A stretch of DNA of 64,000 bases from an uncultured Acidobacteriota bacterium (GCA_963797495.1 CAWCPN010000002.1:2345953-2409952); one strand, 5' to 3'. Counted from the first letter of the stretch, positions 1 through 64,000 are shown. A program made the numbers and translations. The notes: generated by a model not told the origin, from the sequence alone.

Positions 1-66
1 CGAGACGGGGATGCCCGTGCGCCGCGCCACGGCGGAGATCGACAGGCCGGCCGGCTCGGGCGCCAT
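1..66 (-). CDS. 5' end of an unidentified CDS running off the window
   Basis: ATG at 66 with GGGAG just upstream, following the DUF4845-like gene; only 22 codons visible. Confidence 0.35.
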   Translation of the reverse strand, partial: MAPEPAGLSISAVARRTGIPVS

Positions 67-87
67 GGGCTCCCCGAGAACTTTCCG

Positions 88-465
88 TTACACCGCGAAG
101 AGCGGCCGGATCACCACGGGGTCGAACTTCCAGACGTATTTGTAGGCGCCGTTGAAGAAGTCGATCGTGATCTGGTAGTGCGCTTCCACGGTGATCGACT
201 CGCGGGCCTTGGTGATCTTCAGGTTTTCCTTCTTGATGGGAAGCTTGAGCTCGTCGGCCTTCCGGAGGATCTCGAACTCGATGAACTTGACGTCCTTGAT
301 CGAACCGAACGCGGCCTGCTCCTGCATCGCATCGTAGAACTCGGAGGTGGCGATCTTGACCGGGACGACCTTCCAGAGGAGATAGCCGACGACCACCACG
401 ATGACGAGCCAGACGATGCACCCGAAGTTGGCGCCGCCGCGAATTCCTCGTCGTGACCGTGTCAT
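88..465 (-). CDS. DUF4845-like small membrane-anchored protein
   Basis: 125 aa, pilin-like N-terminal TM segment (GG..FGCIVWLVIVVVVGY); position after lepB is typical of this family. Confidence 0.6.
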   Translation of the reverse strand: MTRSRRGIRGGANFGCIVWLVIVVVVGYLLWKVVPVKIATSEFYDAMQEQAAFGSIKDVKFIEFEILRKADELKLPIKKENLKITKARESITVEAHYQITIDFFNGAYKYVWKFDPVVIRPLFAV

Positions 466-513
466 GCGTTTCCCTCCGGACTGGACTGTGCCGATTCTAA
501 CCCGGCTCGGCGG

Positions 514-1233
514 CTAACGGACGGGGAGAAACGCCCGGTCCCAGCGCATCCGTGCGAACGCGTCGCGGATCGAAGCGAGCAGCGTCCGCGTCGGCGCGTC
601 GGGCGGCCGCGGCGCGAGCGACCAGTACACGAGAAGCGCGCGTCCGACCAGGTGGCCCGCGGGCACCGGCCCCCACGACCGGCTGTCGCTCGAGTCGTCG
701 CGGTTGTCTCCCATGACGAAGTAGGCGCCGTCGGGCACGCGCACGGGGGCGAGCTGGTCCCGGCGGCGGCGTGCTTCGGGAACCGCCGCTTCGTCGGGCC
801 AGATGCGGTCGTCGGCGTGGAAGACGTACCGCTCCGCGAGCGGTCGGCCGTCGACCGTGACGACCTTGTCGCGGATCGCGACGGTCTCGCCCGGAAGGCC
901 CACGACGCGCTTGATGAAGTCGCGGCGCGGGTCGTCGGGAAACCGGAAGACGACGACGTCGCCCCGCCGGACGGGCCGCGATGGAAGGAATGGCGCCCAC
1001 GATCCGGCGAGCGGAGCGTAGAGAAACTTGTTGACGAGGAGCCGGTCGCCGGTCAGCACGTTCTTCTCCATCGATCGGCTGGGCACGGCAAACGCCTGGA
1101 AGAGAAACGTGCGGGCGAACAGGGCGAAGATCACGGCGGCGACGAACGGATCGAACCGCTCGCGCAGCGGCCGGCCGGAGGCCGGCGGCGCGGCGCCGCC
1201 GCGCCCGTCACCGGAGACGGGATGGGGCGGCAC
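514..1233 (-). CDS. lepB: Signal peptidase I, second copy
   Basis: PSRSME (catalytic Ser), FIKRVVG (catalytic Lys), GDNRDDSSDSR; start approximate. Confidence 0.9.
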   Translation of the reverse strand: MPPHPVSGDGRGGAAPPASGRPLRERFDPFVAAVIFALFARTFLFQAFAVPSRSMEKNVLTGDRLLVNKFLYAPLAGSWAPFLPSRPVRRGDVVVFRFPDDPRRDFIKRVVGLPGETVAIRDKVVTVDGRPLAERYVFHADDRIWPDEAAVPEARRRRDQLAPVRVPDGAYFVMGDNRDDSSDSRSWGPVPAGHLVGRALLVYWSLAPRPPDAPTRTLLASIRDAFARMRWDRAFLPVR

Positions 1234-1281
1234 GGCGGGGAGCGGGCCGGAGGGCTCCCGGCCCGGCGGGCGTGCGGGGCA

Positions 1282-2030
1282 CTACCGGACCACGGTGAAC
1301 ATCCGGTCCCATCGGGTCCGGGAGAAGAAGTGGACGGCGACGTCGGCGAGTTGTCGGATCTTGGCGACCGGCCCCTTCCAGATGTGGGAGTTCGGCTCGG
1401 CCTCGTACGACCAGTAGAGCATCGACGGACGGCCGAAGATGTTGGCGCGCGGGATCGCGCCCCAGTAGCGCGAGTCGAGCGAGTTGTCGCGATTGTCGCC
1501 CATCCCGAAGAAGGAGTCGGGCGGGACCGTGAACGGGCCGAACTGATCGCGCCGGCGCGCCATGTCCGGCACGCCCGGGCTGTCCGGGTAAGTTTCCGGA
1601 TCGATGTGCTGGATGTACGGGACGTCGTAGGGCTGTCCGTTGACGAACAGCCGCTTGTCGACGACGCGCACCGTGTCGCCGCCTTTCGCCACGGCCCGTT
1701 TGACGAGCACGTTGCCGGGGTTGACGTCGTCGCCCGGCTTCTTGAACACCACGATGTCTCCCGGCTTCACGTCGCGGTAGGGGAGGAACTTCGCCAGAGC
1801 CGGCAGGCGCGGCGCGAAGGCGAACTTGTTGACGAGCAGGTGGTCGCCGACGAGGATCGTGCGCTCCATGGATCCCGTCGGGACCTGGTAGGTCTGCACC
1901 ACGAACGTGCGCACGAAAAGGACGAAGATGCCGGCGACGAGCAGCGATTCGTACCACTCGCGCGCCGTCGAGTGTTTCCGTTCGGCGCCTTCCTCGGCGC
2001 CGGGTCCGGTGGCGGGGGACGGTCGGTTTT

Positions 2031-2034
<4 letters not shown>
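1282..2034 (-). CDS. lepB: Signal peptidase I
   Basis: [21 protein letters not shown]; ATG overlaps lepA stop (ATGA at 2031-2034). Confidence 0.93.
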
Positions 2035-5854
<3,820 letters not shown>

Positions 5855-5860
5855 AGCGCC

Positions 5861-5866
5861 ATTATA
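5861..5866 (-). promoter_or_regulatory. Consensus -10 box of a leaderless TA promoter
   Basis: Exact TATAAT 6 nt upstream of antitoxin ATG, no Shine-Dalgarno. Confidence 0.7.
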
Positions 5867-5898
5867 GCCATGATCGCGAGAACCGCTCTCCGGACCGG

Positions 5899-6949
5899 CT
5901 ACCCTCGCTCCCGGACGGCATCCTGGAGGCTCGGTTCGTAGGGCGCCCGGCAGACGCCCCGGTCCGTCACGATCGCGGAGACGTAACGCGCCGGTGTGAC
6001 GTCGAAGGCAACGTAGCTCGCGGAAACGCCCGCCGGCGCGATGGTCTGGCCGGCGAAGGAGAGGACTTCGCCGCCGGGCCTCTCCTCGATCGGGATCGCG
6101 GCGCCGTCGGGACACGCGAGGTCGATCGTCGTCGTGGGAGCGGCCACGTAGAACGGAACGCCGTTCTCCTTCGCGAGCACCGCCAGCGAATACGTGCCGA
6201 TCTTGTTCGCGACATCGCCGTTGGCCGCGATCCGGTCGGCGCCGACGACGACGGCCTCGATGTCGCCCCGCGAGAGGAAGTGACCCGCCATGCTGTCAGT
6301 CACGATCTCGACCGGGATCGCGTCGCGCGAGAGCTCCCAGGCCGTCAGTCGTGCGCCCTGGAGATACGGGCGCGTCTCGCACGCCATCACGCGGATCGGC
6401 TTGCCCGCTTCGATTGCGCCGCGGATCACGCCGAGCGCGGTCCCGTATCCGGCCGTGGCCAGGGCGCCCGCGTTGCAGTGCGTCAGGACCGGCCGCTCGC
6501 CCGTCAGCAGCTCGCGGCCGAAGCGCCCGATGCGCAGGCAGGCCTCGATGTCCTCGGCGGCGATCGCGTCGGCCTCGGCGACGAGCGTCTCCTCGATCGC
6601 CTCCGTCGGGCGGCCGGCGACGGCGGCAAACGCCCGCTCCATGCGGTCCAGGGCCGCGAACAGATTGACCGCCGTCGGCCGCGTGGAGGCGAGCAGGCGC
6701 CTTGCCGTCTGGAAGCGTTCGGCCGCCGGGGTCGTCGTGCCGCTGCGCATCGAGAAGGCGGCGCCGTAGCCGGCGGCCACGCCGATCGCCGGAGCGCCGC
6801 GCACGGCCATGTCCCGGATCGCGAGGCGCGATTTCGGGCGCCGTCTCGAGCGAGAGCCAGACCTCGGTCCCCGGGAGGAGCCGCTGGTCGAGCAGCGCGA
6901 GTCGCCGGCCGTCGCGGTAGAGGGGGCGCAGGATCCGCCGGGCGGTCAC
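5899..6949 (-). CDS. mtnA: Methylthioribose-1-phosphate isomerase (apparent frameshift near 6826)
   Basis: [53 protein letters not shown]. Confidence 0.93.
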
Positions 6950-8633
6950 CGGACCTCCCGGACCACGAGGGCCGCGCCGCGGCCCCGTGGGTCGGCGACC
7001 GCGTGGAGCGTTCCGTCGGGCTCGACGGCGATCGCGTGGACGCAGCCGATGGCATCGCGCTCGCGAACTTCGTGCCCCATCTTCCGGAGCGCCTCGATCC
7101 AGGACGCGTCGAAGCGACCCCGCTCGATCTGGATCGCGTCCGGGAAGTCCTGCTGGTGGAAGCGGGGTGCCGCGACCGCCGTGTCGAGCGGCTCTCCGCG
7201 CAGGACGCGATGGAGAAGCACCTGAAGGTTCGTCGTCGGAATCGTCGAGCCTCCCGGACTGCCCCACACGAGAACGACCCGGCCGGCCACGCTCGCGATC
7301 GAGGGGCACATCGACGAGAGCATGCGCTTGCCCGGTGCGACGGCGTTGGACTCGCCCTGCACGAGGCCGTAGATGTTGGGTTTCCCGGGCCGGGTGGCGA
7401 AGTCGTCCATCTCGTTGTTCCAGAGGAAGCCGAGCCCCGGCGCGACGCGCGCGTTGCCGAACAGGTCGTTGAGCGTGGTCGTCACGGAAACCGCCATGCC
7501 GTCGTCGTCGATCACCGAGAAGTGCGTCGTCGTGGGCTTCTCGCCGGGCAGCGTCGGCAGGTCGGCGATCGGCGTGGAGCGATCCGGGCGGATCGTCGCG
7601 ACCAGAGCCTTGAGGCGCGTGGGGTCGGTGAAGAGCTTCGCGTCGAACGGCGTGAAGGCGGGGTCTCCCAGCCAGCGATTGCGGTCGTGGTACGCGCGCT
7701 TCTCGATCTCGGCGAGCCAGTGCGCGGAGTCGGGCCCCACCGGCCGGATGCGGGCGGTTCCCGCGATCTGCGCCATCAGCGCCATCTCGGCGAGCACGGG
7801 CCCGGAGGACGGCGCCGGCGTCGTCACGACCTCGACGTCCTGAAAGGCGAAGCGCACGGGCCGGCGCACCTGGGCCTGGTAGCGCGCGAGGTCGCCGCGG
7901 GTGATGAGCCCGCCGGCGCGTTTCTGGCCGTCCTCGATCTCGCGCGCGACCCGGCCCCGGTAGAAGCCGTCCTCCCCGAGGTCGCGGATCGCCTCGAGCG
8001 TGCGCGCGAGATCCGGCTGGCGAAACACGGTTCCCGGGGCGGGGGGGCGCCACCGGGCAGAAAGATCCGTGCCGCCGGCGGATCGGCGGAGAGCCGCTTG
8101 CGGTCCTGGGCGATCGACTCGGAGATCGCCTCCGTCATGACGAATCCGTCCCGAGCGAGCCGGACGGCCGGCTCGACCACCGCCTTCCATGGCAATCTGC
8201 CCGCGCGGCGGTGGGCGAGGGCCAGTCCGGCGACCGAGCCCGGGACACCGGACGCCAGCGGCCCCTCGAGCGACGAAGGCGGCGGGACGCCGGCCCGGGG
8301 AGCGGCGTAGAGGTCGTGCCGCGCGGCGCGCGGCGCCGTCTCGCGGAAGTCGATGGTCAGGACCTTGCCGCGCGCGTCGCGCGAAGTCCAGAAGCCCCCG
8401 CCGCCCAGATTGCCGGCGGCCGGCCAGGTCACGGCGAGAGCGAAAGCGACGGCCACGGCGGCATCCGCGGCGTTGCCGCCCGCTTCCAGGATCCGGATGC
8501 CGACGGCGGCCGCGTTGCCTTCGGCGGCCGCCACGGCGCCGCCGGCGCCGCGCGCGGACATCGGAAAGGACGCCGCGGCGGCCGCCGCCGCCCAGAGCCC
8601 GATCGCCAACGCGGCGGCGAGGCGCCTTTTCAC
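6946..8633 (-). CDS. ggt: Gamma-glutamyltransferase (apparent frameshift in G-run near 8045)
   Basis: Signal peptide, GGNAADAA, GNLGGGGF, DFRETAP, TTHFS autocleavage Thr, NNEMDDF, RMLSSM. Confidence 0.93.
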
Positions 8634-8638
8634 TGCGC

Positions 8639-8645
8639 TATTCTA
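8639..8645. promoter_or_regulatory. Overlapping bidirectional -10 boxes for ggt and pgk
   Basis: TATTCTA reads TATTCT (+) and TAGAAT (-) in a 20-bp gap between divergent start codons. Confidence 0.6.
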
Positions 8646-8653
8646 CCGGCCCG

Positions 8654-9823
8654 ATGAAGTCCGTTCGCGATCTCCCTCTGTCGGGCCGGAAGGTCTTCCT
8701 GCGCGTCGATTTCAACGTTCCGCTCGACGGCGGCCGGGTCTCGGACGACACCCGGATCGTGGAAACGCTGGCGACGGTCCGCCTGGCGCGCGAACGCGGG
8801 GCCCGCCTGATCTGCGCCTCCCATCTCGGAAAGCCAAAGGGCAGGCCCAGGCCGGAGCTGTCCCTGGCTCCCGTCGCCGTGCGGTTCGCCGAGAAGCTCG
8901 GGAGCCCCGTGCGCTTCGTCGAGGACTGCGTCGGTCCCGAAGCCGCGCGCGCGGCCGATGCGCTCGCCGACGGCGAGGTCCTGCTGCTGGAGAACCTGAG
9001 GTTCCATGCCGGTGAGGAGGCGAACGACCCCGCGTTTGCCGGGGCGCTGGCCGCCCTGGCCGAGGTCTACGTGGACGACGCCTTCGGCGCGGCGCACCGC
9101 GCGCATGCCTCCGTCGTGGGAGTTCCTGGAATCCTGAAGGACAAGGGCGCCGGGCTGTTGCTCGAAAAGGAAGTCCGGGAGCTCTCGCGACTGCTCGAGC
9201 CGCAGCGGCCCTTCGCGGCGATCCTCGGCGGCGCCAAGATCTCGGGCAAGATCGACACGCTCCGCGTGCTGGCGCGCCGGGCGGACTTGCTCCTGGTGGG
9301 GGGAGGCATGGCCAACCACTTCGTGCGGGCGCTCGGCCTTCCGGTCGGAAAGTCGCTCCTCGAGGAGGACAAGGTCGGGCTCGCGCGCGAGATCCTCGAC
9401 TTCTGCAAGGAGGCGGGGAAGACGATCGCCCTCCCGTCCGACTTCGTCGTCGCGAAGTCGCCGGACGACGGCGCGGGGGCCCGGACGGTGTCCATTCAGA
9501 AGATTCCGGACGACGCGATGGCGCTCGATGTGGGTCCGAAGACCCTCGAGCAGTTCGCGCGCCTTCTGGCGCCGGCGAAGACGATCTTCTGGAACGGCCC
9601 GATGGGCGTCTTCGAAAAGCCGCCGTTCGACCGGGGAACCCGCGCGCTGGCCGAGTTGATCGCCGGCGCGAAGGCCGTGACGGTCGTCGGCGGAGGCGAA
9701 AGCGTGCAGGCCGCGCACGAGGCCGGCGTGGCCGACCGCTTCACCCACGTGTCGACTGGCGGCGGCGCCTCGCTCGAGTTCCTCGCGGAGGGGACGCTGC
9801 CGGGAATCGAGGCGCTGGGTTGA
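8654..9823 (+). CDS. pgk: Phosphoglycerate kinase
   Basis: RVDFNVP, SHLGKP, LLENLRF, WNGPMGVFE, HVSTGGGASLE. Confidence 0.97.
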   Translation: MKSVRDLPLSGRKVFLRVDFNVPLDGGRVSDDTRIVETLATVRLARERGARLICASHLGKPKGRPRPELSLAPVAVRFAEKLGSPVRFVEDCVGPEAARAADALADGEVLLLENLRFHAGEEANDPAFAGALAALAEVYVDDAFGAAHRAHASVVGVPGILKDKGAGLLLEKEVRELSRLLEPQRPFAAILGGAKISGKIDTLRVLARRADLLLVGGGMANHFVRALGLPVGKSLLEEDKVGLAREILDFCKEAGKTIALPSDFVVAKSPDDGAGARTVSIQKIPDDAMALDVGPKTLEQFARLLAPAKTIFWNGPMGVFEKPPFDRGTRALAELIAGAKAVTVVGGGESVQAAHEAGVADRFTHVSTGGGASLEFLAEGTLPGIEALG

Positions 9824-9842
9824 ACCGGGTCTCGGTTTGGCC

Positions 9843-10556
9843 GTGAATCTGATCGTCGCCAACTGGAAGATGCACAAGACGCGCGCGGAGGCGGCCGCCT
9901 ACGCCCGCGAGCTCTCGGCGGAGATCGGCGGCGGTGTTCCCGGCCGCGAGCTGGTTCTCGCGCCGTCCTTCACGGCGCTGTCCGAGGCGCGGGACGAGCG
10001 TGGCCGCTGGTCGATCGCCTGCCAGAACGTGGCGGCGGAAGCCGGGGGAGCGTTTACCGGCGAAGTGTCGGCCGCCCAGGCGCGCGACGCCGGCTGCCGC
10101 TACGCCATCGTGGGACACTCGGAGCGCCGGCGGCTCTTCGGCGAGGAGGGACCGGTCCTGGCGAAGAAGCTCGCGCGGTGCCGGGAGGCCGGGCTGACGC
10201 CGATCTACTGCCTGGGCGAAACAGTCGAAGAACGGGATGCCGGCCGGACCGCCGCGACCCTGGAGCGGCAGGTCGAGACCCTTTCGTCGGATCCGCCGGA
10301 GCTGCCGCTCGTGGTGGCCTACGAGCCCGTTTGGGCGATCGGGACCGGGCGCGCGGCGGAGCCTCTCGACTGTCGCTCGGCCGGCGTCGACCTGCGTCGG
10401 CTCCTGTCCGGGCGCGCCTCGCTGCGCGTGCTGTACGGCGGATCCGTGACGCCGGCCAACGCGGCCGCCCTGGCCGCGCAAGGGGCTGTCGACGGGTTTC
10501 TGGTCGGGGGGGCGAGCCTCTCCGCCGCCGCTTTTGCCGCCATCGCCCGCGCTTGA
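9843..10556 (+). CDS. tpiA: Triosephosphate isomerase
   Basis: ANWKM, GHSERR, AYEPVWAIGTG, LYGGSV, LVGGAS. Confidence 0.96.
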   Translation: MNLIVANWKMHKTRAEAAAYARELSAEIGGGVPGRELVLAPSFTALSEARDERGRWSIACQNVAAEAGGAFTGEVSAAQARDAGCRYAIVGHSERRRLFGEEGPVLAKKLARCREAGLTPIYCLGETVEERDAGRTAATLERQVETLSSDPPELPLVVAYEPVWAIGTGRAAEPLDCRSAGVDLRRLLSGRASLRVLYGGSVTPANAAALAAQGAVDGFLVGGASLSAAAFAAIARA

Positions 10557-10605
10557 CGCCCCCGCTCCCGCCGCGTACACTTCCCGCCCTTTTCGTGGAG
10601 GTCCC

Positions 10606-10977
10606 TTGCTGTACGCGGCCCTGGTCGTCATCTACGTCGTCATCTGTTTCTTCCTGATCCTCGTCGTCCTGCTCCAGCAGGGCAAGGGCGCGGACATCGC
10701 CGGCGCGTTCGGCGGCGGCGGCAGCCAGACGGCCTTCGGCGCCCGTGGCGCGACGACGTTCCTGCACAAGCTGACGACCGGCGCTTTCATCGCGTTCATC
10801 CTGCTTTCGGTCCTGCTTTCGATCATGGAGGCGCGGCCCAGAAAGTCGGTCATCCAGACGGCGCCCGCGGCGGCCGCCCCGCAGGCTCCGGTTCCGGCGC
10901 CGGCCGCGGCGCCCGATGCCGCGGCTCCGGCCCCGGCCGCCGGCGAGCCGGCGACGCAGAGTCCCGCCAAGCCGTAA
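10606..10977 (+). CDS. secG: Preprotein translocase subunit SecG
   Basis: VLLQQGKGAD..AFGGGGSQTAFG; GGAGG before TTG; tpiA-secG-tRNA synteny. Confidence 0.95.
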   Translation: MLYAALVVIYVVICFFLILVVLLQQGKGADIAGAFGGGGSQTAFGARGATTFLHKLTTGAFIAFILLSVLLSIMEARPRKSVIQTAPAAAAPQAPVPAPAAAPDAAAPAPAAGEPATQSPAKP

Positions 10978-10990
10978 GATCGTTCCCCGT

Positions 10991-11075
<85 letters not shown>

Positions 11076-11169
11076 TTTTTCCCCTCGATCCAGCCGGTAT
11101 CTCTGAGACTCCCGGCGCCGGCACGGGCGCCCCGCGGCGTGGAGCCGTTCGTCGGCTCGGAAATCGCCC

Positions 11170-11496
11170 CTAGGGGACCGGATCCGCTCCGCCCCTGGCC
11201 CACGGATGACACCTCAGGATCCGCCCGGCCGCCAGGACAAACCCCTTCGGGTTCCCGTATCGCACGATCGCTTCACGGCCATAGGCGGAGCAGGTGGGCG
11301 TGAACCGGCAGCGGACGAGCCCGCTCGAGGCGATCGCCGGCGAGACCGAGCTTCGGTAGACGTCGATCACGGCCACGGCGGCGCGGGTGGTCCACTGCCT
11401 CTCCGGCGGGCGCAGGGCGTCCCCGACCAGGAGACCGAAGCACGCCGCCAGGATCGGCGCGGCCAGGGAGACCCGGCGCCGGGACTCGGGCTTCAG
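11170..11496 (-). CDS. yidD: Membrane protein insertion efficiency factor YidD
   Basis: [27 protein letters not shown]; start uncertain (CTG 11496 or GTG 11376). Confidence 0.85.
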
Positions 11497-11837
11497 CGTC
11501 CGGGGCGGTCGGCATACGCGGAGATTCCGGGGATGACGAGGCGCTGTCCGCCGAGCGCCTTGACGGTGGCGAGAACGGCGATCAGAACGTAGAGAAGGGA
11601 AGCGATCGACATGGTGACCGCGTAGACGCAGGACAGGGAAGGCACGGCGACGCCGACCAGCGTCGCCGCGACTCCGAAGCCGGCGAGGGCGGCAAACAGC
11701 GCCAGGCCGTTACGGGCGTGCCAGCGGACCTCCGGGTTGCGCCGCCCGAGCAGCAGCGGGATCAGCCCGAGGAACGCGGCATAGCAGAGAACGAGCCACC
11801 AGGATCGGCGGGGAGTCGAGGGGCCCTCGGCGCTCAT
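11493..11837 (-). CDS. DUF4870-like membrane protein
   Basis: [20 protein letters not shown], three TM segments, KALGGQR..IP. Confidence 0.7.
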
Positions 11838-11861
11838 CCGGGCCGAGGATACAGCGGCCGG

Positions 11862-12629
11862 TTACTGGGTGCGGAGGCGGATCGTTCCGTTGACCGTCTC
11901 GCAGTGGAGCGACTCGCCGCCGCCGTTCAACTTGCCGCGGGCTTCCTTGGGGCCGAACTTCCCCTCGACCGCCATGTCGAAGTCGCCCTCGATGTGGCCG
12001 TTGACCGTCTCGAGGTCGTAGCTGACCGCCGAGGTCTTCGCGAACGCGACGTCGATCGAGCCGTTGACCGTCTCGATCCGGCTCTTGCGCAGGGGCCCGT
12101 TGAACACGACGCGCACCGAGCCGTTGACCGTGGAGGCGCTCGTCGGCCCCTCGAGGCCCGCGAGCTCGATCGACCCGTTCACGGCATCGCCCGAGAGCGT
12201 GCCGAGGAATCCCGAGGCGACGACCTTTCCGTTGCACGTTTCGAAGCGAACCTCGGTCCGGGCCGGGATCTGCAGGACGTAGTCGACGTGGGCGTTCGGT
12301 CCCCCGAAATCGAGGAAGCCGAACAGGCGCCGCCGCTTGGGATTGACGGTTTCGACGCGGATCTCGTCGCCGATCTTCTGCACGCGGATCTCCGTCAGCC
12401 GCAGCGTCTCCTCGGCGCGGGATCCCTGGGCCTTCTTGACCGCGCGCAGCTTGAAATACGGTCGATCCCAGGCGGTCGCCTCGATGTGCCCGTTGACGTT
12501 CTCGATCGAGACCCGGGCGATTCCGTCCATCGAGTAGGCCTTCTCGAAGACCTCCTCCTGGCTTCCCGCCAGGACCGGCATGGCGGCGGCGAGCAGGACG
12601 GCGGCGAGGAGAGGCTTGCGCATGTTCAT
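11862..12629 (-). CDS. DUF4097-family beta-strand repeat exported protein
   Basis: Signal peptide; repeated (E/S)TVNG(S/H/T)I units. Confidence 0.85.
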   Translation of the reverse strand: MNMRKPLLAAVLLAAAMPVLAGSQEEVFEKAYSMDGIARVSIENVNGHIEATAWDRPYFKLRAVKKAQGSRAEETLRLTEIRVQKIGDEIRVETVNPKRRRLFGFLDFGGPNAHVDYVLQIPARTEVRFETCNGKVVASGFLGTLSGDAVNGSIELAGLEGPTSASTVNGSVRVVFNGPLRKSRIETVNGSIDVAFAKTSAVSYDLETVNGHIEGDFDMAVEGKFGPKEARGKLNGGGESLHCETVNGTIRLRTQ

Positions 12630-12705
12630 CCGAATCTAAACTAACGGAAACCGGGACAAAAGGTTCATCCGTCCGTACGGACGCCGTCGGGTCGCCCCGC
12701 ATCTC

Positions 12706-13098
12706 TCACTGTGACCGAAGGATACGGATTCCCGTACGCCGGTCCGCCCGGCGGGGGGCCTCCCCGTCGGAGAGGACCGGCCAGACGTCGTAAAGGTTCC
12801 AGAGCGGCACGAGGAGCGGCAGATTCCGCCGGATCGAGCCCGGAATTCCGGGCGGGCGGCCGTCGGGCCGCCGGGCCTCGAGGGCCAGCCATCGGCGGGC
12901 CCGGCCGCCCCGTGCGTCGCGGAGCAGAAACGCCGCTATGGCGGCGAGCCCGAGGACTCCCCAGACCCACGGAGTGAGCTGGTGTCCGCCGGGGACGTAG
13001 CGCCAGAGAAGCGCCGTCAGGGCCAGCCCGGCCACGTCCGCCGCGGCGGCGCACACGAGCACGTCGAGAAAGAGCGCGAGCAGGCGGGTCCGTCGCAT
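12706..13098 (-). CDS. RDD-family membrane protein
   Basis: RLLALFLD, SIRRNL, RRADRRTG motifs. Confidence 0.65.
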   Translation of the reverse strand: MRRTRLLALFLDVLVCAAAADVAGLALTALLWRYVPGGHQLTPWVWGVLGLAAIAAFLLRDARGGRARRWLALEARRPDGRPPGIPGSIRRNLPLLVPLWNLYDVWPVLSDGEAPRRADRRTGIRILRSQ

Positions 13099-13121
13099 AT
13101 AGAGTTGAGTGCCGCGGAATT

Positions 13122-14183
13122 GTGAAGGGCGGCCATCCGATTGTGAAGCCCCAAAGCGCCGACTCGCCGCTTCTGCGTTCCCGGGGCGGTGTCCTCGCGG
13201 ACTGCCACCTGCACTTCGAGGGCTGCGTGCCGCGGAGGCAGATCGAACGCCTCGCGCGCGCGGCCGGCCATGCCTTCGCCGATCCGGCCGCCTTCGAGTC
13301 CGCGCGCGACGGCGTTCGCGACGCACAGGGATTTCTGGTCCTCTTCGCGGAAGTCTGCCGCCTCTTCCGCCGTCCCGAGGACTACGTCGGCGCGGCGCTT
13401 GCCGTGGCGGAGTCGCTCGCCTCCGACGGCGTGCGCTATGCGGAGATCTACGTTTCGCCCGAGGTGTTTCCGAGGATCGGCCTGGATGCGGCGACCTGCC
13501 TGGAGGCGATCGACGTGGGTTTCCGGGAGGCGCTCGAAGCACACGGCGTTCTCTGCCGGATTCTCCTCGACGCCGTCCGGCACTGGGGGCCGGAGTCGGC
13601 CGATCGCGTGCTCGACCTCTACGAGCGCAACCCGCTGCCCTCGATCGTCGGCTTCGGGATCGGCGGCGACGAAAGCTCGGTGCCCGCCGCGGCGTTCGGC
13701 GGCGTCTACCTGCGCGCGCGGGCCCTGAAGCTGCGCACTTCCGTGCACGCCGGCGAATGGGCCGGCCCCGAGTCCGTGCGCGACGTCCTCGACGTGCTGC
13801 GCCCGGACCGGATCGACCATGGCATCGCCGCGGCCCGAGACCCGCAGCTCATGGAGCGGCTCAAGGAGGAGGACACCATTCTCTGCGTGGCGCCGACGAG
13901 CAACCTGAGAACGGGCGCGGTTGCCAGCGCCGCGGAGCACCCGATCCGGACGCTCATCCAGGCCGGCGTGCGCGTGGCGCTCTCGGCCGACGATCCGACG
14001 CTCTTCGGGACGACGACCGCGGGCGAGTACCGGTTCGCCCGCGAGACCCTGGGACTCGACGAGAACGAGATCCGCACCCTGGCCGGCAACGCGTTTCACG
14101 CCGCGTTCTGCTCGCGCGAGGAGCGGGACGCGGGGCTCCAGGCGCTCGCCGGCGCAAGCGAATGGGGCCCCGCCCTCTCTTAG
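13122..14183 (+). CDS. add: Adenosine deaminase family protein
   Basis: HLHFEG, HAGE, RIDHG, PTSN, SADDP; start approximate. Confidence 0.88.
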   Translation: MKGGHPIVKPQSADSPLLRSRGGVLADCHLHFEGCVPRRQIERLARAAGHAFADPAAFESARDGVRDAQGFLVLFAEVCRLFRRPEDYVGAALAVAESLASDGVRYAEIYVSPEVFPRIGLDAATCLEAIDVGFREALEAHGVLCRILLDAVRHWGPESADRVLDLYERNPLPSIVGFGIGGDESSVPAAAFGGVYLRARALKLRTSVHAGEWAGPESVRDVLDVLRPDRIDHGIAAARDPQLMERLKEEDTILCVAPTSNLRTGAVASAAEHPIRTLIQAGVRVALSADDPTLFGTTTAGEYRFARETLGLDENEIRTLAGNAFHAAFCSREERDAGLQALAGASEWGPALS

Positions 14184-14788
14184 AGACGGCGGACGTCGAT
14201 GCGTGCCTCGACGAGCGCGGCCTCGAGCGCGTCGGCGAGGGAGCGCCGGACCTCGAGCTCGAAAACGGGATCCGGCTCGAAGCGCTCGGAGGCCAGCCGC
14301 ACCTCGGGCGGACGCAGGAGCCGCCGGAGCGCTCCGGCGTGCGCGTGGGAGCATCGCGCCTCCAGGCGGACGGTTTCGTAGATGGTCCGGGAGCCGCAGG
14401 CCGCGAGCGCGAGGCCCGCGGATTCCCGGTACGCTCGGGCGAGGCCGCCGGTGCCGAGCTTCGTGCCGCCGTAGTACCGCACCACCGCGGCCACGACGTC
14501 GGCCAGGCCCGAGGCGCCGATCGCGGCCGCGATGGGCCGGCCCGCCGTCCCCGCGGGCTCTCCCGCGTCCGAGGCGCGAAGGGCCGGGGCGCTGCCGCCT
14601 CCGATCTTCCAGGCGAACGCCACGTGCGTCGCGTCGTGGTGCTCGCGGCGAAGTCTCTGGAGGAACTCCTCGGCTTGCGGGGGCGACGCCGCGGGCGCCG
14701 CGAAGCCCAGAAACCGGGACGCCTTTTCACGAAGCTCGCCCCTTCCCTCCCCCGCGGGGACCAGGCGCGCATCGGGCGCGGAACTCAC
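14180..14788 (-). CDS. yigZ: YigZ/IMPACT family protein
   Basis: KASRFLG, ATHVAFAW, SDAGEPAGTAGRP, RYYGGTKLGTGGL. Confidence 0.9.
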   Translation of the reverse strand: MSSAPDARLVPAGEGRGELREKASRFLGFAAPAASPPQAEEFLQRLRREHHDATHVAFAWKIGGGSAPALRASDAGEPAGTAGRPIAAAIGASGLADVVAAVVRYYGGTKLGTGGLARAYRESAGLALAACGSRTIYETVRLEARCSHAHAGALRRLLRPPEVRLASERFEPDPVFELEVRRSLADALEAALVEARIDVRRL

Positions 14789-15912
14789 GTTCCGAGCGTC
14801 GTCTCGTAGAGGGCGCGGTACCGCGAGACCAGGTCCTCGGTCGGGAAGTCCCGCTCGGCGCGCCGCCGCGCCTCCGCGGAAAACCTCTCCCAGAGCGGGG
14901 CGTCCGAGAGCAGCCGCAACGCCGCTTCCGCCATTCCCTCGACGTCGCCGACGGGGCGAAGGTAGCCGTCGACGCCGTCCCGGACGACCTCGGGAAGACC
15001 GCCCGCGGCCGTGCCGACGACCGGAACGCCGCAGGCCATCGCCTCGAGGGCGGCGAGACCGAACGATTCGGCGTCCGACGGCAGCAGGAGCAGCCGCGCC
15101 GCCGGAAGGATGGTCTCGATCGCGGCGACGTTTCCGAGGAAGGTGGTCTTCGAGGCGAACCCGCCCTGGCGGGCCTGCCGCTCCGCGAGCGACCGGTCGG
15201 GTCCGTCGCCGACGAGGAGCAGGTGCGCCGGCATCGCCTTCTGCACGCGCTCGAAGACGGCGAGAACGTCGCCGACGCGCTTGACCGGCCGGAAGTTCGA
15301 GACGTGGACGAGGAGGGCCTCGCCCGCGGGGGCGAGCGACCGGGCGAACTCCGACGCTCCCTCCGGCCGGTACCGCCGGGTGTCGACGAAGTTGGGAACG
15401 ACCTCGATCTCCCGCCGGACGCCGAACTCGCGCACCGTGACGTCTTTCAGGTAGCGGGAGACGGCCGTCACGGCATCGCTGCGCTCGATCGACCAGCGCG
15501 TGATCGGAAGATAGGAGCGGTCCTGGCCGACGATGGTCACGTCGGTGCCGTGGAGCGTCGTGACCACCTTCAGCCGGACCCCGTTCCCGTTGCCCATCTC
15601 ACGGGCCAGGATGGCGGAAACGGCGTGCGGCAGGGCGTAGTGGACGTGGAGCAGGTCGAGGTGAGCCAGCCCGGCCACCTCGGCCATCTTCGTCGCGAGC
15701 GCCAGCGTGTAGGGAGGCGACACGAACAGGGGGTAGCTCGGCGCGACGACCTCGTGGAAATGCACGCGTTCGCGGGGCAGCTCGAGACGCGAAGGCAGGG
15801 CGTAAGAGATGAAGTGCACTTCGTCGCCGCGAGCGGCCAGCGCGATTCCGAGCTCGGTCGCGACGACGCCGCTGCCACCGAAGGTCGGATAGCAGGTGAT
15901 GCCGATCTTCAT
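14785..15912 (-). CDS. bshA: N-acetylglucosaminyl-malate synthase BshA
   Basis: MKIGITCYPTFGGSGVVATELG, HVHYALPHA, TTLHGTD, HVSNFRPVKR, ESFGLAALEAM. Confidence 0.95.
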   Translation of the reverse strand: MKIGITCYPTFGGSGVVATELGIALAARGDEVHFISYALPSRLELPRERVHFHEVVAPSYPLFVSPPYTLALATKMAEVAGLAHLDLLHVHYALPHAVSAILAREMGNGNGVRLKVVTTLHGTDVTIVGQDRSYLPITRWSIERSDAVTAVSRYLKDVTVREFGVRREIEVVPNFVDTRRYRPEGASEFARSLAPAGEALLVHVSNFRPVKRVGDVLAVFERVQKAMPAHLLLVGDGPDRSLAERQARQGGFASKTTFLGNVAAIETILPAARLLLLPSDAESFGLAALEAMACGVPVVGTAAGGLPEVVRDGVDGYLRPVGDVEGMAEAALRLLSDAPLWERFSAEARRRAERDFPTEDLVSRYRALYETTLGT

Positions 15913-15916
15913 CGGG

Positions 15917-16640
15917 TCAGAAGCCCGGCTCGGAGCCCTCGAAGGCCTGGACGAGGTCGGGGACGCGCGGCGGGAAGCGGGCGAGGAAGCCTTCCGCGAA
16001 CTCGACGTTGATCATCATGCCGAACTCGCGGGCCCGCGCCTCGATGACGTCGAGGAACTGCTTCTGCGCCAGAATCGTCGACGGGCTCCGCCGAGCCGTC
16101 CTTGTGAAACTGGCTTTCGAAGGCGCGCATGGCGGCCCGCCGCGTCTCGATCACGTCCGATACGTCGACGAGAAAGTCCGGGCGGCGCGAGTCGAAAGTC
16201 GAAAAGTAGACCGTCTGCTGCGGGCGGTGCGCGGGGTGGTGCGTCTCGAGTTTCCGGGTTCCGGCGTAGTAGGCGGCGTCGGTAACGAGCTGGCCGGCGC
16301 GCCGGTGGTCGGGGTGGCGGTCGTCGGGGTAGGGCGTGAGGACGACGCGCGGCTTTTCGCGCCGGATCAGATCGATGACGGCGAGCTCCTCCTCGCGTCC
16401 GCGCCGCAGTCCGCTGTCGCCGAGGTCGAGCGACTCGCGAAACTCGGCGCCCAGGATCTCGGCGGCCCGGCGGGCCTCCCGCGCGCGGATCTCCGCCGTG
16501 CCGCGCGTACCCATTTCGCCGCGCGTCAGGTCCACGATGCCGAACCGGTAGCCTCGCTGCTTGAGCTTGACGAGCGTGCCGCCACAGGTCAGCTCGACGT
16601 CATCCGGGTGCGCGGCGATGGCCAGAACGTCAACCGGCAT
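15917..16640 (-). CDS. bshB1: Bacillithiol deacetylase BshB1 (apparent frameshift near 16080)
   Basis: AHPDDVEL, DLTRGEMGTRG, DRHPDH, AFESQF; C-terminal FAEGF in shifted frame. Confidence 0.9.
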
Positions 16641-18183
16641 TCGAAGTTCCCTCCTCCAGGCCCAGGTCCACGATCGCCACACCCGCCGCGCCGGTTCCGG
16701 CGACGCGCCGGAGGCCCGCGAGCACGTCCTCGCGCCCGAAGGCGAGCATGGGCGAGAGCGGGGGATAGATTCGCTCGGCGGGGATCGGTCCGCGAGACGG
16801 GAGCAGCGCGCGCTCGAGCCGCTTGCGCCGATTCGACGCGACGTCTCCCTGGCGTTCGGCGGCCTTGCGCGCCCGGTCGGCGAGCTGCTCGAACTGGTAG
16901 GCGATCTTCTTCGCGGCGTTCTCGAGAGCGCCGGTGAGGGAGGCGTCCAGCTTCGCCAGCTCCGGTCCGAGCGCCGCGAGGTCCCTCTCGACGCCGCCGG
17001 CCAGGCCCGCCAGCGCATCGGCCTGCGGAACGGGGACCGGAGGCGCCGCCGGGGGAGGCTGGAGGAGCTCCTCCTCCGCGATCCCGAGCTGTTCGGCCAG
17101 GCGCCGTTCGGCCGGGCCGCGCAGGACCACGTGCGTGCGCGGAACGAGAACGGGGGGCCGGACTCCGAGCAGCGGAAATATCGGAAGACTCTGGGCGTGG
17201 TAGGCGATCTCCGCCGCTCCGAGAACGCTGACCGCCATGGGGAAGAGATACGACTTCAGGGCCGGCCGGGTTATGACGTCGGCCGACGGGAAGCCCTCGC
17301 CGGCCCGCACCCGCGCGACCGCGCCGGGCAGGTCGGCGACGCGGCGGCGGCCGTCCCCGTCGATCAGGAAGAACGAGAAGGCGTCCGGCACCGGCGCCGG
17401 GACCGGCTTTCCGGAGCGGCGCAGCTCCTCTTCGGTCCGGCGCAGCGTCGCCTGGAGCTCCGCCGACTTCTCCGCCGCGGCGAGAAAGAGCTCGGCCGTG
17501 GCCGGGCGGGCCTCCGGCGAGAGCGGGGCCAGGACGAGAAGCGGATCGGGGTCCACGAGGTCGAGCAGAGTCTCGATGAACGCCTCGCCGTAGAGCGTTC
17601 CGGGGCGGCTGCGTCCCGCGAAGGCGTCGAGGACGCGGACCGCGGCCTCATGGTGCGCGTCGGGCCGGAAGGCGTCCACGATGCCTCGGATCCCGTCCGG
17701 GATCGGGAGGCGGCCGACGGGCTGTCGGTTCTGCCGGTCGGCGCCCTCGAGAACGAGCTCCTGCGGCCCCTCCGGCGTGGGCCGGGCGGTGCGGGCGATC
17801 TCCTGGAGATCGTGATCGTCGGTCAGCGCCCAGAACACCGGCACGGCCGGAACGCCGCGTCCCGTCAGCTCGCGCGCGATGCCGATGGCGTCGAGCGCCT
17901 TCATCAGCGTGAAGACCGGGCCGGTGAAAATCCCGACCTGGTGACCGGCCGACACGCCGACGGCGCGCCCGGCCGCGAGGTCCTCGGCCATCCGGGCCGC
18001 CTCCCCGCCCCGGTGCCGGAAGGCGGAGGCCGGCACGCGGGCCCGGGCGCCGGAGGCAAGCAGCTCCCGGCCCCGCTTCGCGGCGGCGTCGAGCGTCGGC
18101 GGGTCGGGGTAGAACTCGGGCAGGCCCCGGAGGAAGTCGTGGAAGAGGGGCGAGAGGCCGGGGTATTTCGAGTAGGGAATCAT
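16630..18183 (-). CDS. bshC: Bacillithiol cysteine-adding enzyme BshC
   Basis: GHQVGIFTGP..TLMKA, VPVFWALTDDHDLQEI, GAAEIAYHAQ, PAER; adjacent to bshB1/bshA. Confidence 0.9.
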   Translation of the reverse strand: MIPYSKYPGLSPLFHDFLRGLPEFYPDPPTLDAAAKRGRELLASGARARVPASAFRHRGGEAARMAEDLAAGRAVGVSAGHQVGIFTGPVFTLMKALDAIGIARELTGRGVPAVPVFWALTDDHDLQEIARTARPTPEGPQELVLEGADRQNRQPVGRLPIPDGIRGIVDAFRPDAHHEAAVRVLDAFAGRSRPGTLYGEAFIETLLDLVDPDPLLVLAPLSPEARPATAELFLAAAEKSAELQATLRRTEEELRRSGKPVPAPVPDAFSFFLIDGDGRRRVADLPGAVARVRAGEGFPSADVITRPALKSYLFPMAVSVLGAAEIAYHAQSLPIFPLLGVRPPVLVPRTHVVLRGPAERRLAEQLGIAEEELLQPPPAAPPVPVPQADALAGLAGGVERDLAALGPELAKLDASLTGALENAAKKIAYQFEQLADRARKAAERQGDVASNRRKRLERALLPSRGPIPAERIYPPLSPMLAFGREDVLAGLRRVAGTGAAGVAIVDLGLEEGTSNAG

Positions 18184-18914
18184 GACGGCCTCCCGGGCTT
18201 TCGCGCGAGGACGATCAGCCTCGGCGAATCGGGGCCGACCGGCGCCGCGTCGAAGCCACCCCACATCGCCGCGACGGGAAGTCCCGCCTGGCAAAACAGC
18301 GCGGCGAGCTCGTCGGCGCCGTATGCGCGGACACTTTCGCGAAAGATCTCCGTCGATCCCTCGCGGCGGACCTCGATCTCCTTCTCGATGCGGCGGGTCG
18401 CGGCGTTCCAGCTGCGGCGGATCGTGTACTGCTTCTCGCCGCAGCACCGGCGCTCTTCCGGCACGAGCCGGCTCACGACGAAGTCCCGGGCGAACGTGTC
18501 GCAGAGGAAGGCGCCCCCCGGTCGCAGGACGCGCTCGATCTCGGCGACGACCGCCACGTTCTCGGATTCGCGCAGGAAATAGCCGAAGCTCGTGAAGAAG
18601 TTGACGACGGCGGTGAAGGCGCCGTCCGAGAACGGCAACGCGCGCATGTCGCCCCGCACGAGGAAGAGGCAACGGTCGCGGCGTCGCGCCAGATCGAGGA
18701 GCGGCGCCGAGTAGTCGAGGCCGATCGGGGCCACGCCGGCCTCGGCGAAGGGGACCGAGTGCCGGCCGGAGCCGCAGCAGAGGTCGAGCAGGGGCGCGGG
18801 GTCGGGCGGCAGGTGCTCCAGCGCGAAGGCGGCCTCGCGGCGGGCCGCGTCGAGGTCCCGGTGGGGGTAGAGGTCGAGGTACTCCTCGCCGAACCAGGAC
18901 TCCCACCACGTCAT
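18180..18914 (-). CDS. Class I SAM methyltransferase, candidate bacillithiol N-methyltransferase
   Basis: LLDLCCGSGRH, GDMR, FTSFGYF; ATGA coupling to bshC. Confidence 0.85.
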   Translation of the reverse strand: MTWWESWFGEEYLDLYPHRDLDAARREAAFALEHLPPDPAPLLDLCCGSGRHSVPFAEAGVAPIGLDYSAPLLDLARRRDRCLFLVRGDMRALPFSDGAFTAVVNFFTSFGYFLRESENVAVVAEIERVLRPGGAFLCDTFARDFVVSRLVPEERRCCGEKQYTIRRSWNAATRRIEKEIEVRREGSTEIFRESVRAYGADELAALFCQAGLPVAAMWGGFDAAPVGPDSPRLIVLARKPGRPS

Positions 18915-18961
18915 GGCGCGCGATTATGGCAGACGGGTCGGAGGCGTTAGAGTTGCGCGCG

Positions 18962-20296
18962 ATGAAGGTCTTCCGCATCGCGCTTCTGCTGCTGGTCGTC
19001 CCCGTCGCCGCCTCCGCACAGCGGCCGCCGCGCCCGACGCCGACCCCCGCGCCGTCGCCCGGTCCGCTCAAGATCACGGCGCGCAAGGAACGGATGGATC
19101 GCTACCTCCTGGCGGCGATGCGCCGGTCCGGTGTCGACACGTGGCTGTTGCTGACGCGCGAGTACACGACCGACCCCGTGGCCTTCGACGTGGCCGCGGA
19201 CAACGCCGTCGGCCGCGCCGCGTGCCTCTTCGTCGACCGCGGGGAAACGCTCGAGCGCGTCGCGATCGTCGCGAGCTACGACACCAATGCGTTCGAGACG
19301 TCCGGGCTCTACACGCGGGTGATCCCGTACGGCAAGGAGGGCGCGGGTCCGGCCCTGCGGGAACAGATCGGGTTGTACTCGCCCAAGGTGATCGCGGTGG
19401 ATCAGTCCAAGGATCTCGCCCTGGCCGACGGCCTGACGGCCGGGAACCTCCAGTGGCTGCGCGACACGCTGGGGCCGGACCTTTCCAAGCGACTCGTGTC
19501 CGCGGAGGCCCTGCTCGTCTCGTTCCGCAGCCGGAAGACCCCGGCGGAGATCGCGAAGATGCGCGAGGCCGTGCGGAAGACCGAGAGGATCCTGGAGGAG
19601 GCGCTCTCACCCAACGTGATCACTCCCGGAAAGACCACGGAGAGGGACGTCGCCGACTACATCCGCAGCCGCCGGTCGGAGCTGGGTCTGGGTCCGTCCT
19701 GGGGCGAGGATCACGATCCCAACGTCACGGCAGGCGTCGCCCGCGGTCACTCCGGGGCGACGGACGCTCCGATTACGCCGGGCGCCGTGATCCACATCGA
19801 CGCCGGCGTCGATGACGACGGGTACAAGACGGACATCCAGCGCCTCGCCTACGTGCTGCGCCCCGGTGAGACGAAGGCGCCCGAGGATGTCCAGCAGGCT
19901 TTCGACACCGTCAAGGCGGCCAATCGGGCGGCCGCCGCGGCCCTCAAACCCGGCGTCCGCGGCGCGGCCGTCGACGCCGCGGGCCGCAAGGTGATCACCG
20001 ACGCGGGGTACGCCGAGTTCGTGCATGCCACGGGGCACCCGATCGGTTTCTACACGCACGACATCGGCCCGCTGCTCGCACCGGATTGGCCGGACCGGTA
20101 CGGGAAGCTCGGCGACTACACGATCGAACGGGACCAGACCTTCGCCATCGAGCCGAGCCTGCAGACGGAGCTGCCGTGGATGATGGGAGGGACGGTGGGA
20201 TTCGGCCTCGAGGAGGACTACGTCGTGACCGAAAAGGGAAGCGAGCCGCTGGGCTCGCTGCAGGAATCTCTGATCCTGATCCCGAGCGCCCCGTGA
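18962..20296 (+). CDS. Exported M24 (Xaa-Pro) metallopeptidase
   Basis: Signal peptide; HIDAG..YKTDIQR, HATGHPIG..HD, IEP, LEED. Confidence 0.88.
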   Translation: MKVFRIALLLLVVPVAASAQRPPRPTPTPAPSPGPLKITARKERMDRYLLAAMRRSGVDTWLLLTREYTTDPVAFDVAADNAVGRAACLFVDRGETLERVAIVASYDTNAFETSGLYTRVIPYGKEGAGPALREQIGLYSPKVIAVDQSKDLALADGLTAGNLQWLRDTLGPDLSKRLVSAEALLVSFRSRKTPAEIAKMREAVRKTERILEEALSPNVITPGKTTERDVADYIRSRRSELGLGPSWGEDHDPNVTAGVARGHSGATDAPITPGAVIHIDAGVDDDGYKTDIQRLAYVLRPGETKAPEDVQQAFDTVKAANRAAAAALKPGVRGAAVDAAGRKVITDAGYAEFVHATGHPIGFYTHDIGPLLAPDWPDRYGKLGDYTIERDQTFAIEPSLQTELPWMMGGTVGFGLEEDYVVTEKGSEPLGSLQESLILIPSAP

Positions 20297-20925
20297 GGGG
20301 TCCGAAGCTCGCGTCGACGCTCGCCCTCGCGCTGGCGATCGGCTGCGGAGGCGGCCTCAAGACGATCACGAAGGACGGTTACACCGCCGTGCTCGCCTAC
20401 TCCTCCCAGGAGCGATACGCGGTGGCCGTGCGCGGCGAGTCGCGCCGGATCGAGGGCGAGGCCGACGGCGCGCCGCTCGTCAAGGTCGCGCGCCCCGACT
20501 TGAAGACGGTGTGGCAATACCGGCCCACGACGAAGAAGCTCTTCGCCTCCGCCTGGGCCCCGACCGACGAGATCGTGCCGGGCTATCCCCTCGAGCCCCA
20601 CTTCGATCCACATGCGTACGCCGACCGTTTCGGCGGGCAGATCGAACGGATCGGCGACGATACCCACGGCCTGCACCCGTGTACTCGCTGGCGGATGACC
20701 CTGCCCTCGGGCGACACGGTCACGATCTGGGCGGCCCGGGACCTCGAGGACCTCGCCGTCAAGATCGAGCACGTCAAGAAGGACGAAAACGACGAGTCGC
20801 AGCCCTTCACGACGACCGAGCTGCTCGACGTTCGTGTCGGCGCTTCCGCCTCGCTCTTCGAAAAGCCCAAGGGCTACACCGAGGTCAAGACCTACGAGGA
20901 CCTCGGCAAGCCGGGGCCTGGCTAG
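20293..20925 (+). CDS. Putative lipoprotein (DUF4412-like)
   Basis: GTGA coupling, lipobox AIGC, C-terminal SLFEKPKGY. Confidence 0.6.
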   Translation: MRGPKLASTLALALAIGCGGGLKTITKDGYTAVLAYSSQERYAVAVRGESRRIEGEADGAPLVKVARPDLKTVWQYRPTTKKLFASAWAPTDEIVPGYPLEPHFDPHAYADRFGGQIERIGDDTHGLHPCTRWRMTLPSGDTVTIWAARDLEDLAVKIEHVKKDENDESQPFTTTELLDVRVGASASLFEKPKGYTEVKTYEDLGKPGPG

Positions 20926-20938
20926 GCCCCCTTCCCCC

Positions 20939-20964
20939 GGGGCGGCCACGAGGGCCGCCCCTGC
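20939..20964 (-). repeat. REP hairpin variant
   Basis: Minus strand GCAGGGGCGGCC-CTCGT-GGCCGCCCC; same loop as 4044-4070 with a compensatory stem change. Confidence 0.75.
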
Positions 20965-21002
20965 GACCGGGCCGCCGATTTCGCCGCAACGCAGCATCAG
21001 TT

Positions 21003-21164
21003 CGCGGCGCGGAAAGTCTCCCGACCGAAGGGAGGGAGGAGGTCCGCGCCGCGGGAGCGAAGCGCGCCGCGAGGGGTCAGGCCTGCGGTCGAGCGCGCAA
21101 CCGCGCGAGCCGCAGGGCCGGTGCGTCCGCAGGACGCAGACCCCGCGCAAGCGCGGAGCGACGG
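21003..21164 (+). repeat. Structured intergenic repeat, copy B
   Basis: Colinear with the reverse complement of 3855-4012; covarying stems. Confidence 0.8.
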
Positions 21165-21168
21165 ACGG

Positions 21169-22248
21169 TTACGCCGCGATTCGCTCTCTTCCCCGGATCG
21201 GCCGCAGCGGCTCGAAGTCGCGGAAGAGGATGTGGTCGTAAAAGTAGTGCACCAGGAGGAACGACAGCACGACCACGTAGTAGCTCCGGTCCTGCGGGAA
21301 ATCGAGTCCCTTCCAGAGGATCAGGTAGATGACGCCGGCGGAAAAGGTCGCGCCGATCATCGAGAGGTAGAACTTCCTGGTGTTCTCCTTCCCGGCGAGC
21401 GCGCGCGCGAGGCCGCTGCCGATCCGGCCCGTGTCGGCCTCGCGGCCGAGCATGAACCAGGTCAGCGCCAGGTACTGGAGCGAGTGCCACGTGTTGAAGC
21501 CCTGGAACGACATGTCGAGGTTGTCGAAGACCGGGACCACGAACGCCATGGCCACGGTCATGGTCATGAAGAGCAGGCGCGGCCAGGACGTCTCGCCCCG
21601 CTTGATCTCGCGCAGGGTCCGGGCCACGTAGAAGACGAAGAAGGCGGCGTAGCCCACGGTGAAGGCCACGGCCACCGCGCGATGCTTCAGGAAGCTCGGG
21701 AAGAGCAGCACGGCGTCGCCCAGCGCGAACCGGTTCTCGACGAACTTGTACATCGCCATGAGGTAGAGCGCCCCGAGGATCACGGCGCCGTCGAGCCAGC
21801 GATCCAGAGCGCGCACGGGAGATCCGGTGCGCATCCGGTAGGTCTCGGAGATGAACTGGGCCTGGTGCGTCACGTGAAGCGAGGCCCAGAGGAAGAAGCC
21901 GGTCAGGAGCAGAACGAACGCATAGAGCGACCCGAGGACGACCAGGGTCGGGATGACGATGAGCGGCAGATAGGCCAGTAGCCCCCAGCGCCGGCGAAAC
22001 CGGGGCTCGAAGGCCGTCCGCAGGTACGTGGAGTACATGTGCGGCCCGCCCACGAGGACCGTCACCGACAGGCCGACGATCAGGCCCGATGTCCCCTCGG
22101 AGACCCCGACCTTCGTGAGGAACCCGTACGAAAGGTACGGGAGGAACACCAGAGCCCCCGAAAGGGTCAGGAAGAGCAGATCGAATCGCTTGTCGCGAAT
22201 CCAGAGGGCGGAATCCTCTCGCGGACCCGCCATGGCCGTGGACGACAT
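21169..22248 (-). CDS. Polytopic membrane protein with His motifs, function unknown
   Basis: GGGGAGG SD, many TM segments, PHMYST / HVTHQ / WHSLQY / HYFYDH. Confidence 0.75.
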   Translation of the reverse strand: MSSTAMAGPREDSALWIRDKRFDLLFLTLSGALVFLPYLSYGFLTKVGVSEGTSGLIVGLSVTVLVGGPHMYSTYLRTAFEPRFRRRWGLLAYLPLIVIPTLVVLGSLYAFVLLLTGFFLWASLHVTHQAQFISETYRMRTGSPVRALDRWLDGAVILGALYLMAMYKFVENRFALGDAVLLFPSFLKHRAVAVAFTVGYAAFFVFYVARTLREIKRGETSWPRLLFMTMTVAMAFVVPVFDNLDMSFQGFNTWHSLQYLALTWFMLGREADTGRIGSGLARALAGKENTRKFYLSMIGATFSAGVIYLILWKGLDFPQDRSYYVVVLSFLLVHYFYDHILFRDFEPLRPIRGRERIAA

Positions 22249-22330
22249 TCCAACCTCCCCCGAGCGAAAAGCGGCTTAATCCTACCAAGCCCGCCAGGCG
22301 GGCGGGGACCGGTAAGATTATCGGTTCCCG

Positions 22331-23317
22331 ATGCTGCAACTCGGCCCCGTCCGGATCGACCCTCCGCTGGTGCTCGCCCCCATGGCGGGCATCACGGACC
22401 ACGTCTACCGGCTGATGCTGCGCCGGATCGGCGGGGTCGGCCTGGTCACGATGGAGTTCATCTCGTCCGAAGCGATCACACGCGGCAATGCGCGCCAGCT
22501 GCGCAAGCTCTTTTTCTCCGACGAAGAGCGCCCGCTGTCGATCCAGATCTACGGCTCGGACCCCGACCGCATGGCGGCCGCCGCCGACATCGTCGAGGAG
22601 CTCGCCCCGGACGCATGCGACATCAACATGGGTTGCCCGGCCAACAAGGTCCTGAAGGGCTGCGCGGGCGCGGCGCTCATGGGGGATCTCCCGCTGGCCC
22701 GACGCATCGTCCGGGCCGTCCGGGCGCGGCTCTCGATTCCGCTGACCGTGAAGTTCCGGCTCGGACTCGACGACGGGCGCGCCAACTTTCTCGACCTCGC
22801 GGCGATGTGCGAGGACGAGGGCGTGGCGGCCGTGGCGATGCACGCGCGCACGGCGCGCCAGATGTACACGGGCCGCGCCGACCACGCGCGCATCGCGGAG
22901 CTGAAGCGGCGGGTCGCGATCCCGGTCATCGGCAACGGCGACGTCGCCGCGCCCGAGGACGCGCTCACGCTGTTTCGCGAGACCGGCTGCGACGCCGTGA
23001 TGATTGGCCGCGCGACGATGAAGAACCCGTGGATCTTTCGCCAGATCGCCGACCTCATGGCGGGACGGCCGGTCCGCGAGGCCACGCTGGCCGAGCGCCG
23101 GGACCTGATGCTCGCCCATTTCGCGTCGATCGAGCAGTCCGCCCACGATTCGCGGGAGGCGCTCCACAAGCTGCGGACGATGACGGGCTGGTACACCAAC
23201 GGGCTGTCGCACGGCCGCGCCCTCCGGGTCCGGATCTCGGAGCTCGCCACGCCCGAAGACTTCCGGGCGGCGGTGTCCGACTTCTTCCGGGAAGCCGAGC
23301 TGGCGATCGCCTCGTAG
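22331..23317 (+). CDS. dusB: tRNA dihydrouridine synthase (DusB-like)
   Basis: LAPMAGITD, DINMGCP, MHART, IGNGDV, MIGR. Confidence 0.92.
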   Translation: MLQLGPVRIDPPLVLAPMAGITDHVYRLMLRRIGGVGLVTMEFISSEAITRGNARQLRKLFFSDEERPLSIQIYGSDPDRMAAAADIVEELAPDACDINMGCPANKVLKGCAGAALMGDLPLARRIVRAVRARLSIPLTVKFRLGLDDGRANFLDLAAMCEDEGVAAVAMHARTARQMYTGRADHARIAELKRRVAIPVIGNGDVAAPEDALTLFRETGCDAVMIGRATMKNPWIFRQIADLMAGRPVREATLAERRDLMLAHFASIEQSAHDSREALHKLRTMTGWYTNGLSHGRALRVRISELATPEDFRAAVSDFFREAELAIAS

Positions 23318-23371
23318 GGGGGCGGCGCTTTCGGGAATTCCGCCCCGGCGTCCCACCGTTCGAAGGTTGCG

Positions 23372-25249
23372 ATGAAAGTCCGCTTTCTCCCGGGAGTCCT
23401 GGCGGTCCTGCTCGCGGCCGGCGGGGCGACCGCCCAGACGCTGCAGGCGCCGGTATCGACCGACGTCGGCCAGTTTCCCCTCTACGTGACCGTCGAGTAC
23501 CTCGGAATGGCGGGGGTCAAGACGGTGGTCCGGATCCGCCTCCGGGCGCCGGAGCTGTCCATGGCGGCCGCCAAGCGGGGCCTCCGCAGCTTCTCCGGGG
23601 AGCTGCAGGGAAGCTTCGCCAAGGGCGAGGACATCGTCCAGGCGTTCAAGTACCCGGTCTCCGGCAACGTATCGGAACGGACGACGTTCCAGTACGCGTT
23701 CCTGCGGTCGATCGAACCCGGTTCCTACAAGCTCAAGCTCATCCTGGCCGCGCCCGGGGGACGGACGGTGGGCGAGGCATCGACGGACGTTTCGGTTCCC
23801 GAGGTCGGCAACGTCTTCTCGCCGGATCTCGCGCCGGGCGAAGCCTCGACCCTCCCGGCCGCCGAGGCCATCGTGATCGCGGAGGAGGCCGATCCGACGC
23901 TGCCGCCCGCGAATGGCTCGAAGCTGAAGATCATGCCGCCCGCCCGCGAGACCCCGATCGGTCTCCTCCGCCTGGAGGCGGACGCGGAGCCTCCGATCAC
24001 CAAAGTCGAGTTCTACCTCGAGGACAAGCTCATCCTGACCCGCTCGCGGCCGCCCTACTCGGTCGAGATCGATCTCGGAGAGATCCCCCGCAAGCAGACG
24101 GTTCGCGCGGTCGGCTACGACGCCTCGGGCCGCCTCGTCGACGAGGATGCCTGGGCCATCAACCAGGGCAGCTCGCGCCTGGCGGTGACGATCCTGCCCC
24201 AACCCGACCCGGCGGCGGGGAAGGTGCGCATCAAGGTCGCCGTCCAGTCGATCTCGGGCGGCGTGGCCAAGCAGGTCGAGCTCTACCTGAACGACAAGAA
24301 GCTCAAAGCATGGGCGACGGGCGGTCCCTACGAAGTGACCATCCCGATGACCGAGTATTCGCGCGGCGAGTTCCTGCGCGCGACGGCGATCGGCGCCGAC
24401 GGCAAGGAGGCGAACGACCTCCGGTTCCTCAAGGGCCCCAACACCTCGATCGAGAACGTGCGCGTCGACGTCGTGCAGCTCCACGTCTCGGCCGTCGACA
24501 AGGACAAGAGGTTCGTCCGGGGGCTGACCGAGTCGGACTTCGCGATTCAGGAGGACGGCCGCCCGCAACAGGTCACGGGTTTCGAGCTGGCCGAGAAGCT
24601 GCCCCTGACGATCGGTCTCGTCGTCGACGGGTCGGGCTCGATGGAAAAGGTGATGCCTTTCGTCCACGAGGCCTCCTCGGAGCTCTTCCGGGGCCTCATC
24701 CGGGACAAGGACCGCGGATTCGTCATCGAGTTCCGCGAGCAGCCGCGCATGCTCCAGGCGCTGACGAGCAGCTCGGCCGAGCTCCAGCGCGCCGCGAACG
24801 AAACGTCGGCCCGCGGGGCGACGTCGCTCTTCGATTCGATCGTACTGGGCCTCTACCAGTTTCGCGCGCTCCAGGGCCGAAAGGCCCTCGTGGTCGTCAC
24901 CGACGGAGCCGACAATCATTCGCACGTCGACTACGACACGCTGTTGCGCTACGCGAAGACGGCGGGCGCTCCGATCTACTTCATCGCGGTGAACCTCTCG
25001 GTGCTCGACTTCGGAATTCGCGGCCAGGTCAAGGAGATCGCCAGCGAGTCCGGGGGAGAGGTCTTTTTCATCTCGAACGCGGACAAGATCAAGGGCGTCA
25101 CGGAGCGGATCGAGGAAGAGCTGCGCTCCCAGTACATCGTCGCGTTCCGCACGGACTCCCAGAAGCCCGACGGGGAGTACCGCGCGATCTCCGTCGCCGT
25201 CGACCGCCCCGGCGTCACGGCGCGGACGATCAAGGGCTACATTCCCTAG
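23372..25249 (+). CDS. Exported Ig-like plus VWA domain protein
   Basis: Signal peptide; KVEFY..PPY Ig-like repeats; MIDAS DGSGSM, T, TDG. Confidence 0.85.
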   Translation: MKVRFLPGVLAVLLAAGGATAQTLQAPVSTDVGQFPLYVTVEYLGMAGVKTVVRIRLRAPELSMAAAKRGLRSFSGELQGSFAKGEDIVQAFKYPVSGNVSERTTFQYAFLRSIEPGSYKLKLILAAPGGRTVGEASTDVSVPEVGNVFSPDLAPGEASTLPAAEAIVIAEEADPTLPPANGSKLKIMPPARETPIGLLRLEADAEPPITKVEFYLEDKLILTRSRPPYSVEIDLGEIPRKQTVRAVGYDASGRLVDEDAWAINQGSSRLAVTILPQPDPAAGKVRIKVAVQSISGGVAKQVELYLNDKKLKAWATGGPYEVTIPMTEYSRGEFLRATAIGADGKEANDLRFLKGPNTSIENVRVDVVQLHVSAVDKDKRFVRGLTESDFAIQEDGRPQQVTGFELAEKLPLTIGLVVDGSGSMEKVMPFVHEASSELFRGLIRDKDRGFVIEFREQPRMLQALTSSSAELQRAANETSARGATSLFDSIVLGLYQFRALQGRKALVVVTDGADNHSHVDYDTLLRYAKTAGAPIYFIAVNLSVLDFGIRGQVKEIASESGGEVFFISNADKIKGVTERIEEELRSQYIVAFRTDSQKPDGEYRAISVAVDRPGVTARTIKGYIP

Positions 25250-25253
25250 GCGC

Positions 25254-26885
25254 TCACTCCGCGAAGTTCGCCACGATCGCGTGGCGGCCCGAATACCGCA
25301 CGACCCGCGCCGGCGGAGCGGCCCGCATCAACTCGACCAGGTCCGAAAGACGGACGAGGGCCACGAGCGGCCGGCCGGACTGCCAGGCCGCCCAGAACCG
25401 CTCGCGGTCCCAGAAGAGCGCGTTGCGGACCTCGGGCCGCGTCTCGAACTCGGGCTCGAGCTCGCCCCGGTAGGCGGCCACCGGGATCGGCGTCTTGAGC
25501 TCCCAGGACAGCCCGTTCAGGTAGTCGCGGTAGCCGACGATCGGGGCCTTCCACGGGGTCGCGGTCTCCCGGGCCGCGGCGGCGAGCTCGGGGACCAGCC
25601 GGGCCTGCGGCGTCCGGGGCCAGCCCAGGGCGACGACGGCCAGGAAGGCCACCCAGCCGGCGGCCGACGCCGCCAGACCGGCCTGAGGCGACCGGGCCGC
25701 CAGCAGCACGGCGAGCCAGGAAGTCAGCACGAGCGCCGCCAGGGCCGGCGCGAGGACCATTTCCAGGTGCAGCGATTTCGCGGCCGCCCGCAGCTCCGGA
25801 TGAGCGAACAGGGCGACGACGAAGAGGGTCCCCAGAACGGCCTGGACGATCCAGGGCCCGCGCTCGCCCGCCGCCGGCATCCCGCGGGCCGCGAGCACGG
25901 CGGCCGCCGGGATCGCGGGGAACAGATACGGAGGCAGCTTGCTCCCCGACAACGAGAAGAACACGAAGACGACGGCGAACCAGGCGAGGAAGAAGAAGCC
26001 CGCGTCGGCCCGGCGCCGCGCGTGCCACAAGCCGCGGGCGAAGAACGCCAGGCCCGGGAGGAACCCGAGGACGAAGACTGGAACGAAATAGGTGACCGGC
26101 CCCGGACGCTTCGCCGCGCCCGTCGCGAACCGCTGAAAATGTTCCCGCACGAGGAAGAATTCGAGAAACCCGGGATGGCGCCGCTCGGCGGCCACGAGCC
26201 ACGGCATCACCAGCGCGAGGAACACGAGAGGCGCGGGCGACAGGACCAGCGCGCGCCAGGCGGCCTTCAGCCTTCCGGTCGCGGCCGCCCAGACGAGGAA
26301 GATTCCGGCGGGCAGCACGATGCCGATCAGGCCCTTCGCCAGGAAGGCTCCGGCCGCGGCGAGGGCGAAGAGAACCGACGTTCCGATCCACGGACGGGCG
26401 GCTTCCCGCCGGAGAACGGCGGCCCGCCCGGCCGAGAGCGCCGCCGTCAGGAAGAACGTCAGGAGGCCGTCCGTCAGGTTCGTGCGCGAAAAGAGGAACC
26501 CCATCGGCGCGGCGAGAAAGAAAACGGCGGCCTCGGCGCCGAGGCCCGCTTCTCCCGCCGCGAGGAACACCAGCACGAGGGTCCCGAGGCCCGCCAGGCG
26601 GGTCGGCAGCCGCGCCGCCCACGGGGTTTCCCCGAAGAGCCGCATCGAGGCCGCGTTGGCCCAGTACAGAAGGGGAGGTTTCTCGAAGTAGGGAACGCCG
26701 TTCAGGCGCGGGACGACGAGATCCCCCGCGGCGAGCATCTCCCGCGGGATCTCGGCATAACGCGTCTCGTCGGGCTCGGCGAGGCTCGAGCCGGCCGGCT
26801 CGAACCAGACGACGGCGAGCAGGAACAGAAGCGCGGCGAGAAGCGTTCGCCGACCCCGGGACGCCGACGCGCGCTCCTCCATCAC
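25254..26885 (-). CDS. ArnT/GT83-like lipid-carrier-dependent glycosyltransferase
   Basis: EPDETRYAEIPREML, YFEKPPLLYW, ARLP, LAKG, SKLPPY. Confidence 0.88.
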   Translation of the reverse strand: MMEERASASRGRRTLLAALLFLLAVVWFEPAGSSLAEPDETRYAEIPREMLAAGDLVVPRLNGVPYFEKPPLLYWANAASMRLFGETPWAARLPTRLAGLGTLVLVFLAAGEAGLGAEAAVFFLAAPMGFLFSRTNLTDGLLTFFLTAALSAGRAAVLRREAARPWIGTSVLFALAAAGAFLAKGLIGIVLPAGIFLVWAAATGRLKAAWRALVLSPAPLVFLALVMPWLVAAERRHPGFLEFFLVREHFQRFATGAAKRPGPVTYFVPVFVLGFLPGLAFFARGLWHARRRADAGFFFLAWFAVVFVFFSLSGSKLPPYLFPAIPAAAVLAARGMPAAGERGPWIVQAVLGTLFVVALFAHPELRAAAKSLHLEMVLAPALAALVLTSWLAVLLAARSPQAGLAASAAGWVAFLAVVALGWPRTPQARLVPELAAAARETATPWKAPIVGYRDYLNGLSWELKTPIPVAAYRGELEPEFETRPEVRNALFWDRERFWAAWQSGRPLVALVRLSDLVELMRAAPPARVVRYSGRHAIVANFAE

Positions 26886-26916
26886 CGGGATCGGAGTGTA
26901 CTAAGATTCCCGCCGC

Positions 26917-27729
26917 TTGACCGAGGATCTCCGCCACCGCTGGGCCGTCGTCCTGGGCGCATCGTCCGGGTTCGGCGAGGCCTGTTCGCTCGCTCTCGGC
27001 CGCGCCGGCTGGAACGTCTTCGGCGTCCACCTCGACCGGAAAGCGACCCAGGCCAACGCCGAGCGCATCGCGGGTGAGATCCGCGCGACGGGCCGGCGGG
27101 CGGAATTCTTCAACGTCAACGCGGCCGACGACGAGAAGCGCGCCGAGGTCATCGCGGCGATCCGCAACATCTGCGGCAGCGACCCGCCGTCCTCGCGCGT
27201 GACGGTGCTGCTCCACTCGCTCGCGTTCGGGACGCTCAAGCCCTTCTTCGGCGAGCCGCGTGAGAACGCGATTTCCAAGGCCCAGCTCGAGATGACGATG
27301 GACGTCATGGCCAACTCGCTCGTTTTCTGGGCGCAGGATCTCTACTTCGCCGGCTTGCTGGCGCCGGGCGGACGGATCTTCGCGATGACTTCGGCGGGCG
27401 ACCACATCGTGTGGCCGTCATACGGCGCGGTGTCGGCGGCCAAATGCGCCCTCGAGTCCTACGTGCGCCAGCTCGCCGTGGAGCTCGCCCCGAAGGGCAT
27501 CGCGGTCAACGCGCTGCGCGCGGGCGTGACGGACACGCCGGCGCTGCGCAAGATCCCGGGCAACGCGGGAATGATCGAGCGGACCCTCGCGCTCCACCCC
27601 GCGGGCCGCCTGACGACGCCCGACGACGTGGCGCGGGCTCTCGTGGCGCTTTGCGGCGAGGGCGGATCCTGGATCTCGGGCAACGTGATCGGCGTCGACG
27701 GCGCCGAGGACATCGCGGGCGGAAGGTAG
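26917..27729 (+). CDS. SDR oxidoreductase, FabL-like enoyl-ACP reductase
   Basis: GASSGFG, YGAVSAAK, VTDTPAL. Confidence 0.8.
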   Translation: MTEDLRHRWAVVLGASSGFGEACSLALGRAGWNVFGVHLDRKATQANAERIAGEIRATGRRAEFFNVNAADDEKRAEVIAAIRNICGSDPPSSRVTVLLHSLAFGTLKPFFGEPRENAISKAQLEMTMDVMANSLVFWAQDLYFAGLLAPGGRIFAMTSAGDHIVWPSYGAVSAAKCALESYVRQLAVELAPKGIAVNALRAGVTDTPALRKIPGNAGMIERTLALHPAGRLTTPDDVARALVALCGEGGSWISGNVIGVDGAEDIAGGR

Positions 27730-27737
27730 ACGCCGTT

Positions 27738-29057
27738 TTGTCTCCGGGCCCCTTCACGCTCGTCAAGGAAAAGGCCGGGTTCCGCGAGTTTCGGCTCGAT
27801 TTCAACGGTCTGTCCGTGCTCCTCCTGCCCAATCGGGTTTCGCCGGTCGTGACGTTCGCCGTCGTCTACCACGTCGGCAGCCGCAACGAAGCGGTCGGCC
27901 ACACGGGCGCCACGCACCTGCTCGAGCACCTCATGTTCAAGGGAACGCCCGAGTTCGACCGCGCCCGCGGCACCGCGGTCGCCGCGGTCCTCGACTCCCT
28001 GGGCGCGCGATTCAACGCGACCACCTGGTTCGACCGGACCAACTACTACGAAACGCTTCCGTCGGACCACCTCGAGGTCGCGGTGCGGATCGAGGCCTCG
28101 CGGATGCGCAAGGCCCTCCTTCGCGACGAGGACCGTGTTCCGGAGATGACGGTCGTGCGCAACGAGTTCGAGCGCGGCGAGAACTCGCCGTTCCAGGTGC
28201 TCTACAAGCTGACCTTCGCGACGGCCTTCCGCGAGCACCCGTACCACCACCCGACGATCGGCTGGCGGAGCGACATCGAGGAGGTTTCGACCGAGCGGCT
28301 GCGGAGCTTCTACGACACGTTCTATCACCCCAACAACGCGACGGTGATGGTCATCGGGGACTTCGACGAGGCCGAGGTGCTCGGGCTGCTCGCGCGCGAG
28401 CTCGGCGGCATGCCGGCGTCCGTCCAGCCGATCCCGAGGGTCTACACGGTCGAGCCGCCGCAGGAAGGGGAGCGCCGGTTCGTCGTGCGCCGGGTCGGCC
28501 AGGTCGCGTGGGTCGGCCTGTCGTGGAGGACCGTCGAGGCGAAACACCGCGACACCCCGGCCCTGGCTGTGCTCGGCAACATTCTCGGCGGGGGCGTCAC
28601 CGCGCGTCTGCATCAGTCCCTGGTCGAGAAGTCGCTGGCCCTTTCGGTGACGGTCGTTCCCTGGCAGCTGCGCGACCCGGCGCTCTTTTCGGTGTTCGCG
28701 CCGGTCCGGCCGGGCGTCGAGCCCGCGGAGGTCGAGTCGGTCATCCGCCAGGAGATCGCGAAGATAGCGGCGGACGGCGTGACCGAGGCGGAGTGCGACA
28801 AGGCGTCCACGCAGATCGAGGCCGAGGTGATCTTCGATCGCGACTCCACGGACCAGATCGCCGCTTCCCTCTCGGAGGCGATCGCCGTGGCGGACTGGGA
28901 GTGGTACACGGACTATCCCGGCCGGGTCCGGACCGTCACACCCGAGGATGTCCGCCGCGTGGTCCTGGACTACCTGCACGACGACGGATTGACGGTCGGG
29001 CTCTATGCGCCGAGGGCGGGCGCGGCGCCCGCCGCGACCGAAGGGGAAGCGGCTTGA
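27738..29057 (+). CDS. M16B zinc peptidase, catalytic subunit
   Basis: HLLEH, NATTWFDRTNYYE, VVRNE; start approximate. Confidence 0.9.
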   Translation: MSPGPFTLVKEKAGFREFRLDFNGLSVLLLPNRVSPVVTFAVVYHVGSRNEAVGHTGATHLLEHLMFKGTPEFDRARGTAVAAVLDSLGARFNATTWFDRTNYYETLPSDHLEVAVRIEASRMRKALLRDEDRVPEMTVVRNEFERGENSPFQVLYKLTFATAFREHPYHHPTIGWRSDIEEVSTERLRSFYDTFYHPNNATVMVIGDFDEAEVLGLLARELGGMPASVQPIPRVYTVEPPQEGERRFVVRRVGQVAWVGLSWRTVEAKHRDTPALAVLGNILGGGVTARLHQSLVEKSLALSVTVVPWQLRDPALFSVFAPVRPGVEPAEVESVIRQEIAKIAADGVTEAECDKASTQIEAEVIFDRDSTDQIAASLSEAIAVADWEWYTDYPGRVRTVTPEDVRRVVLDYLHDDGLTVGLYAPRAGAAPAATEGEAA

Positions 29058-30349
29058 GTCCGGCGGCCACGGCGCGCGCCCGGTTCGCAGAACGGGTGCG
29101 GCACCGGCAACTCTCCAACGGCGCGCGGTTCTACGTGATCGAGAATCACTTCAACCCCACGGTCGCGGTCTCGGGCTCCCTGACCGCCGGCCGGCTCTAC
29201 GCGCCCGCCGATCGGAGGCTCATCGCCGCGGTGACGGCCGGTGAGCTGATGAAGGGAACGTCGCGGCGCACGAAGCTCCAGCTGGCGGAGGACCTCGAGA
29301 GCCGGGCGATCAGCCTGGGCTTTTCCTCCGATTCCTCGGATCCCGTCGGCGTCGACGTCTCGGGCGCCGCGCTCTCGCGGGAGACCGGGGTCCTCCTCGA
29401 CGCGCTCGTCGAGGTTCTGCTCATGCCCGCCTTCCCGGAGGAAGAGCTCGCCAAGGAGCGCAAGCGGCTGGTCGGCTCGATCCGGCAGCAGCAGGATCAG
29501 ACGGCGGCGCGCGCGTACGAGAGCGTGATGCGCCGGATCTACCCGCCCGAGCATCCGCTGCATGCGTTGACCGGCGAGGAGCGGATCGTCCGCGTGGAAG
29601 CGCTCTCCCGCGAGGACCTCCGGGCGTTCTACGCCGAACGCTACGGCGCCGCGTCGCTGCTGCTGGTCGTGGTGGGAGACGTCGAGGCGGAGAAGATCCT
29701 CGACCGGCTCGAGGCGTCCTTCGCCGGCTGGGCGGCAGGGCCCCGGCCCGAGATCCCGTCCGTGCCCGTGCCCCCTCCCTTGCCCGGGAGCGAAACCGTC
29801 GAGATGCCCGACAAGGCCAGTGCCGACGTTGTCGTCGCGGCGCCCGCCAACCTGAGGCGGACCGACCCTGATTTTTTCGCCTGCACGCTCGCCAACGCCG
29901 CGCTCGGGCAATCTTCGCTGACGTCGCGCCTCGGCGTCCGCGTGCGGGACACGGAGGGACTGACCTACGGCATCCACTCGGGCTTCTCGGCCGCGCACGT
30001 CGCCGGGCCGTTCACCATCGGCCTGACCGTGAAGCCCGAGAGTCGCGATGCGGCCCTCGCGTCGACCCTGGACGAGGTCGGCAAGTTCCTCGCGGGCGGG
30101 CTGACGGCGAAGGAGCTGGCGGAGGAGAAAAGCTCACGGATCGGACGCTTCAAGGTGGATCTCGGGTCGAACGCCGGCATCGCGAACGCGCTCGATTCCG
30201 CCCTCTACTACGGTTTCGGAGCCTCGTACCTCGACGAATTCCCGGCCCGGGTCGCCGCGGTCACGAAGGAGGAGGCCGATGCCGCCTTCGCGGCGCGCGT
30301 TCGTCCGGAGGACTTCACGTTCGTCTCGGCGGGGAGCTTCGGGAAGTGA
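29054..30349 (+). CDS. M16B peptidase, non-catalytic subunit
   Basis: No HxxEH; SRL..RVRDTEGLTYG R/Y motif; TTGA coupling. Confidence 0.88.
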   Translation: MSPAATARARFAERVRHRQLSNGARFYVIENHFNPTVAVSGSLTAGRLYAPADRRLIAAVTAGELMKGTSRRTKLQLAEDLESRAISLGFSSDSSDPVGVDVSGAALSRETGVLLDALVEVLLMPAFPEEELAKERKRLVGSIRQQQDQTAARAYESVMRRIYPPEHPLHALTGEERIVRVEALSREDLRAFYAERYGAASLLLVVVGDVEAEKILDRLEASFAGWAAGPRPEIPSVPVPPPLPGSETVEMPDKASADVVVAAPANLRRTDPDFFACTLANAALGQSSLTSRLGVRVRDTEGLTYGIHSGFSAAHVAGPFTIGLTVKPESRDAALASTLDEVGKFLAGGLTAKELAEEKSSRIGRFKVDLGSNAGIANALDSALYYGFGASYLDEFPARVAAVTKEEADAAFAARVRPEDFTFVSAGSFGK

Positions 30350-30421
30350 GGGCAGCCCCCCGGCGCCCGGCCCGCCGGGCCTGGAACTGGCGGCGGCGTC
30401 TGTGAAAGAATCGGTCCTCGG

Positions 30422-30781
30422 ATGAGAAGACCTCAGCATCGGCGCCCGATGCGCCGCCGTCCCGGGGAAGCCCCGCCGACCCACCGGGTGTGGCTGTCCA
30501 ACGAGCAGCCGTTTCGCGAAGGGCCCTCGCCGGACGGGCGGGCCTACTTTCGCATTCGGTTCGACAACGAGCCCTCGCCGGAATGGATGCGCGCGTATCG
30601 CGCCGGGCTTCTCGGCCTGATGCCCGACGACCGGGACGCCGTCCTGCGCTTCGAGTTCCAGGGCGATTCCGTCCGGTTCACCGCCGGCGATGCGGAGGTC
30701 CCCAAGCTGCGCCGCGTCCTCGAGCAGCGCGTCCAGGCGGTCAACATGATCCTTTCCGGCGGCCGCGCGGTCGAACCCTAG
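30422..30781 (+). CDS. Hypothetical protein
   Basis: 119 aa ORF with native-looking codon use filling the gap before the ABC gene. Confidence 0.6.
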   Translation: MRRPQHRRPMRRRPGEAPPTHRVWLSNEQPFREGPSPDGRAYFRIRFDNEPSPEWMRAYRAGLLGLMPDDRDAVLRFEFQGDSVRFTAGDAEVPKLRRVLEQRVQAVNMILSGGRAVEP

Positions 30782-30802
30782 CCTCCCCCCGAGGCGAGGC
30801 CC

Positions 30803-32620
30803 GTGAACCGCCGGTTTCTCGTCCAGCACGTCCTCCGGCCCTACAAGTGGCCGCTCGTTTTCGCGTTCGTCGCGATGCTGTTCGAGACGCTCGCGAGCCT
30901 CCTGCAGCCGTGGCCCCTGAAGGTCGTTCTGGACTCCGTCATCGGCCATCACCCGCTGCCGCATTTCCTGGCGGGCCTGCACGACGTTCTCGGGCGACAC
31001 CGGGGCGGGACCATCGCGATCGCGGCGATCGCGACCGTGGCCATCGCGCTGCTGAACTCGGTCGCGTCGTACGCCGATTCGTACCTGACGACGAGCGTCG
31101 GCCAGTACCTCGCTCACGACTTGCGCCGGAAGGTCTACCACCACCTGCAGCGGCTGTCCCTCTCCTACTACGACCACCACAAGCTCGGGAACATCCTTTC
31201 GACCATCACCGACGACATCAACAACGTCCAGGCGTTCTTCTCGGCGTCGCTGCTGTCGATCGTCATCGACGCGACGACGATCGTCGGGATGTTCGGGGTG
31301 ATGCTGTACCTGGACTGGAAGTTCACGCTGATCGCCATGGCGGTCACGCCGTTTCTCTTCCTCTTCGTCCAGCGCTTCACGCACCTCGTCAAGCAATCGA
31401 CCAAGCAGGTGCGGGCCAAGCAGAGCGAGATCGTCTCGGCGGTCGAGGAATCGCTCGGAGCGATCCGGGTGATCCAGGCCTTCGCCCAGGGCGACGTCGA
31501 GGAGGAGAAGCTGGCGCGGCGGAGCCTCGAATCCGTCGACGCGGCCCTGTCGGCGCGAAAGATCAAGGCACTGCTCGGCCCGGTCATGGACGTCGTGGCG
31601 GCCATCGGGACGGCGCTCGTGCTCTGGTACGGCGCGAGCCTCGTGCTCGCCAACGAGATGACGGCCGGATCGCTCGTCGTCTTCCTGCTCTACCTGGGCA
31701 AGATGTTCAAGCCCATGCAGGACCTCGCCAAGATGACCAACTCCGCCTCCAAGGCGGCGGTGGGCATGGAGCGGATCGAGGAGATCCTCGAGAGCGACGC
31801 CCTGTTGCCCGAGTCCGCCGACGCGAAGCCGGCGCCGCGGCTTTCGGGAGACATCGCCTTCGAGCACGTGGCGTTCGGTTACGAGCCCGACAAGCTCATC
31901 CTGCAGGACGTTCACTTCGACATTCCGGCGGGGAAGATGGGCGCGATCGTCGGCCCGACGGGCGAGGGGAAGTCCACGCTGATCAACCTCATTCCGCGCC
32001 TCTATGACCCGGCCCAGGGCACGGTCCGGATCGACGGCCACGATCTGCGCGGGTTCCAGCTCAAGTCGCTCCGCGACCAGATCAGCTACGTGCAGCAGGA
32101 GACGGTGCTCTTCGACGAGCCGATCTGGCAGAACATCGCCTACGGGAAGCCGGATGCGACGCGCGAGGAAATCGTCGAGGCCGCGAAGCTCGCCAACGCG
32201 GACGAATTCATCCGCAAGCTCCCGAAGGGCTACGACACCGTGGTCGGCGAGCGCGGCGCGGCCCTGTCGGGCGGCCAGCGGCAGCGCATCGGCATCGCCC
32301 GGGCGATCATCCGCAACTCGCCGATCCTCATCCTCGACGAGGCGACCTCGGGCCTCGACGCCGCGTCGGAAGCGCTGATCGTCGAGGCGCTCGACCGGCT
32401 CATGAAGGGGAAGACCTCGCTCGTCATCGCGCACCGGCTCGGGACGATCAAGCAGGCCGACCGAATCATGGTGCTGAAGGACGGCCGGATCGCCGAGCAG
32501 GGAACCCATGAGGAGCTGCTGGCGCGGGGCGGGCAGTACGCCCAGCTCTACACGCTCCAGTTCGGAGGCCAGGCACCCGCCGCCCCCGCCGCGGCCGAGA
32601 GTAAGATTCCCGGCGCATGA
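30803..32620 (+). CDS. ABC exporter, fused permease/ATPase (MsbA-like)
   Basis: TM domain; GPTGEGKST, LSGGQRQR, ILDEATS. Confidence 0.93.
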   Translation: MNRRFLVQHVLRPYKWPLVFAFVAMLFETLASLLQPWPLKVVLDSVIGHHPLPHFLAGLHDVLGRHRGGTIAIAAIATVAIALLNSVASYADSYLTTSVGQYLAHDLRRKVYHHLQRLSLSYYDHHKLGNILSTITDDINNVQAFFSASLLSIVIDATTIVGMFGVMLYLDWKFTLIAMAVTPFLFLFVQRFTHLVKQSTKQVRAKQSEIVSAVEESLGAIRVIQAFAQGDVEEEKLARRSLESVDAALSARKIKALLGPVMDVVAAIGTALVLWYGASLVLANEMTAGSLVVFLLYLGKMFKPMQDLAKMTNSASKAAVGMERIEEILESDALLPESADAKPAPRLSGDIAFEHVAFGYEPDKLILQDVHFDIPAGKMGAIVGPTGEGKSTLINLIPRLYDPAQGTVRIDGHDLRGFQLKSLRDQISYVQQETVLFDEPIWQNIAYGKPDATREEIVEAAKLANADEFIRKLPKGYDTVVGERGAALSGGQRQRIGIARAIIRNSPILILDEATSGLDAASEALIVEALDRLMKGKTSLVIAHRLGTIKQADRIMVLKDGRIAEQGTHEELLARGGQYAQLYTLQFGGQAPAAPAAAESKIPGA

Positions 32621-33660
32621 GTCGAACGGCGACGCGGACGCTCGTCGTGCTTCCCGAGGACGGCATCACGCCGGTCCTCGAGGCCATCGCCGGTTCGCGG
32701 GAGTCGATCCTCGTCAAGATGTTCCTCTTCTCCGAAATGAAGCTCATCCGCGCCCTGGTCACGGCCCACCGGCGGGGCGTCAAGGTGCGGGTGATGCTGA
32801 ACCCCGCGCGCCGCTCGGGGAAGTCCGAGAACATGGACGCCATGCGGCGGCTCAAGGCCGCCGGAATCGCCGTCAAGGACACGCATCCGGACTTCGACGT
32901 CTCGCATGAGAAATCGATGGTCGTCGACGGAAAGCTGGCCTTCGTCAAGTCGCACAACTGGGCACCGAAGAACTTCGGCGAGACCCGTGACTACGCGGTG
33001 ATCACCAACGATCCCGACGAAGTCGCCGAGGTGAGGGAAGGGTTCGAGGCCGACTGGAGCCGGAAGGCCTTCGACCCCGACGGGAGGCGGCTGATCTGGT
33101 GCCGCGGGAACGGCCGCGCGCGCATCGCTCGCTTCATCGACGGGGCGAAAAAGGAGCTCCTGCTCCAGAACGAGCGCTACCAGGACCCGACGATCATCGA
33201 ACGGCTCGTCGCGGCGCACGCGCGAGGCGTGAAGGTTCACCTCATGTCGCTGCCGCCGCACGCCCTCAAGGAGAAGAAGCTCCTCGAAGGCGTGGCGGGG
33301 CTGCGGGTGATGCACGACATCGGGATCAAGATCCACAAGTTGAAGGGACTGCACCTCCACGCCAAGATGCTGCTCGCCGACGGAAAACGCGCGATCGTCG
33401 GCTCGATGAACATCGCGCCCGGCAGCTTCGATTCCCGGCGGGAGCTGGCGATCGAGATCGAGGACAAGCCCCTCGTCCGGCGGCTGCGGGAGACGTTTCA
33501 GGAGGACTGGAAGAACTCCCATCCGATCGACCTCTCCGACGACGGGATCCGCGAAGGACCTGATCAAGCACGGGACGCCGGAAGACCAAGCTCGCACTCG
33601 TTTTCCGCCGGGAGGACTCGAGCCCCTACCCGCCTCTCCTCCCACTCCAGCCGGCGGTAA
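32617..33660 (+). CDS. Phospholipase D family protein (two HKD motifs)
   Basis: HEKSMVVD and HAKMLLAD..GSMN; 3' end uncertain. Confidence 0.88.
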   Translation: MSRTATRTLVVLPEDGITPVLEAIAGSRESILVKMFLFSEMKLIRALVTAHRRGVKVRVMLNPARRSGKSENMDAMRRLKAAGIAVKDTHPDFDVSHEKSMVVDGKLAFVKSHNWAPKNFGETRDYAVITNDPDEVAEVREGFEADWSRKAFDPDGRRLIWCRGNGRARIARFIDGAKKELLLQNERYQDPTIIERLVAAHARGVKVHLMSLPPHALKEKKLLEGVAGLRVMHDIGIKIHKLKGLHLHAKMLLADGKRAIVGSMNIAPGSFDSRRELAIEIEDKPLVRRLRETFQEDWKNSHPIDLSDDGIREGPDQARDAGRPSSHSFSAGRTRAPTRLSSHSSRR

Positions 33661-34463
33661 TCGAACGCGGCCACGTCGCGTGCGTTGAACTTCACGATGT
33701 CGAAGTAGGGCGACAGGTCGAAGTCGCGCGGCACGCAGAGGGTCGGATGCCGGGCCCGGAGAATGCCGCTCCACGCGCGGCGGGTCGGGCGTCCGAGCAG
33801 CTGCTGCCGGAGCCGTTCGAGCGCGGTCGTGGGCTTCCGGCGGACGGGGACCGGGATGATCGGGAAGCGGACGCGGCCGAAGGCCTCGGCCAGCAGCGAC
33901 GAGCAGATGGTCTCGGTCTCGACCCCGCTGCCGAAGTGGAGAGCGTCCTCGCGCAGGTCCGGCGGGATCATCTGGAAAGGCAGCAGGTAGCGCGTCAGGT
34001 CCCAGAAGTTGCGCCGGTCGTACTTCCATCCGATGCGAGAGATGACGTGGTCGAGGACGACGGCGAGATCGTCGGGCTTGAGGCCGACGGGCCGGCAGAT
34101 CCGGACGTTCAGGTCGACGTACTTGACCAGGGGCGAGACGACGACGCCGCGGTCGACGAGCGCCTCGACGAGCAGGTGCCGGGCCTCGCGCCCGAACCGG
34201 CGCTGGATGTCGGCGCGCCGGGCAGAATCGCGCCGCAGCAACGCGTCGCCGATGTAGATCGCGCTGTGCGACCAGGACGACGTGGTGAGGTACTTGATGG
34301 CCTGCGAGACGCGCTGGTCGCCCTCGACGAGGAGGACGTCTCCCGGGCGGATCGTGGCCTTGAGCTTGTCCGGATCGTTGTAGACGAAGCGGTGATACCG
34401 GCGGCGGCGGCGGGTGAGACGCCCGACGAACCAGTCGGACAGGACGCGGGCCGGGGAACGCAT
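33564..34463 (-). CDS. Permuted papain-like amidase (YiiX/YebB-like NlpC/P60)
   Basis: PGDVLLVEG, SSWSHS, YD, ICSSLLAEAF (His precedes Cys). Confidence 0.82.
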   Translation of the reverse strand: MRSPARVLSDWFVGRLTRRRRRYHRFVYNDPDKLKATIRPGDVLLVEGDQRVSQAIKYLTTSSWSHSAIYIGDALLRRDSARRADIQRRFGREARHLLVEALVDRGVVVSPLVKYVDLNVRICRPVGLKPDDLAVVLDHVISRIGWKYDRRNFWDLTRYLLPFQMIPPDLREDALHFGSGVETETICSSLLAEAFGRVRFPIIPVPVRRKPTTALERLRQQLLGRPTRRAWSGILRARHPTLCVPRDFDLSPYFDIVKFNARDVAAFDYRRLEWEERRVGARVLPAENECELGLPASRA

Positions 34464-34495
34464 GCCCTTATTGTGCGCCCGGCGCCCACGGTGAC

Positions 34496-34900
34496 CTATT
34501 CGTCCGGAAGCTCCGGCTCCTCCTGCATTTCGCGCTTCGTGCCGGGCGCGAGCAGATCCATGAGCAGGTCGGGGAGTCCCTCCGAGAACTGGCTCCGCGG
34601 CATCACCTGCGTAACGCCCGCGGCCTCGGCCTGCTTGGCCAGCTCCTTGTCCACGTGCGACAGGAAGCCGATCACCGGAATCGCCGCAGCCTTGCCGCGC
34701 CTCAGCTCCCGGACCGCCGAGAGCGCATCACCGTTGGACGAGAGCTCGAGGAGCACGGCGCCCGCGTCGGGCGCGGCGCTCGCGCGGGCCAGCTCGCCCG
34801 GCCCCACGAAGCGGACCGGCACGTTCAGGTGGCGCGCCGTCGCCTCGATCTTCGATCGGAAGAAGAGGTCTACGACGCAGGCGATCACGGACTTGCTCAT
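34496..34900 (-). CDS. Stand-alone receiver-like (CheY-fold) protein
   Basis: DLFFRSKI, VLLEL, PVIGFLSHV, AEAAG..VMPRS. Confidence 0.65.
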   Translation of the reverse strand: MSKSVIACVVDLFFRSKIEATARHLNVPVRFVGPGELARASAAPDAGAVLLELSSNGDALSAVRELRRGKAAAIPVIGFLSHVDKELAKQAEAAGVTQVMPRSQFSEGLPDLLMDLLAPGTKREMQEEPELPDE

Positions 34901-35001
34901 GGGCTGATCGATTCTATGTCAACCGGGGGCGCCCGGGCGGGCCGATCGACGCGGCCGGCGGTGGTCTCGCGACCCCCGGGCCGCGGCACCCGAGACGGCG
35001 T

Positions 35002-36066
35002 TCAGAACATCTTCACGAGATCGACGAGGTACCGGTTGACCCAGGAGGGCGAATCGAGGCGGCGCTGGACGCTGAAGGCGCCCTGCAGGTACATCCTGGG
35101 CAGAAAGGTCCACGCGATGCCCACGCGATGTCCCTCGTACCAGGTGTGGTACCACCAGTCGTCGGTGGTGTAGGCGCCCATGGTCGCGTCGCGTTGGATG
35201 TACTGGTAGGCGTAGAACCCGCGCCAGTTTCCGGGTGTGCCGACCTGTCCCGCGACGACTGCCGCCTCGAAGGCCAGGCGTCGGCCGTCCCGCGCGGCGA
35301 AGTTGTCCAGGCCGTCGAGGGACACGAGCACCGGAACGTTGGCGATCGGAAACCTCAGGTGCAGGAGAAGGTCGGCGACGTGGAATTCGGACGCGAAGAC
35401 CGGCTCGCCGCCGACGATTTGAACGCTGTTCTCCCGGACGTAGGGGGCGTAGAGCTCGTGCGGCTGGAAGCTCCAGTAGGCGATGGACGCTTCCAGGGAG
35501 AAGCGCGAGGCATCTCCGGTGCGCCACTGGACCTGGCCCGCGGCGATGCGCGTCTGGTCGCTGTAGTGCTGCGGGCCGTAGAAGCCGGCCCCCGAGAGCG
35601 TCCACGCGCCGTCCGGGCTCGTCCAGGAGGCCGCGATCCCGGGCGTCTGGATGTCGCGGTCCCACAGCATCTCCGAAGCCGCGAGCGGCATCCCGAACCG
35701 GCCCGCCCGCACGGTGAAGGTCCCGGGCGTCCACTGCACGTACCAGCGGTCGGCGGACGCCCACCGCGAGATGTAGTTGTCCTGGTACGGGTACGCGTAC
35801 TCCGCCGTGCCGTAGTCGAAGATCCCCCGGACGCCGATCCGCAGCTCGGGCCAGGGATCGAAGTCGATCTCCGGCCGCAGCTCGAAGCGGCCTCGGTCGA
35901 TCTCCTCGTAGCCCCGCCAGTGGTCGACCCGGTCGTAGCGGGCCAGGAAATCCCACCGGAGGGAGAGCGTCGGTTTCGGAGAAGGCTCCTCGAAGTACAG
36001 GGGTTCCTGGGCGCCGGCCGCGGCCGCGGCGAGAAGGCCCGCGACGAACGCCGCCTCCGCCCTCAC
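35002..36066 (-). CDS. Putative outer-membrane porin / beta-barrel
   Basis: Signal peptide, alternating aromatic beta strands, terminal Phe; GTGA coupling to kinase. Confidence 0.72.
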   Translation of the reverse strand: MRAEAAFVAGLLAAAAAGAQEPLYFEEPSPKPTLSLRWDFLARYDRVDHWRGYEEIDRGRFELRPEIDFDPWPELRIGVRGIFDYGTAEYAYPYQDNYISRWASADRWYVQWTPGTFTVRAGRFGMPLAASEMLWDRDIQTPGIAASWTSPDGAWTLSGAGFYGPQHYSDQTRIAAGQVQWRTGDASRFSLEASIAYWSFQPHELYAPYVRENSVQIVGGEPVFASEFHVADLLLHLRFPIANVPVLVSLDGLDNFAARDGRRLAFEAAVVAGQVGTPGNWRGFYAYQYIQRDATMGAYTTDDWWYHTWYEGHRVGIAWTFLPRMYLQGAFSVQRRLDSPSWVNRYLVDLVKMF

Positions 36067-38195
36067 GCCGCCTGCGCGGTGAACCGGGTCAGCGCCTCGT
36101 AGAGGTCGTTGACGGTCTGGAAGCGGTCCTTCGGATTCTTTTGCAGGCATTTGAGGATGATTTGCGAGATCCGGGGATCGATCTTCGGATTTCGCGCCTG
36201 CGGAGGCGGCGGATTCTCCTGGACGTGCTTGAGAACCACGGCGAGCGGCGTGTCGCCCTCGAAGGGGAGCGTTCCCGTGAAGATCTCGTACAGCACGACG
36301 CCCGTCGAGTAGATGTCCGAGCGGAAATCGAGCGTCTGGCCGCGCGCCTGCTCCGGCGACATGGTGTCGGGGGTGCCGACGACGGTGCCTTCGGCGGTCA
36401 TGCCCCGGTCTTCCTGGAGGCGGGCGATGCCGAAGTCCATGATCTTCAGACCGCCGGTCGCTTCGATGATGATGTTCTGGGGCTTGATGTCCCGGTGGAT
36501 CACTCCGACCTCGTGCGCCGCGGCGAGCCCGGCGCAGATCTGCTTGGCGATCCGGAGACCCACGGGCGTCGGAAGGATCTCGCCGGCCTCGACGAGCTGC
36601 TGCAGAGTCAGACCCTTGACGTACTCCATCGAGAGGTAGCGCAGGCCTCCGGTCTCGCCGAGGTCGTGCGTGCGCAGGATGTTGGGATGCGTGATCCGGC
36701 GGGCGAGGCGGATTTCCTGTTTGAAACGGTCGAGCAGGGTCGGGTCCGCCGACAGCGCCTCGCTGCGAAGCGTCTTGATCGCGACCGCGTCGTCGAGGTC
36801 GCGGTCGTGTGCCCGGTACACCACGCCCATTCCACCGCGGCCGAGGACGCCCTGAATCTCGTAGCGCGACGCGAAGAGCTGTCCGACCACGGGTTCCCCG
36901 CCCGGCGTTGTACCCGGGGCGACGGCGGTCCGGGCGCCGGTCTCGGCGTCGGCCGCCATCGACATCGTCAGCGACGCGACGTACTGCTCGAGCGCGGCCT
37001 TTTCGCGGAGCTCTTCGAGCATGGCGCCGAAAGATCGGGCGAGGATCCCGATTTCGTCGTCGGACTCGACGGGAAGGTCCGGGGCGTCGAGATTGCCCAC
37101 GCGGACCTGCTCGGTCGCGCGGACGAGGCGCCCGACGCCTCCGGTCACGCGGCGCGCCAGGAAGAAAGACAGGACGAAGGCGATGACGAGAGCGGCCAGG
37201 CCCACGGCGACGAGGGTCGTCTGGATCTGGCGAAACGCCGCCAGCTCCTTCTCCCGGCTCCGCAGCGCGACGGCGGCACCGACGAGCTGGTCGCTCGAGG
37301 AGCGGATCGGCAGGAAGTACGCGAGGTACGTCTCGCCCGAGATGTCGAGGGCGAGGGGGCCGATCGTGCGGCCCTGCCGCAGGACCGCCTGGACGACGTC
37401 GGGCCGGCGCTCGATCGCGCTCACGGCGGGCGCCGTCATGGTGCCCATCGTCGAGGCGGCCAGTGCGGCGCTGGCAGGTTCGGAAACCGCGGCCGCGTCG
37501 GCGAGGAAGATGACTTCCGTGTTGAGGAGCCGTTCCAGGTTTCGGGCCACCTCGTCGTTGATCTGAAAGGCCGCGGCGATGACGCCGGCCAGCCGGGCGC
37601 CGCCCTCGAGCACCGGCGATGCGACGACCTGGTAGAGCCGGCCGCCCGACAGCCAGATGCCCTCGGTCTGCGCGCCCTGGAGCGCGCCGGCGATCGTGGG
37701 CACCGCGGAGAGGTCGGCGACATAGGGCAGCGGCCGGTCCGTGCGGGCGAGGGCGAAGCCTTCGGGGGTCGTGGCAATGAGAAAGTCGGCGCGCACGCTC
37801 GAGGCCTGCTCGCGCTTGAGGGTGTCGAACACGGTCGCGGGATCGGGCCGCCCGGTCCCGGGGACGAGCGTCGACATCATCGCGATGATTCCGGCGTTGT
37901 TCACGATCACGGCCAGCGCCCGGTGGAGCTCGTCGTAGCGGTTCTGCTGGAAGGACTCCCAGCCCGGGCCGGCCTCCTTGAGGTCTTCGGCGATCTTGGC
38001 GTCGGCGACCTGGCGCGCCCGAAACGCGGAGACGGCGACGGCCCCGCCGACCGCGACCAGGATGAGGAGGGCCATGGCCAGGAAGATCTTGAGCGTCAGG
38101 GAGAACTTCGGCGGCTCCGGCGGGGGAAGCCGGAGGCCTCTGGGGCGCACCTCCGCGGAGGTCGAGCCCGCCCGGGGGCTCTCAGTAACGCTCAT
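36063..38195 (-). CDS. Membrane Ser/Thr kinase with extracytoplasmic sensor and HAMP domain
   Basis: TM-sensor-TM, DEIGILARSF HAMP, LGRGGMGVVY, HRDIKPQN, DFG, SPE. Confidence 0.92.
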   Translation of the reverse strand: MSVTESPRAGSTSAEVRPRGLRLPPPEPPKFSLTLKIFLAMALLILVAVGGAVAVSAFRARQVADAKIAEDLKEAGPGWESFQQNRYDELHRALAVIVNNAGIIAMMSTLVPGTGRPDPATVFDTLKREQASSVRADFLIATTPEGFALARTDRPLPYVADLSAVPTIAGALQGAQTEGIWLSGGRLYQVVASPVLEGGARLAGVIAAAFQINDEVARNLERLLNTEVIFLADAAAVSEPASAALAASTMGTMTAPAVSAIERRPDVVQAVLRQGRTIGPLALDISGETYLAYFLPIRSSSDQLVGAAVALRSREKELAAFRQIQTTLVAVGLAALVIAFVLSFFLARRVTGGVGRLVRATEQVRVGNLDAPDLPVESDDEIGILARSFGAMLEELREKAALEQYVASLTMSMAADAETGARTAVAPGTTPGGEPVVGQLFASRYEIQGVLGRGGMGVVYRAHDRDLDDAVAIKTLRSEALSADPTLLDRFKQEIRLARRITHPNILRTHDLGETGGLRYLSMEYVKGLTLQQLVEAGEILPTPVGLRIAKQICAGLAAAHEVGVIHRDIKPQNIIIEATGGLKIMDFGIARLQEDRGMTAEGTVVGTPDTMSPEQARGQTLDFRSDIYSTGVVLYEIFTGTLPFEGDTPLAVVLKHVQENPPPPQARNPKIDPRISQIILKCLQKNPKDRFQTVNDLYEALTRFTAQAA

Positions 38196-38871
38196 CTTCG
38201 GAGTCGGGCGGCGGAGGCTTGTAGTCCTTGCCGTACTTGTTCTTGTGGGCCTCGGGGGTGAACCCGGAGACGTCGATGCGGACGCTGACCGGCGCGGTTC
38301 CGTCGGATCTCACGGCGACGGGGACGCTCGTTTCCCCGGCCGCCTGCTCGTTCCAGGCCTTGAGCACGCGCACGCCGTCGGGAACGCCGTCGAATCGAAA
38401 GGCCCCGTCCGCGCCGGTGACCGTCGCGAAGTCCGAATCCACGACGACCACGAAGCCGACCATCTGGGGGTGGATGTTGCAGTAGATCCGGACCAGGCCG
38501 GGCTCGTCGAAGGTCCTGGGCTTCGAAGCGCCGCTCCGATAGAGGCCGAGGTCGAAGCGGTTGGCGCCGGAGACGGAGAAGACGTTGTGGTAGATCGGGT
38601 CGGCGTTCGGAAAGCGGACCGTGGCGTTCTTCGAGACCACGACCACCCGCGGCTGGAAGCGCTTGGAGGCGCTCTTCATCTCGCCGGAGTCGAGACCGTC
38701 CGCCTTCGAGGACGCCCCGTGCGCTCCTTCGATCCAGACGACGCAGTTCGAGGAGTCGGCGAGCTCCTGTCCGTCCTTGACGAGGACCACCCGGCCCGCG
38801 ACGGTGCCGGCCGGGGCGGCGGACGCCGAAACCAGCAGCACGAGGAGGCCGGCGGCGCCGCGCTTTCCCAT
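38182..38871 (-). CDS. Exported cupredoxin-like plus carboxypeptidase-regulatory-like protein
   Basis: FPNADPIYHNVFS and YCNIHPQM (His, Cys, His, Met type-1 Cu set); TGADGAFRF. Confidence 0.8.
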   Translation of the reverse strand: MGKRGAAGLLVLLVSASAAPAGTVAGRVVLVKDGQELADSSNCVVWIEGAHGASSKADGLDSGEMKSASKRFQPRVVVVSKNATVRFPNADPIYHNVFSVSGANRFDLGLYRSGASKPRTFDEPGLVRIYCNIHPQMVGFVVVVDSDFATVTGADGAFRFDGVPDGVRVLKAWNEQAAGETSVPVAVRSDGTAPVSVRIDVSGFTPEAHKNKYGKDYKPPPPDSEDERY

Positions 38872-38979
38872 GATTTCCGAAAAAAATCATAGCATTCGGA
38901 TGCGCGTGGCCCGGCCGTCCGGCCCGTATAATCCCCGCCCAGCAGACAAGACCGACAGGGCGATTCCAGCGGAGGTTGC

Positions 38980-40983
38980 ATGGCGCACGATGCCAGTCCG
39001 GGATCGGATTTCCGGCCGTACATTTCGCCGGGGGAGGAGATTCCCGAGTTCACGCTCAAGGCCGTTCTGCTCGGCATCTTCTTCGGGGTCCTCTTCGGCG
39101 CGGCGACGGTCTACCTGGCGCTGCGCGCCGGCCTGACGGTCTCGGCATCGGTCCCGATCGCGGTCCTCGCCATCGCCGTTTTCAAGAAGATCGGCAAGTC
39201 CACCATTCTCGAGAACAACATGGTCCAGACGATCGGCTCCGCGGGCGAGTCGGTCGCGGCCGGGGTCGTGTTCACGATGCCGGCGCTGCTCTTCCTCTCC
39301 GACGGCGAGCACTACTTCAAGTACGTCACGATCTTCGTCCTGTCCGCCGTCGGCGGCACCCTCGGGGTGCTCTTCATGATCCCCCTGCGGCGGGCCCTGA
39401 TCGTCAAGGAGCACGGCAACCTCAAGTACCCCGAGGGGGTGGCCTGCGCCGACGTGCTGATCGCCGGCGAAAAGGGGGGCAACCTCGCCCGGATGGTCTT
39501 CAAGGGCGTGGGCGTCGCGATGCTGTACAAGTTCCTCTACGGCATCCTCGGGTTCTGGCGCGAGACGGGGACGTGGTTTCGTACCGGAAGAAACGGCAAG
39601 ATCCCCGACGCGACGCTCGCCTGCGACGTGACGCCGGAGTACCTGGGCCTGGGCTACATCATCGGGCCGCGCATCGCGGGCGAGCTCGCATCGGGCGGCG
39701 TGCTGTCCTGGCTCGCGCTGATCCCACTGATCTCGATCTTCGTCGCCGATGGCCGCATCGTCGAAGACCTCCGGAACCTCGGCTTCACCGACGCCTGGAT
39801 GGCCAGCCACTCCCACGCCGAGTGGATCTACCGGGCCTACGTCCGGTACATCGGCGCGGGCGCTGTCGCCTGCGCGGGCGTGATGACCCTCATCAAGACC
39901 CTGCCCACGATCGTTTCGGCGTTCCGGGAGTCCGTCAAGAGCTTCGGCAAGGGCGGCGAGAAGTCGGCCGCGGTCCGCACGGAGCGCGACCTCGGGATGG
40001 GCCTCGTGGTCTTCGGATCGCTCGTCCTGGCGATCCTGATCACGATTCTGCCGGGCTTCCCGCACGGGCCGTTTCCGGGCTCGCTCCTGATGGGCCTGCT
40101 CGTCGTCGTGTTCGGGTTTTTCTTCGTCACGGTGTCCTCGCGCATCGTCGGCATCATCGGGACCTCGTCCAACCCGATTTCCGGCATGACGATCGCGACG
40201 ATCATGGCGACCTGCGTCGTCTTCGTCGCGGTCGGACGAACCGGAGACGTCTACCAGGCCGTCGCGCTGTGCATCGGCGCGATCGTCTGCGTCGCGGCGG
40301 CCAACGCCGGGGCGACCTCGCAGGATCTGAAGACCGGATACCTCGTCGGCGCGACGCCGCGGCGCCAGCAGATCGGCTTCATCATCGGGGTCCTCACCTC
40401 GACGCTCGTCATCGGCGGGACGCTCTTCCTGCTCGACAAGACGTATGCGATGGGCGAGGCGCACGGCATCGGAGGCCCCAAGCTCGCGGCTCCCCAGGCG
40501 ACACTCATGGCGACGATCATCAAGGGCCTGCTCGCCCAGAATCTTCCGTGGGCGCCGGTGCTGGTCGGCGTTTTCCTCGCCTTCATGGCCCAGATGGCGG
40601 GCGCGCACGCGCTCTCCTGGGCGGTCGGGGCGTACCTGCCCCTCTCGACGACGTTTCCGATCTGGATCGGCGGCATGATGAAGGCGCTGGCTGACAAGCT
40701 GACCCACCGCAAGGACGAAAGCGAGCTGTCCTCGGGCATGCTCTACTCCACCGGTCTCGTCGCCGGGGGCTCGCTCGGCGGCGTCCTGATCGCGCTCGTC
40801 GCGTTCATCGGCGATTCGGTGCTGCACATGGAGAACCCGACGCTGATCGAGCGGCTCGACATCGGGGCGAAGATCTACCCGGCCTTCAAGAACGGCGTCG
40901 GGGGAGACGTTCTCTGCGCGGTCGTCTTCGCGGGCCTGTGCTGGCTCCTCGTCCAGAACGCGCGCAAGAAGCTCGAAGCCTAG
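38980..40983 (+). CDS. OPT-family oligopeptide transporter
   Basis: EFTLKA, ENNMVQT..SAGE, YPEG.ACA, SSNPISG, QDLKTG, APQA. Confidence 0.94.
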
Positions 40984-40993
40984 GGAAGCCTAG

Positions 40994-41072
40994 GGCGGTC
41001 AGGTCTGAAAGACTTCGGACTTGTGGCGGGACGCCGGCTACAAACTCCGAAGAATCCAGACCTGACCCCGCC
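40994..41072. repeat. Long imperfect inverted repeat between convergent genes (REPIN-like or bidirectional terminator)
   Basis: GGTCAGGTCTG...CAGACCTGACC outer arms, CTTCGGA...TCCGAAG inner arms. Confidence 0.7.
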
Positions 41073-41073
41073 T

Positions 41074-42255
41074 TCAGACGACGTCGAAGGCCTTGCCGAC
41101 TTTCCGGAAGGCGTCGACGGCTCGGTCGAGGTCGGAGCGTTCGTGGGCGGCGGAGACCTGGCAGCGCAGCCGGGCCTGGCCCTGCGGAACGACCGGAAAA
41201 CCGAATCCCGAGACGTAGACGCCCTCGTCGAACAGGGCTTTTCCCATGGCCAGCGCCTTCGCCGTGTCGCCCACGATCACCGGGACGATCGGGTGCGTTC
41301 CGTGGGGGATCCGGAATCCCGCCTCCGCGATCGCCTTGCGGAAGTAGGCGGCGTTGTCGCGGAGCTTGCGGACCGGTGCGGGATCCTCCCGAAGCAGCCG
41401 GAACGACTCGAGGGCGCCGCCCGCGACGGCCGGGGGCAGGGAGTTGGAGAAGAGGTACGTGCGGCTGCGCTGGCGCAGCGTGTCGACGAGCGCCTTCGGG
41501 CCGGTGACGAAGCCGCCGGCGGCCGAGCCCATCGCCTTGCCGAGGGTCCCGGTGGTCACCGGGACCTTCCCGAATACGCCCTGCTCCTCGGCGGTCCCCC
41601 GGCCCGTCGGCGCCGAGGATTCCGGTGGCGTGCGAGTCGTCGACGGCGAGGACGGCATCGTGCTTCTCACAGACGCGCACGCACTCGCGCAGGTCCTGCT
41701 TCTTCGCCCTCCATCGAGAACACGCCGTCGGTGACGTAGAGCTTGTAAGCGCGTCGCCGAATCCTCGCCGAGCATCCGGTCGAGGGCGGCGAGATCGCCG
41801 TGCGGCGCCCGGAACCGTTTCGCCTTGCAGAGCCGCACGCCGTCGATGATGGAGGCGTGGTTGAGCTCGTCGGAGTACAGGCCGTCCGGCTCCTCGAGCA
41901 CCGCGGCGAAGAGGCCCTCGTTGGCGGCCCAGCACGTCATGTAGAGAATCGCGTCGTCGCACCCGAAGAAGGACGCGATCTCGGCTTCGAGCTCCTTGTG
42001 CAGCTCCTGCGTGCCGCAAATGAACCGCACGGACCCCAGGCCCGCGCCCCAGCGGTCGACCGCCTGCTTCTGCGCCTCGCGGATGCGCGGGTGGCCGGCG
42101 AACCCGAGGTAGTTGTTCGAGGTCAGCATCACGACTTCGCGGCCGCCGACCTTGACGCGGCCGCCCTGGGCCGACTGAAGGACGAGCTCCTCCTTGTAGG
42201 TCCCGGCCTGTCGAAGCCCGGACATCTGCGAGGACAGGTGGTCGAACAGCGTCAT
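41074..42255 (-). CDS. kbl: 2-amino-3-ketobutyrate CoA ligase (local frameshifts 41600-41750)
   Basis: SNNYLG, SVRFICGTQ, DELNHASIIDG, DDSHATG in shifted frame, GTLGKA. Confidence 0.92.
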   Translation of the reverse strand: MTLFDHLSSQMSGLRQAGTYKEELVLQSAQGGRVKVGGREVVMLTSNNYLGFAGHPRIREAQKQAVDRWGAGLGSVRFICGTQELHKELEAEIASFFGCDDAILYMTCWAANEGLFAAVLEEPDGLYSDELNHASIIDGVRLCKAKRFRAPHGDLAALDRMLGEDSATRLQALRHRRRVLDGGRRSRTCASACASVRSTMPSSPSTTRTPPESSAPTGRGTAEEQGVFGKVPVTTGTLGKAMGSAAGGFVTGPKALVDTLRQRSRTYLFSNSLPPAVAGGALESFRLLREDPAPVRKLRDNAAYFRKAIAEAGFRIPHGTHPIVPVIVGDTAKALAMGKALFDEGVYVSGFGFPVVPQGQARLRCQVSAAHERSDLDRAVDAFRKVGKAFDVV

Positions 42256-42722
42256 TTCGCCTCCGACAGGATCTTGCCCGCGACGCGGTCCCCCGGAAAC
42301 GCCGCGCCGAGCGCCGCCAGCGCGCGGTCGAACGCTCCGGCACCGCCGGCCATGATCTCGGCGCAGAGCGTCGGGGTCCGCACGAACTCCATCGTGCCCG
42401 ACGCGCCGCGCACCACGATCGAGTCGGCGGGGGCCTCGACCGTGAAGAGAATTCCGTCCACCTCTTCGAGCGCCCGCGAGGCGATGCGCTCCGCCTTCTC
42501 GACCTCCTCCCGATTCAGGCACACGCCCGCGAGGCCGACGACCTGGAAGTGGTTCGGTTCGAACTCGGTCCGGTCCCAGTTCTTCCAGACCCGGCCGCGG
42601 GGAACCAGCTGGAATCGGTAGGCGACGTTCGAGAGTCGCGACTCTTCGACCGCGAACTCGGCGATGCGCCGGCCGGTCAGTTCCTGGTTGGCGTCGGGCT
42701 TCGGGGGCTTGCTCGTGGGCAT
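42252..42722 (-). CDS. Hypothetical protein between tdh and kbl
   Basis: 156 aa, starts 2 nt after tdh stop, ATGA overlap with kbl. Confidence 0.7.
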   Translation of the reverse strand: MPTSKPPKPDANQELTGRRIAEFAVEESRLSNVAYRFQLVPRGRVWKNWDRTEFEPNHFQVVGLAGVCLNREEVEKAERIASRALEEVDGILFTVEAPADSIVVRGASGTMEFVRTPTLCAEIMAGGAGAFDRALAALGAAFPGDRVAGKILSEAK

Positions 42723-42724
42723 GG

Positions 42725-43875
42725 TCAGGGTCTCCCGTTCGGATAAAAAACGACTTTCATCGCGCGGCGGTCGTCGAGGAGCTCCATCGCGTCGTGGAAT
42801 TGCTCGAGTCCGTCGAATTCGTCGGTTACGAGATCCTCGACGTCGAGACCGGCGCGGAAGAGATCGACCATCTTGATCCAGGTGTCGAAGATGCGCCGGC
42901 CGATGATGGCGTGGATCGTGACGCCCTTGAAGACGACGTCGTTGGTGTAGTCGCGGATCGTGACGGCCTTGTCGCGCGGAATGCCGAGCAGCGACAGCAC
43001 CGCCCCCGGCCGGGCCGCGGCGAGGCCGAGATTGATCGACGGACTCGGCGCCGGAGAGCTCGAGGACCACGTCGGCGCCGCCGCCGGTCGCCTCGCGCAG
43101 GCTCCCGACCGGGTCCTTGGTGCGCGGAAGCTCGATGACCGAGACCTGCGAGAGCCGACGGGCCTGGGCCCACTTGCGGGCGTGCGCGGCGGCGAGGCCG
43201 TTGACCTCGGTGATCGCGATCCGCGCCGCGCCCGAGATGCGGGCGATCTCGGCGCACATCGCGCCGATGGGGCCGTAGCCGAGGACGGCCACGGACTTGC
43301 CGGAGAGGTCGGTCACCTGCGTCGTGTGGACGGCGTTGCCGAGGGCGTCGAGGAACGCACCGACCTTGGGCGGGATGATCGCCCGGTCGAGCGGCACGAC
43401 GTTGAAGGCGGGAACGACGACGTACTGCGCGAAGCAGCCATCGCCGTGGACCCCCAGGATCCGCGTGTTCTCGCAGATGTGGCGGCGACCCGTCCGGCAC
43501 GGCCGGCAGGCGCCGCACGTGACGTGCATCTCGGCCGAGACGTACTGGCCCGTCCTGGAGGTGCGGCCGCTTGCCGCCGGGGCCGAACGCGACGATTTCG
43601 CCGCAGAACTCGTGGCCGTAGATGCGCGGCGGCCGGACCATCCCGGCCATCGAGGCGTCCCACTGGTAGATGTGCTTGTCCGATCCGCAGACGGCCGTGG
43701 CGAGGACCTTGATCAGGACCTCGGCCTGGCCGGGGACCGGGACCGGGACGGTCTTGACCTCGGTGGCGCCGCGGCCGGCCGCGGCCCTGGTCTTGACGAC
43801 GGCCGTCATGGTGGACGGAACGGGCTTTGGGACCGCCCCGACCCGACGGCCGGCGGCGGCCGCTTTCTTGGACAT
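42725..43875 (-). CDS. tdh: L-threonine 3-dehydrogenase (two apparent frameshifts)
   Basis: CGSDKHIY, GHEFCG, CGACRPC..HIC, GYGPIG, IIGRRIFDTW; kbl neighbour. Confidence 0.88.
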
Positions 43876-45299
43876 CAGTCTCCCGCCTGATCGTCGCGCA
43901 CGAACCCGCTGCGCGCCCCGGCCGCCGCGGCGTGCGCGGAATACACGGAAACCGGCTTCACGTACTTCGCGACGGTCGGCGCGGGTGCCGCCGACCCGCA
44001 GCTTGCCGAACAGGAACGCGGAACTTCTCCTCGAGCGTCTCGCGGATCGCCCCGCGCGTGCCCTCGGGCAGGTTCCAGACCTGCTCCTTGTACGGTCCGA
44101 TCGCCTTCTTGCGCGTCTTGTAGAGAAACTGCGGCTGGGTCTCGCCCTTCTTGCGCTCGGCGGCGGCGTTGTCGTCGAGCCAGCGCTCGATCTCCCGCTT
44201 GAGGGGATACGGGAACGCCGGGTGGTCGTAGACCGTGTTCATGAAGTCGGTCGCGAGGTGGATCTCGGCGCAGTCGTTGTCGGGGAAGTGGCCGAAGTAC
44301 TCGGGAGGCAGGGTGGAGGCGCCGTGCTGCACGGCCCCGGCGAGGCCGTACTCCTCCCGCGCCACCTTCGAGATCGTCTTCAGCACGTTGAAGTCGATGG
44401 CGACCCGCTCGACCGATCCGTCCGCGGCCACGACGCCGCCGTGCGAGGAACCGGTCTGCACCGAGACCTTCTCGATCCCGTGGCCCTCGCCGAGGGCCTT
44501 GCGGTAGACGTTCATGTAGGCGCGGAATTCCTCGGGCGTCGAGTTCTCCTTGCCGACTTCGCCGATTTCGCCGCCGACGGAGATCGGCATCGCCTTCGGC
44601 TCGCGGGAGCGGATGAACTTCGTGAAGCGCGCGCAGAGCGTCGCGTTGACCTCCTGCTGCGCCTCGAGCGTCGGCTTCGAGAGGTCGACCAGCGTCGAGG
44701 TGTCGATGTCGATCTGGAGGAAACCCGCAGGGATGGCCTCGTCGATCGAGGCTCTCGATCGCCGCGATTTCCTTCTCGGGAGCGTCCTGCATCTTCTTCG
44801 GGTTCGTCTGGAAGTGGTCGCCCTGAAGGAAGAAGGGACCCTGCCACTCTTCGCGGATCGCCGCCGCGAGCATCACGGCGGCGTACTCGGCCGGACGCTG
44901 CTCCGTGTAGCCCATCTCGCTGCGGGCGATCTCGAAGATGAGCGCGCCGACCTCGAGCTCCCGGGCGGCGCGCATGGCGGCCCGAGCGGTGTCGTAGGAC
45001 ATCATCCGGACGTTGACCGCGGGGACCGTGAAGCCGGACACCTCGCCCCGGCCCCGCGCCTGGTAGAGCGGGAGAATCGAGGCCGGCAGGATGCCGAGCG
45101 ATTCGGCCGCCTCACGGATGGCGTGCCGCGCGGCCTCGCGCGCGTCGGAGGGTCCGAAGACGGCCGTCCAGACCAGGGCGTCGATCACGTCCGCCCGGAA
45201 GCGCGCCGGGTTCGTCACGACGAGGCCGCCGTCGAAACGGACGGAACCCGACCGGGTGAGGGCTTCGCGAAGCTCGGCCGCCGACGAGTAGAGGTTCAT
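43875..45299 (-). CDS. Class II fructose-bisphosphate aldolase, long form (frameshifted)
   Basis: FTVPAVN, IARSEMGYT, QGDHFQ, GEIGEVG, GSSHGG, VQHGASTLP. Confidence 0.88.
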   Translation of the reverse strand: MNLYSSAAELREALTRSGSVRFDGGLVVTNPARFRADVIDALVWTAVFGPSDAREAARHAIREAAESLGILPASILPLYQARGRGEVSGFTVPAVNVRMMSYDTARAAMRAARELEVGALIFEIARSEMGYTEQRPAEYAAVMLAAAIREEWQGPFFLQGDHFQTNPKKMQDAPEKEIAAIESLDRRGHPCGFPPDRHRHLDAGRPLEADARGAAGGQRDALRALHEVHPLPRAEGDADLRRRRNRRSRQGELDARGIPRLHERLPQGPRRGPRDREGLGADRFLARRRRGRGRIGRAGRHRLQRAEDDLEGGAGGVRPRRGRAARRLHPASRVLRPLPRQRLRRDPPRDRLHEHGLRPPGVPVSPQAGDRALARRQRRRRAQEGRDPAAVSLQDAQEGDRTVQGAGLEPARGHARGDPRDARGEVPRSCSASCGSAAPAPTVAKYVKPVSVYSAHAAAAGARSGFVRDDQAGD

Positions 45300-45363
45300 G
45301 GTGGCTCCCACGTCCGAAAGTGCCCGGGGATTCTAATGCAGCGCCCTATGCTACGGTCTTGAC

Positions 45364-45544
45364 GTGACGTCCGCGGAGCTCGCCGAGGCCCTCTCCCGGG
45401 TCCTGCCGGCCGAGGCGATTCTCGCCGACCCCGAGTCGCTGGACAGCGCCGGAGGTGCTGTCGGCGATGCGCGCGATCAAACGCCTCTTCGATCCGGACG
45501 GGATCCTGAACCCCGATAAGATCTTCGAGGACCGAAACCCATGA
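45364..45544 (+). pseudogene. Internally deleted GlcD-type FAD-linked oxidase remnant
   Basis: N-terminus AELAEALSRVLPAEAILADPESLD joined out of frame to MRAIKRLFDPDGILNPDKIF. Confidence 0.75.
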
Positions 45545-45954
45545 TCCGCCTCTCACGCACGATTCACTTCAATGCGGGCCGCAGTCTCTGGCGCCCGGAC
45601 TGGACCGCCGACCGGAATCGCGCCGTCTACGGCGAGGAGGGCCCCCACGGCTACGGACACAACTACGAGCTCGAGGTCTCGGTCGAGGGCCGGGTGGATC
45701 CCGAGACGGCCATGGTCGTCAACCTCACCGACCTCGACCGCATCCTGAGGGACGAGGTCGACCGGCCGCTCGACCATCGGAACCTCAACCGCGACGTTCC
45801 CGAGTTCGCCGCCACGCCGCCGACCGCCGAGAACCTGGCCGCGTGGATCTGGAAACGGGTCGGCGACCGGATCACGAGGGAGAAGTGGCCGTGCCGGATC
45901 GTGCACCTGCGCCTGCGGCTGACTCCGCACTTCGCGGTGGAGATCGAGGCGTAG
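45541..45954 (+). CDS. QueD / 6-pyruvoyltetrahydropterin synthase family protein (degenerate active site)
   Basis: GHNYELEV, MVVNL, LDHRNLN, PTAENLA. Confidence 0.85.
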   Translation: MIRLSRTIHFNAGRSLWRPDWTADRNRAVYGEEGPHGYGHNYELEVSVEGRVDPETAMVVNLTDLDRILRDEVDRPLDHRNLNRDVPEFAATPPTAENLAAWIWKRVGDRITREKWPCRIVHLRLRLTPHFAVEIEA

Positions 45955-45957
45955 TCC

Positions 45958-46944
45958 ATGGCGGGGCCGATCCTGGTCGTCGGTGCCACGGGTCAGCTCG
46001 GGACGGCCGTCATCGATCGCCTTCACGGGGCGGGCGAGCGCGTCCGCGCGTTCGTCCGCCCCGGTTCTCCTCGCGAATTCTCGCCGGACGGGATCGAGCT
46101 GGCTTTCGGCGACCTGCGGGAACCGGAGAGTCTGGTGGCCGCGTGCCGGGGCGTGGCGACCGTCGTTGCCACTGCCAATGCGGTCGTGCCCCGGGGGAAG
46201 GGTTCGTTCGCGGAGGTCGAGGATACGGGTTACTCGAACCTGCTCGACGCCTGCCGGGCCGAGAGCGTCCGGCGAATCGTCTTCATGTCGGTCGTCGAGA
46301 CGCCGTACGACCGGAACGTCACGACGTTCCGACTGAAGCGGCAGATCGAGGACAGGATCCGGGGATCCGGGCTGGCGTACGCGATCTTCCGCGGCGACTT
46401 CTTCATGGACGACTGGTTCGCGCTGATGGGCTCCACGATTCCGCTCCGCGGCGCGCCGGCAGCGACCCTGAAAAGGCCGTTCTGGTTCGCGAAGTGGTTC
46501 ATGGCCGTCGCCGGCGCCTCGATCGACAAGCGCGGGATTGCCCTGGTGCCCGGCGACGGAACGACGCGGCACACGCCGGTGGCGCTCGACGATGTCGCGG
46601 CGATCCTGTCCGCGGCGGCGGCGGGGCCCGAGACCGGCGAAAAGCTGATCGAGAATCTCGGCGGGCCGGAGATCCTGTCCTGGCACGACATCGTGAACGT
46701 TTTCTCGCGCGTGCTCGGAAGGCCGTTGAGAATGATCCACACGCCGGCAAAGGTCTATCGGGTGGCGGCCGACGTGCTCGAGACCCTGTCCCCTCCGGCC
46801 GGCAATCTCATGGCGATGAGCTGGGTTTCCGCGATGTGTGACTCGGCGTTCGACGGGAAGCCGCTGGCGGAGCGCTTCGGCGTCCGGCTGACGAGCGCCG
46901 AGGAGTTCCTCCGCGCGAAGGCGGCTCTGCCGCCGGAAGCCTGA
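45958..46944 (+). CDS. Atypical SDR / NmrA-like NAD(P)-binding protein
   Basis: LVVGATGQLG, GDL, NLLDAC, GGPEILS. Confidence 0.85.
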   Translation: MAGPILVVGATGQLGTAVIDRLHGAGERVRAFVRPGSPREFSPDGIELAFGDLREPESLVAACRGVATVVATANAVVPRGKGSFAEVEDTGYSNLLDACRAESVRRIVFMSVVETPYDRNVTTFRLKRQIEDRIRGSGLAYAIFRGDFFMDDWFALMGSTIPLRGAPAATLKRPFWFAKWFMAVAGASIDKRGIALVPGDGTTRHTPVALDDVAAILSAAAAGPETGEKLIENLGGPEILSWHDIVNVFSRVLGRPLRMIHTPAKVYRVAADVLETLSPPAGNLMAMSWVSAMCDSAFDGKPLAERFGVRLTSAEEFLRAKAALPPEA

Positions 46945-46946
46945 CC

Positions 46947-47699
46947 GTGCTGGTTCTCGGCCTCGTGCTCTCGGCCGCGATCGGCGTGTCGCTCGGGCTG
47001 ATCGGCGGGGGCGGCTCCATCATCACCGTGCCGGTGCTGGTGTACGTGCTGGACGTCGCGCCGCACCGGGCAATCGGCATGTCGCTCGCGGTGGTGGGCT
47101 CGACCGCTCTCGTCGGCGCGCTCCTGCACCACCGGAAGGGCGCCGTCTCGTGGCGGACCGGGGCCGTGTTCGCGGCGAGCGGGATCGTGACCGCATACCT
47201 CGGCTCGAAGCTGACCCGTGCGGTTTCCTCGCCGGTGCTGATGCTGCTCTTCGCGGGTTTGATGCTCGTGGTCGCGACGGTGATGCTGACGCGCAAGGCG
47301 CCGGGGGCCGATGCGCCGGTCCATGCGCCGAGTCTCCTGCGCGAGGCCCTGGCGGGGCTCGGGGTCGGATTCCTGACCGGGTTCCTCGGGGTGGGCGGCG
47401 GGTTCCTGATCGTCCCGGCGCTCGTGGTGTTCGGCGGTCTCGGCATGAAGGCGGCGATCGGGACGTCGCTCTTCGTGATTGCCGTGAACTGCGCGGCCGG
47501 CCTCGCCGGGCACCTGACCGCGGGCGACTTCGACTGGAAGCTCACCGCTCTGGTGACGGTCCTGGCCGTGGGCGGCGCGCTGGCGGGTACGCGTCTCTCG
47601 GACCGATTCCACCCGAGGGGCCTGCGCCGGATCTTCGCCTGGTTCGTGGTAGCGGTGGCGCTCTACCTCGTGGCACGGAACTACAATGCGGTCTTCTGA
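46947..47699 (+). CDS. TauE/SafE sulfite exporter family protein
   Basis: LGLIGGGGSIITVP and GFLGVGGGFLIVP duplicated halves. Confidence 0.92.
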   Translation: MLVLGLVLSAAIGVSLGLIGGGGSIITVPVLVYVLDVAPHRAIGMSLAVVGSTALVGALLHHRKGAVSWRTGAVFAASGIVTAYLGSKLTRAVSSPVLMLLFAGLMLVVATVMLTRKAPGADAPVHAPSLLREALAGLGVGFLTGFLGVGGGFLIVPALVVFGGLGMKAAIGTSLFVIAVNCAAGLAGHLTAGDFDWKLTALVTVLAVGGALAGTRLSDRFHPRGLRRIFAWFVVAVALYLVARNYNAVF

Positions 47700-47771
47700 A
47701 AGCTCCGGGCGGCGTCGCGTGCGGGACGTGGCCGTCCTCGCCTCGAGGGTCGGGATGGAGGGGGTGAAGCG

Positions 47772-49181
47772 ATGAGCGTGGCGACGGAGACCGCGCCGAT
47801 GTATTTCGAGCAGTTCTACCTGGGCTGCCTCGCGCAGGCGTCCTACATGATCGGCTCGATGGGAGAGGCCGCGGTCGTCGATCCGCGCCGCGACGTGGAC
47901 GTGTACATCGAGGCGGCGAAGGCGCGAGGCCTCCGGATCCGCCACGTCATCGAGACGCACCTGCATGCCGACTTCGTCTCGGGCCACCGCGAGCTCGCCG
48001 AGCGAACGGGCGCGAAGATCTACTTCGGCGCCAAAGCGGGTGCCCGCTTCTCTCACGTCGCCGTCCGCGACGGCGACGAGATTCGGCTGGGCGAGGTGAC
48101 GCTCCGGTTTCTCGAGACGCCGGGCCACACGCCCGAGTCGGTCTCGATCGTCGTGACCGACCGCGCGAAGTCGGAGACGCCGGAGGCGGTGCTGACGGGG
48201 GACACGCTCTTCATCGGGGACGTCGGCCGGCCCGACCTCCTCGGCGGCCGCGTGCGGCCGGAGGATCTCGCCGGAGCTCTCTACGACTCGCTCCACGGGA
48301 AGCTCCTGAGGCTACCGGACGACGTCAAGGTCTTTCCCGCGCACGGAGCGGGTTCGCTCTGCGGGCGGAACATCTCGAGCGAGACGAGCTCGACGATCGG
48401 CGAGCAGAAGAAGTTCAACTGGGCGCTCCGGCCGATGCCGCGGGAGGAGTTCGTGAAGCTCGTCACGGCCGACCTGCCCGAGGCGCCGGCGTACTTCTCG
48501 CGCGACGCGGCACTCAATCGCGAGGGCCCGGGACCGCTCGAGGCCCTGCCGCCGCCGCCGGCGCTCACGCCGGCCGACGTCGCGGTTCTGCAGAAAGCGG
48601 GAGTCACCGTCCTCGACACCCGTTCCTCCGCGGAGTACGGCGCCGGGCACGTCCCGGGCTCGCTCCACATCGGACAGTCCGGCCAGCTCGCCTCGTGGGC
48701 GGGGGCGCTGCTGTCGCCGCAAGGACCGATCGTGCTCGTGGCGGAGGACGAGGAGCAGATGGGCCAGACGCGGACGCGCCTCGCGCGCGTGGGGCTGGAG
48801 AACGTCGCCGGATATCTGGCCGGAGGCATCCGGGCCTGGGACGAGGCCGGACGGCCGCTCGGGCGCGCCGAGCAGATCACGGTGGACGAGCTCCGGGAGC
48901 GCCTCGCCGAGGACCCCGCACTCCAGCTCGTCGACGTCCGGAGGCCCGTCGAGTACCGCGGCGGGCGCATCGCGCGCGCCGTCCCGATGCCGCTTCATCG
49001 CCTGACCGAGGACGCCGCCTCGCTCGACCGGTCGCGTCCGGTCGCCGCGATCTGCGCCGGCGGCTACCGATCCTCGATCGCGACGAGCGTGCTCGAGCGG
49101 CTGGGCTTCCTCCGCGCCATCAACGTTGTCGGCGGCATGGCCGCCTGGACGGGTGCGAAGTACGAAACGGTAACGGACTAG
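47772..49181 (+). CDS. Persulfide dioxygenase-like MBL fold fused to two rhodanese domains
   Basis: THLHADF, TPGHT, GDTLF, HGAGSLCG, final rhodanese CAGGYRS. Confidence 0.9.
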   Translation: MSVATETAPMYFEQFYLGCLAQASYMIGSMGEAAVVDPRRDVDVYIEAAKARGLRIRHVIETHLHADFVSGHRELAERTGAKIYFGAKAGARFSHVAVRDGDEIRLGEVTLRFLETPGHTPESVSIVVTDRAKSETPEAVLTGDTLFIGDVGRPDLLGGRVRPEDLAGALYDSLHGKLLRLPDDVKVFPAHGAGSLCGRNISSETSSTIGEQKKFNWALRPMPREEFVKLVTADLPEAPAYFSRDAALNREGPGPLEALPPPPALTPADVAVLQKAGVTVLDTRSSAEYGAGHVPGSLHIGQSGQLASWAGALLSPQGPIVLVAEDEEQMGQTRTRLARVGLENVAGYLAGGIRAWDEAGRPLGRAEQITVDELRERLAEDPALQLVDVRRPVEYRGGRIARAVPMPLHRLTEDAASLDRSRPVAAICAGGYRSSIATSVLERLGFLRAINVVGGMAAWTGAKYETVTD

Positions 49182-49193
49182 ACGGGAGGCCCG

Positions 49194-50634
49194 ATGCGAA
49201 GGCCACTGGCCGCCGCGGCGGCGCTGTCGATCGCGCTCGCCGCGCGGGCCCAGGACACCACGCCGGACAAAAAGAGCGAGGGATACTGGGACGCGAAGAA
49301 ATCCGCCTGGGTGGGTCTGACGTCCGCGCAGCGAGACCAGGCGTTCGAGTTTGCCGAAGGGTACAAGCGTTACCTCGACGTGGCCCGCACGGCCGACGCC
49401 TCGACGCGCGAAGTCATCCGCCAGGCGAAGGCGGCTGGGTTTTCCGAATTCCGGGAGGCCGGTCAGGTCAAGCCCGGGGCGAGGCTCTGGATCAACGGCC
49501 GCGACCGCGCACTCATTCTCGTGGTCGTCGGCTCGGAGCCGATCATTTCGGGATCGCGTCTGGTGGGGACGCACCACGACAGCCCGCACATCGACCTGAA
49601 GGCGCGGCCCCTCTACCTCGCCGGCGGCTTCGCGCTCTTCAACACGATCTACTACGGTGGCATCAAGAAGTACCAGTGGGCCAACCGGCCGCTCGCGCTG
49701 ATCGGCCGCGTCGACACGGCCGACGGCCGGCGCGTCGACGTTTCGATCGGGCTCAAGGACGGCGATCCCGTCTTCGTCATCGCCGACAACGCGCCGCACT
49801 CGGACAAGCCGCTGCGCGACCGCAAGTACACGGAAGTCCTCTCCGGCGAGGAGCTCGATCCGGTCGCCGGAAGCGTGCCGGGCGCCGACGCCTCCGTGGT
49901 GTCGCAGGTCATGGGCACGCTCGCGTCGACGTACGGAATCCAGGAGGCGGACTTCGTCTCTTCGGAGCTCGCCCTCGTGCCGGCCGCCCGCCCTCGACGA
50001 CGTCGGCATCGACCGCGGCCTCGTCGGGGCGTACGGACAGGACGACCGCCTGTCCTCGTATTGCGCTGCCCGGGCGGTGCTGGACCTGTCGGGGACGCCC
50101 GGGAAGACGGCGCTGGCGTACCTCTCGAACAACGAGGAAGAGGGCTCGGTCAACAACACGGGCGCCGCCTCGCAGTTCTTCAACTCATCGCTCGCCAGGC
50201 TCCTCGCCGCCGAGCGCGGCGGGAAATACACGGACCTCGACCTGCGCGAGGCGCTGCGGCGCTCGGAGGTCATCTCGGCCGACGTCAACGACGGCATCAA
50301 CCCGCTCTTCCCCCAGACCAGCGAGGCGACGAATGCCGCCCGCCTCGGCTACGGCGTCACCGTCAAGAAATATGGCGTCGGCTTCGACGCCAACTCGGAA
50401 TTCACCGCCCGGATGCGCGCGATTCTCGACAAGAACGCCATCGCCTGGCAGACCCAGACCCCCAAGGTCGACGGCTATTCGGGCGGGACCATCGGCGGAT
50501 TTCTCTCCGCCTGGGACATGGAGGTCATCGATCTCGGCGTCCCGCTGCTCTCGATGCACTCGCCCTTCGAGATGTCGTCGAAGGTCGACGTCTGGAGCTT
50601 CTATCGCCTCATGGCGGCGTTCTACCGGTCGTAG
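49194..50634 (+). CDS. Exported M18 aminopeptidase (apparent frameshift near 49997)
   Basis: HHDSPHIDLK, YYGGIKKYQW, GQDDR, NEEEGS, SADV, LSMHSPFE. Confidence 0.88.
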
Positions 50635-51352
50635 ACCGCGGGGCCAGCCCGGGAGCGGATCCCGTGTCGGAGCGGCCCGCGACGAGCACCGCGGCGTAGT
50701 CCGCCGGCAGCGGCGCGCGAACGTCCATCCCCATTTCCTCGATCACGACCCGCTCGGCGTGAAGCAGCGGATGCGTCACGGCGGCGAGCGTCCGCCTCCA
50801 CGTTCGCTCGCGCACGCCCCGCCAGCGGGTCCCGCCGCCGTAGAGGTCGTCGCCGACGATCGGGTGGCCGTGCGCCGACAGGTGTATGCGGATCTGGTGC
50901 GTCCGGCCGGTCTCGGGAAAGAGCCGCAGATCCGTGACGGAGGGGAGGCGCGCCACCGTTTCGTATCGTGTCGCGGACGGTTTGCCGTCGGCGCGGACCC
51001 TCATCCTCCGGCCGTCCTTCGGGTCGCGGCCGAGGGAGTCGTCGTAAAGGCCCCGCGCGGGGGTGAGGTGTCCCCACGCCAGGGCCCGGTAGGTCTTGCG
51101 CGCGACCCGGGACTGAAAAGCGCGCGAGAGCGCGCGGTGCGCCGCGTCGGACTTCGCGAGCAGGACGACCCCGGAGGTCCCGACGTCCAGGCGGTGGACC
51201 AGGAGGAGAGTCTCCGCAGGGTCTTCGCCGCACGCGGCGAGGAGCCGCGCGACGGCCCCGGCCGCGGACTTCTCCTCGCGCGTCGAGGTCGCCATCGAGA
51301 CTCCGGGCGGCTTGTCGAGTGCGACCGCGAGTTCGTTCTCGAAGAGTCTCAC
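50609..51352 (-). CDS. RluA-family pseudouridine synthase
   Basis: DKPPG, HRLDVGTSG, TGRTHQIR, HPIVGDDLY, LHA. Confidence 0.93.
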   Translation of the reverse strand: MRLFENELAVALDKPPGVSMATSTREEKSAAGAVARLLAACGEDPAETLLLVHRLDVGTSGVVLLAKSDAAHRALSRAFQSRVARKTYRALAWGHLTPARGLYDDSLGRDPKDGRRMRVRADGKPSATRYETVARLPSVTDLRLFPETGRTHQIRIHLSAHGHPIVGDDLYGGGTRWRGVRERTWRRTLAAVTHPLLHAERVVIEEMGMDVRAPLPADYAAVLVAGRSDTGSAPGLAPRSTTGRTPP

Positions 51353-51453
51353 CGGCGGGGGAAGCCGTCGTCGACCATGGCTCGGCTCGAAATGCTATCC
51401 CGCCGGCCGCTGCGAGCGGGATAAGCTCGCGCATCATTTCGAAAGGGAGAGCG

Positions 51454-52989
51454 ATGCGGACGTCGATCGCGGGCGGGATTCTGGCGCTACTGGCGAGCGT
51501 GGCCCTGACCGCGCAGGACAAGCCGGCCGACAAGCCGGCCTCCGACGCGGCGAAGAACGAGCCGCCGAAGGCGGAGCAATCGATCACCCAGCACAGCGCG
51601 GTCATTGGCGGTGCGCCGGTCGCGTTCACCGCGACGGCCGGAACCCTCATCGTGAAGAACGCCAAGGACGAACCCTGGGCCAGCATGGGCTACGTCGCCT
51701 ACGTCCGGAAGGACGCCGGGCCGGCGGCGCGCCGTCCGATCGCCTTCTGCTACAACGGAGGACCGGGCTCCTCCTCGATCTGGCTCCACATGGGCGCACT
51801 CGGGCCGCGCCGGGTCGTCGTCGCCGACGCCGCGCCCACGCCGCCGCCGCCCTACCAGGTCGTCGACAACGCCTACAGCCTGCTCGACCGGGCCGACCTC
51901 GTCCTGATCGACCCCGTCGGCACGGGCCTCAGCAAGCCGGTCGGCGACTTCAAGAACACGGACTTCTGGGGCGTCGACCCCGACATCGAGTCGGTTTCGC
52001 GTTTCATCCGTCAGTACGTATCGGACAACGGCCGCTGGAACTCGCCCAAGTACCTGATCGGCGAGAGCTACGGGACGACGCGCTCGGCCGGAGTCGTCGA
52101 CTGGCTGCAGAGCAGGGGCGGCATGAGCTTCAACGGCGTCGTGCTGGTCTCGCTCGCGACGGACCTCGGAGCGATCTTCGCCCTCCCGGGCAACGACCAG
52201 CCCTACCCGCTCTTCCTGCCGAGCTACGCGGCGACCGCGTGGTACCACAAGGTCCTGCCGAATCCGGCCCCGGAGCTGCAGCCGTGGCTCGCGGAGGTGC
52301 GCCGGTTCGCGGCCGGCGACTACGCGGCCGCCCTGGCCGAGGGCGACCGATTGTCGGACGAACGGCGCGCCGCCGTGGTCGGCAAGCTGCACGCGTACAC
52401 CGGGCTCTCGGAGGAATACCTGCGGCTCGCGAACCTGCGGGTGACCGAAAACGAGTTCACGCAGGAGCTGCTTCGCCAGAAGGGCGTCACGATCGGCCGC
52501 CTCGACTCCCGTTTCGTGGGTCCGACCTTCGATCCGCTCGCCAAGGAGACGGAGAACGATCCGCAGTCCAACTCGATCGCCGGCGCCTACACCGCCGCGT
52601 TTCTCGACTGGTACCACGAGGGATTGAAATTCGGCGACGGCAGGAACTACGTCGTCATGGCCGACGCGTGGCGCACGTGGGACTTCAAGCACGCGATCCC
52701 GGGGTTGCCGTTCCCGTCGCCGACGCTGACCAACACGAACATCGACCTCGCCCGGGCGATGGCGTTCAATCCGAGCCTGCGCGTCCTGGTGCTGAACGGG
52801 CAATTCGACCTCGCGACGCCGTTCTTCGCGAGCGAGTACATGATGGCCCACGTGTCCCCGCAGAAGGACGTCCAGGCGCGGATCGAGATGAAGTACTACG
52901 CGGCCGGGCACATGATGTACGTCAACGAGGGGTCGCTCAAGGCGATGAAGGCCGACATGGCCGACTTCGTCGCGCGAACGTCGAGGTAG
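51454..52989 (+). CDS. Exported S10 serine carboxypeptidase
   Basis: NGGPGSSS, IDPVGTG, GESYG, DLATP, GHM. Confidence 0.93.
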   Translation: MRTSIAGGILALLASVALTAQDKPADKPASDAAKNEPPKAEQSITQHSAVIGGAPVAFTATAGTLIVKNAKDEPWASMGYVAYVRKDAGPAARRPIAFCYNGGPGSSSIWLHMGALGPRRVVVADAAPTPPPPYQVVDNAYSLLDRADLVLIDPVGTGLSKPVGDFKNTDFWGVDPDIESVSRFIRQYVSDNGRWNSPKYLIGESYGTTRSAGVVDWLQSRGGMSFNGVVLVSLATDLGAIFALPGNDQPYPLFLPSYAATAWYHKVLPNPAPELQPWLAEVRRFAAGDYAAALAEGDRLSDERRAAVVGKLHAYTGLSEEYLRLANLRVTENEFTQELLRQKGVTIGRLDSRFVGPTFDPLAKETENDPQSNSIAGAYTAAFLDWYHEGLKFGDGRNYVVMADAWRTWDFKHAIPGLPFPSPTLTNTNIDLARAMAFNPSLRVLVLNGQFDLATPFFASEYMMAHVSPQKDVQARIEMKYYAAGHMMYVNEGSLKAMKADMADFVARTSR

Positions 52990-52993
52990 CGGT

Positions 52994-53096
52994 CACTTCG
53001 CTTGCTCGGAGGTCGAGCCCGACGTCCGGTGCGAGCCGGCAGGCGGTGCGCGCCGGATGGGCGCAAGTGCGGCGCGAACGCGAAGCGTTCGCGACG
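52994..53096 (+). repeat. Structured intergenic repeat, partial copy C
   Basis: GGTCGAGC..GCGAGCC..GGCGGTGCG..CGCA..GCGACG core shared with copies A and B. Confidence 0.65.
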
Positions 53097-53097
53097 T

Positions 53098-53517
53098 CTA
53101 CGGGTTCGTGACCTGGTACATCAGGGCGCCGCCCGAGTAGAAGGGCATGTAAAACGTCCCGGCGCAGTTCATGTACGAGACCCCGTTGACGGACACGCTC
53201 GAGCACCCGACGGGCGGAAGCGCCGACACCACCGTGCCGACGGCCGGCGCGTAGGCGACCGGCGCCGCGTAGTAGACGGGCGCCGGCGCGACGTAGACCG
53301 GCTGCGCGGCCGAGGCGGCCGCCGCTCCGACCATGGCTCCCGCGACGGCGGCTCCGGCGACGGCGGCGCCGGAATATCCGTGATAGCAGCAGGGCGGGTG
53401 GTAGGCGACGGCGACGCCGCCGCGGTAGCCGCCGGCGGCGACCCAGGCCTGCGCGGGCGACGAAAGCGACACGAACACGGCGGCGGCGAGAAGCGTGGCG
53501 AGGATTCTGGTCTTCAT
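53098..53517 (-). CDS. Small exported Gly/Ala/Tyr-rich protein (DUF6515-like C-terminus)
   Basis: AGGAG SD, signal peptide, VGTVVSALP.GC..VNGVSY..C..FY.P. Confidence 0.7.
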   Translation of the reverse strand: MKTRILATLLAAAVFVSLSSPAQAWVAAGGYRGGVAVAYHPPCCYHGYSGAAVAGAAVAGAMVGAAAASAAQPVYVAPAPVYYAAPVAYAPAVGTVVSALPPVGCSSVSVNGVSYMNCAGTFYMPFYSGGALMYQVTNP

Positions 53518-53537
53518 GGGTTTCTCCTGTCCGGTCC

Positions 53538-54329
53538 CTACTGCTTCACGGTCGTCCAGGCGACCTTCTTCGCGCCGGCGGGCGGCGTGAACACGAACCG
53601 GTCGGCGGGAACCTTGGCGGAGAGATTCCAGTCGGAAAGCGACGTCACGATCCGGGGGGATCCCTTCTCGGTCTTGTACGTGACGGCGATGCGGCGGGGA
53701 AGCGGCTTCGCGCCGTCCTCGATCCAGACCTGCCAGTCGGCGTCGGGCTCGGAGAAGGCGAGGTGGCGGCAGGCGACGCCGTCGATCCGGGCCTCCCCCG
53801 CGTCGAACGCCGTCGTCACGCCCTCCATCATCCGGGCGTACGGGTCCTTCAGGATGAACCCCGCGGCCGGAAGGGGCATCTGGAAGCGGTCCATCAGCAT
53901 CATGATCGTTTCGTCGATCGTGGGCGGGGCATCCGTCTGCCCGTAGAACGAGCTCTTCGCGGAGTAGATCGATACCGTCTTTCCGTCGTACCAGAGCGAG
54001 GCGTCGTGCAGATCGCCGGCCATGTCGACGCGAATCTTGTCCGGCCGCGCCACCGCGATCGTCGCGACGGTGAAGAAGTCGAGGAGCGGTCCGTTGACCG
54101 AGGGCTGCTCCCGATCGGAGGAGGCCTTGAACGTGAAGCTGCCGGCGCCCTTCAGCAGATCGCTCATCGCCTTCAGCCGGTCGAGCGCGGCGGGCTCGAG
54201 CGGTGGCGGGGGAGCGGGGGTCGCCGCGGGGGTGGGCGCGGTGGATTGGGCGGCGACCGGGAGGGCCGCCAGCAGGAGCGCGACGACTCCCGAGGCTGCG
54301 GCGAGTCGGTTGCGGGATCGACTTCTCAA
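53538..54329 (-). CDS. DUF2092 periplasmic protein
   Basis: LKAMSD.L, RPDKIR, YDGK, CRHLAF, DWQVWI..G..PLP. Confidence 0.85.
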   Translation of the reverse strand: MRSRSRNRLAAASGVVALLLAALPVAAQSTAPTPAATPAPPPPLEPAALDRLKAMSDLLKGAGSFTFKASSDREQPSVNGPLLDFFTVATIAVARPDKIRVDMAGDLHDASLWYDGKTVSIYSAKSSFYGQTDAPPTIDETIMMLMDRFQMPLPAAGFILKDPYARMMEGVTTAFDAGEARIDGVACRHLAFSEPDADWQVWIEDGAKPLPRRIAVTYKTEKGSPRIVTSLSDWNLSAKVPADRFVFTPPAGAKKVAWTTVKQ

Positions 54330-54439
54330 CTGGGACCTCCTGTTTCGGAGACGAAGGCGTGCGAGAGGCGCCGATTAGATCACAGAGGTTCTCCCGGGCG
54401 CGATCCTGCGGAGCGGCTTCGATGTACGCTTTCCGGACG

Positions 54440-56848
54440 GTGACGCTCGTTTCCGGCACGCGGCTCGGGCCTTACGAGATCGTCGCGCCGCTCGGCGCGG
54501 GTGGTATGGGTGAAGTCTACCGGGCGCGCGACAGCCGCCTGGGGCGCGAGGTGGCGGTCAAGGTGCTGCCCGAGGCGCTGGCTTCGGACCCCGGCCGGTT
54601 GCGCCGCTTCGAGCAGGAGGCACGCTCGGCCTCGGCGCTCAATCATCCCAACATCGTCACGATCCACGACGTGGGCCGGACGAACACGGTGTCGTGGATC
54701 GCGATGGAGCTCGTGGAGGGGGCGAGCCTGCGCCAGCGGCTGGCGGAGGGCGCGATGCCGTCGAAGCAGGCGCTCGCGATCGGCGCCCAGATCGCCGCCG
54801 GTCTGGCCAAGGCGCACGAAGCGAGCATCGTTCATCGAGACCTGAAGCCCGAAAACGTCATGGTGACGTCCGAGGGACTCGTGAAGATTCTCGACTTCGG
54901 CCTCGCCAAGTCGCCGCCGGCCCCCGGTGAAGGGAGCCAGGTCGCCACCGCGACGCAGCAGACGAGCGCCGGCGTCGTTCTCGGGACCGTCGGCTACATG
55001 TCGCCGGAGCAGGCGACCGGAAGACCGGTGGACTACCGCTCGGACCAGTTCGCTCTGGGGGCCATCCTTTACGAGATGGTATCGGGCCGCCGTCCCTTTC
55101 AGCGCGCGACGGCGGTCGAGACGCTGTCCGCCATCCTGAAGGAGGAGCCGGAGCCCCTGTCGTCCGCCGGTCCGCCGACGCCCGAATCGCTGACGTGGAT
55201 CGTCGGTCGTTGCCTCGCCAAGGAGCCGGCGCGGCGCTATCAGTCGACGCACGATCTCGCGCGGGACCTCGCCGACGCGCGCGAACGGTCGTCGGGGATC
55301 GCACGATCTCCGGCGGGCGCGGGAAGGTCCGGGACGCCCCGGCGCGCAGCGATCGTCGTCGCCGCGCTGGCGCTCGCCGCGGTGGCGGCCTTCGCCGTGC
55401 TGCGCGGCCGGGCCAGGCCCTCGGTTTCCGACTCCGTCCGGTCGCTCGCCGTTCTTCCCCTGAAGCCTCTCGGCGGCGACGCCGGCGACGAGGCGCTGGG
55501 CCTGGGGATCGCGGACACGATCATCCGCGGCTTGAGCGGAGCGGGAGCGATCACCGTGCGGCCGCTCTCGGCCGTGCGCCGCTATGCGAAGTCGGACGCG
55601 GACGCCGTGACGGCCGCGAAGGAGCTGCGGACCGACGCGGTGCTCGAGGGCTCCGTGCAGCGATCGGGAGGCAAGCTGCGTGTCAGCGTCAACCTGCTCG
55701 GCGTGGGCGACGGGCGGTCCCTCTGGGCCGAGTCCTTCGACGTGCCGGCCTCGGAGGTCTTCGAGGTCCAGGATCGAGTGTCCGAAGCGATCGTCAGCCG
55801 TTTGCGTCTTCACCTGGAGCCGGCGCAGCGCGACCGGCTGAAGAAACGCTTCACCGACAACCCCGAGGCCTACCAGGAGTTTGCCCTCGCGGCGAGCGAG
55901 GAGGGCAAGGCCGGCCCGGGCTGGGGCGGCGACCATCTGCGCGAAGCCATCCGCCGTTACGAGCGGGCGGTGGTCCTCGATCCGAACTACGCGCTGGCCC
56001 ATGCGCGTCTGGCCGGGGCCTACCTGTGGGCGGACCTCCTCTTCGAGCCCGGCGCCGGCTACCTCGAAAAAGCCAATCGCTCGGTGGCGGAGGCCGAGCG
56101 ACTCGATTCGCAGCTCGCCGAGACGCATCTCTTCCGCTATCAGCTGGCCTGGAGCCACTACCAGAACTACGACATCCCGACGGCGCTGCGCGAGCTTCGG
56201 GCGGCGGTGGCCCTGGATCCCCTCTCGGCCCACCCCGAGCTCGCGATCCTCTACGCGCACATCGGGCTCGAGGACGCCTTCCGGCGCGAGGCCGCCCGCG
56301 CCCTGGAGGTCGATCCGTCGTCGGACTCGGCGCGCCGGTGGAGCGTCGAGGGGCTCGTGCTCCTGGGCCTCGCCGACGAGTCCCTCGCCGCGGCGAAGAC
56401 GCGGGGCCTGCCGCTCTCGGAATCCCGGCTCCCGATGAGTCTTCTTTCCCTCGGGCGCTTCGGCGAGGCCCGGGCGGCGACGGAGACTCTCCTCCGGGAG
56501 ACGCCGGGCCAGCACGTTGCCGTGGCGATGCGGGAGCTCGTGGCCGTCCTCTCCCGGGAGCGGCCGGTCGACGAGGCGGCCCTCGGGGCAGCGCTCGAGT
56601 CGGGGAAGCTCAAGCGCGACTACCACCACACGCTCTACGCGATCGCCTGCATCCGCGCGGCGCAGGGCGACAACCGGGCCGCGGTCGACATGCTTCGGCG
56701 TACCGTCGCGACCGGGATGCCGGACCGAACCCTGTTCCTCGCCGACGCGCTCCTGGCGGGTGTGCGCTCGAGTCCCGAGTTCGCCGCGTTCGACGCCGAG
56801 CTCGAGCCGGCCTGGCGGCAATTGGAAGAGGAAGAGTCAGGCGGCTGA
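54440..56848 (+). CDS. Ser/Thr kinase with TM, TolB-N-like and TPR regions
   Basis: LGAGGMGEVY, HRDLKPEN, DFG, YMSPEQ; SLAVLP, LEGSV, LDPNYALA. Confidence 0.93.
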   Translation: MTLVSGTRLGPYEIVAPLGAGGMGEVYRARDSRLGREVAVKVLPEALASDPGRLRRFEQEARSASALNHPNIVTIHDVGRTNTVSWIAMELVEGASLRQRLAEGAMPSKQALAIGAQIAAGLAKAHEASIVHRDLKPENVMVTSEGLVKILDFGLAKSPPAPGEGSQVATATQQTSAGVVLGTVGYMSPEQATGRPVDYRSDQFALGAILYEMVSGRRPFQRATAVETLSAILKEEPEPLSSAGPPTPESLTWIVGRCLAKEPARRYQSTHDLARDLADARERSSGIARSPAGAGRSGTPRRAAIVVAALALAAVAAFAVLRGRARPSVSDSVRSLAVLPLKPLGGDAGDEALGLGIADTIIRGLSGAGAITVRPLSAVRRYAKSDADAVTAAKELRTDAVLEGSVQRSGGKLRVSVNLLGVGDGRSLWAESFDVPASEVFEVQDRVSEAIVSRLRLHLEPAQRDRLKKRFTDNPEAYQEFALAASEEGKAGPGWGGDHLREAIRRYERAVVLDPNYALAHARLAGAYLWADLLFEPGAGYLEKANRSVAEAERLDSQLAETHLFRYQLAWSHYQNYDIPTALRELRAAVALDPLSAHPELAILYAHIGLEDAFRREAARALEVDPSSDSARRWSVEGLVLLGLADESLAAAKTRGLPLSESRLPMSLLSLGRFGEARAATETLLRETPGQHVAVAMRELVAVLSRERPVDEAALGAALESGKLKRDYHHTLYAIACIRAAQGDNRAAVDMLRRTVATGMPDRTLFLADALLAGVRSSPEFAAFDAELEPAWRQLEEEESGG

Positions 56849-56864
56849 TAGGCTCCTGCCAACC

Positions 56865-59536
56865 TTGACTCTGTCTGCCGGCTCGCGACTCGGCCCCTAC
56901 GAGATCCTCGCGCCCATCGGGGCGGGCGGGATGGGTGAGGTGTACAAGGCGCGGGACACGCGTCTGGAGCGCACGGTCGCGGTGAAGGTGCTGCCGCAGC
57001 ATCTCTCGGCTTCGCCGGAAGTGCGGCAGCGGTTCGAGCGCGAGGCGAAGACGGTTTCGCAGCTCTCGCATCCGCACGTCTGCGCGCTCTACGACGTGGG
57101 GCGCGAGGGCGAGACCGAGTACCTGGTCATGGAGTACCTGGAGGGGGAGACGCTGTCGGCGCGTCTGGCCGGCGGCTCGCTGCCGCTGACGCAGACGCTG
57201 AAGATCGGGGTGGAGATCGCGGACGCGCTGGACAAGGCGCACCGGCAGGGGATCGTGCACCGGGACCTGAAGCCCGGCAACGTGATGCTGACGAAGACGG
57301 GCGTCAAGCTGCTGGACTTCGGGCTCGCGAAGGCAATGGCGCCGACGAGCGCGCCGTCGTCCGGCGCGACGTCGCTGCCGACGGTGATGGGGGCGGCGAC
57401 GGGGGAGAACCTGACGCAGGAAGGGACGATCCTGGGGACGTTCCAGTACATGGCGCCCGAGCAGCTCGAGGGCAAGGAGGCCGACGGGCGGACGGACATC
57501 TTCGCGTTCGGGTGCGTGCTGTACGAGATGGCGACGGGTCGGAAGGCGTTTTCGGGCTCGTCGCAGGCGTCGCTGATCTCTTCGATCATGAAGGAGGAGC
57601 CGGCGCCGGTGTCGGCGGTGATGCCGACGTCGCCGCCGGCCTTGGATCGGGTCATCCGGAAAGCGCTCGACAAGGACCCGGAGGACCGGTGGCAGAGCGC
57701 GGGGGATCTCGGGAGCGAGCTGAAGTGGATCGCCGAGGGCGGCTCGCAGAGCGGGATTCCGGCGCCCGCGCTGCCGGCCCGGCGGCGCTCCGCGGCCTGG
57801 CTGCCCTGGGCGGTGGCGATCGTCCTCGCCGGCCTCGGCCTGGCCGCGGGAAGTCTCCTGCGTCGCGCTCCCGCGGCGCCCGTGCTCCGATCGTCGATCG
57901 ATCTGCCGCCGCAGATGGAGCTCGAGTCCTCCAATCAGTCGGTCGCCCTTTCGCCGGACGGCAGCGACGCTCGCCCTCGCGGCGACCGGGGCGGAGGGAA
58001 AGCGCCAGATCTGGGTTCGTCGCATGGACGGCTTCACCGTTGCGCCCCTGGCCGGTACCGACGATGCCGCGATCCCGTTCTGGTCGCCCGACGGCCGGAA
58101 CATCGGCTTCTTCGCCGATCGCAAGTTGAAGCGGATCCCGGCGGCCGGGGGGGCGGTCCAGACGATCTGCGAAGCCGCGGACGGCCGCGGCGCGAGCTGG
58201 AGCGTGGACGACGTGATCGTCTTCGCCCCCGCGCCCTTCGGCGGACTCTGGAAGGTCCCGGCCGGCGGCGGCACGGCGGAGCCGCTGACGAAAGCCGAGG
58301 GGGCGGGGGCCACACACCGACTGCCCTGGTTTCTTCCGGACGGGAAGCGCCTGCTCTATTTCTCCGGCACGCAGACCTCCGACGAGGAGAAGAAGAGCGC
58401 CATCGAGGCGCTGGACCTTCGGACGGGCCGATCCACGTTCGTCGCCCACGAAAACAGCGAGGGGCGATACGCGGAGCCCGGCTACCTCCTCTTCATTCGC
58501 GACGGGAATCTCCTCGCGCAGCGGCTGGATCCTTCCAGCCTGAAGGCGAAGGGGCCGGCGACGCCGATCGCCGAGGGCGTGCTGTTCGAGCCTTACCGGT
58601 GGTTCGGGAACTTCACCGTGTCGAACCTGGGTCTTCTGGTCTTCCAGAGCAACACCGCCCAGCGCAAGCGGCGGCTGACCTGGTTCGACCTCGACGGGCG
58701 GCAGCTCGGCCAGGTGGGCGAGGCGGCGGACTTCTTCTCGGTGACGCTTTCGCCCGACGATCGGCGTGTGGCCTCGACGATTCGGAGCGGCGCCTCGGCG
58801 AAGCCGGAGGTCCGTCTCTACGATCTGGATCGCGGCGTCGGTTCGCGGTTCACGTTCGGGGATCAGGGCGCGGACTTCCCGATCTGGTCGCCCGACGGAC
58901 GCCGGATCGCCTTCGGCGATCCCGGCTTCGGCGTTCGCGTCAAGGCCGCCGACGGCGCGTCGGAAGCGAAGGTCGTTTTGCCCGAGAGGACCAACATCTG
59001 GCCGCTGTCCTGGTCGCCGGATGGAAAGCACATGCTTCTGCGCATTCAGGATTCGAAGACGGGTGGCGTGGGTCTCTGGGACCTGGCGCTCGAGGGAGAT
59101 CATCAGCCCCGCAAGCTCGTCGACTCCGATCCGGACGAGTTCCTGAACGGGTCGATTTCGCCGGACGGCAAATGGCTGCTCTACGTCTCGAACGAGACCG
59201 GCCGGTCGGAGATCTACCTGGTCCCCTTCGCGGGGCTCGGCGAGAAACGGCAGGTGTCGACGGCCGGGGGCGCGTCGGGCCGGTGGCTCTCGGATCGGTC
59301 CATCGTCTATGGCCAGCCTCCCGACGGAAAGCTATTCGTCGTGGACGTGGACACGAAAGGCGGTTCGCTCCAGATCGGTCCGCCGCACCCGATCTTCGGC
59401 GGCAGGCCTTCGCCGCAGCGGCCCGTTCGACGCCTCCCATGACGGAAAGAGGCTGCTGTTTGCCGTGCCGGTGGACGACACCTCGTCGGCGCAGCTCCGC
59501 CTGGTCTCCGACTGGCTCGCCGAGCTCGGAAGGTAG
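56865..59536 (+). CDS. Ser/Thr kinase with PD40 beta-propeller (frameshifts near 57966 and 59415)
   Basis: IGAGGMGEVY, HRDLKPGN, DFG, YMAPEQ; repeated WSPDG/SPDG. Confidence 0.9.
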
Positions 59537-59696
59537 GGCCGGGGCTCGCCCCCGCCCCCTCGCGTCGCCGATCCCTGCGAGCCGGCTATCTTCCGACGCG
59601 GGGAGGGCGGCGGCCGGTGGGGCGACGCTTGCCCCGCTTCCTCTCGATGCGCCATGGGGGATGGAGCGTTCGAGTGGGCGGCGAGGGAGCCCCTAC
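59533..59696. repeat. Multi-hairpin intergenic element bounded by inverted GTAGGG ends
   Basis: GTAGGG...CCCTAC termini include both flanking stop codons; internal CGCGTCG/CGACGCG and GGGGC/GCCCC stems. Confidence 0.5.
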
Positions 59697-60190
59697 GACC
59701 AGACGGTCTGGATGCGGGGCGGCTGCGTCAGCGTCTGCATGACGACGCAGTACTGCTCGGTCTTCCCGGCGAGCGCGCGGAGCTGATCGGGCGTCGCGTC
59801 CGGCGCGTCGACCGTGAACTCGAGGCGGATCGACTCGAACCCGACGGGGACCTCCTTCGAGATGCCGAGCGTGCCCGCCAGATCGAGGTCGCCTTCGACG
59901 GAAACGGCGATCGATTTCGTCGGGATCCCCATGGCGGCCGCCACCATCTGGCAGGTCACCTGCGCGCAGGCGGCGAGCGCGCCCAGCAGCAGGTCGCCCG
60001 AGCAGGCGCCGGTCCCGGCGCCGCCGACGCCCGAGTGGGCCTGGGCCTCGTACACGGCCCGCCCGATGTCGATCGAACAGGCGATCGGGGCCCCGGCCTC
60101 GGTCCCCTTCGCGCTGAGCGTGATGCGCGAGGCCGAGGGCTCGGCGCGGTAACGGTCCTTCAGCGGCTTCTGGACGGAACGCAGGTCCAT
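59693..60190 (-). CDS. OsmC-family protein
   Basis: CSGDLLLGALAAC, VEGDLD, YCVVMQTL. Confidence 0.88.
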   Translation of the reverse strand: MDLRSVQKPLKDRYRAEPSASRITLSAKGTEAGAPIACSIDIGRAVYEAQAHSGVGGAGTGACSGDLLLGALAACAQVTCQMVAAAMGIPTKSIAVSVEGDLDLAGTLGISKEVPVGFESIRLEFTVDAPDATPDQLRALAGKTEQYCVVMQTLTQPPRIQTVWS

Positions 60191-60213
60191 CGTCGGGCCT
60201 CCCGGTCTAGTCT

Positions 60214-60714
60214 ATGGCCCCGGAGAGCTCGGACATGGACTTCGTCATCGTCGTCGAGTGCATCGCGGTCTTCTTCACCGGGCTTCTGGCCGGGATCCTC
60301 TTCGGGGACCGCGCCGGGAACACCCACGCGCGGGCGAAGCTCCCGCTTCCGGCCTTTCTGGCGTTCCAGCGGGAGCAGAACCGCCGCTTCTCGGCGATGA
60401 TGCCCGTTCCGATTCTCGCGGCCGTCGTCGCGAGCGCCGGCTGGCTGGTGTTGCTCCGGTCCCGTTCGGACTCGGCCGACTTCCGGCTGGCGGCTGTCGG
60501 AACGGCGGCGCTCGTTCTCGTCGTGGCGATCACCCGGATCGTGAACATCCCCATCAACCACCGTGTCGACTCGGCGATCGACGGCTCGGAGCCCTCACAG
60601 GCGCAGGCGCTCTGGTCGCGGTGGGAGCGCGCCCACACGGCACGCACCGTGTTTGCCGTGCTGGCGTTCCTGTGCGAGCTCGCCGCGCTCGGGGTTTCGG
60701 CGTCGGGCCCTTAG
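60214..60714 (+). CDS. DUF1772 / anthrone-oxygenase-like membrane protein
   Basis: [20 protein letters not shown]; start may be ATG 60235. Confidence 0.75.
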
Positions 60715-61961
60715 GCCGGGACGGGCCGGGCCGTATCCTTGCGGGGGTACTTCGTCGCGACGTAGTCGTCGACGAGGGCGCGGAAGGCGGCCGCGAGCTC
60801 TTCGTAGGTGCCCTTGAGCGTCTTGAAGTGCTGCCCGTCGATGTAGACGGGGCAGTGCGGCTCCTCGCCGGTGCCCGGAAGCGAGATGCCGATCGAGGCG
60901 GCCTTCGACTCGCCCGGGCCGTTGACGACGCAGCCCATCACCGCGAGCGTCATGTTCTCGACACCCTCGTGCTCCTGCTTCCACACCGGCATCTGATCCC
61001 GGATGTAACCCTGGATGCGCTCGGCGAGCTCCTGGAAGGTCGTCGAGGTCGTGCGCCCGCAGCCGGGGCAGGCGGTGACCGACGGCGCGAAGGAACGGAT
61101 GCCGAGCGACTGGAGCAGCTCGCAGGCCGCGTAGACTTCCTCGCGCCGGTCGCCGCCCGGCCGGGGTGTCAGCGAGATGCGGATCGTGTCGCCGATGCCT
61201 TCGTTCAGCAGAACACCCATCGCCGACGAGGACCAGACGAGGCCCTTCATCCCCATTCCCGCCTCGGTCAGGCCCAGGTGCAGCGGCTGGTCCGTGCGCG
61301 TCGCCAGTTCCCGGTAGACGGCGATCAGGTCGAGCGGCCGGGAGACCTTGCACGAGATGATGATCTGGTCCTTGCGCAGCCCCGACTGGAGCGCGAGCTC
61401 GGTCGACTGCAGGGCCGAGAGGATCATGCACTCGTTGATGATCTCCTCGGAGGTCTTGCCGAGGTCGCGGTCCGTGTTCTCCTGCATCTTCTCCATGACG
61501 AGCTCCTGGTTCAGGGAGCCGCCGTTGACGCCGATCCTCACGGGCTTGCCGTTGTCGACCGCGATCCGGCAGATCGTCGCGAACTGCTCGTCGCGCCGGG
61601 TGCCCTTGCCGACGTTGCCGGGGTTGATCCGGTACTTGTCGAGCGCCTTCGCGCAGTCCGGGAACTTCGTCAGCAGGACGTGGCCGTTGTAGTGGAAGTC
61701 GCCGATCAGCGGCGCGTCGGCGCCCGCGGCGAGCATGCGCTTCTTGATCTCGGGAACCGCCGCGGCCGCCTCGGAGACGTTGACGGTGATGCGGACGAGC
61801 TCCGAGCCCGCCCGGGCGAGCTCGATGCACTGCTGGGTCGTGGATTTCACGTCCGCCGTGTCGGTGTTCGCCATCGACTGGACCACGACGGGCGCGCCGC
61901 CGCCGACCATCACTTTGCCGACGGGGACGCCCACGGTGCGGTGCCGGATGCGCTGGGTCAT
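60711..61961 (-). CDS. ispG: 4-hydroxy-3-methylbut-2-enyl diphosphate synthase
   Basis: [45 protein letters not shown]. Confidence 0.96.
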
Positions 61962-62035
61962 GGGCCGATCAATCTACCAGATGCGGCAAGGGCGGCGGTG
62001 GACGGGTCGCGCCTATCTTGTATGCTCCGAACGAC

Positions 62036-64000
62036 TTGACGCTCGCTTCCGGAACCCGGCTCGGCCCTTACGAGATCCTGGCGCCGCTCGGCGCGGGGGG
62101 AATGGGCGAGGTGTACCGGGCGAAGGACTCGAGGCTTCACCGCGACGTCGCGATCAAGATCCTTCCCGAGTCGGTGGCGCGCGACCCGGAGCGGCTGGCG
62201 CGCTTCCAGCGCGAAGCGCAAGTCCTGGCCGCGCTGAATCATCCGCACATCGCCGCCATCTACGGCCTCGAGGAGGCGGGCGGTGTGCCGGCGCTGGTCC
62301 TGGAGTTCGTCGAGGGAGAGACGCTCGCGCAACGCCTGGCCCAGGGCCCGATGCCGATCGATGAAGCGCTCGGCGTCGCGCGCGGGATCGCGGAAGCCCT
62401 CGAAGCGGCGCACGAAAAGGGGATCGTCCACCGGGACCTGAAGCCCGCCAACGTGATACTGACGCCGGGCGGCTCCGTGAAGGTTCTCGATTTCGGTCTC
62501 GCGAAGGCCCTGGCCGTGGACGGCGCGGCTCCCGACGTGACCCGCTCGCCGACGATCACGGCCGCCGCGACCCAGGCGGGTGTCGTCCTCGGAACGGCGG
62601 CCTACATGTCGCCGGAGCAAGCGCGCGGCAAAGCCGTCGACAAGCGCTCCGACATCTGGTCGTTCGGGGCGCTGGTGTACGAAATGCTGACGGGCCAGCG
62701 GTGCTTCGAGGGTGAGACCGTGTCGGACGTGCTCGCATCGGTTCTGCGGCAGGACCCCGAGTGGTCGAGGCTTCCGCGCGAGACTCCGGCGGCGGTCAGA
62801 CTGTTGCTCCGCCGTTGCCTCGAGCGCGACCCGAAGAAGCGGCTGCGCGACATCGGCGACGCGTGGCTCGAGGGCGCGGCAGGGCCGGACCCGGCCCCGG
62901 CTTCCCGGAGATTCCCGATCGGCTGGACCGCGGCCGTCGTTCTCGCGCTGGCGGCGGGTTACGCCGCCGCGCGTTGGCTCGCGAAGGCCGAGCCTCCGGC
63001 AGGGCGGCCGGCGGCGACCCATTCGATCGTCCGTCTGCCTCCCGGGGCGCGGCTCTCGGGCTGGGCGTCCCCCGTCGTCGCGATCTCGCGCGACGGGCGC
63101 GTCGTCGCGTTCGTCGCCGAGAAAGAGAACGAGCCGCAGCGGCTTTGGATCCACCGGCTCGATCGCGACGACACGAAGGTCGTCCCCGACAGCGACAGCG
63201 CGGAGGGCCCCTTCTTCTCGCAGGACGGGCAGTGGATCGGCTTCGCCACGAACGTCTCGCAATCCGGAGGCGCTGGAGAAGGACGGCTCAAGAAGTACTC
63301 CGTCTCGACCGGACTGACGCAGCCGGTGGCCTCGATACCCGACTACTACGGCGGCAGCTTCGCCGCCGACGGCTCGATTCTGGTCGCCGCTTCGACGACC
63401 GAGGGCCTCTGGCGTCTGCCGGCCGGTGGCGGAAAGCCCGACACTTCGACCGAGAGAGTCGTCTGGCAGGGAAAGGAGGTGACGCGGTCGATGTCCTGGC
63501 CGCAGATCCTTCCCGGAGGTGCGGCGGCCCTCGTCACGGACGTGGATGCCGTGCCGATGAGCGTCGCTGCGCTCGACCTTCGCAACCGCCACCTCCGGAC
63601 GCTCGCCACGGACGTCAGGTTCTGCCGGTATTCGGGCGACGGCCGGCTCCTGATGCTGAAGGCCGACCGGACGCTGCTCGCGGCTCCGTTCGATCCCGCA
63701 AGCCTCCGCATGACGGGCGAGGCGGTGGCCGTGCTGAAGGACGTCGCGTTCGGAGGCAACGATGGAGGTTCCTTCGCGCTCTCCGAAACCGGGACGCTGG
63801 TCTACGCGACGGGCACCCTCCGTGGTAGCGGTCTCGAACCCATGCGCCTCGTCCGCGTCACGGAGAAGGGCGGGATCGATCCGCTGCCCGTTCGAGTCCG
63901 AGGCGTTCGGCCGAGTGCCGGCCCCTTCCCCGGACGGTCGAAGACTCGCCGCCATGACGATGGACGGCTCGCTATGGATCTACGACCTCGCGAGGCGCGT
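62036..64000 (+). CDS. Ser/Thr kinase with PD40 propeller, truncated by window end
   Basis: Read directly from TTG 62036: LGPYEILAPLGAGGMGEVY, HRDLKPAN, DFG, YMSPEQ; absent from ORF track. Confidence 0.9.
   Translation, partial: MTLASGTRLGPYEILAPLGAGGMGEVYRAKDSRLHRDVAIKILPESVARDPERLARFQREAQVLAALNHPHIAAIYGLEEAGGVPALVLEFVEGETLAQRLAQGPMPIDEALGVARGIAEALEAAHEKGIVHRDLKPANVILTPGGSVKVLDFGLAKALAVDGAAPDVTRSPTITAAATQAGVVLGTAAYMSPEQARGKAVDKRSDIWSFGALVYEMLTGQRCFEGETVSDVLASVLRQDPEWSRLPRETPAAVRLLLRRCLERDPKKRLRDIGDAWLEGAAGPDPAPASRRFPIGWTAAVVLALAAGYAAARWLAKAEPPAGRPAATHSIVRLPPGARLSGWASPVVAISRDGRVVAFVAEKENEPQRLWIHRLDRDDTKVVPDSDSAEGPFFSQDGQWIGFATNVSQSGGAGEGRLKKYSVSTGLTQPVASIPDYYGGSFAADGSILVAASTTEGLWRLPAGGGKPDTSTERVVWQGKEVTRSMSWPQILPGGAAALVTDVDAVPMSVAALDLRNRHLRTLATDVRFCRYSGDGRLLMLKADRTLLAAPFDPASLRMTGEAVAVLKDVAFGGNDGGSFALSETGTLVYATGTLRGSGLEPMRLVRVTEKGGIDPLPVRVRGVRPSAGPFPGRSKTRRHDDGRLAMDLRPREAR

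Follow-up and report, generated by a model that had tools for sequence, protein, structure and literature searches.

Two paired repeats in the window

The DNA analyzed here is a stretch of 64,000 nt (the window), which corresponds to G000:C2:2345953-2409952 of the source genome, G000 (4.13 Mb, 69.5% G+C). Within it, the gap between two convergent ORFs (20086-20925 and 21169-22248) is entirely occupied by a unit, copy B, in which a REP hairpin stands beside a structured repeat that is referred to as the module. A second unit of the same build, copy A, is antisense to both of its neighboring genes (start at 3831; stop near 4108), which, from their translations, we take to be lepA and a tsaD-like gene, respectively. 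The features of the two units are as follows.

3859..4013, plus strand: module of copy A, defined by alignments and belonging to another subfamily of the 3' hairpin than copy B
4044..4069, plus strand: REP hairpin of copy A, with a GTAG foot, the stem GGGGCGGGC and the loop CTCGT
20923..20925, plus strand: TAG that ends the convergent ORF 20086-20925; the copy B REP is 13 nt away
20939..20964, minus strand: REP hairpin of copy B, with a GCAG foot, the 9-bp G+C stem GGGGCGGCC and the loop CTCGT; an exact match to the pattern, with 0 expected by chance
20965..20999, minus strand: spacer of copy B, made up of the 3' tail of the module and the conserved CCGGTC lead-in of the REP
21000..21166, minus strand: module of copy B, about 160 nt; its 5' domain is branched and its 3' part forms a long hairpin (nhmmer match 21000-21161)
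21169..21171, minus strand: TAA that closes the upstream ORF 21169-22248, which is co-oriented with the module; the CCGTC start of the module follows after 2 nt

The GYAGGGGCGGNCCTCGTGNCCGCCCC pattern of the hairpin has exactly two matches in the 64-kb window, at 4044-4069 (plus strand) and 20939-20964 (minus strand), and none of 100 dinucleotide shuffles of the window produced one. In both units the hairpin lies 3' of the module and on the same strand, with a gap between module and hairpin foot of 33 nt in copy A and 35 nt in copy B. This confirms the observation made in a preliminary description of this DNA, which had reported the same hairpin near each module, in the same relative orientation and at a similar distance of about 35 nt, and whose quoted letters are correct. 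The GTAG foot that it ascribed to the hairpins is present in copy A but is GCAG in copy B, as it is in 21 of the 71 such hairpins of the genome, and the range that it gave for copy B, 20939-21164, should end at about 21166, at the CCGTC start right after the TAA at 21169-21171.

The loops of the two hairpins are identical and their stems are one compensated pair apart (GGGC/GCCC versus GGCC/GGCC). The complete units align with a mean column identity of 77% over 324 columns, identity in the spacer being poor, and the spacer of copy B aligns with a tail, GGATG..TGCCGCGGAAA..GGCTCCGGTCGTAGGGG, that is common to the composites of a related genome (G007), about 10 nt of it being deleted in copy B. 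Among the 42 nhmmer matches to the module in the genome, copy B has the top score (125 bits, model positions 2-159); the match to copy A covers 3870-4010 (model positions 12-156, 75.8 bits). In a comparison of the intergenic region across nine genomes, the gene to the left of copy B (ORF 20086-20925) is about 4 codons longer in G000 than in its relatives, so the entire intergenic content is unlike theirs.

Elsewhere in the window, three paralogous gene segments (54441-54918, 56866-57340 and 62037-62514) have DNA identities of 67-79% and appear by eye to be kinase-like (..KILDFGLAK..), and ..WSPDGR.. repeats lie nearby, at 58073-58110, 58877-58914 and 63207-63244.

REP hairpins and a probable cognate transposase

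REPs and the REP-associated tyrosine transposases (RAYTs) are known mainly from Proteobacteria. In G000, a GTA or GCA foot is found on 71 of 415 GGGG hairpins, and the number of G(T/C)A-footed GGGG hairpins, 71, compares with 15 in a reversed-genome control. Among their stems, GGGGCGGGG (24 copies) and GGGGCGGCC (23 copies) predominate, their loops have the form CT(C/T)G(C/T), and 49 of the 71 midpoints fall outside the genes of a crude model, which account for 80% of the genome. The genome thus holds 71 REPs by a loose definition and 29 by a strict pattern, which finds up to 238 in relatives and 0 when reversed as a control; a looser hairpin definition was dropped, as its 589 matches were mostly ordinary G+C palindromes. 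The hairpins of the window therefore have the foot, the palindrome and the many extragenic copies that characterize GTAG-class REPs.

That the hairpins are true REPs of this class, as had been proposed, is borne out by sister genomes, in which a gene for a 155-aa Y1/HUH transposase is flanked by the same hairpins. Such genes, of 154-157 aa and with DHVHLL and ARYILENP motifs, occur in G031, G007, G051 and G003, in all of which REPs lie just upstream on the strand of the gene; in G031 and G007, opposite-strand REPs directly follow its stop codon, which places the RAYT between REPs. The G007 protein (G007:C17) scores 38.8 bits against PF01797 (Y1_Tnp), for which the cut-off is 23. With this protein as query, the gene was found in 11 of the 43 other genomes of the genus (9 full length, 2 partial). 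It is present as one copy per genome and has the features of a RAYT in sister genomes only. In G000 itself the 155-aa RAYT was not found, the best matches being long paralogues with 27-30% identity; this absence is provisional, like others reported here, since the assemblies of the genus are mostly incomplete (55-99%; G000, 92%).

The PF01797 proteins of G000 are three Y1 paralogues of 320-333 aa with long C-terminal extensions (G000:C2:1290549-1291550, 2009959-2010924 and about 2027750-2028750). These were rejected as the cognate RAYT because no REP or module adjoins them, and they may be of the TIR-associated type that is reported for Acidobacteria in the accessible text of PMC3733652.

Several further features of REPs and RAYT genes were seen. 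The RAYT of G031 (G031:C60:53250-54100) has one in-frame TAG in its tblastn match, and in G051 four tandem GGGGCGGGGTT(T/C)ATCCCCGCCC hairpins, spaced by about 38 nt, come after the gene. In G046, which is without the RAYT, the REP of the composite at one locus (L187, see below) has decayed, for example to GTAGCGGCAGCC. Finally, a second REP mosaic exists in which CTCGT-loop REPs lie inside a longer conserved element, ..GTCGTTTCTCAACAGGTTGTTCAC..REP..GCTGACAGGCTGACGATTCGCGTGCC..; it is found in G000:C2 near 1651216, 2082519, 2131733, 2236582, 2998985 and 3427174, and an inverted hairpin with the stem GGGGCGCCC is often its partner, at a distance of about 70 nt.

A structured module that often follows stop codons

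The module has a length of about 160 nt, or about 190 nt with its tail, and conserved helices. Iterated nhmmer searches gave 42 matches in G000; of the 159 model positions, 100 or more are covered by 34 of these matches and 130 or more by 31. Its multi-branch fold, previously proposed from the window alone, is real and supported by covariation in 79 copies from several genomes: 97.3% of cells pair, compared with 86.2% in shuffles, changes on both sides are found for 23 of 40 pairs (13.3 +/- 1.6 in shuffles), and the covariation score (0.288 versus 0.092) was reached by 0 of 500 shuffles and contrasts with 0.03-0.08 in slid controls. Two rows of this alignment, those from the window, are partial (one is without the 5' half and includes the REP, the other lacks a few 5' bases), the remaining 77 rows being unaffected. 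The paired changes run from G-C to A-U or C-G with G-U intermediates almost absent, which hints at a constraint at the DNA level or on both strands. When the covariance models of Rfam 15 were run on the window, no match other than a tRNA reached its gathering score, and on 20880-21220 the only matches were chance ones (E = 3.6 and E = 9), neither of them inside the module.

The 5' end of the module has a marked relationship to stop codons. In 70 of the 108 modules with an intact 5' end, a stop triplet lies 0-5 nt before the CGTCGC anchor, and in 50 it lies exactly 1 nt before it; the upstream frame is open in 66 of these 70, with a GC3 of 0.86. The stops are TAA in 29 cases, TGA in 21 and TAG in 20, compared with 103, 1040 and 639 among the 1782 confident ORFs of G000. 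TAA is thus strongly over-represented, but a test exaggerates the difference, since the module copies are related and come from several genomes. By the crude gene model, about 17 of 34 G000 modules begin 2-16 nt after a co-oriented ORF. Both modules of the window start right after a T-R-R triplet (21162-21171 and 3853-3862). At the copy A site, the module-free genomes G014 and G016 keep ...ACCTGA, and in G044 the same ...ACCTGA is directly followed by CCGTCGC; since the TGA is already carried by module-free genomes, the T-R-R is a pre-existing target and is not borne by the module. The module would, in our proposal, land directly 3' of a T-R-R triplet, which would be the stop codon of a co-oriented gene in about six of ten copies.

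A replication-strand bias, as for IS200/IS605-like elements, was not found in G000: the leading strand carries 19 of 34 modules, 31 of 71 REPs and 1108 of 1978 genes. Modules show no dependence on PF01797 genes, and their ends show by eye only a weak likeness as terminal inverted repeats (CCGTCGCGAGCGC versus the reverse complement of GCGCCGCGAACGG), with no target duplication seen. An assignment to the CGTC-tagged REP superfamily on the basis of the CGTC start was rejected, as members of that group, where PMC3733652 could be consulted, have 8-9-bp stems beginning with A-T, and CCA tails.

Tandem arrays of module sequence were also observed. G000:C2:1085203-1085719 contains three full modules with a 179-nt period, G000:C2:498163-498468 contains the first ~60 nt of the module five times with a 62-nt period, and G007:C8:5972-6296 has an 82-nt period in which the 3' half of the module is combined with the tail and one half of a REP, the joins being at a few letters common to both sides.

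Pairing of modules and REPs across the genus

In G000, modules and REPs are paired within 1 kb only in the two window copies, that is, in 2 of 42 modules and 2 of 71 REPs. To place this in the genus, 44 genomes were scanned with exact patterns, for which reversed-pattern controls gave 0-1 matches per genome (module) or none (composite, REP) and which undercount diverged copies, 24 of the 34 near-full G000 modules being matched. The composite pattern had 46 matches in 11 of the 44 genomes (15 each in G007 and G051, 4 in G046, 3 in G048, 2 each in G003 and G000 and 1 in each of five others), and the reversed pattern had 0. The pattern of the module 3' hairpin was found in 39 genomes (46 copies in G051, 44 in G046, 39 in G052, 38 in G013, 32 in G007 and 24 in G000) and the REP pattern in 40 (238 in G051, 176 in G007, 95 in G043, 90 in G003 and 29 in G000). 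There are genomes that contain modules without any REP (38 in G013, 24 in G050 and 9 in G055) and genomes that contain REPs without any module (83 in G031, 64 in G045 and 58 in G015), so the two families have spread independently. None of the conclusions relies on G024, a genome that is flagged as unpublished.

Where the two do meet, the arrangement is polar and the spacing biased. The gap is 38-48 nt in 39 of the 46 composites, with peaks at 40-42 and 45-47 nt, a range in which a uniform distribution would place 31%; in G000 it is 33-35 nt, compared with 38-48 nt in most genomes. In 21 of 21 pairings found the REP and the module share a strand, and in 0 do they lie on opposite strands. These comprise 2 same-strand REPs 3' of the 42 modules of G000 (1 kb searched on either side), 6 in a sample of 103 modules with an intact 3' end from the collection, and 13, plus one truncated array, among 34 modules fetched from G007. 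No REP was found 5' of a module within 1 kb in G000 or within about 70 nt upstream in G007, and no partner REP accompanies a composite within 1 kb in G000 or, for the modules sampled in other genomes, within the 127-147 nt that follow.

Under an even spread of REPs over non-genic DNA, about 0.05 composites would be expected in G000, where 2 are observed, and 0.13 in G007, where 13-15 are observed, the latter expectation borrowing the non-genic size of G000. G007 and G051, which have the most composites, also have the most REPs and the REP-flanked 155-aa RAYT, and only there are composites frequent.

These counts bear on the view, taken in the preliminary description, that the element as such is a composite. 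This view is not supported in that form, given that 40 of 42 module matches and 69 of 71 REPs are solo in G000, that module-only and REP-only genomes exist, that the parts are separate in relatives at the orthologous A and B sites, and that composites are scattered over the module tree (see below). The interpretation as a whole is partly supported in that the outcome named as its refutation, hairpins and modules distributed independently without bias in spacing or orientation, is not what the genus shows: co-occurrence is rare in G000, but the 46 pairings and the gaps between their parts are far from random. The pairing is thus a recurrent mosaic rather than one obligatory element, and it is not due to chance.

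Histories at single loci

Mixed states (module only, REP only, both or neither) were found at five loci, namely the sites of copies A and B and three others (L187, L197 and L199).

Copy A site: both in G000; module only in G044 (orthologous, same subfamily), G053 (another subfamily) and G048 (5' half); REP only in G051 and G014 (a doublet in the latter); short or empty in G016 and most others
Copy B site: both in G000; module only, in the opposite orientation and after the stop of the other gene, in G007; REP doublet only in G016 and G001; neither in G011 (empty, about 25 nt) or in G010, G005, G004 and G002 (other repeats)
L187, 4 kb from the orthologue of copy B: both in G007, G051 and G046; solo module in G052, G014, G048, G006 and G009; REP only, none seen; neither in G000 (4-nt gap), and no module or REP match in most others (gaps of 7 nt to 2.9 kb)
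L197: composite in G007; solo module in G051 and G014; REP only, none seen; empty in G048, G052 and G046
L199: composite in G007 and, by length, also in G051; module plus tail in G052 and G046; REP only, none seen; empty in G048

At L197 in G007, a second copy of the module 3' end follows the REP. At L199, the place that the REP occupies in G007 (orthologue G007:C22:209635-209988) is taken in G052 (C4) and G046 (C9) by a C-rich palindrome, CCCCTCTCCCC..GGGGAGAGGGG, which follows the module tail and could reflect selection for any hairpin at this position. At a further locus, L198, a composite is common to G007 and G051. Taken together, these loci show that the parts have been gained and lost separately and that composites have also been inherited across species.

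The other repeats in the gap orthologous to 20926-21168 are an TGTCATCCCGAGG-type inverted-end element in G005 and G004, a GGTTCCAGG-type palindromic array in G002 and another hairpin in G010.

How the composites may form

The reading that we favor, at a probability of roughly 55%, is that of a polar, BIME-like mosaic, in which a REP-bearing block has repeatedly been added to the 3' end of resident modules, through insertion that is strand-specific or copying that is primed by homology. A tree of G007 modules, which draws on about 160 nt and in which gene conversion may have obscured the signal, has composites and the two REP stem types dispersed over its branches, and the nearest neighbors of composites include solo modules (96%, 92% and 91% identity). 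Behind the REP of no fewer than 5 of the 14 G007 composites comes another module 3' end, which in two cases belongs to the subfamily of the preceding module, and the junctions lie at short letters common to the REP arm and the module loop. The scattered status on the tree and the module 3'-end remnants after the REP both favor repeated addition of REPs.

According to this proposal, 20939-21166 (minus strand) and its twin at 3859-4069 would be mosaics of two interspersed repeat families of an uncultured soil genus in the Thermoanaerobaculia, a class of the Acidobacteriota, and the REP would be an ordinary GTAG/GCAG-footed hairpin, of the class that a 155-aa RAYT is expected to use as substrate. 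A minority of modules would acquire a same-strand REP block on their 3' side, giving a facultative, polar 'long form' that may be built and lost locally and repeatedly, and then be inherited vertically. We infer that the strict polarity stems from a strand-specific process at the DNA level, for which the candidates are RAYT-type single-strand insertion beside the module tail and the copying, primed by homology, of a REP tail that another composite supplies. The sequences 5' of REPs in general showed no conserved short target motif, so targeted insertion by the RAYT is a candidate only. Copies A and B are probably immobile relics in G000, a genome in which the RAYT was not found.

A more elaborate version of these events is offered tentatively. 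In it, the module would itself be mobile DNA of a class not described before, conserved for its structure and inserted strand-specifically after T-R-R, so that landing is mostly on stop codons, and its 3' tail would serve as a preferred docking site or copy primer for RAYT-driven REPs, with polar, heritable mosaics of two independent, selfish repeat families as the result.

Composites at different loci share a conserved tail, GGATG..TGCCGCGGAAATGAGG..GGCTCCGG, which links module and REP and is attached to a module in 9 of 10 pattern matches. A tail that is conserved and almost solely module-attached suits copying of the whole unit as well as local assembly, and presence or absence of whole composites is indeed seen (L199 is empty in G048 and full in G007; L187 is empty in G000). 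It might be proposed that module, tail and REP (~235 nt) form a composite transposon that is copied whole, with the REP as the right-end hairpin for a Y1 enzyme and with solo modules as short or REP-lost forms. We regard this as rather unlikely, even though such a transposon would account for the discrete shared ends of composites (a T-R-R triplet followed by CCGTCGC on the 5' side and, on the 3' side, GCCGCCC(T), beyond which homology stops), for a tail and linker conserved at no fewer than 13 G007 loci and almost never seen without the module, for the filled and empty sites of whole units, for the frequency of composites only where the RAYT is present, and for the arrangement at L197, where a full composite stands upstream of an older module-end remnant as if inserted at the stop before a resident copy. 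Against it, the 5' end of the module has no REP-like hairpin that might act as a left end; on the module tree, composites mingle with solo modules and one stem type with the other; single loci are polymorphic for solo and composite forms, with module-only and REP-only states at the A and B sites; and modules thrive without a REP or any PF01797 match (G050, G055). Repeated addition to resident modules accommodates this interspersion.

The position of modules invites another explanation, in which the module is a 3'-UTR RNA element and a downstream hairpin is selected as a transcript end or a block to exonucleases, so that function and not mobility maintains the pair. The 70 modules that lie 0-5 nt after a stop triplet, 66 of them after an open frame with high GC3, fit this idea, as do the convergent pairs in which each gene has its own module, the other palindrome that takes the place of the REP at L199 in G052 and G046, and the description of E. 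coli REPs as 3'-UTR elements in the accessible portion of PMC3733652. Such recruitment is nevertheless improbable: a generic RNA hairpin would serve in both orientations, but in 21 of 21 cases the foot of the REP and the module share a strand, and such a hairpin is absent from most modules, copy A is antisense to both of its neighbors, no U-tract follows the REP, and change from G-C to A-U with few G-U pairs better suits a constraint at the DNA level or on two strands. Mere coincidence of two abundant repeats in short permissive intergenic regions, with the A/B likeness arising by chance, is hardly credible: both regions are indeed hotspots that hold different repeats in different species and G000 has 2 pairings only, but the strand is fixed, the spacing is narrow, the reversed pattern has 0 matches in 44 genomes, and the pairings exceed even-spread expectation in both G000 and G007.

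Implications of the mosaic

The formation of mosaics by addition of REPs to modules bears on how REPs choose their landing sites and on the origin of mosaic intergenic elements. This genus provides a natural series for such studies, with genomes that have or do not have a RAYT and that contain modules only, REPs only or both, and with intermediates surviving at several loci, so the order of events can be tested by comparative genomics and one purified enzyme. If the module tail is indeed a docking site for REPs, one miniature element would target another, and REP capture would yield new, larger mobilizable units. The module is also of interest in its own right: the genomes richest in it have 24-46 copies that match the pattern, its compensatory change is strong, and it begins 1-2 nt after stops. 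For annotation, intergenic blocks of about 230 nt of this kind are to be read as repeats, and neither as genes nor as riboswitches.

Relation to known systems

A search of the accessible literature found no paper on REPs in Thermoanaerobaculia, and among the matches listed for Acidobacteria and RAYTs only PMC3733652 concerns repeats; the comparisons below draw on the accessible portions of the papers cited.

The REP/REPIN and RAYT systems (Nunvar 2010, PMC2817692; Bertels and Rainey 2011, PMC3116915; Messing 2012, PMC3479197) are the closest match to one half of the unit. As in the parts of those accounts that are available, the hairpin measures about 25 nt, its GTAG-type foot is unpaired, each genome has tens to hundreds of copies, doublets in inverted arrangement are common in the genus, and a single small, REP-flanked Y1/HUH gene is present in sister genomes. 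In contrast to what they describe, the units of the window contain one REP and no doublet, held in a fixed polarity to an unrelated, structured 160-nt repeat, and G000 has REPs while its RAYT was not found. They also differ from classical BIMEs, which in the sources at hand have alternating REP orientations and short linker motifs, in having one REP beside a 160-nt module.

In the module, the likeness is to the single-strand 'peel and paste' elements of the IS200/IS605 type and to miniature elements derived from them, as far as these are covered by the accessible text of PMC6006769. The left end of the module always abuts a fixed target (T-R-R, then CCGTCGC), there is no evident terminal duplication, and subterminal hairpins and Watson-Crick changes in helices with few G-U pairs are present. 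Unlike these elements, the module has no transposase linked to it and abounds in genomes without any PF01797 match, and it shows no replication-strand bias, its 19 of 34 copies on the leading strand equaling the share of genes.

Mosaics that are centered on REPs are already known. In the sections of Di Nocera 2013 (PMC3733652) that were available, a few families of GTAG REPs show a regular association with conserved tracts of other kinds, hundreds of Pseudomonas structures join degenerate GTAG units to unrelated stem-loops, and stop codons are often supplied by GTAG termini; these associations establish REP-centered mosaic intergenic elements as a precedent. Compared with the mosaics described there, the partner in this genus is much larger, has several helices and is a high-copy family of its own with a preference for T-R-R, and the REP lies beside it rather than inside it. 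What is new here is the partner, a large, structured repeat family that goes unmatched in Rfam and targets T-R-R, together with the strictness of the polarity and spacing with which a REP is joined to it, and the taxon in which this occurs.
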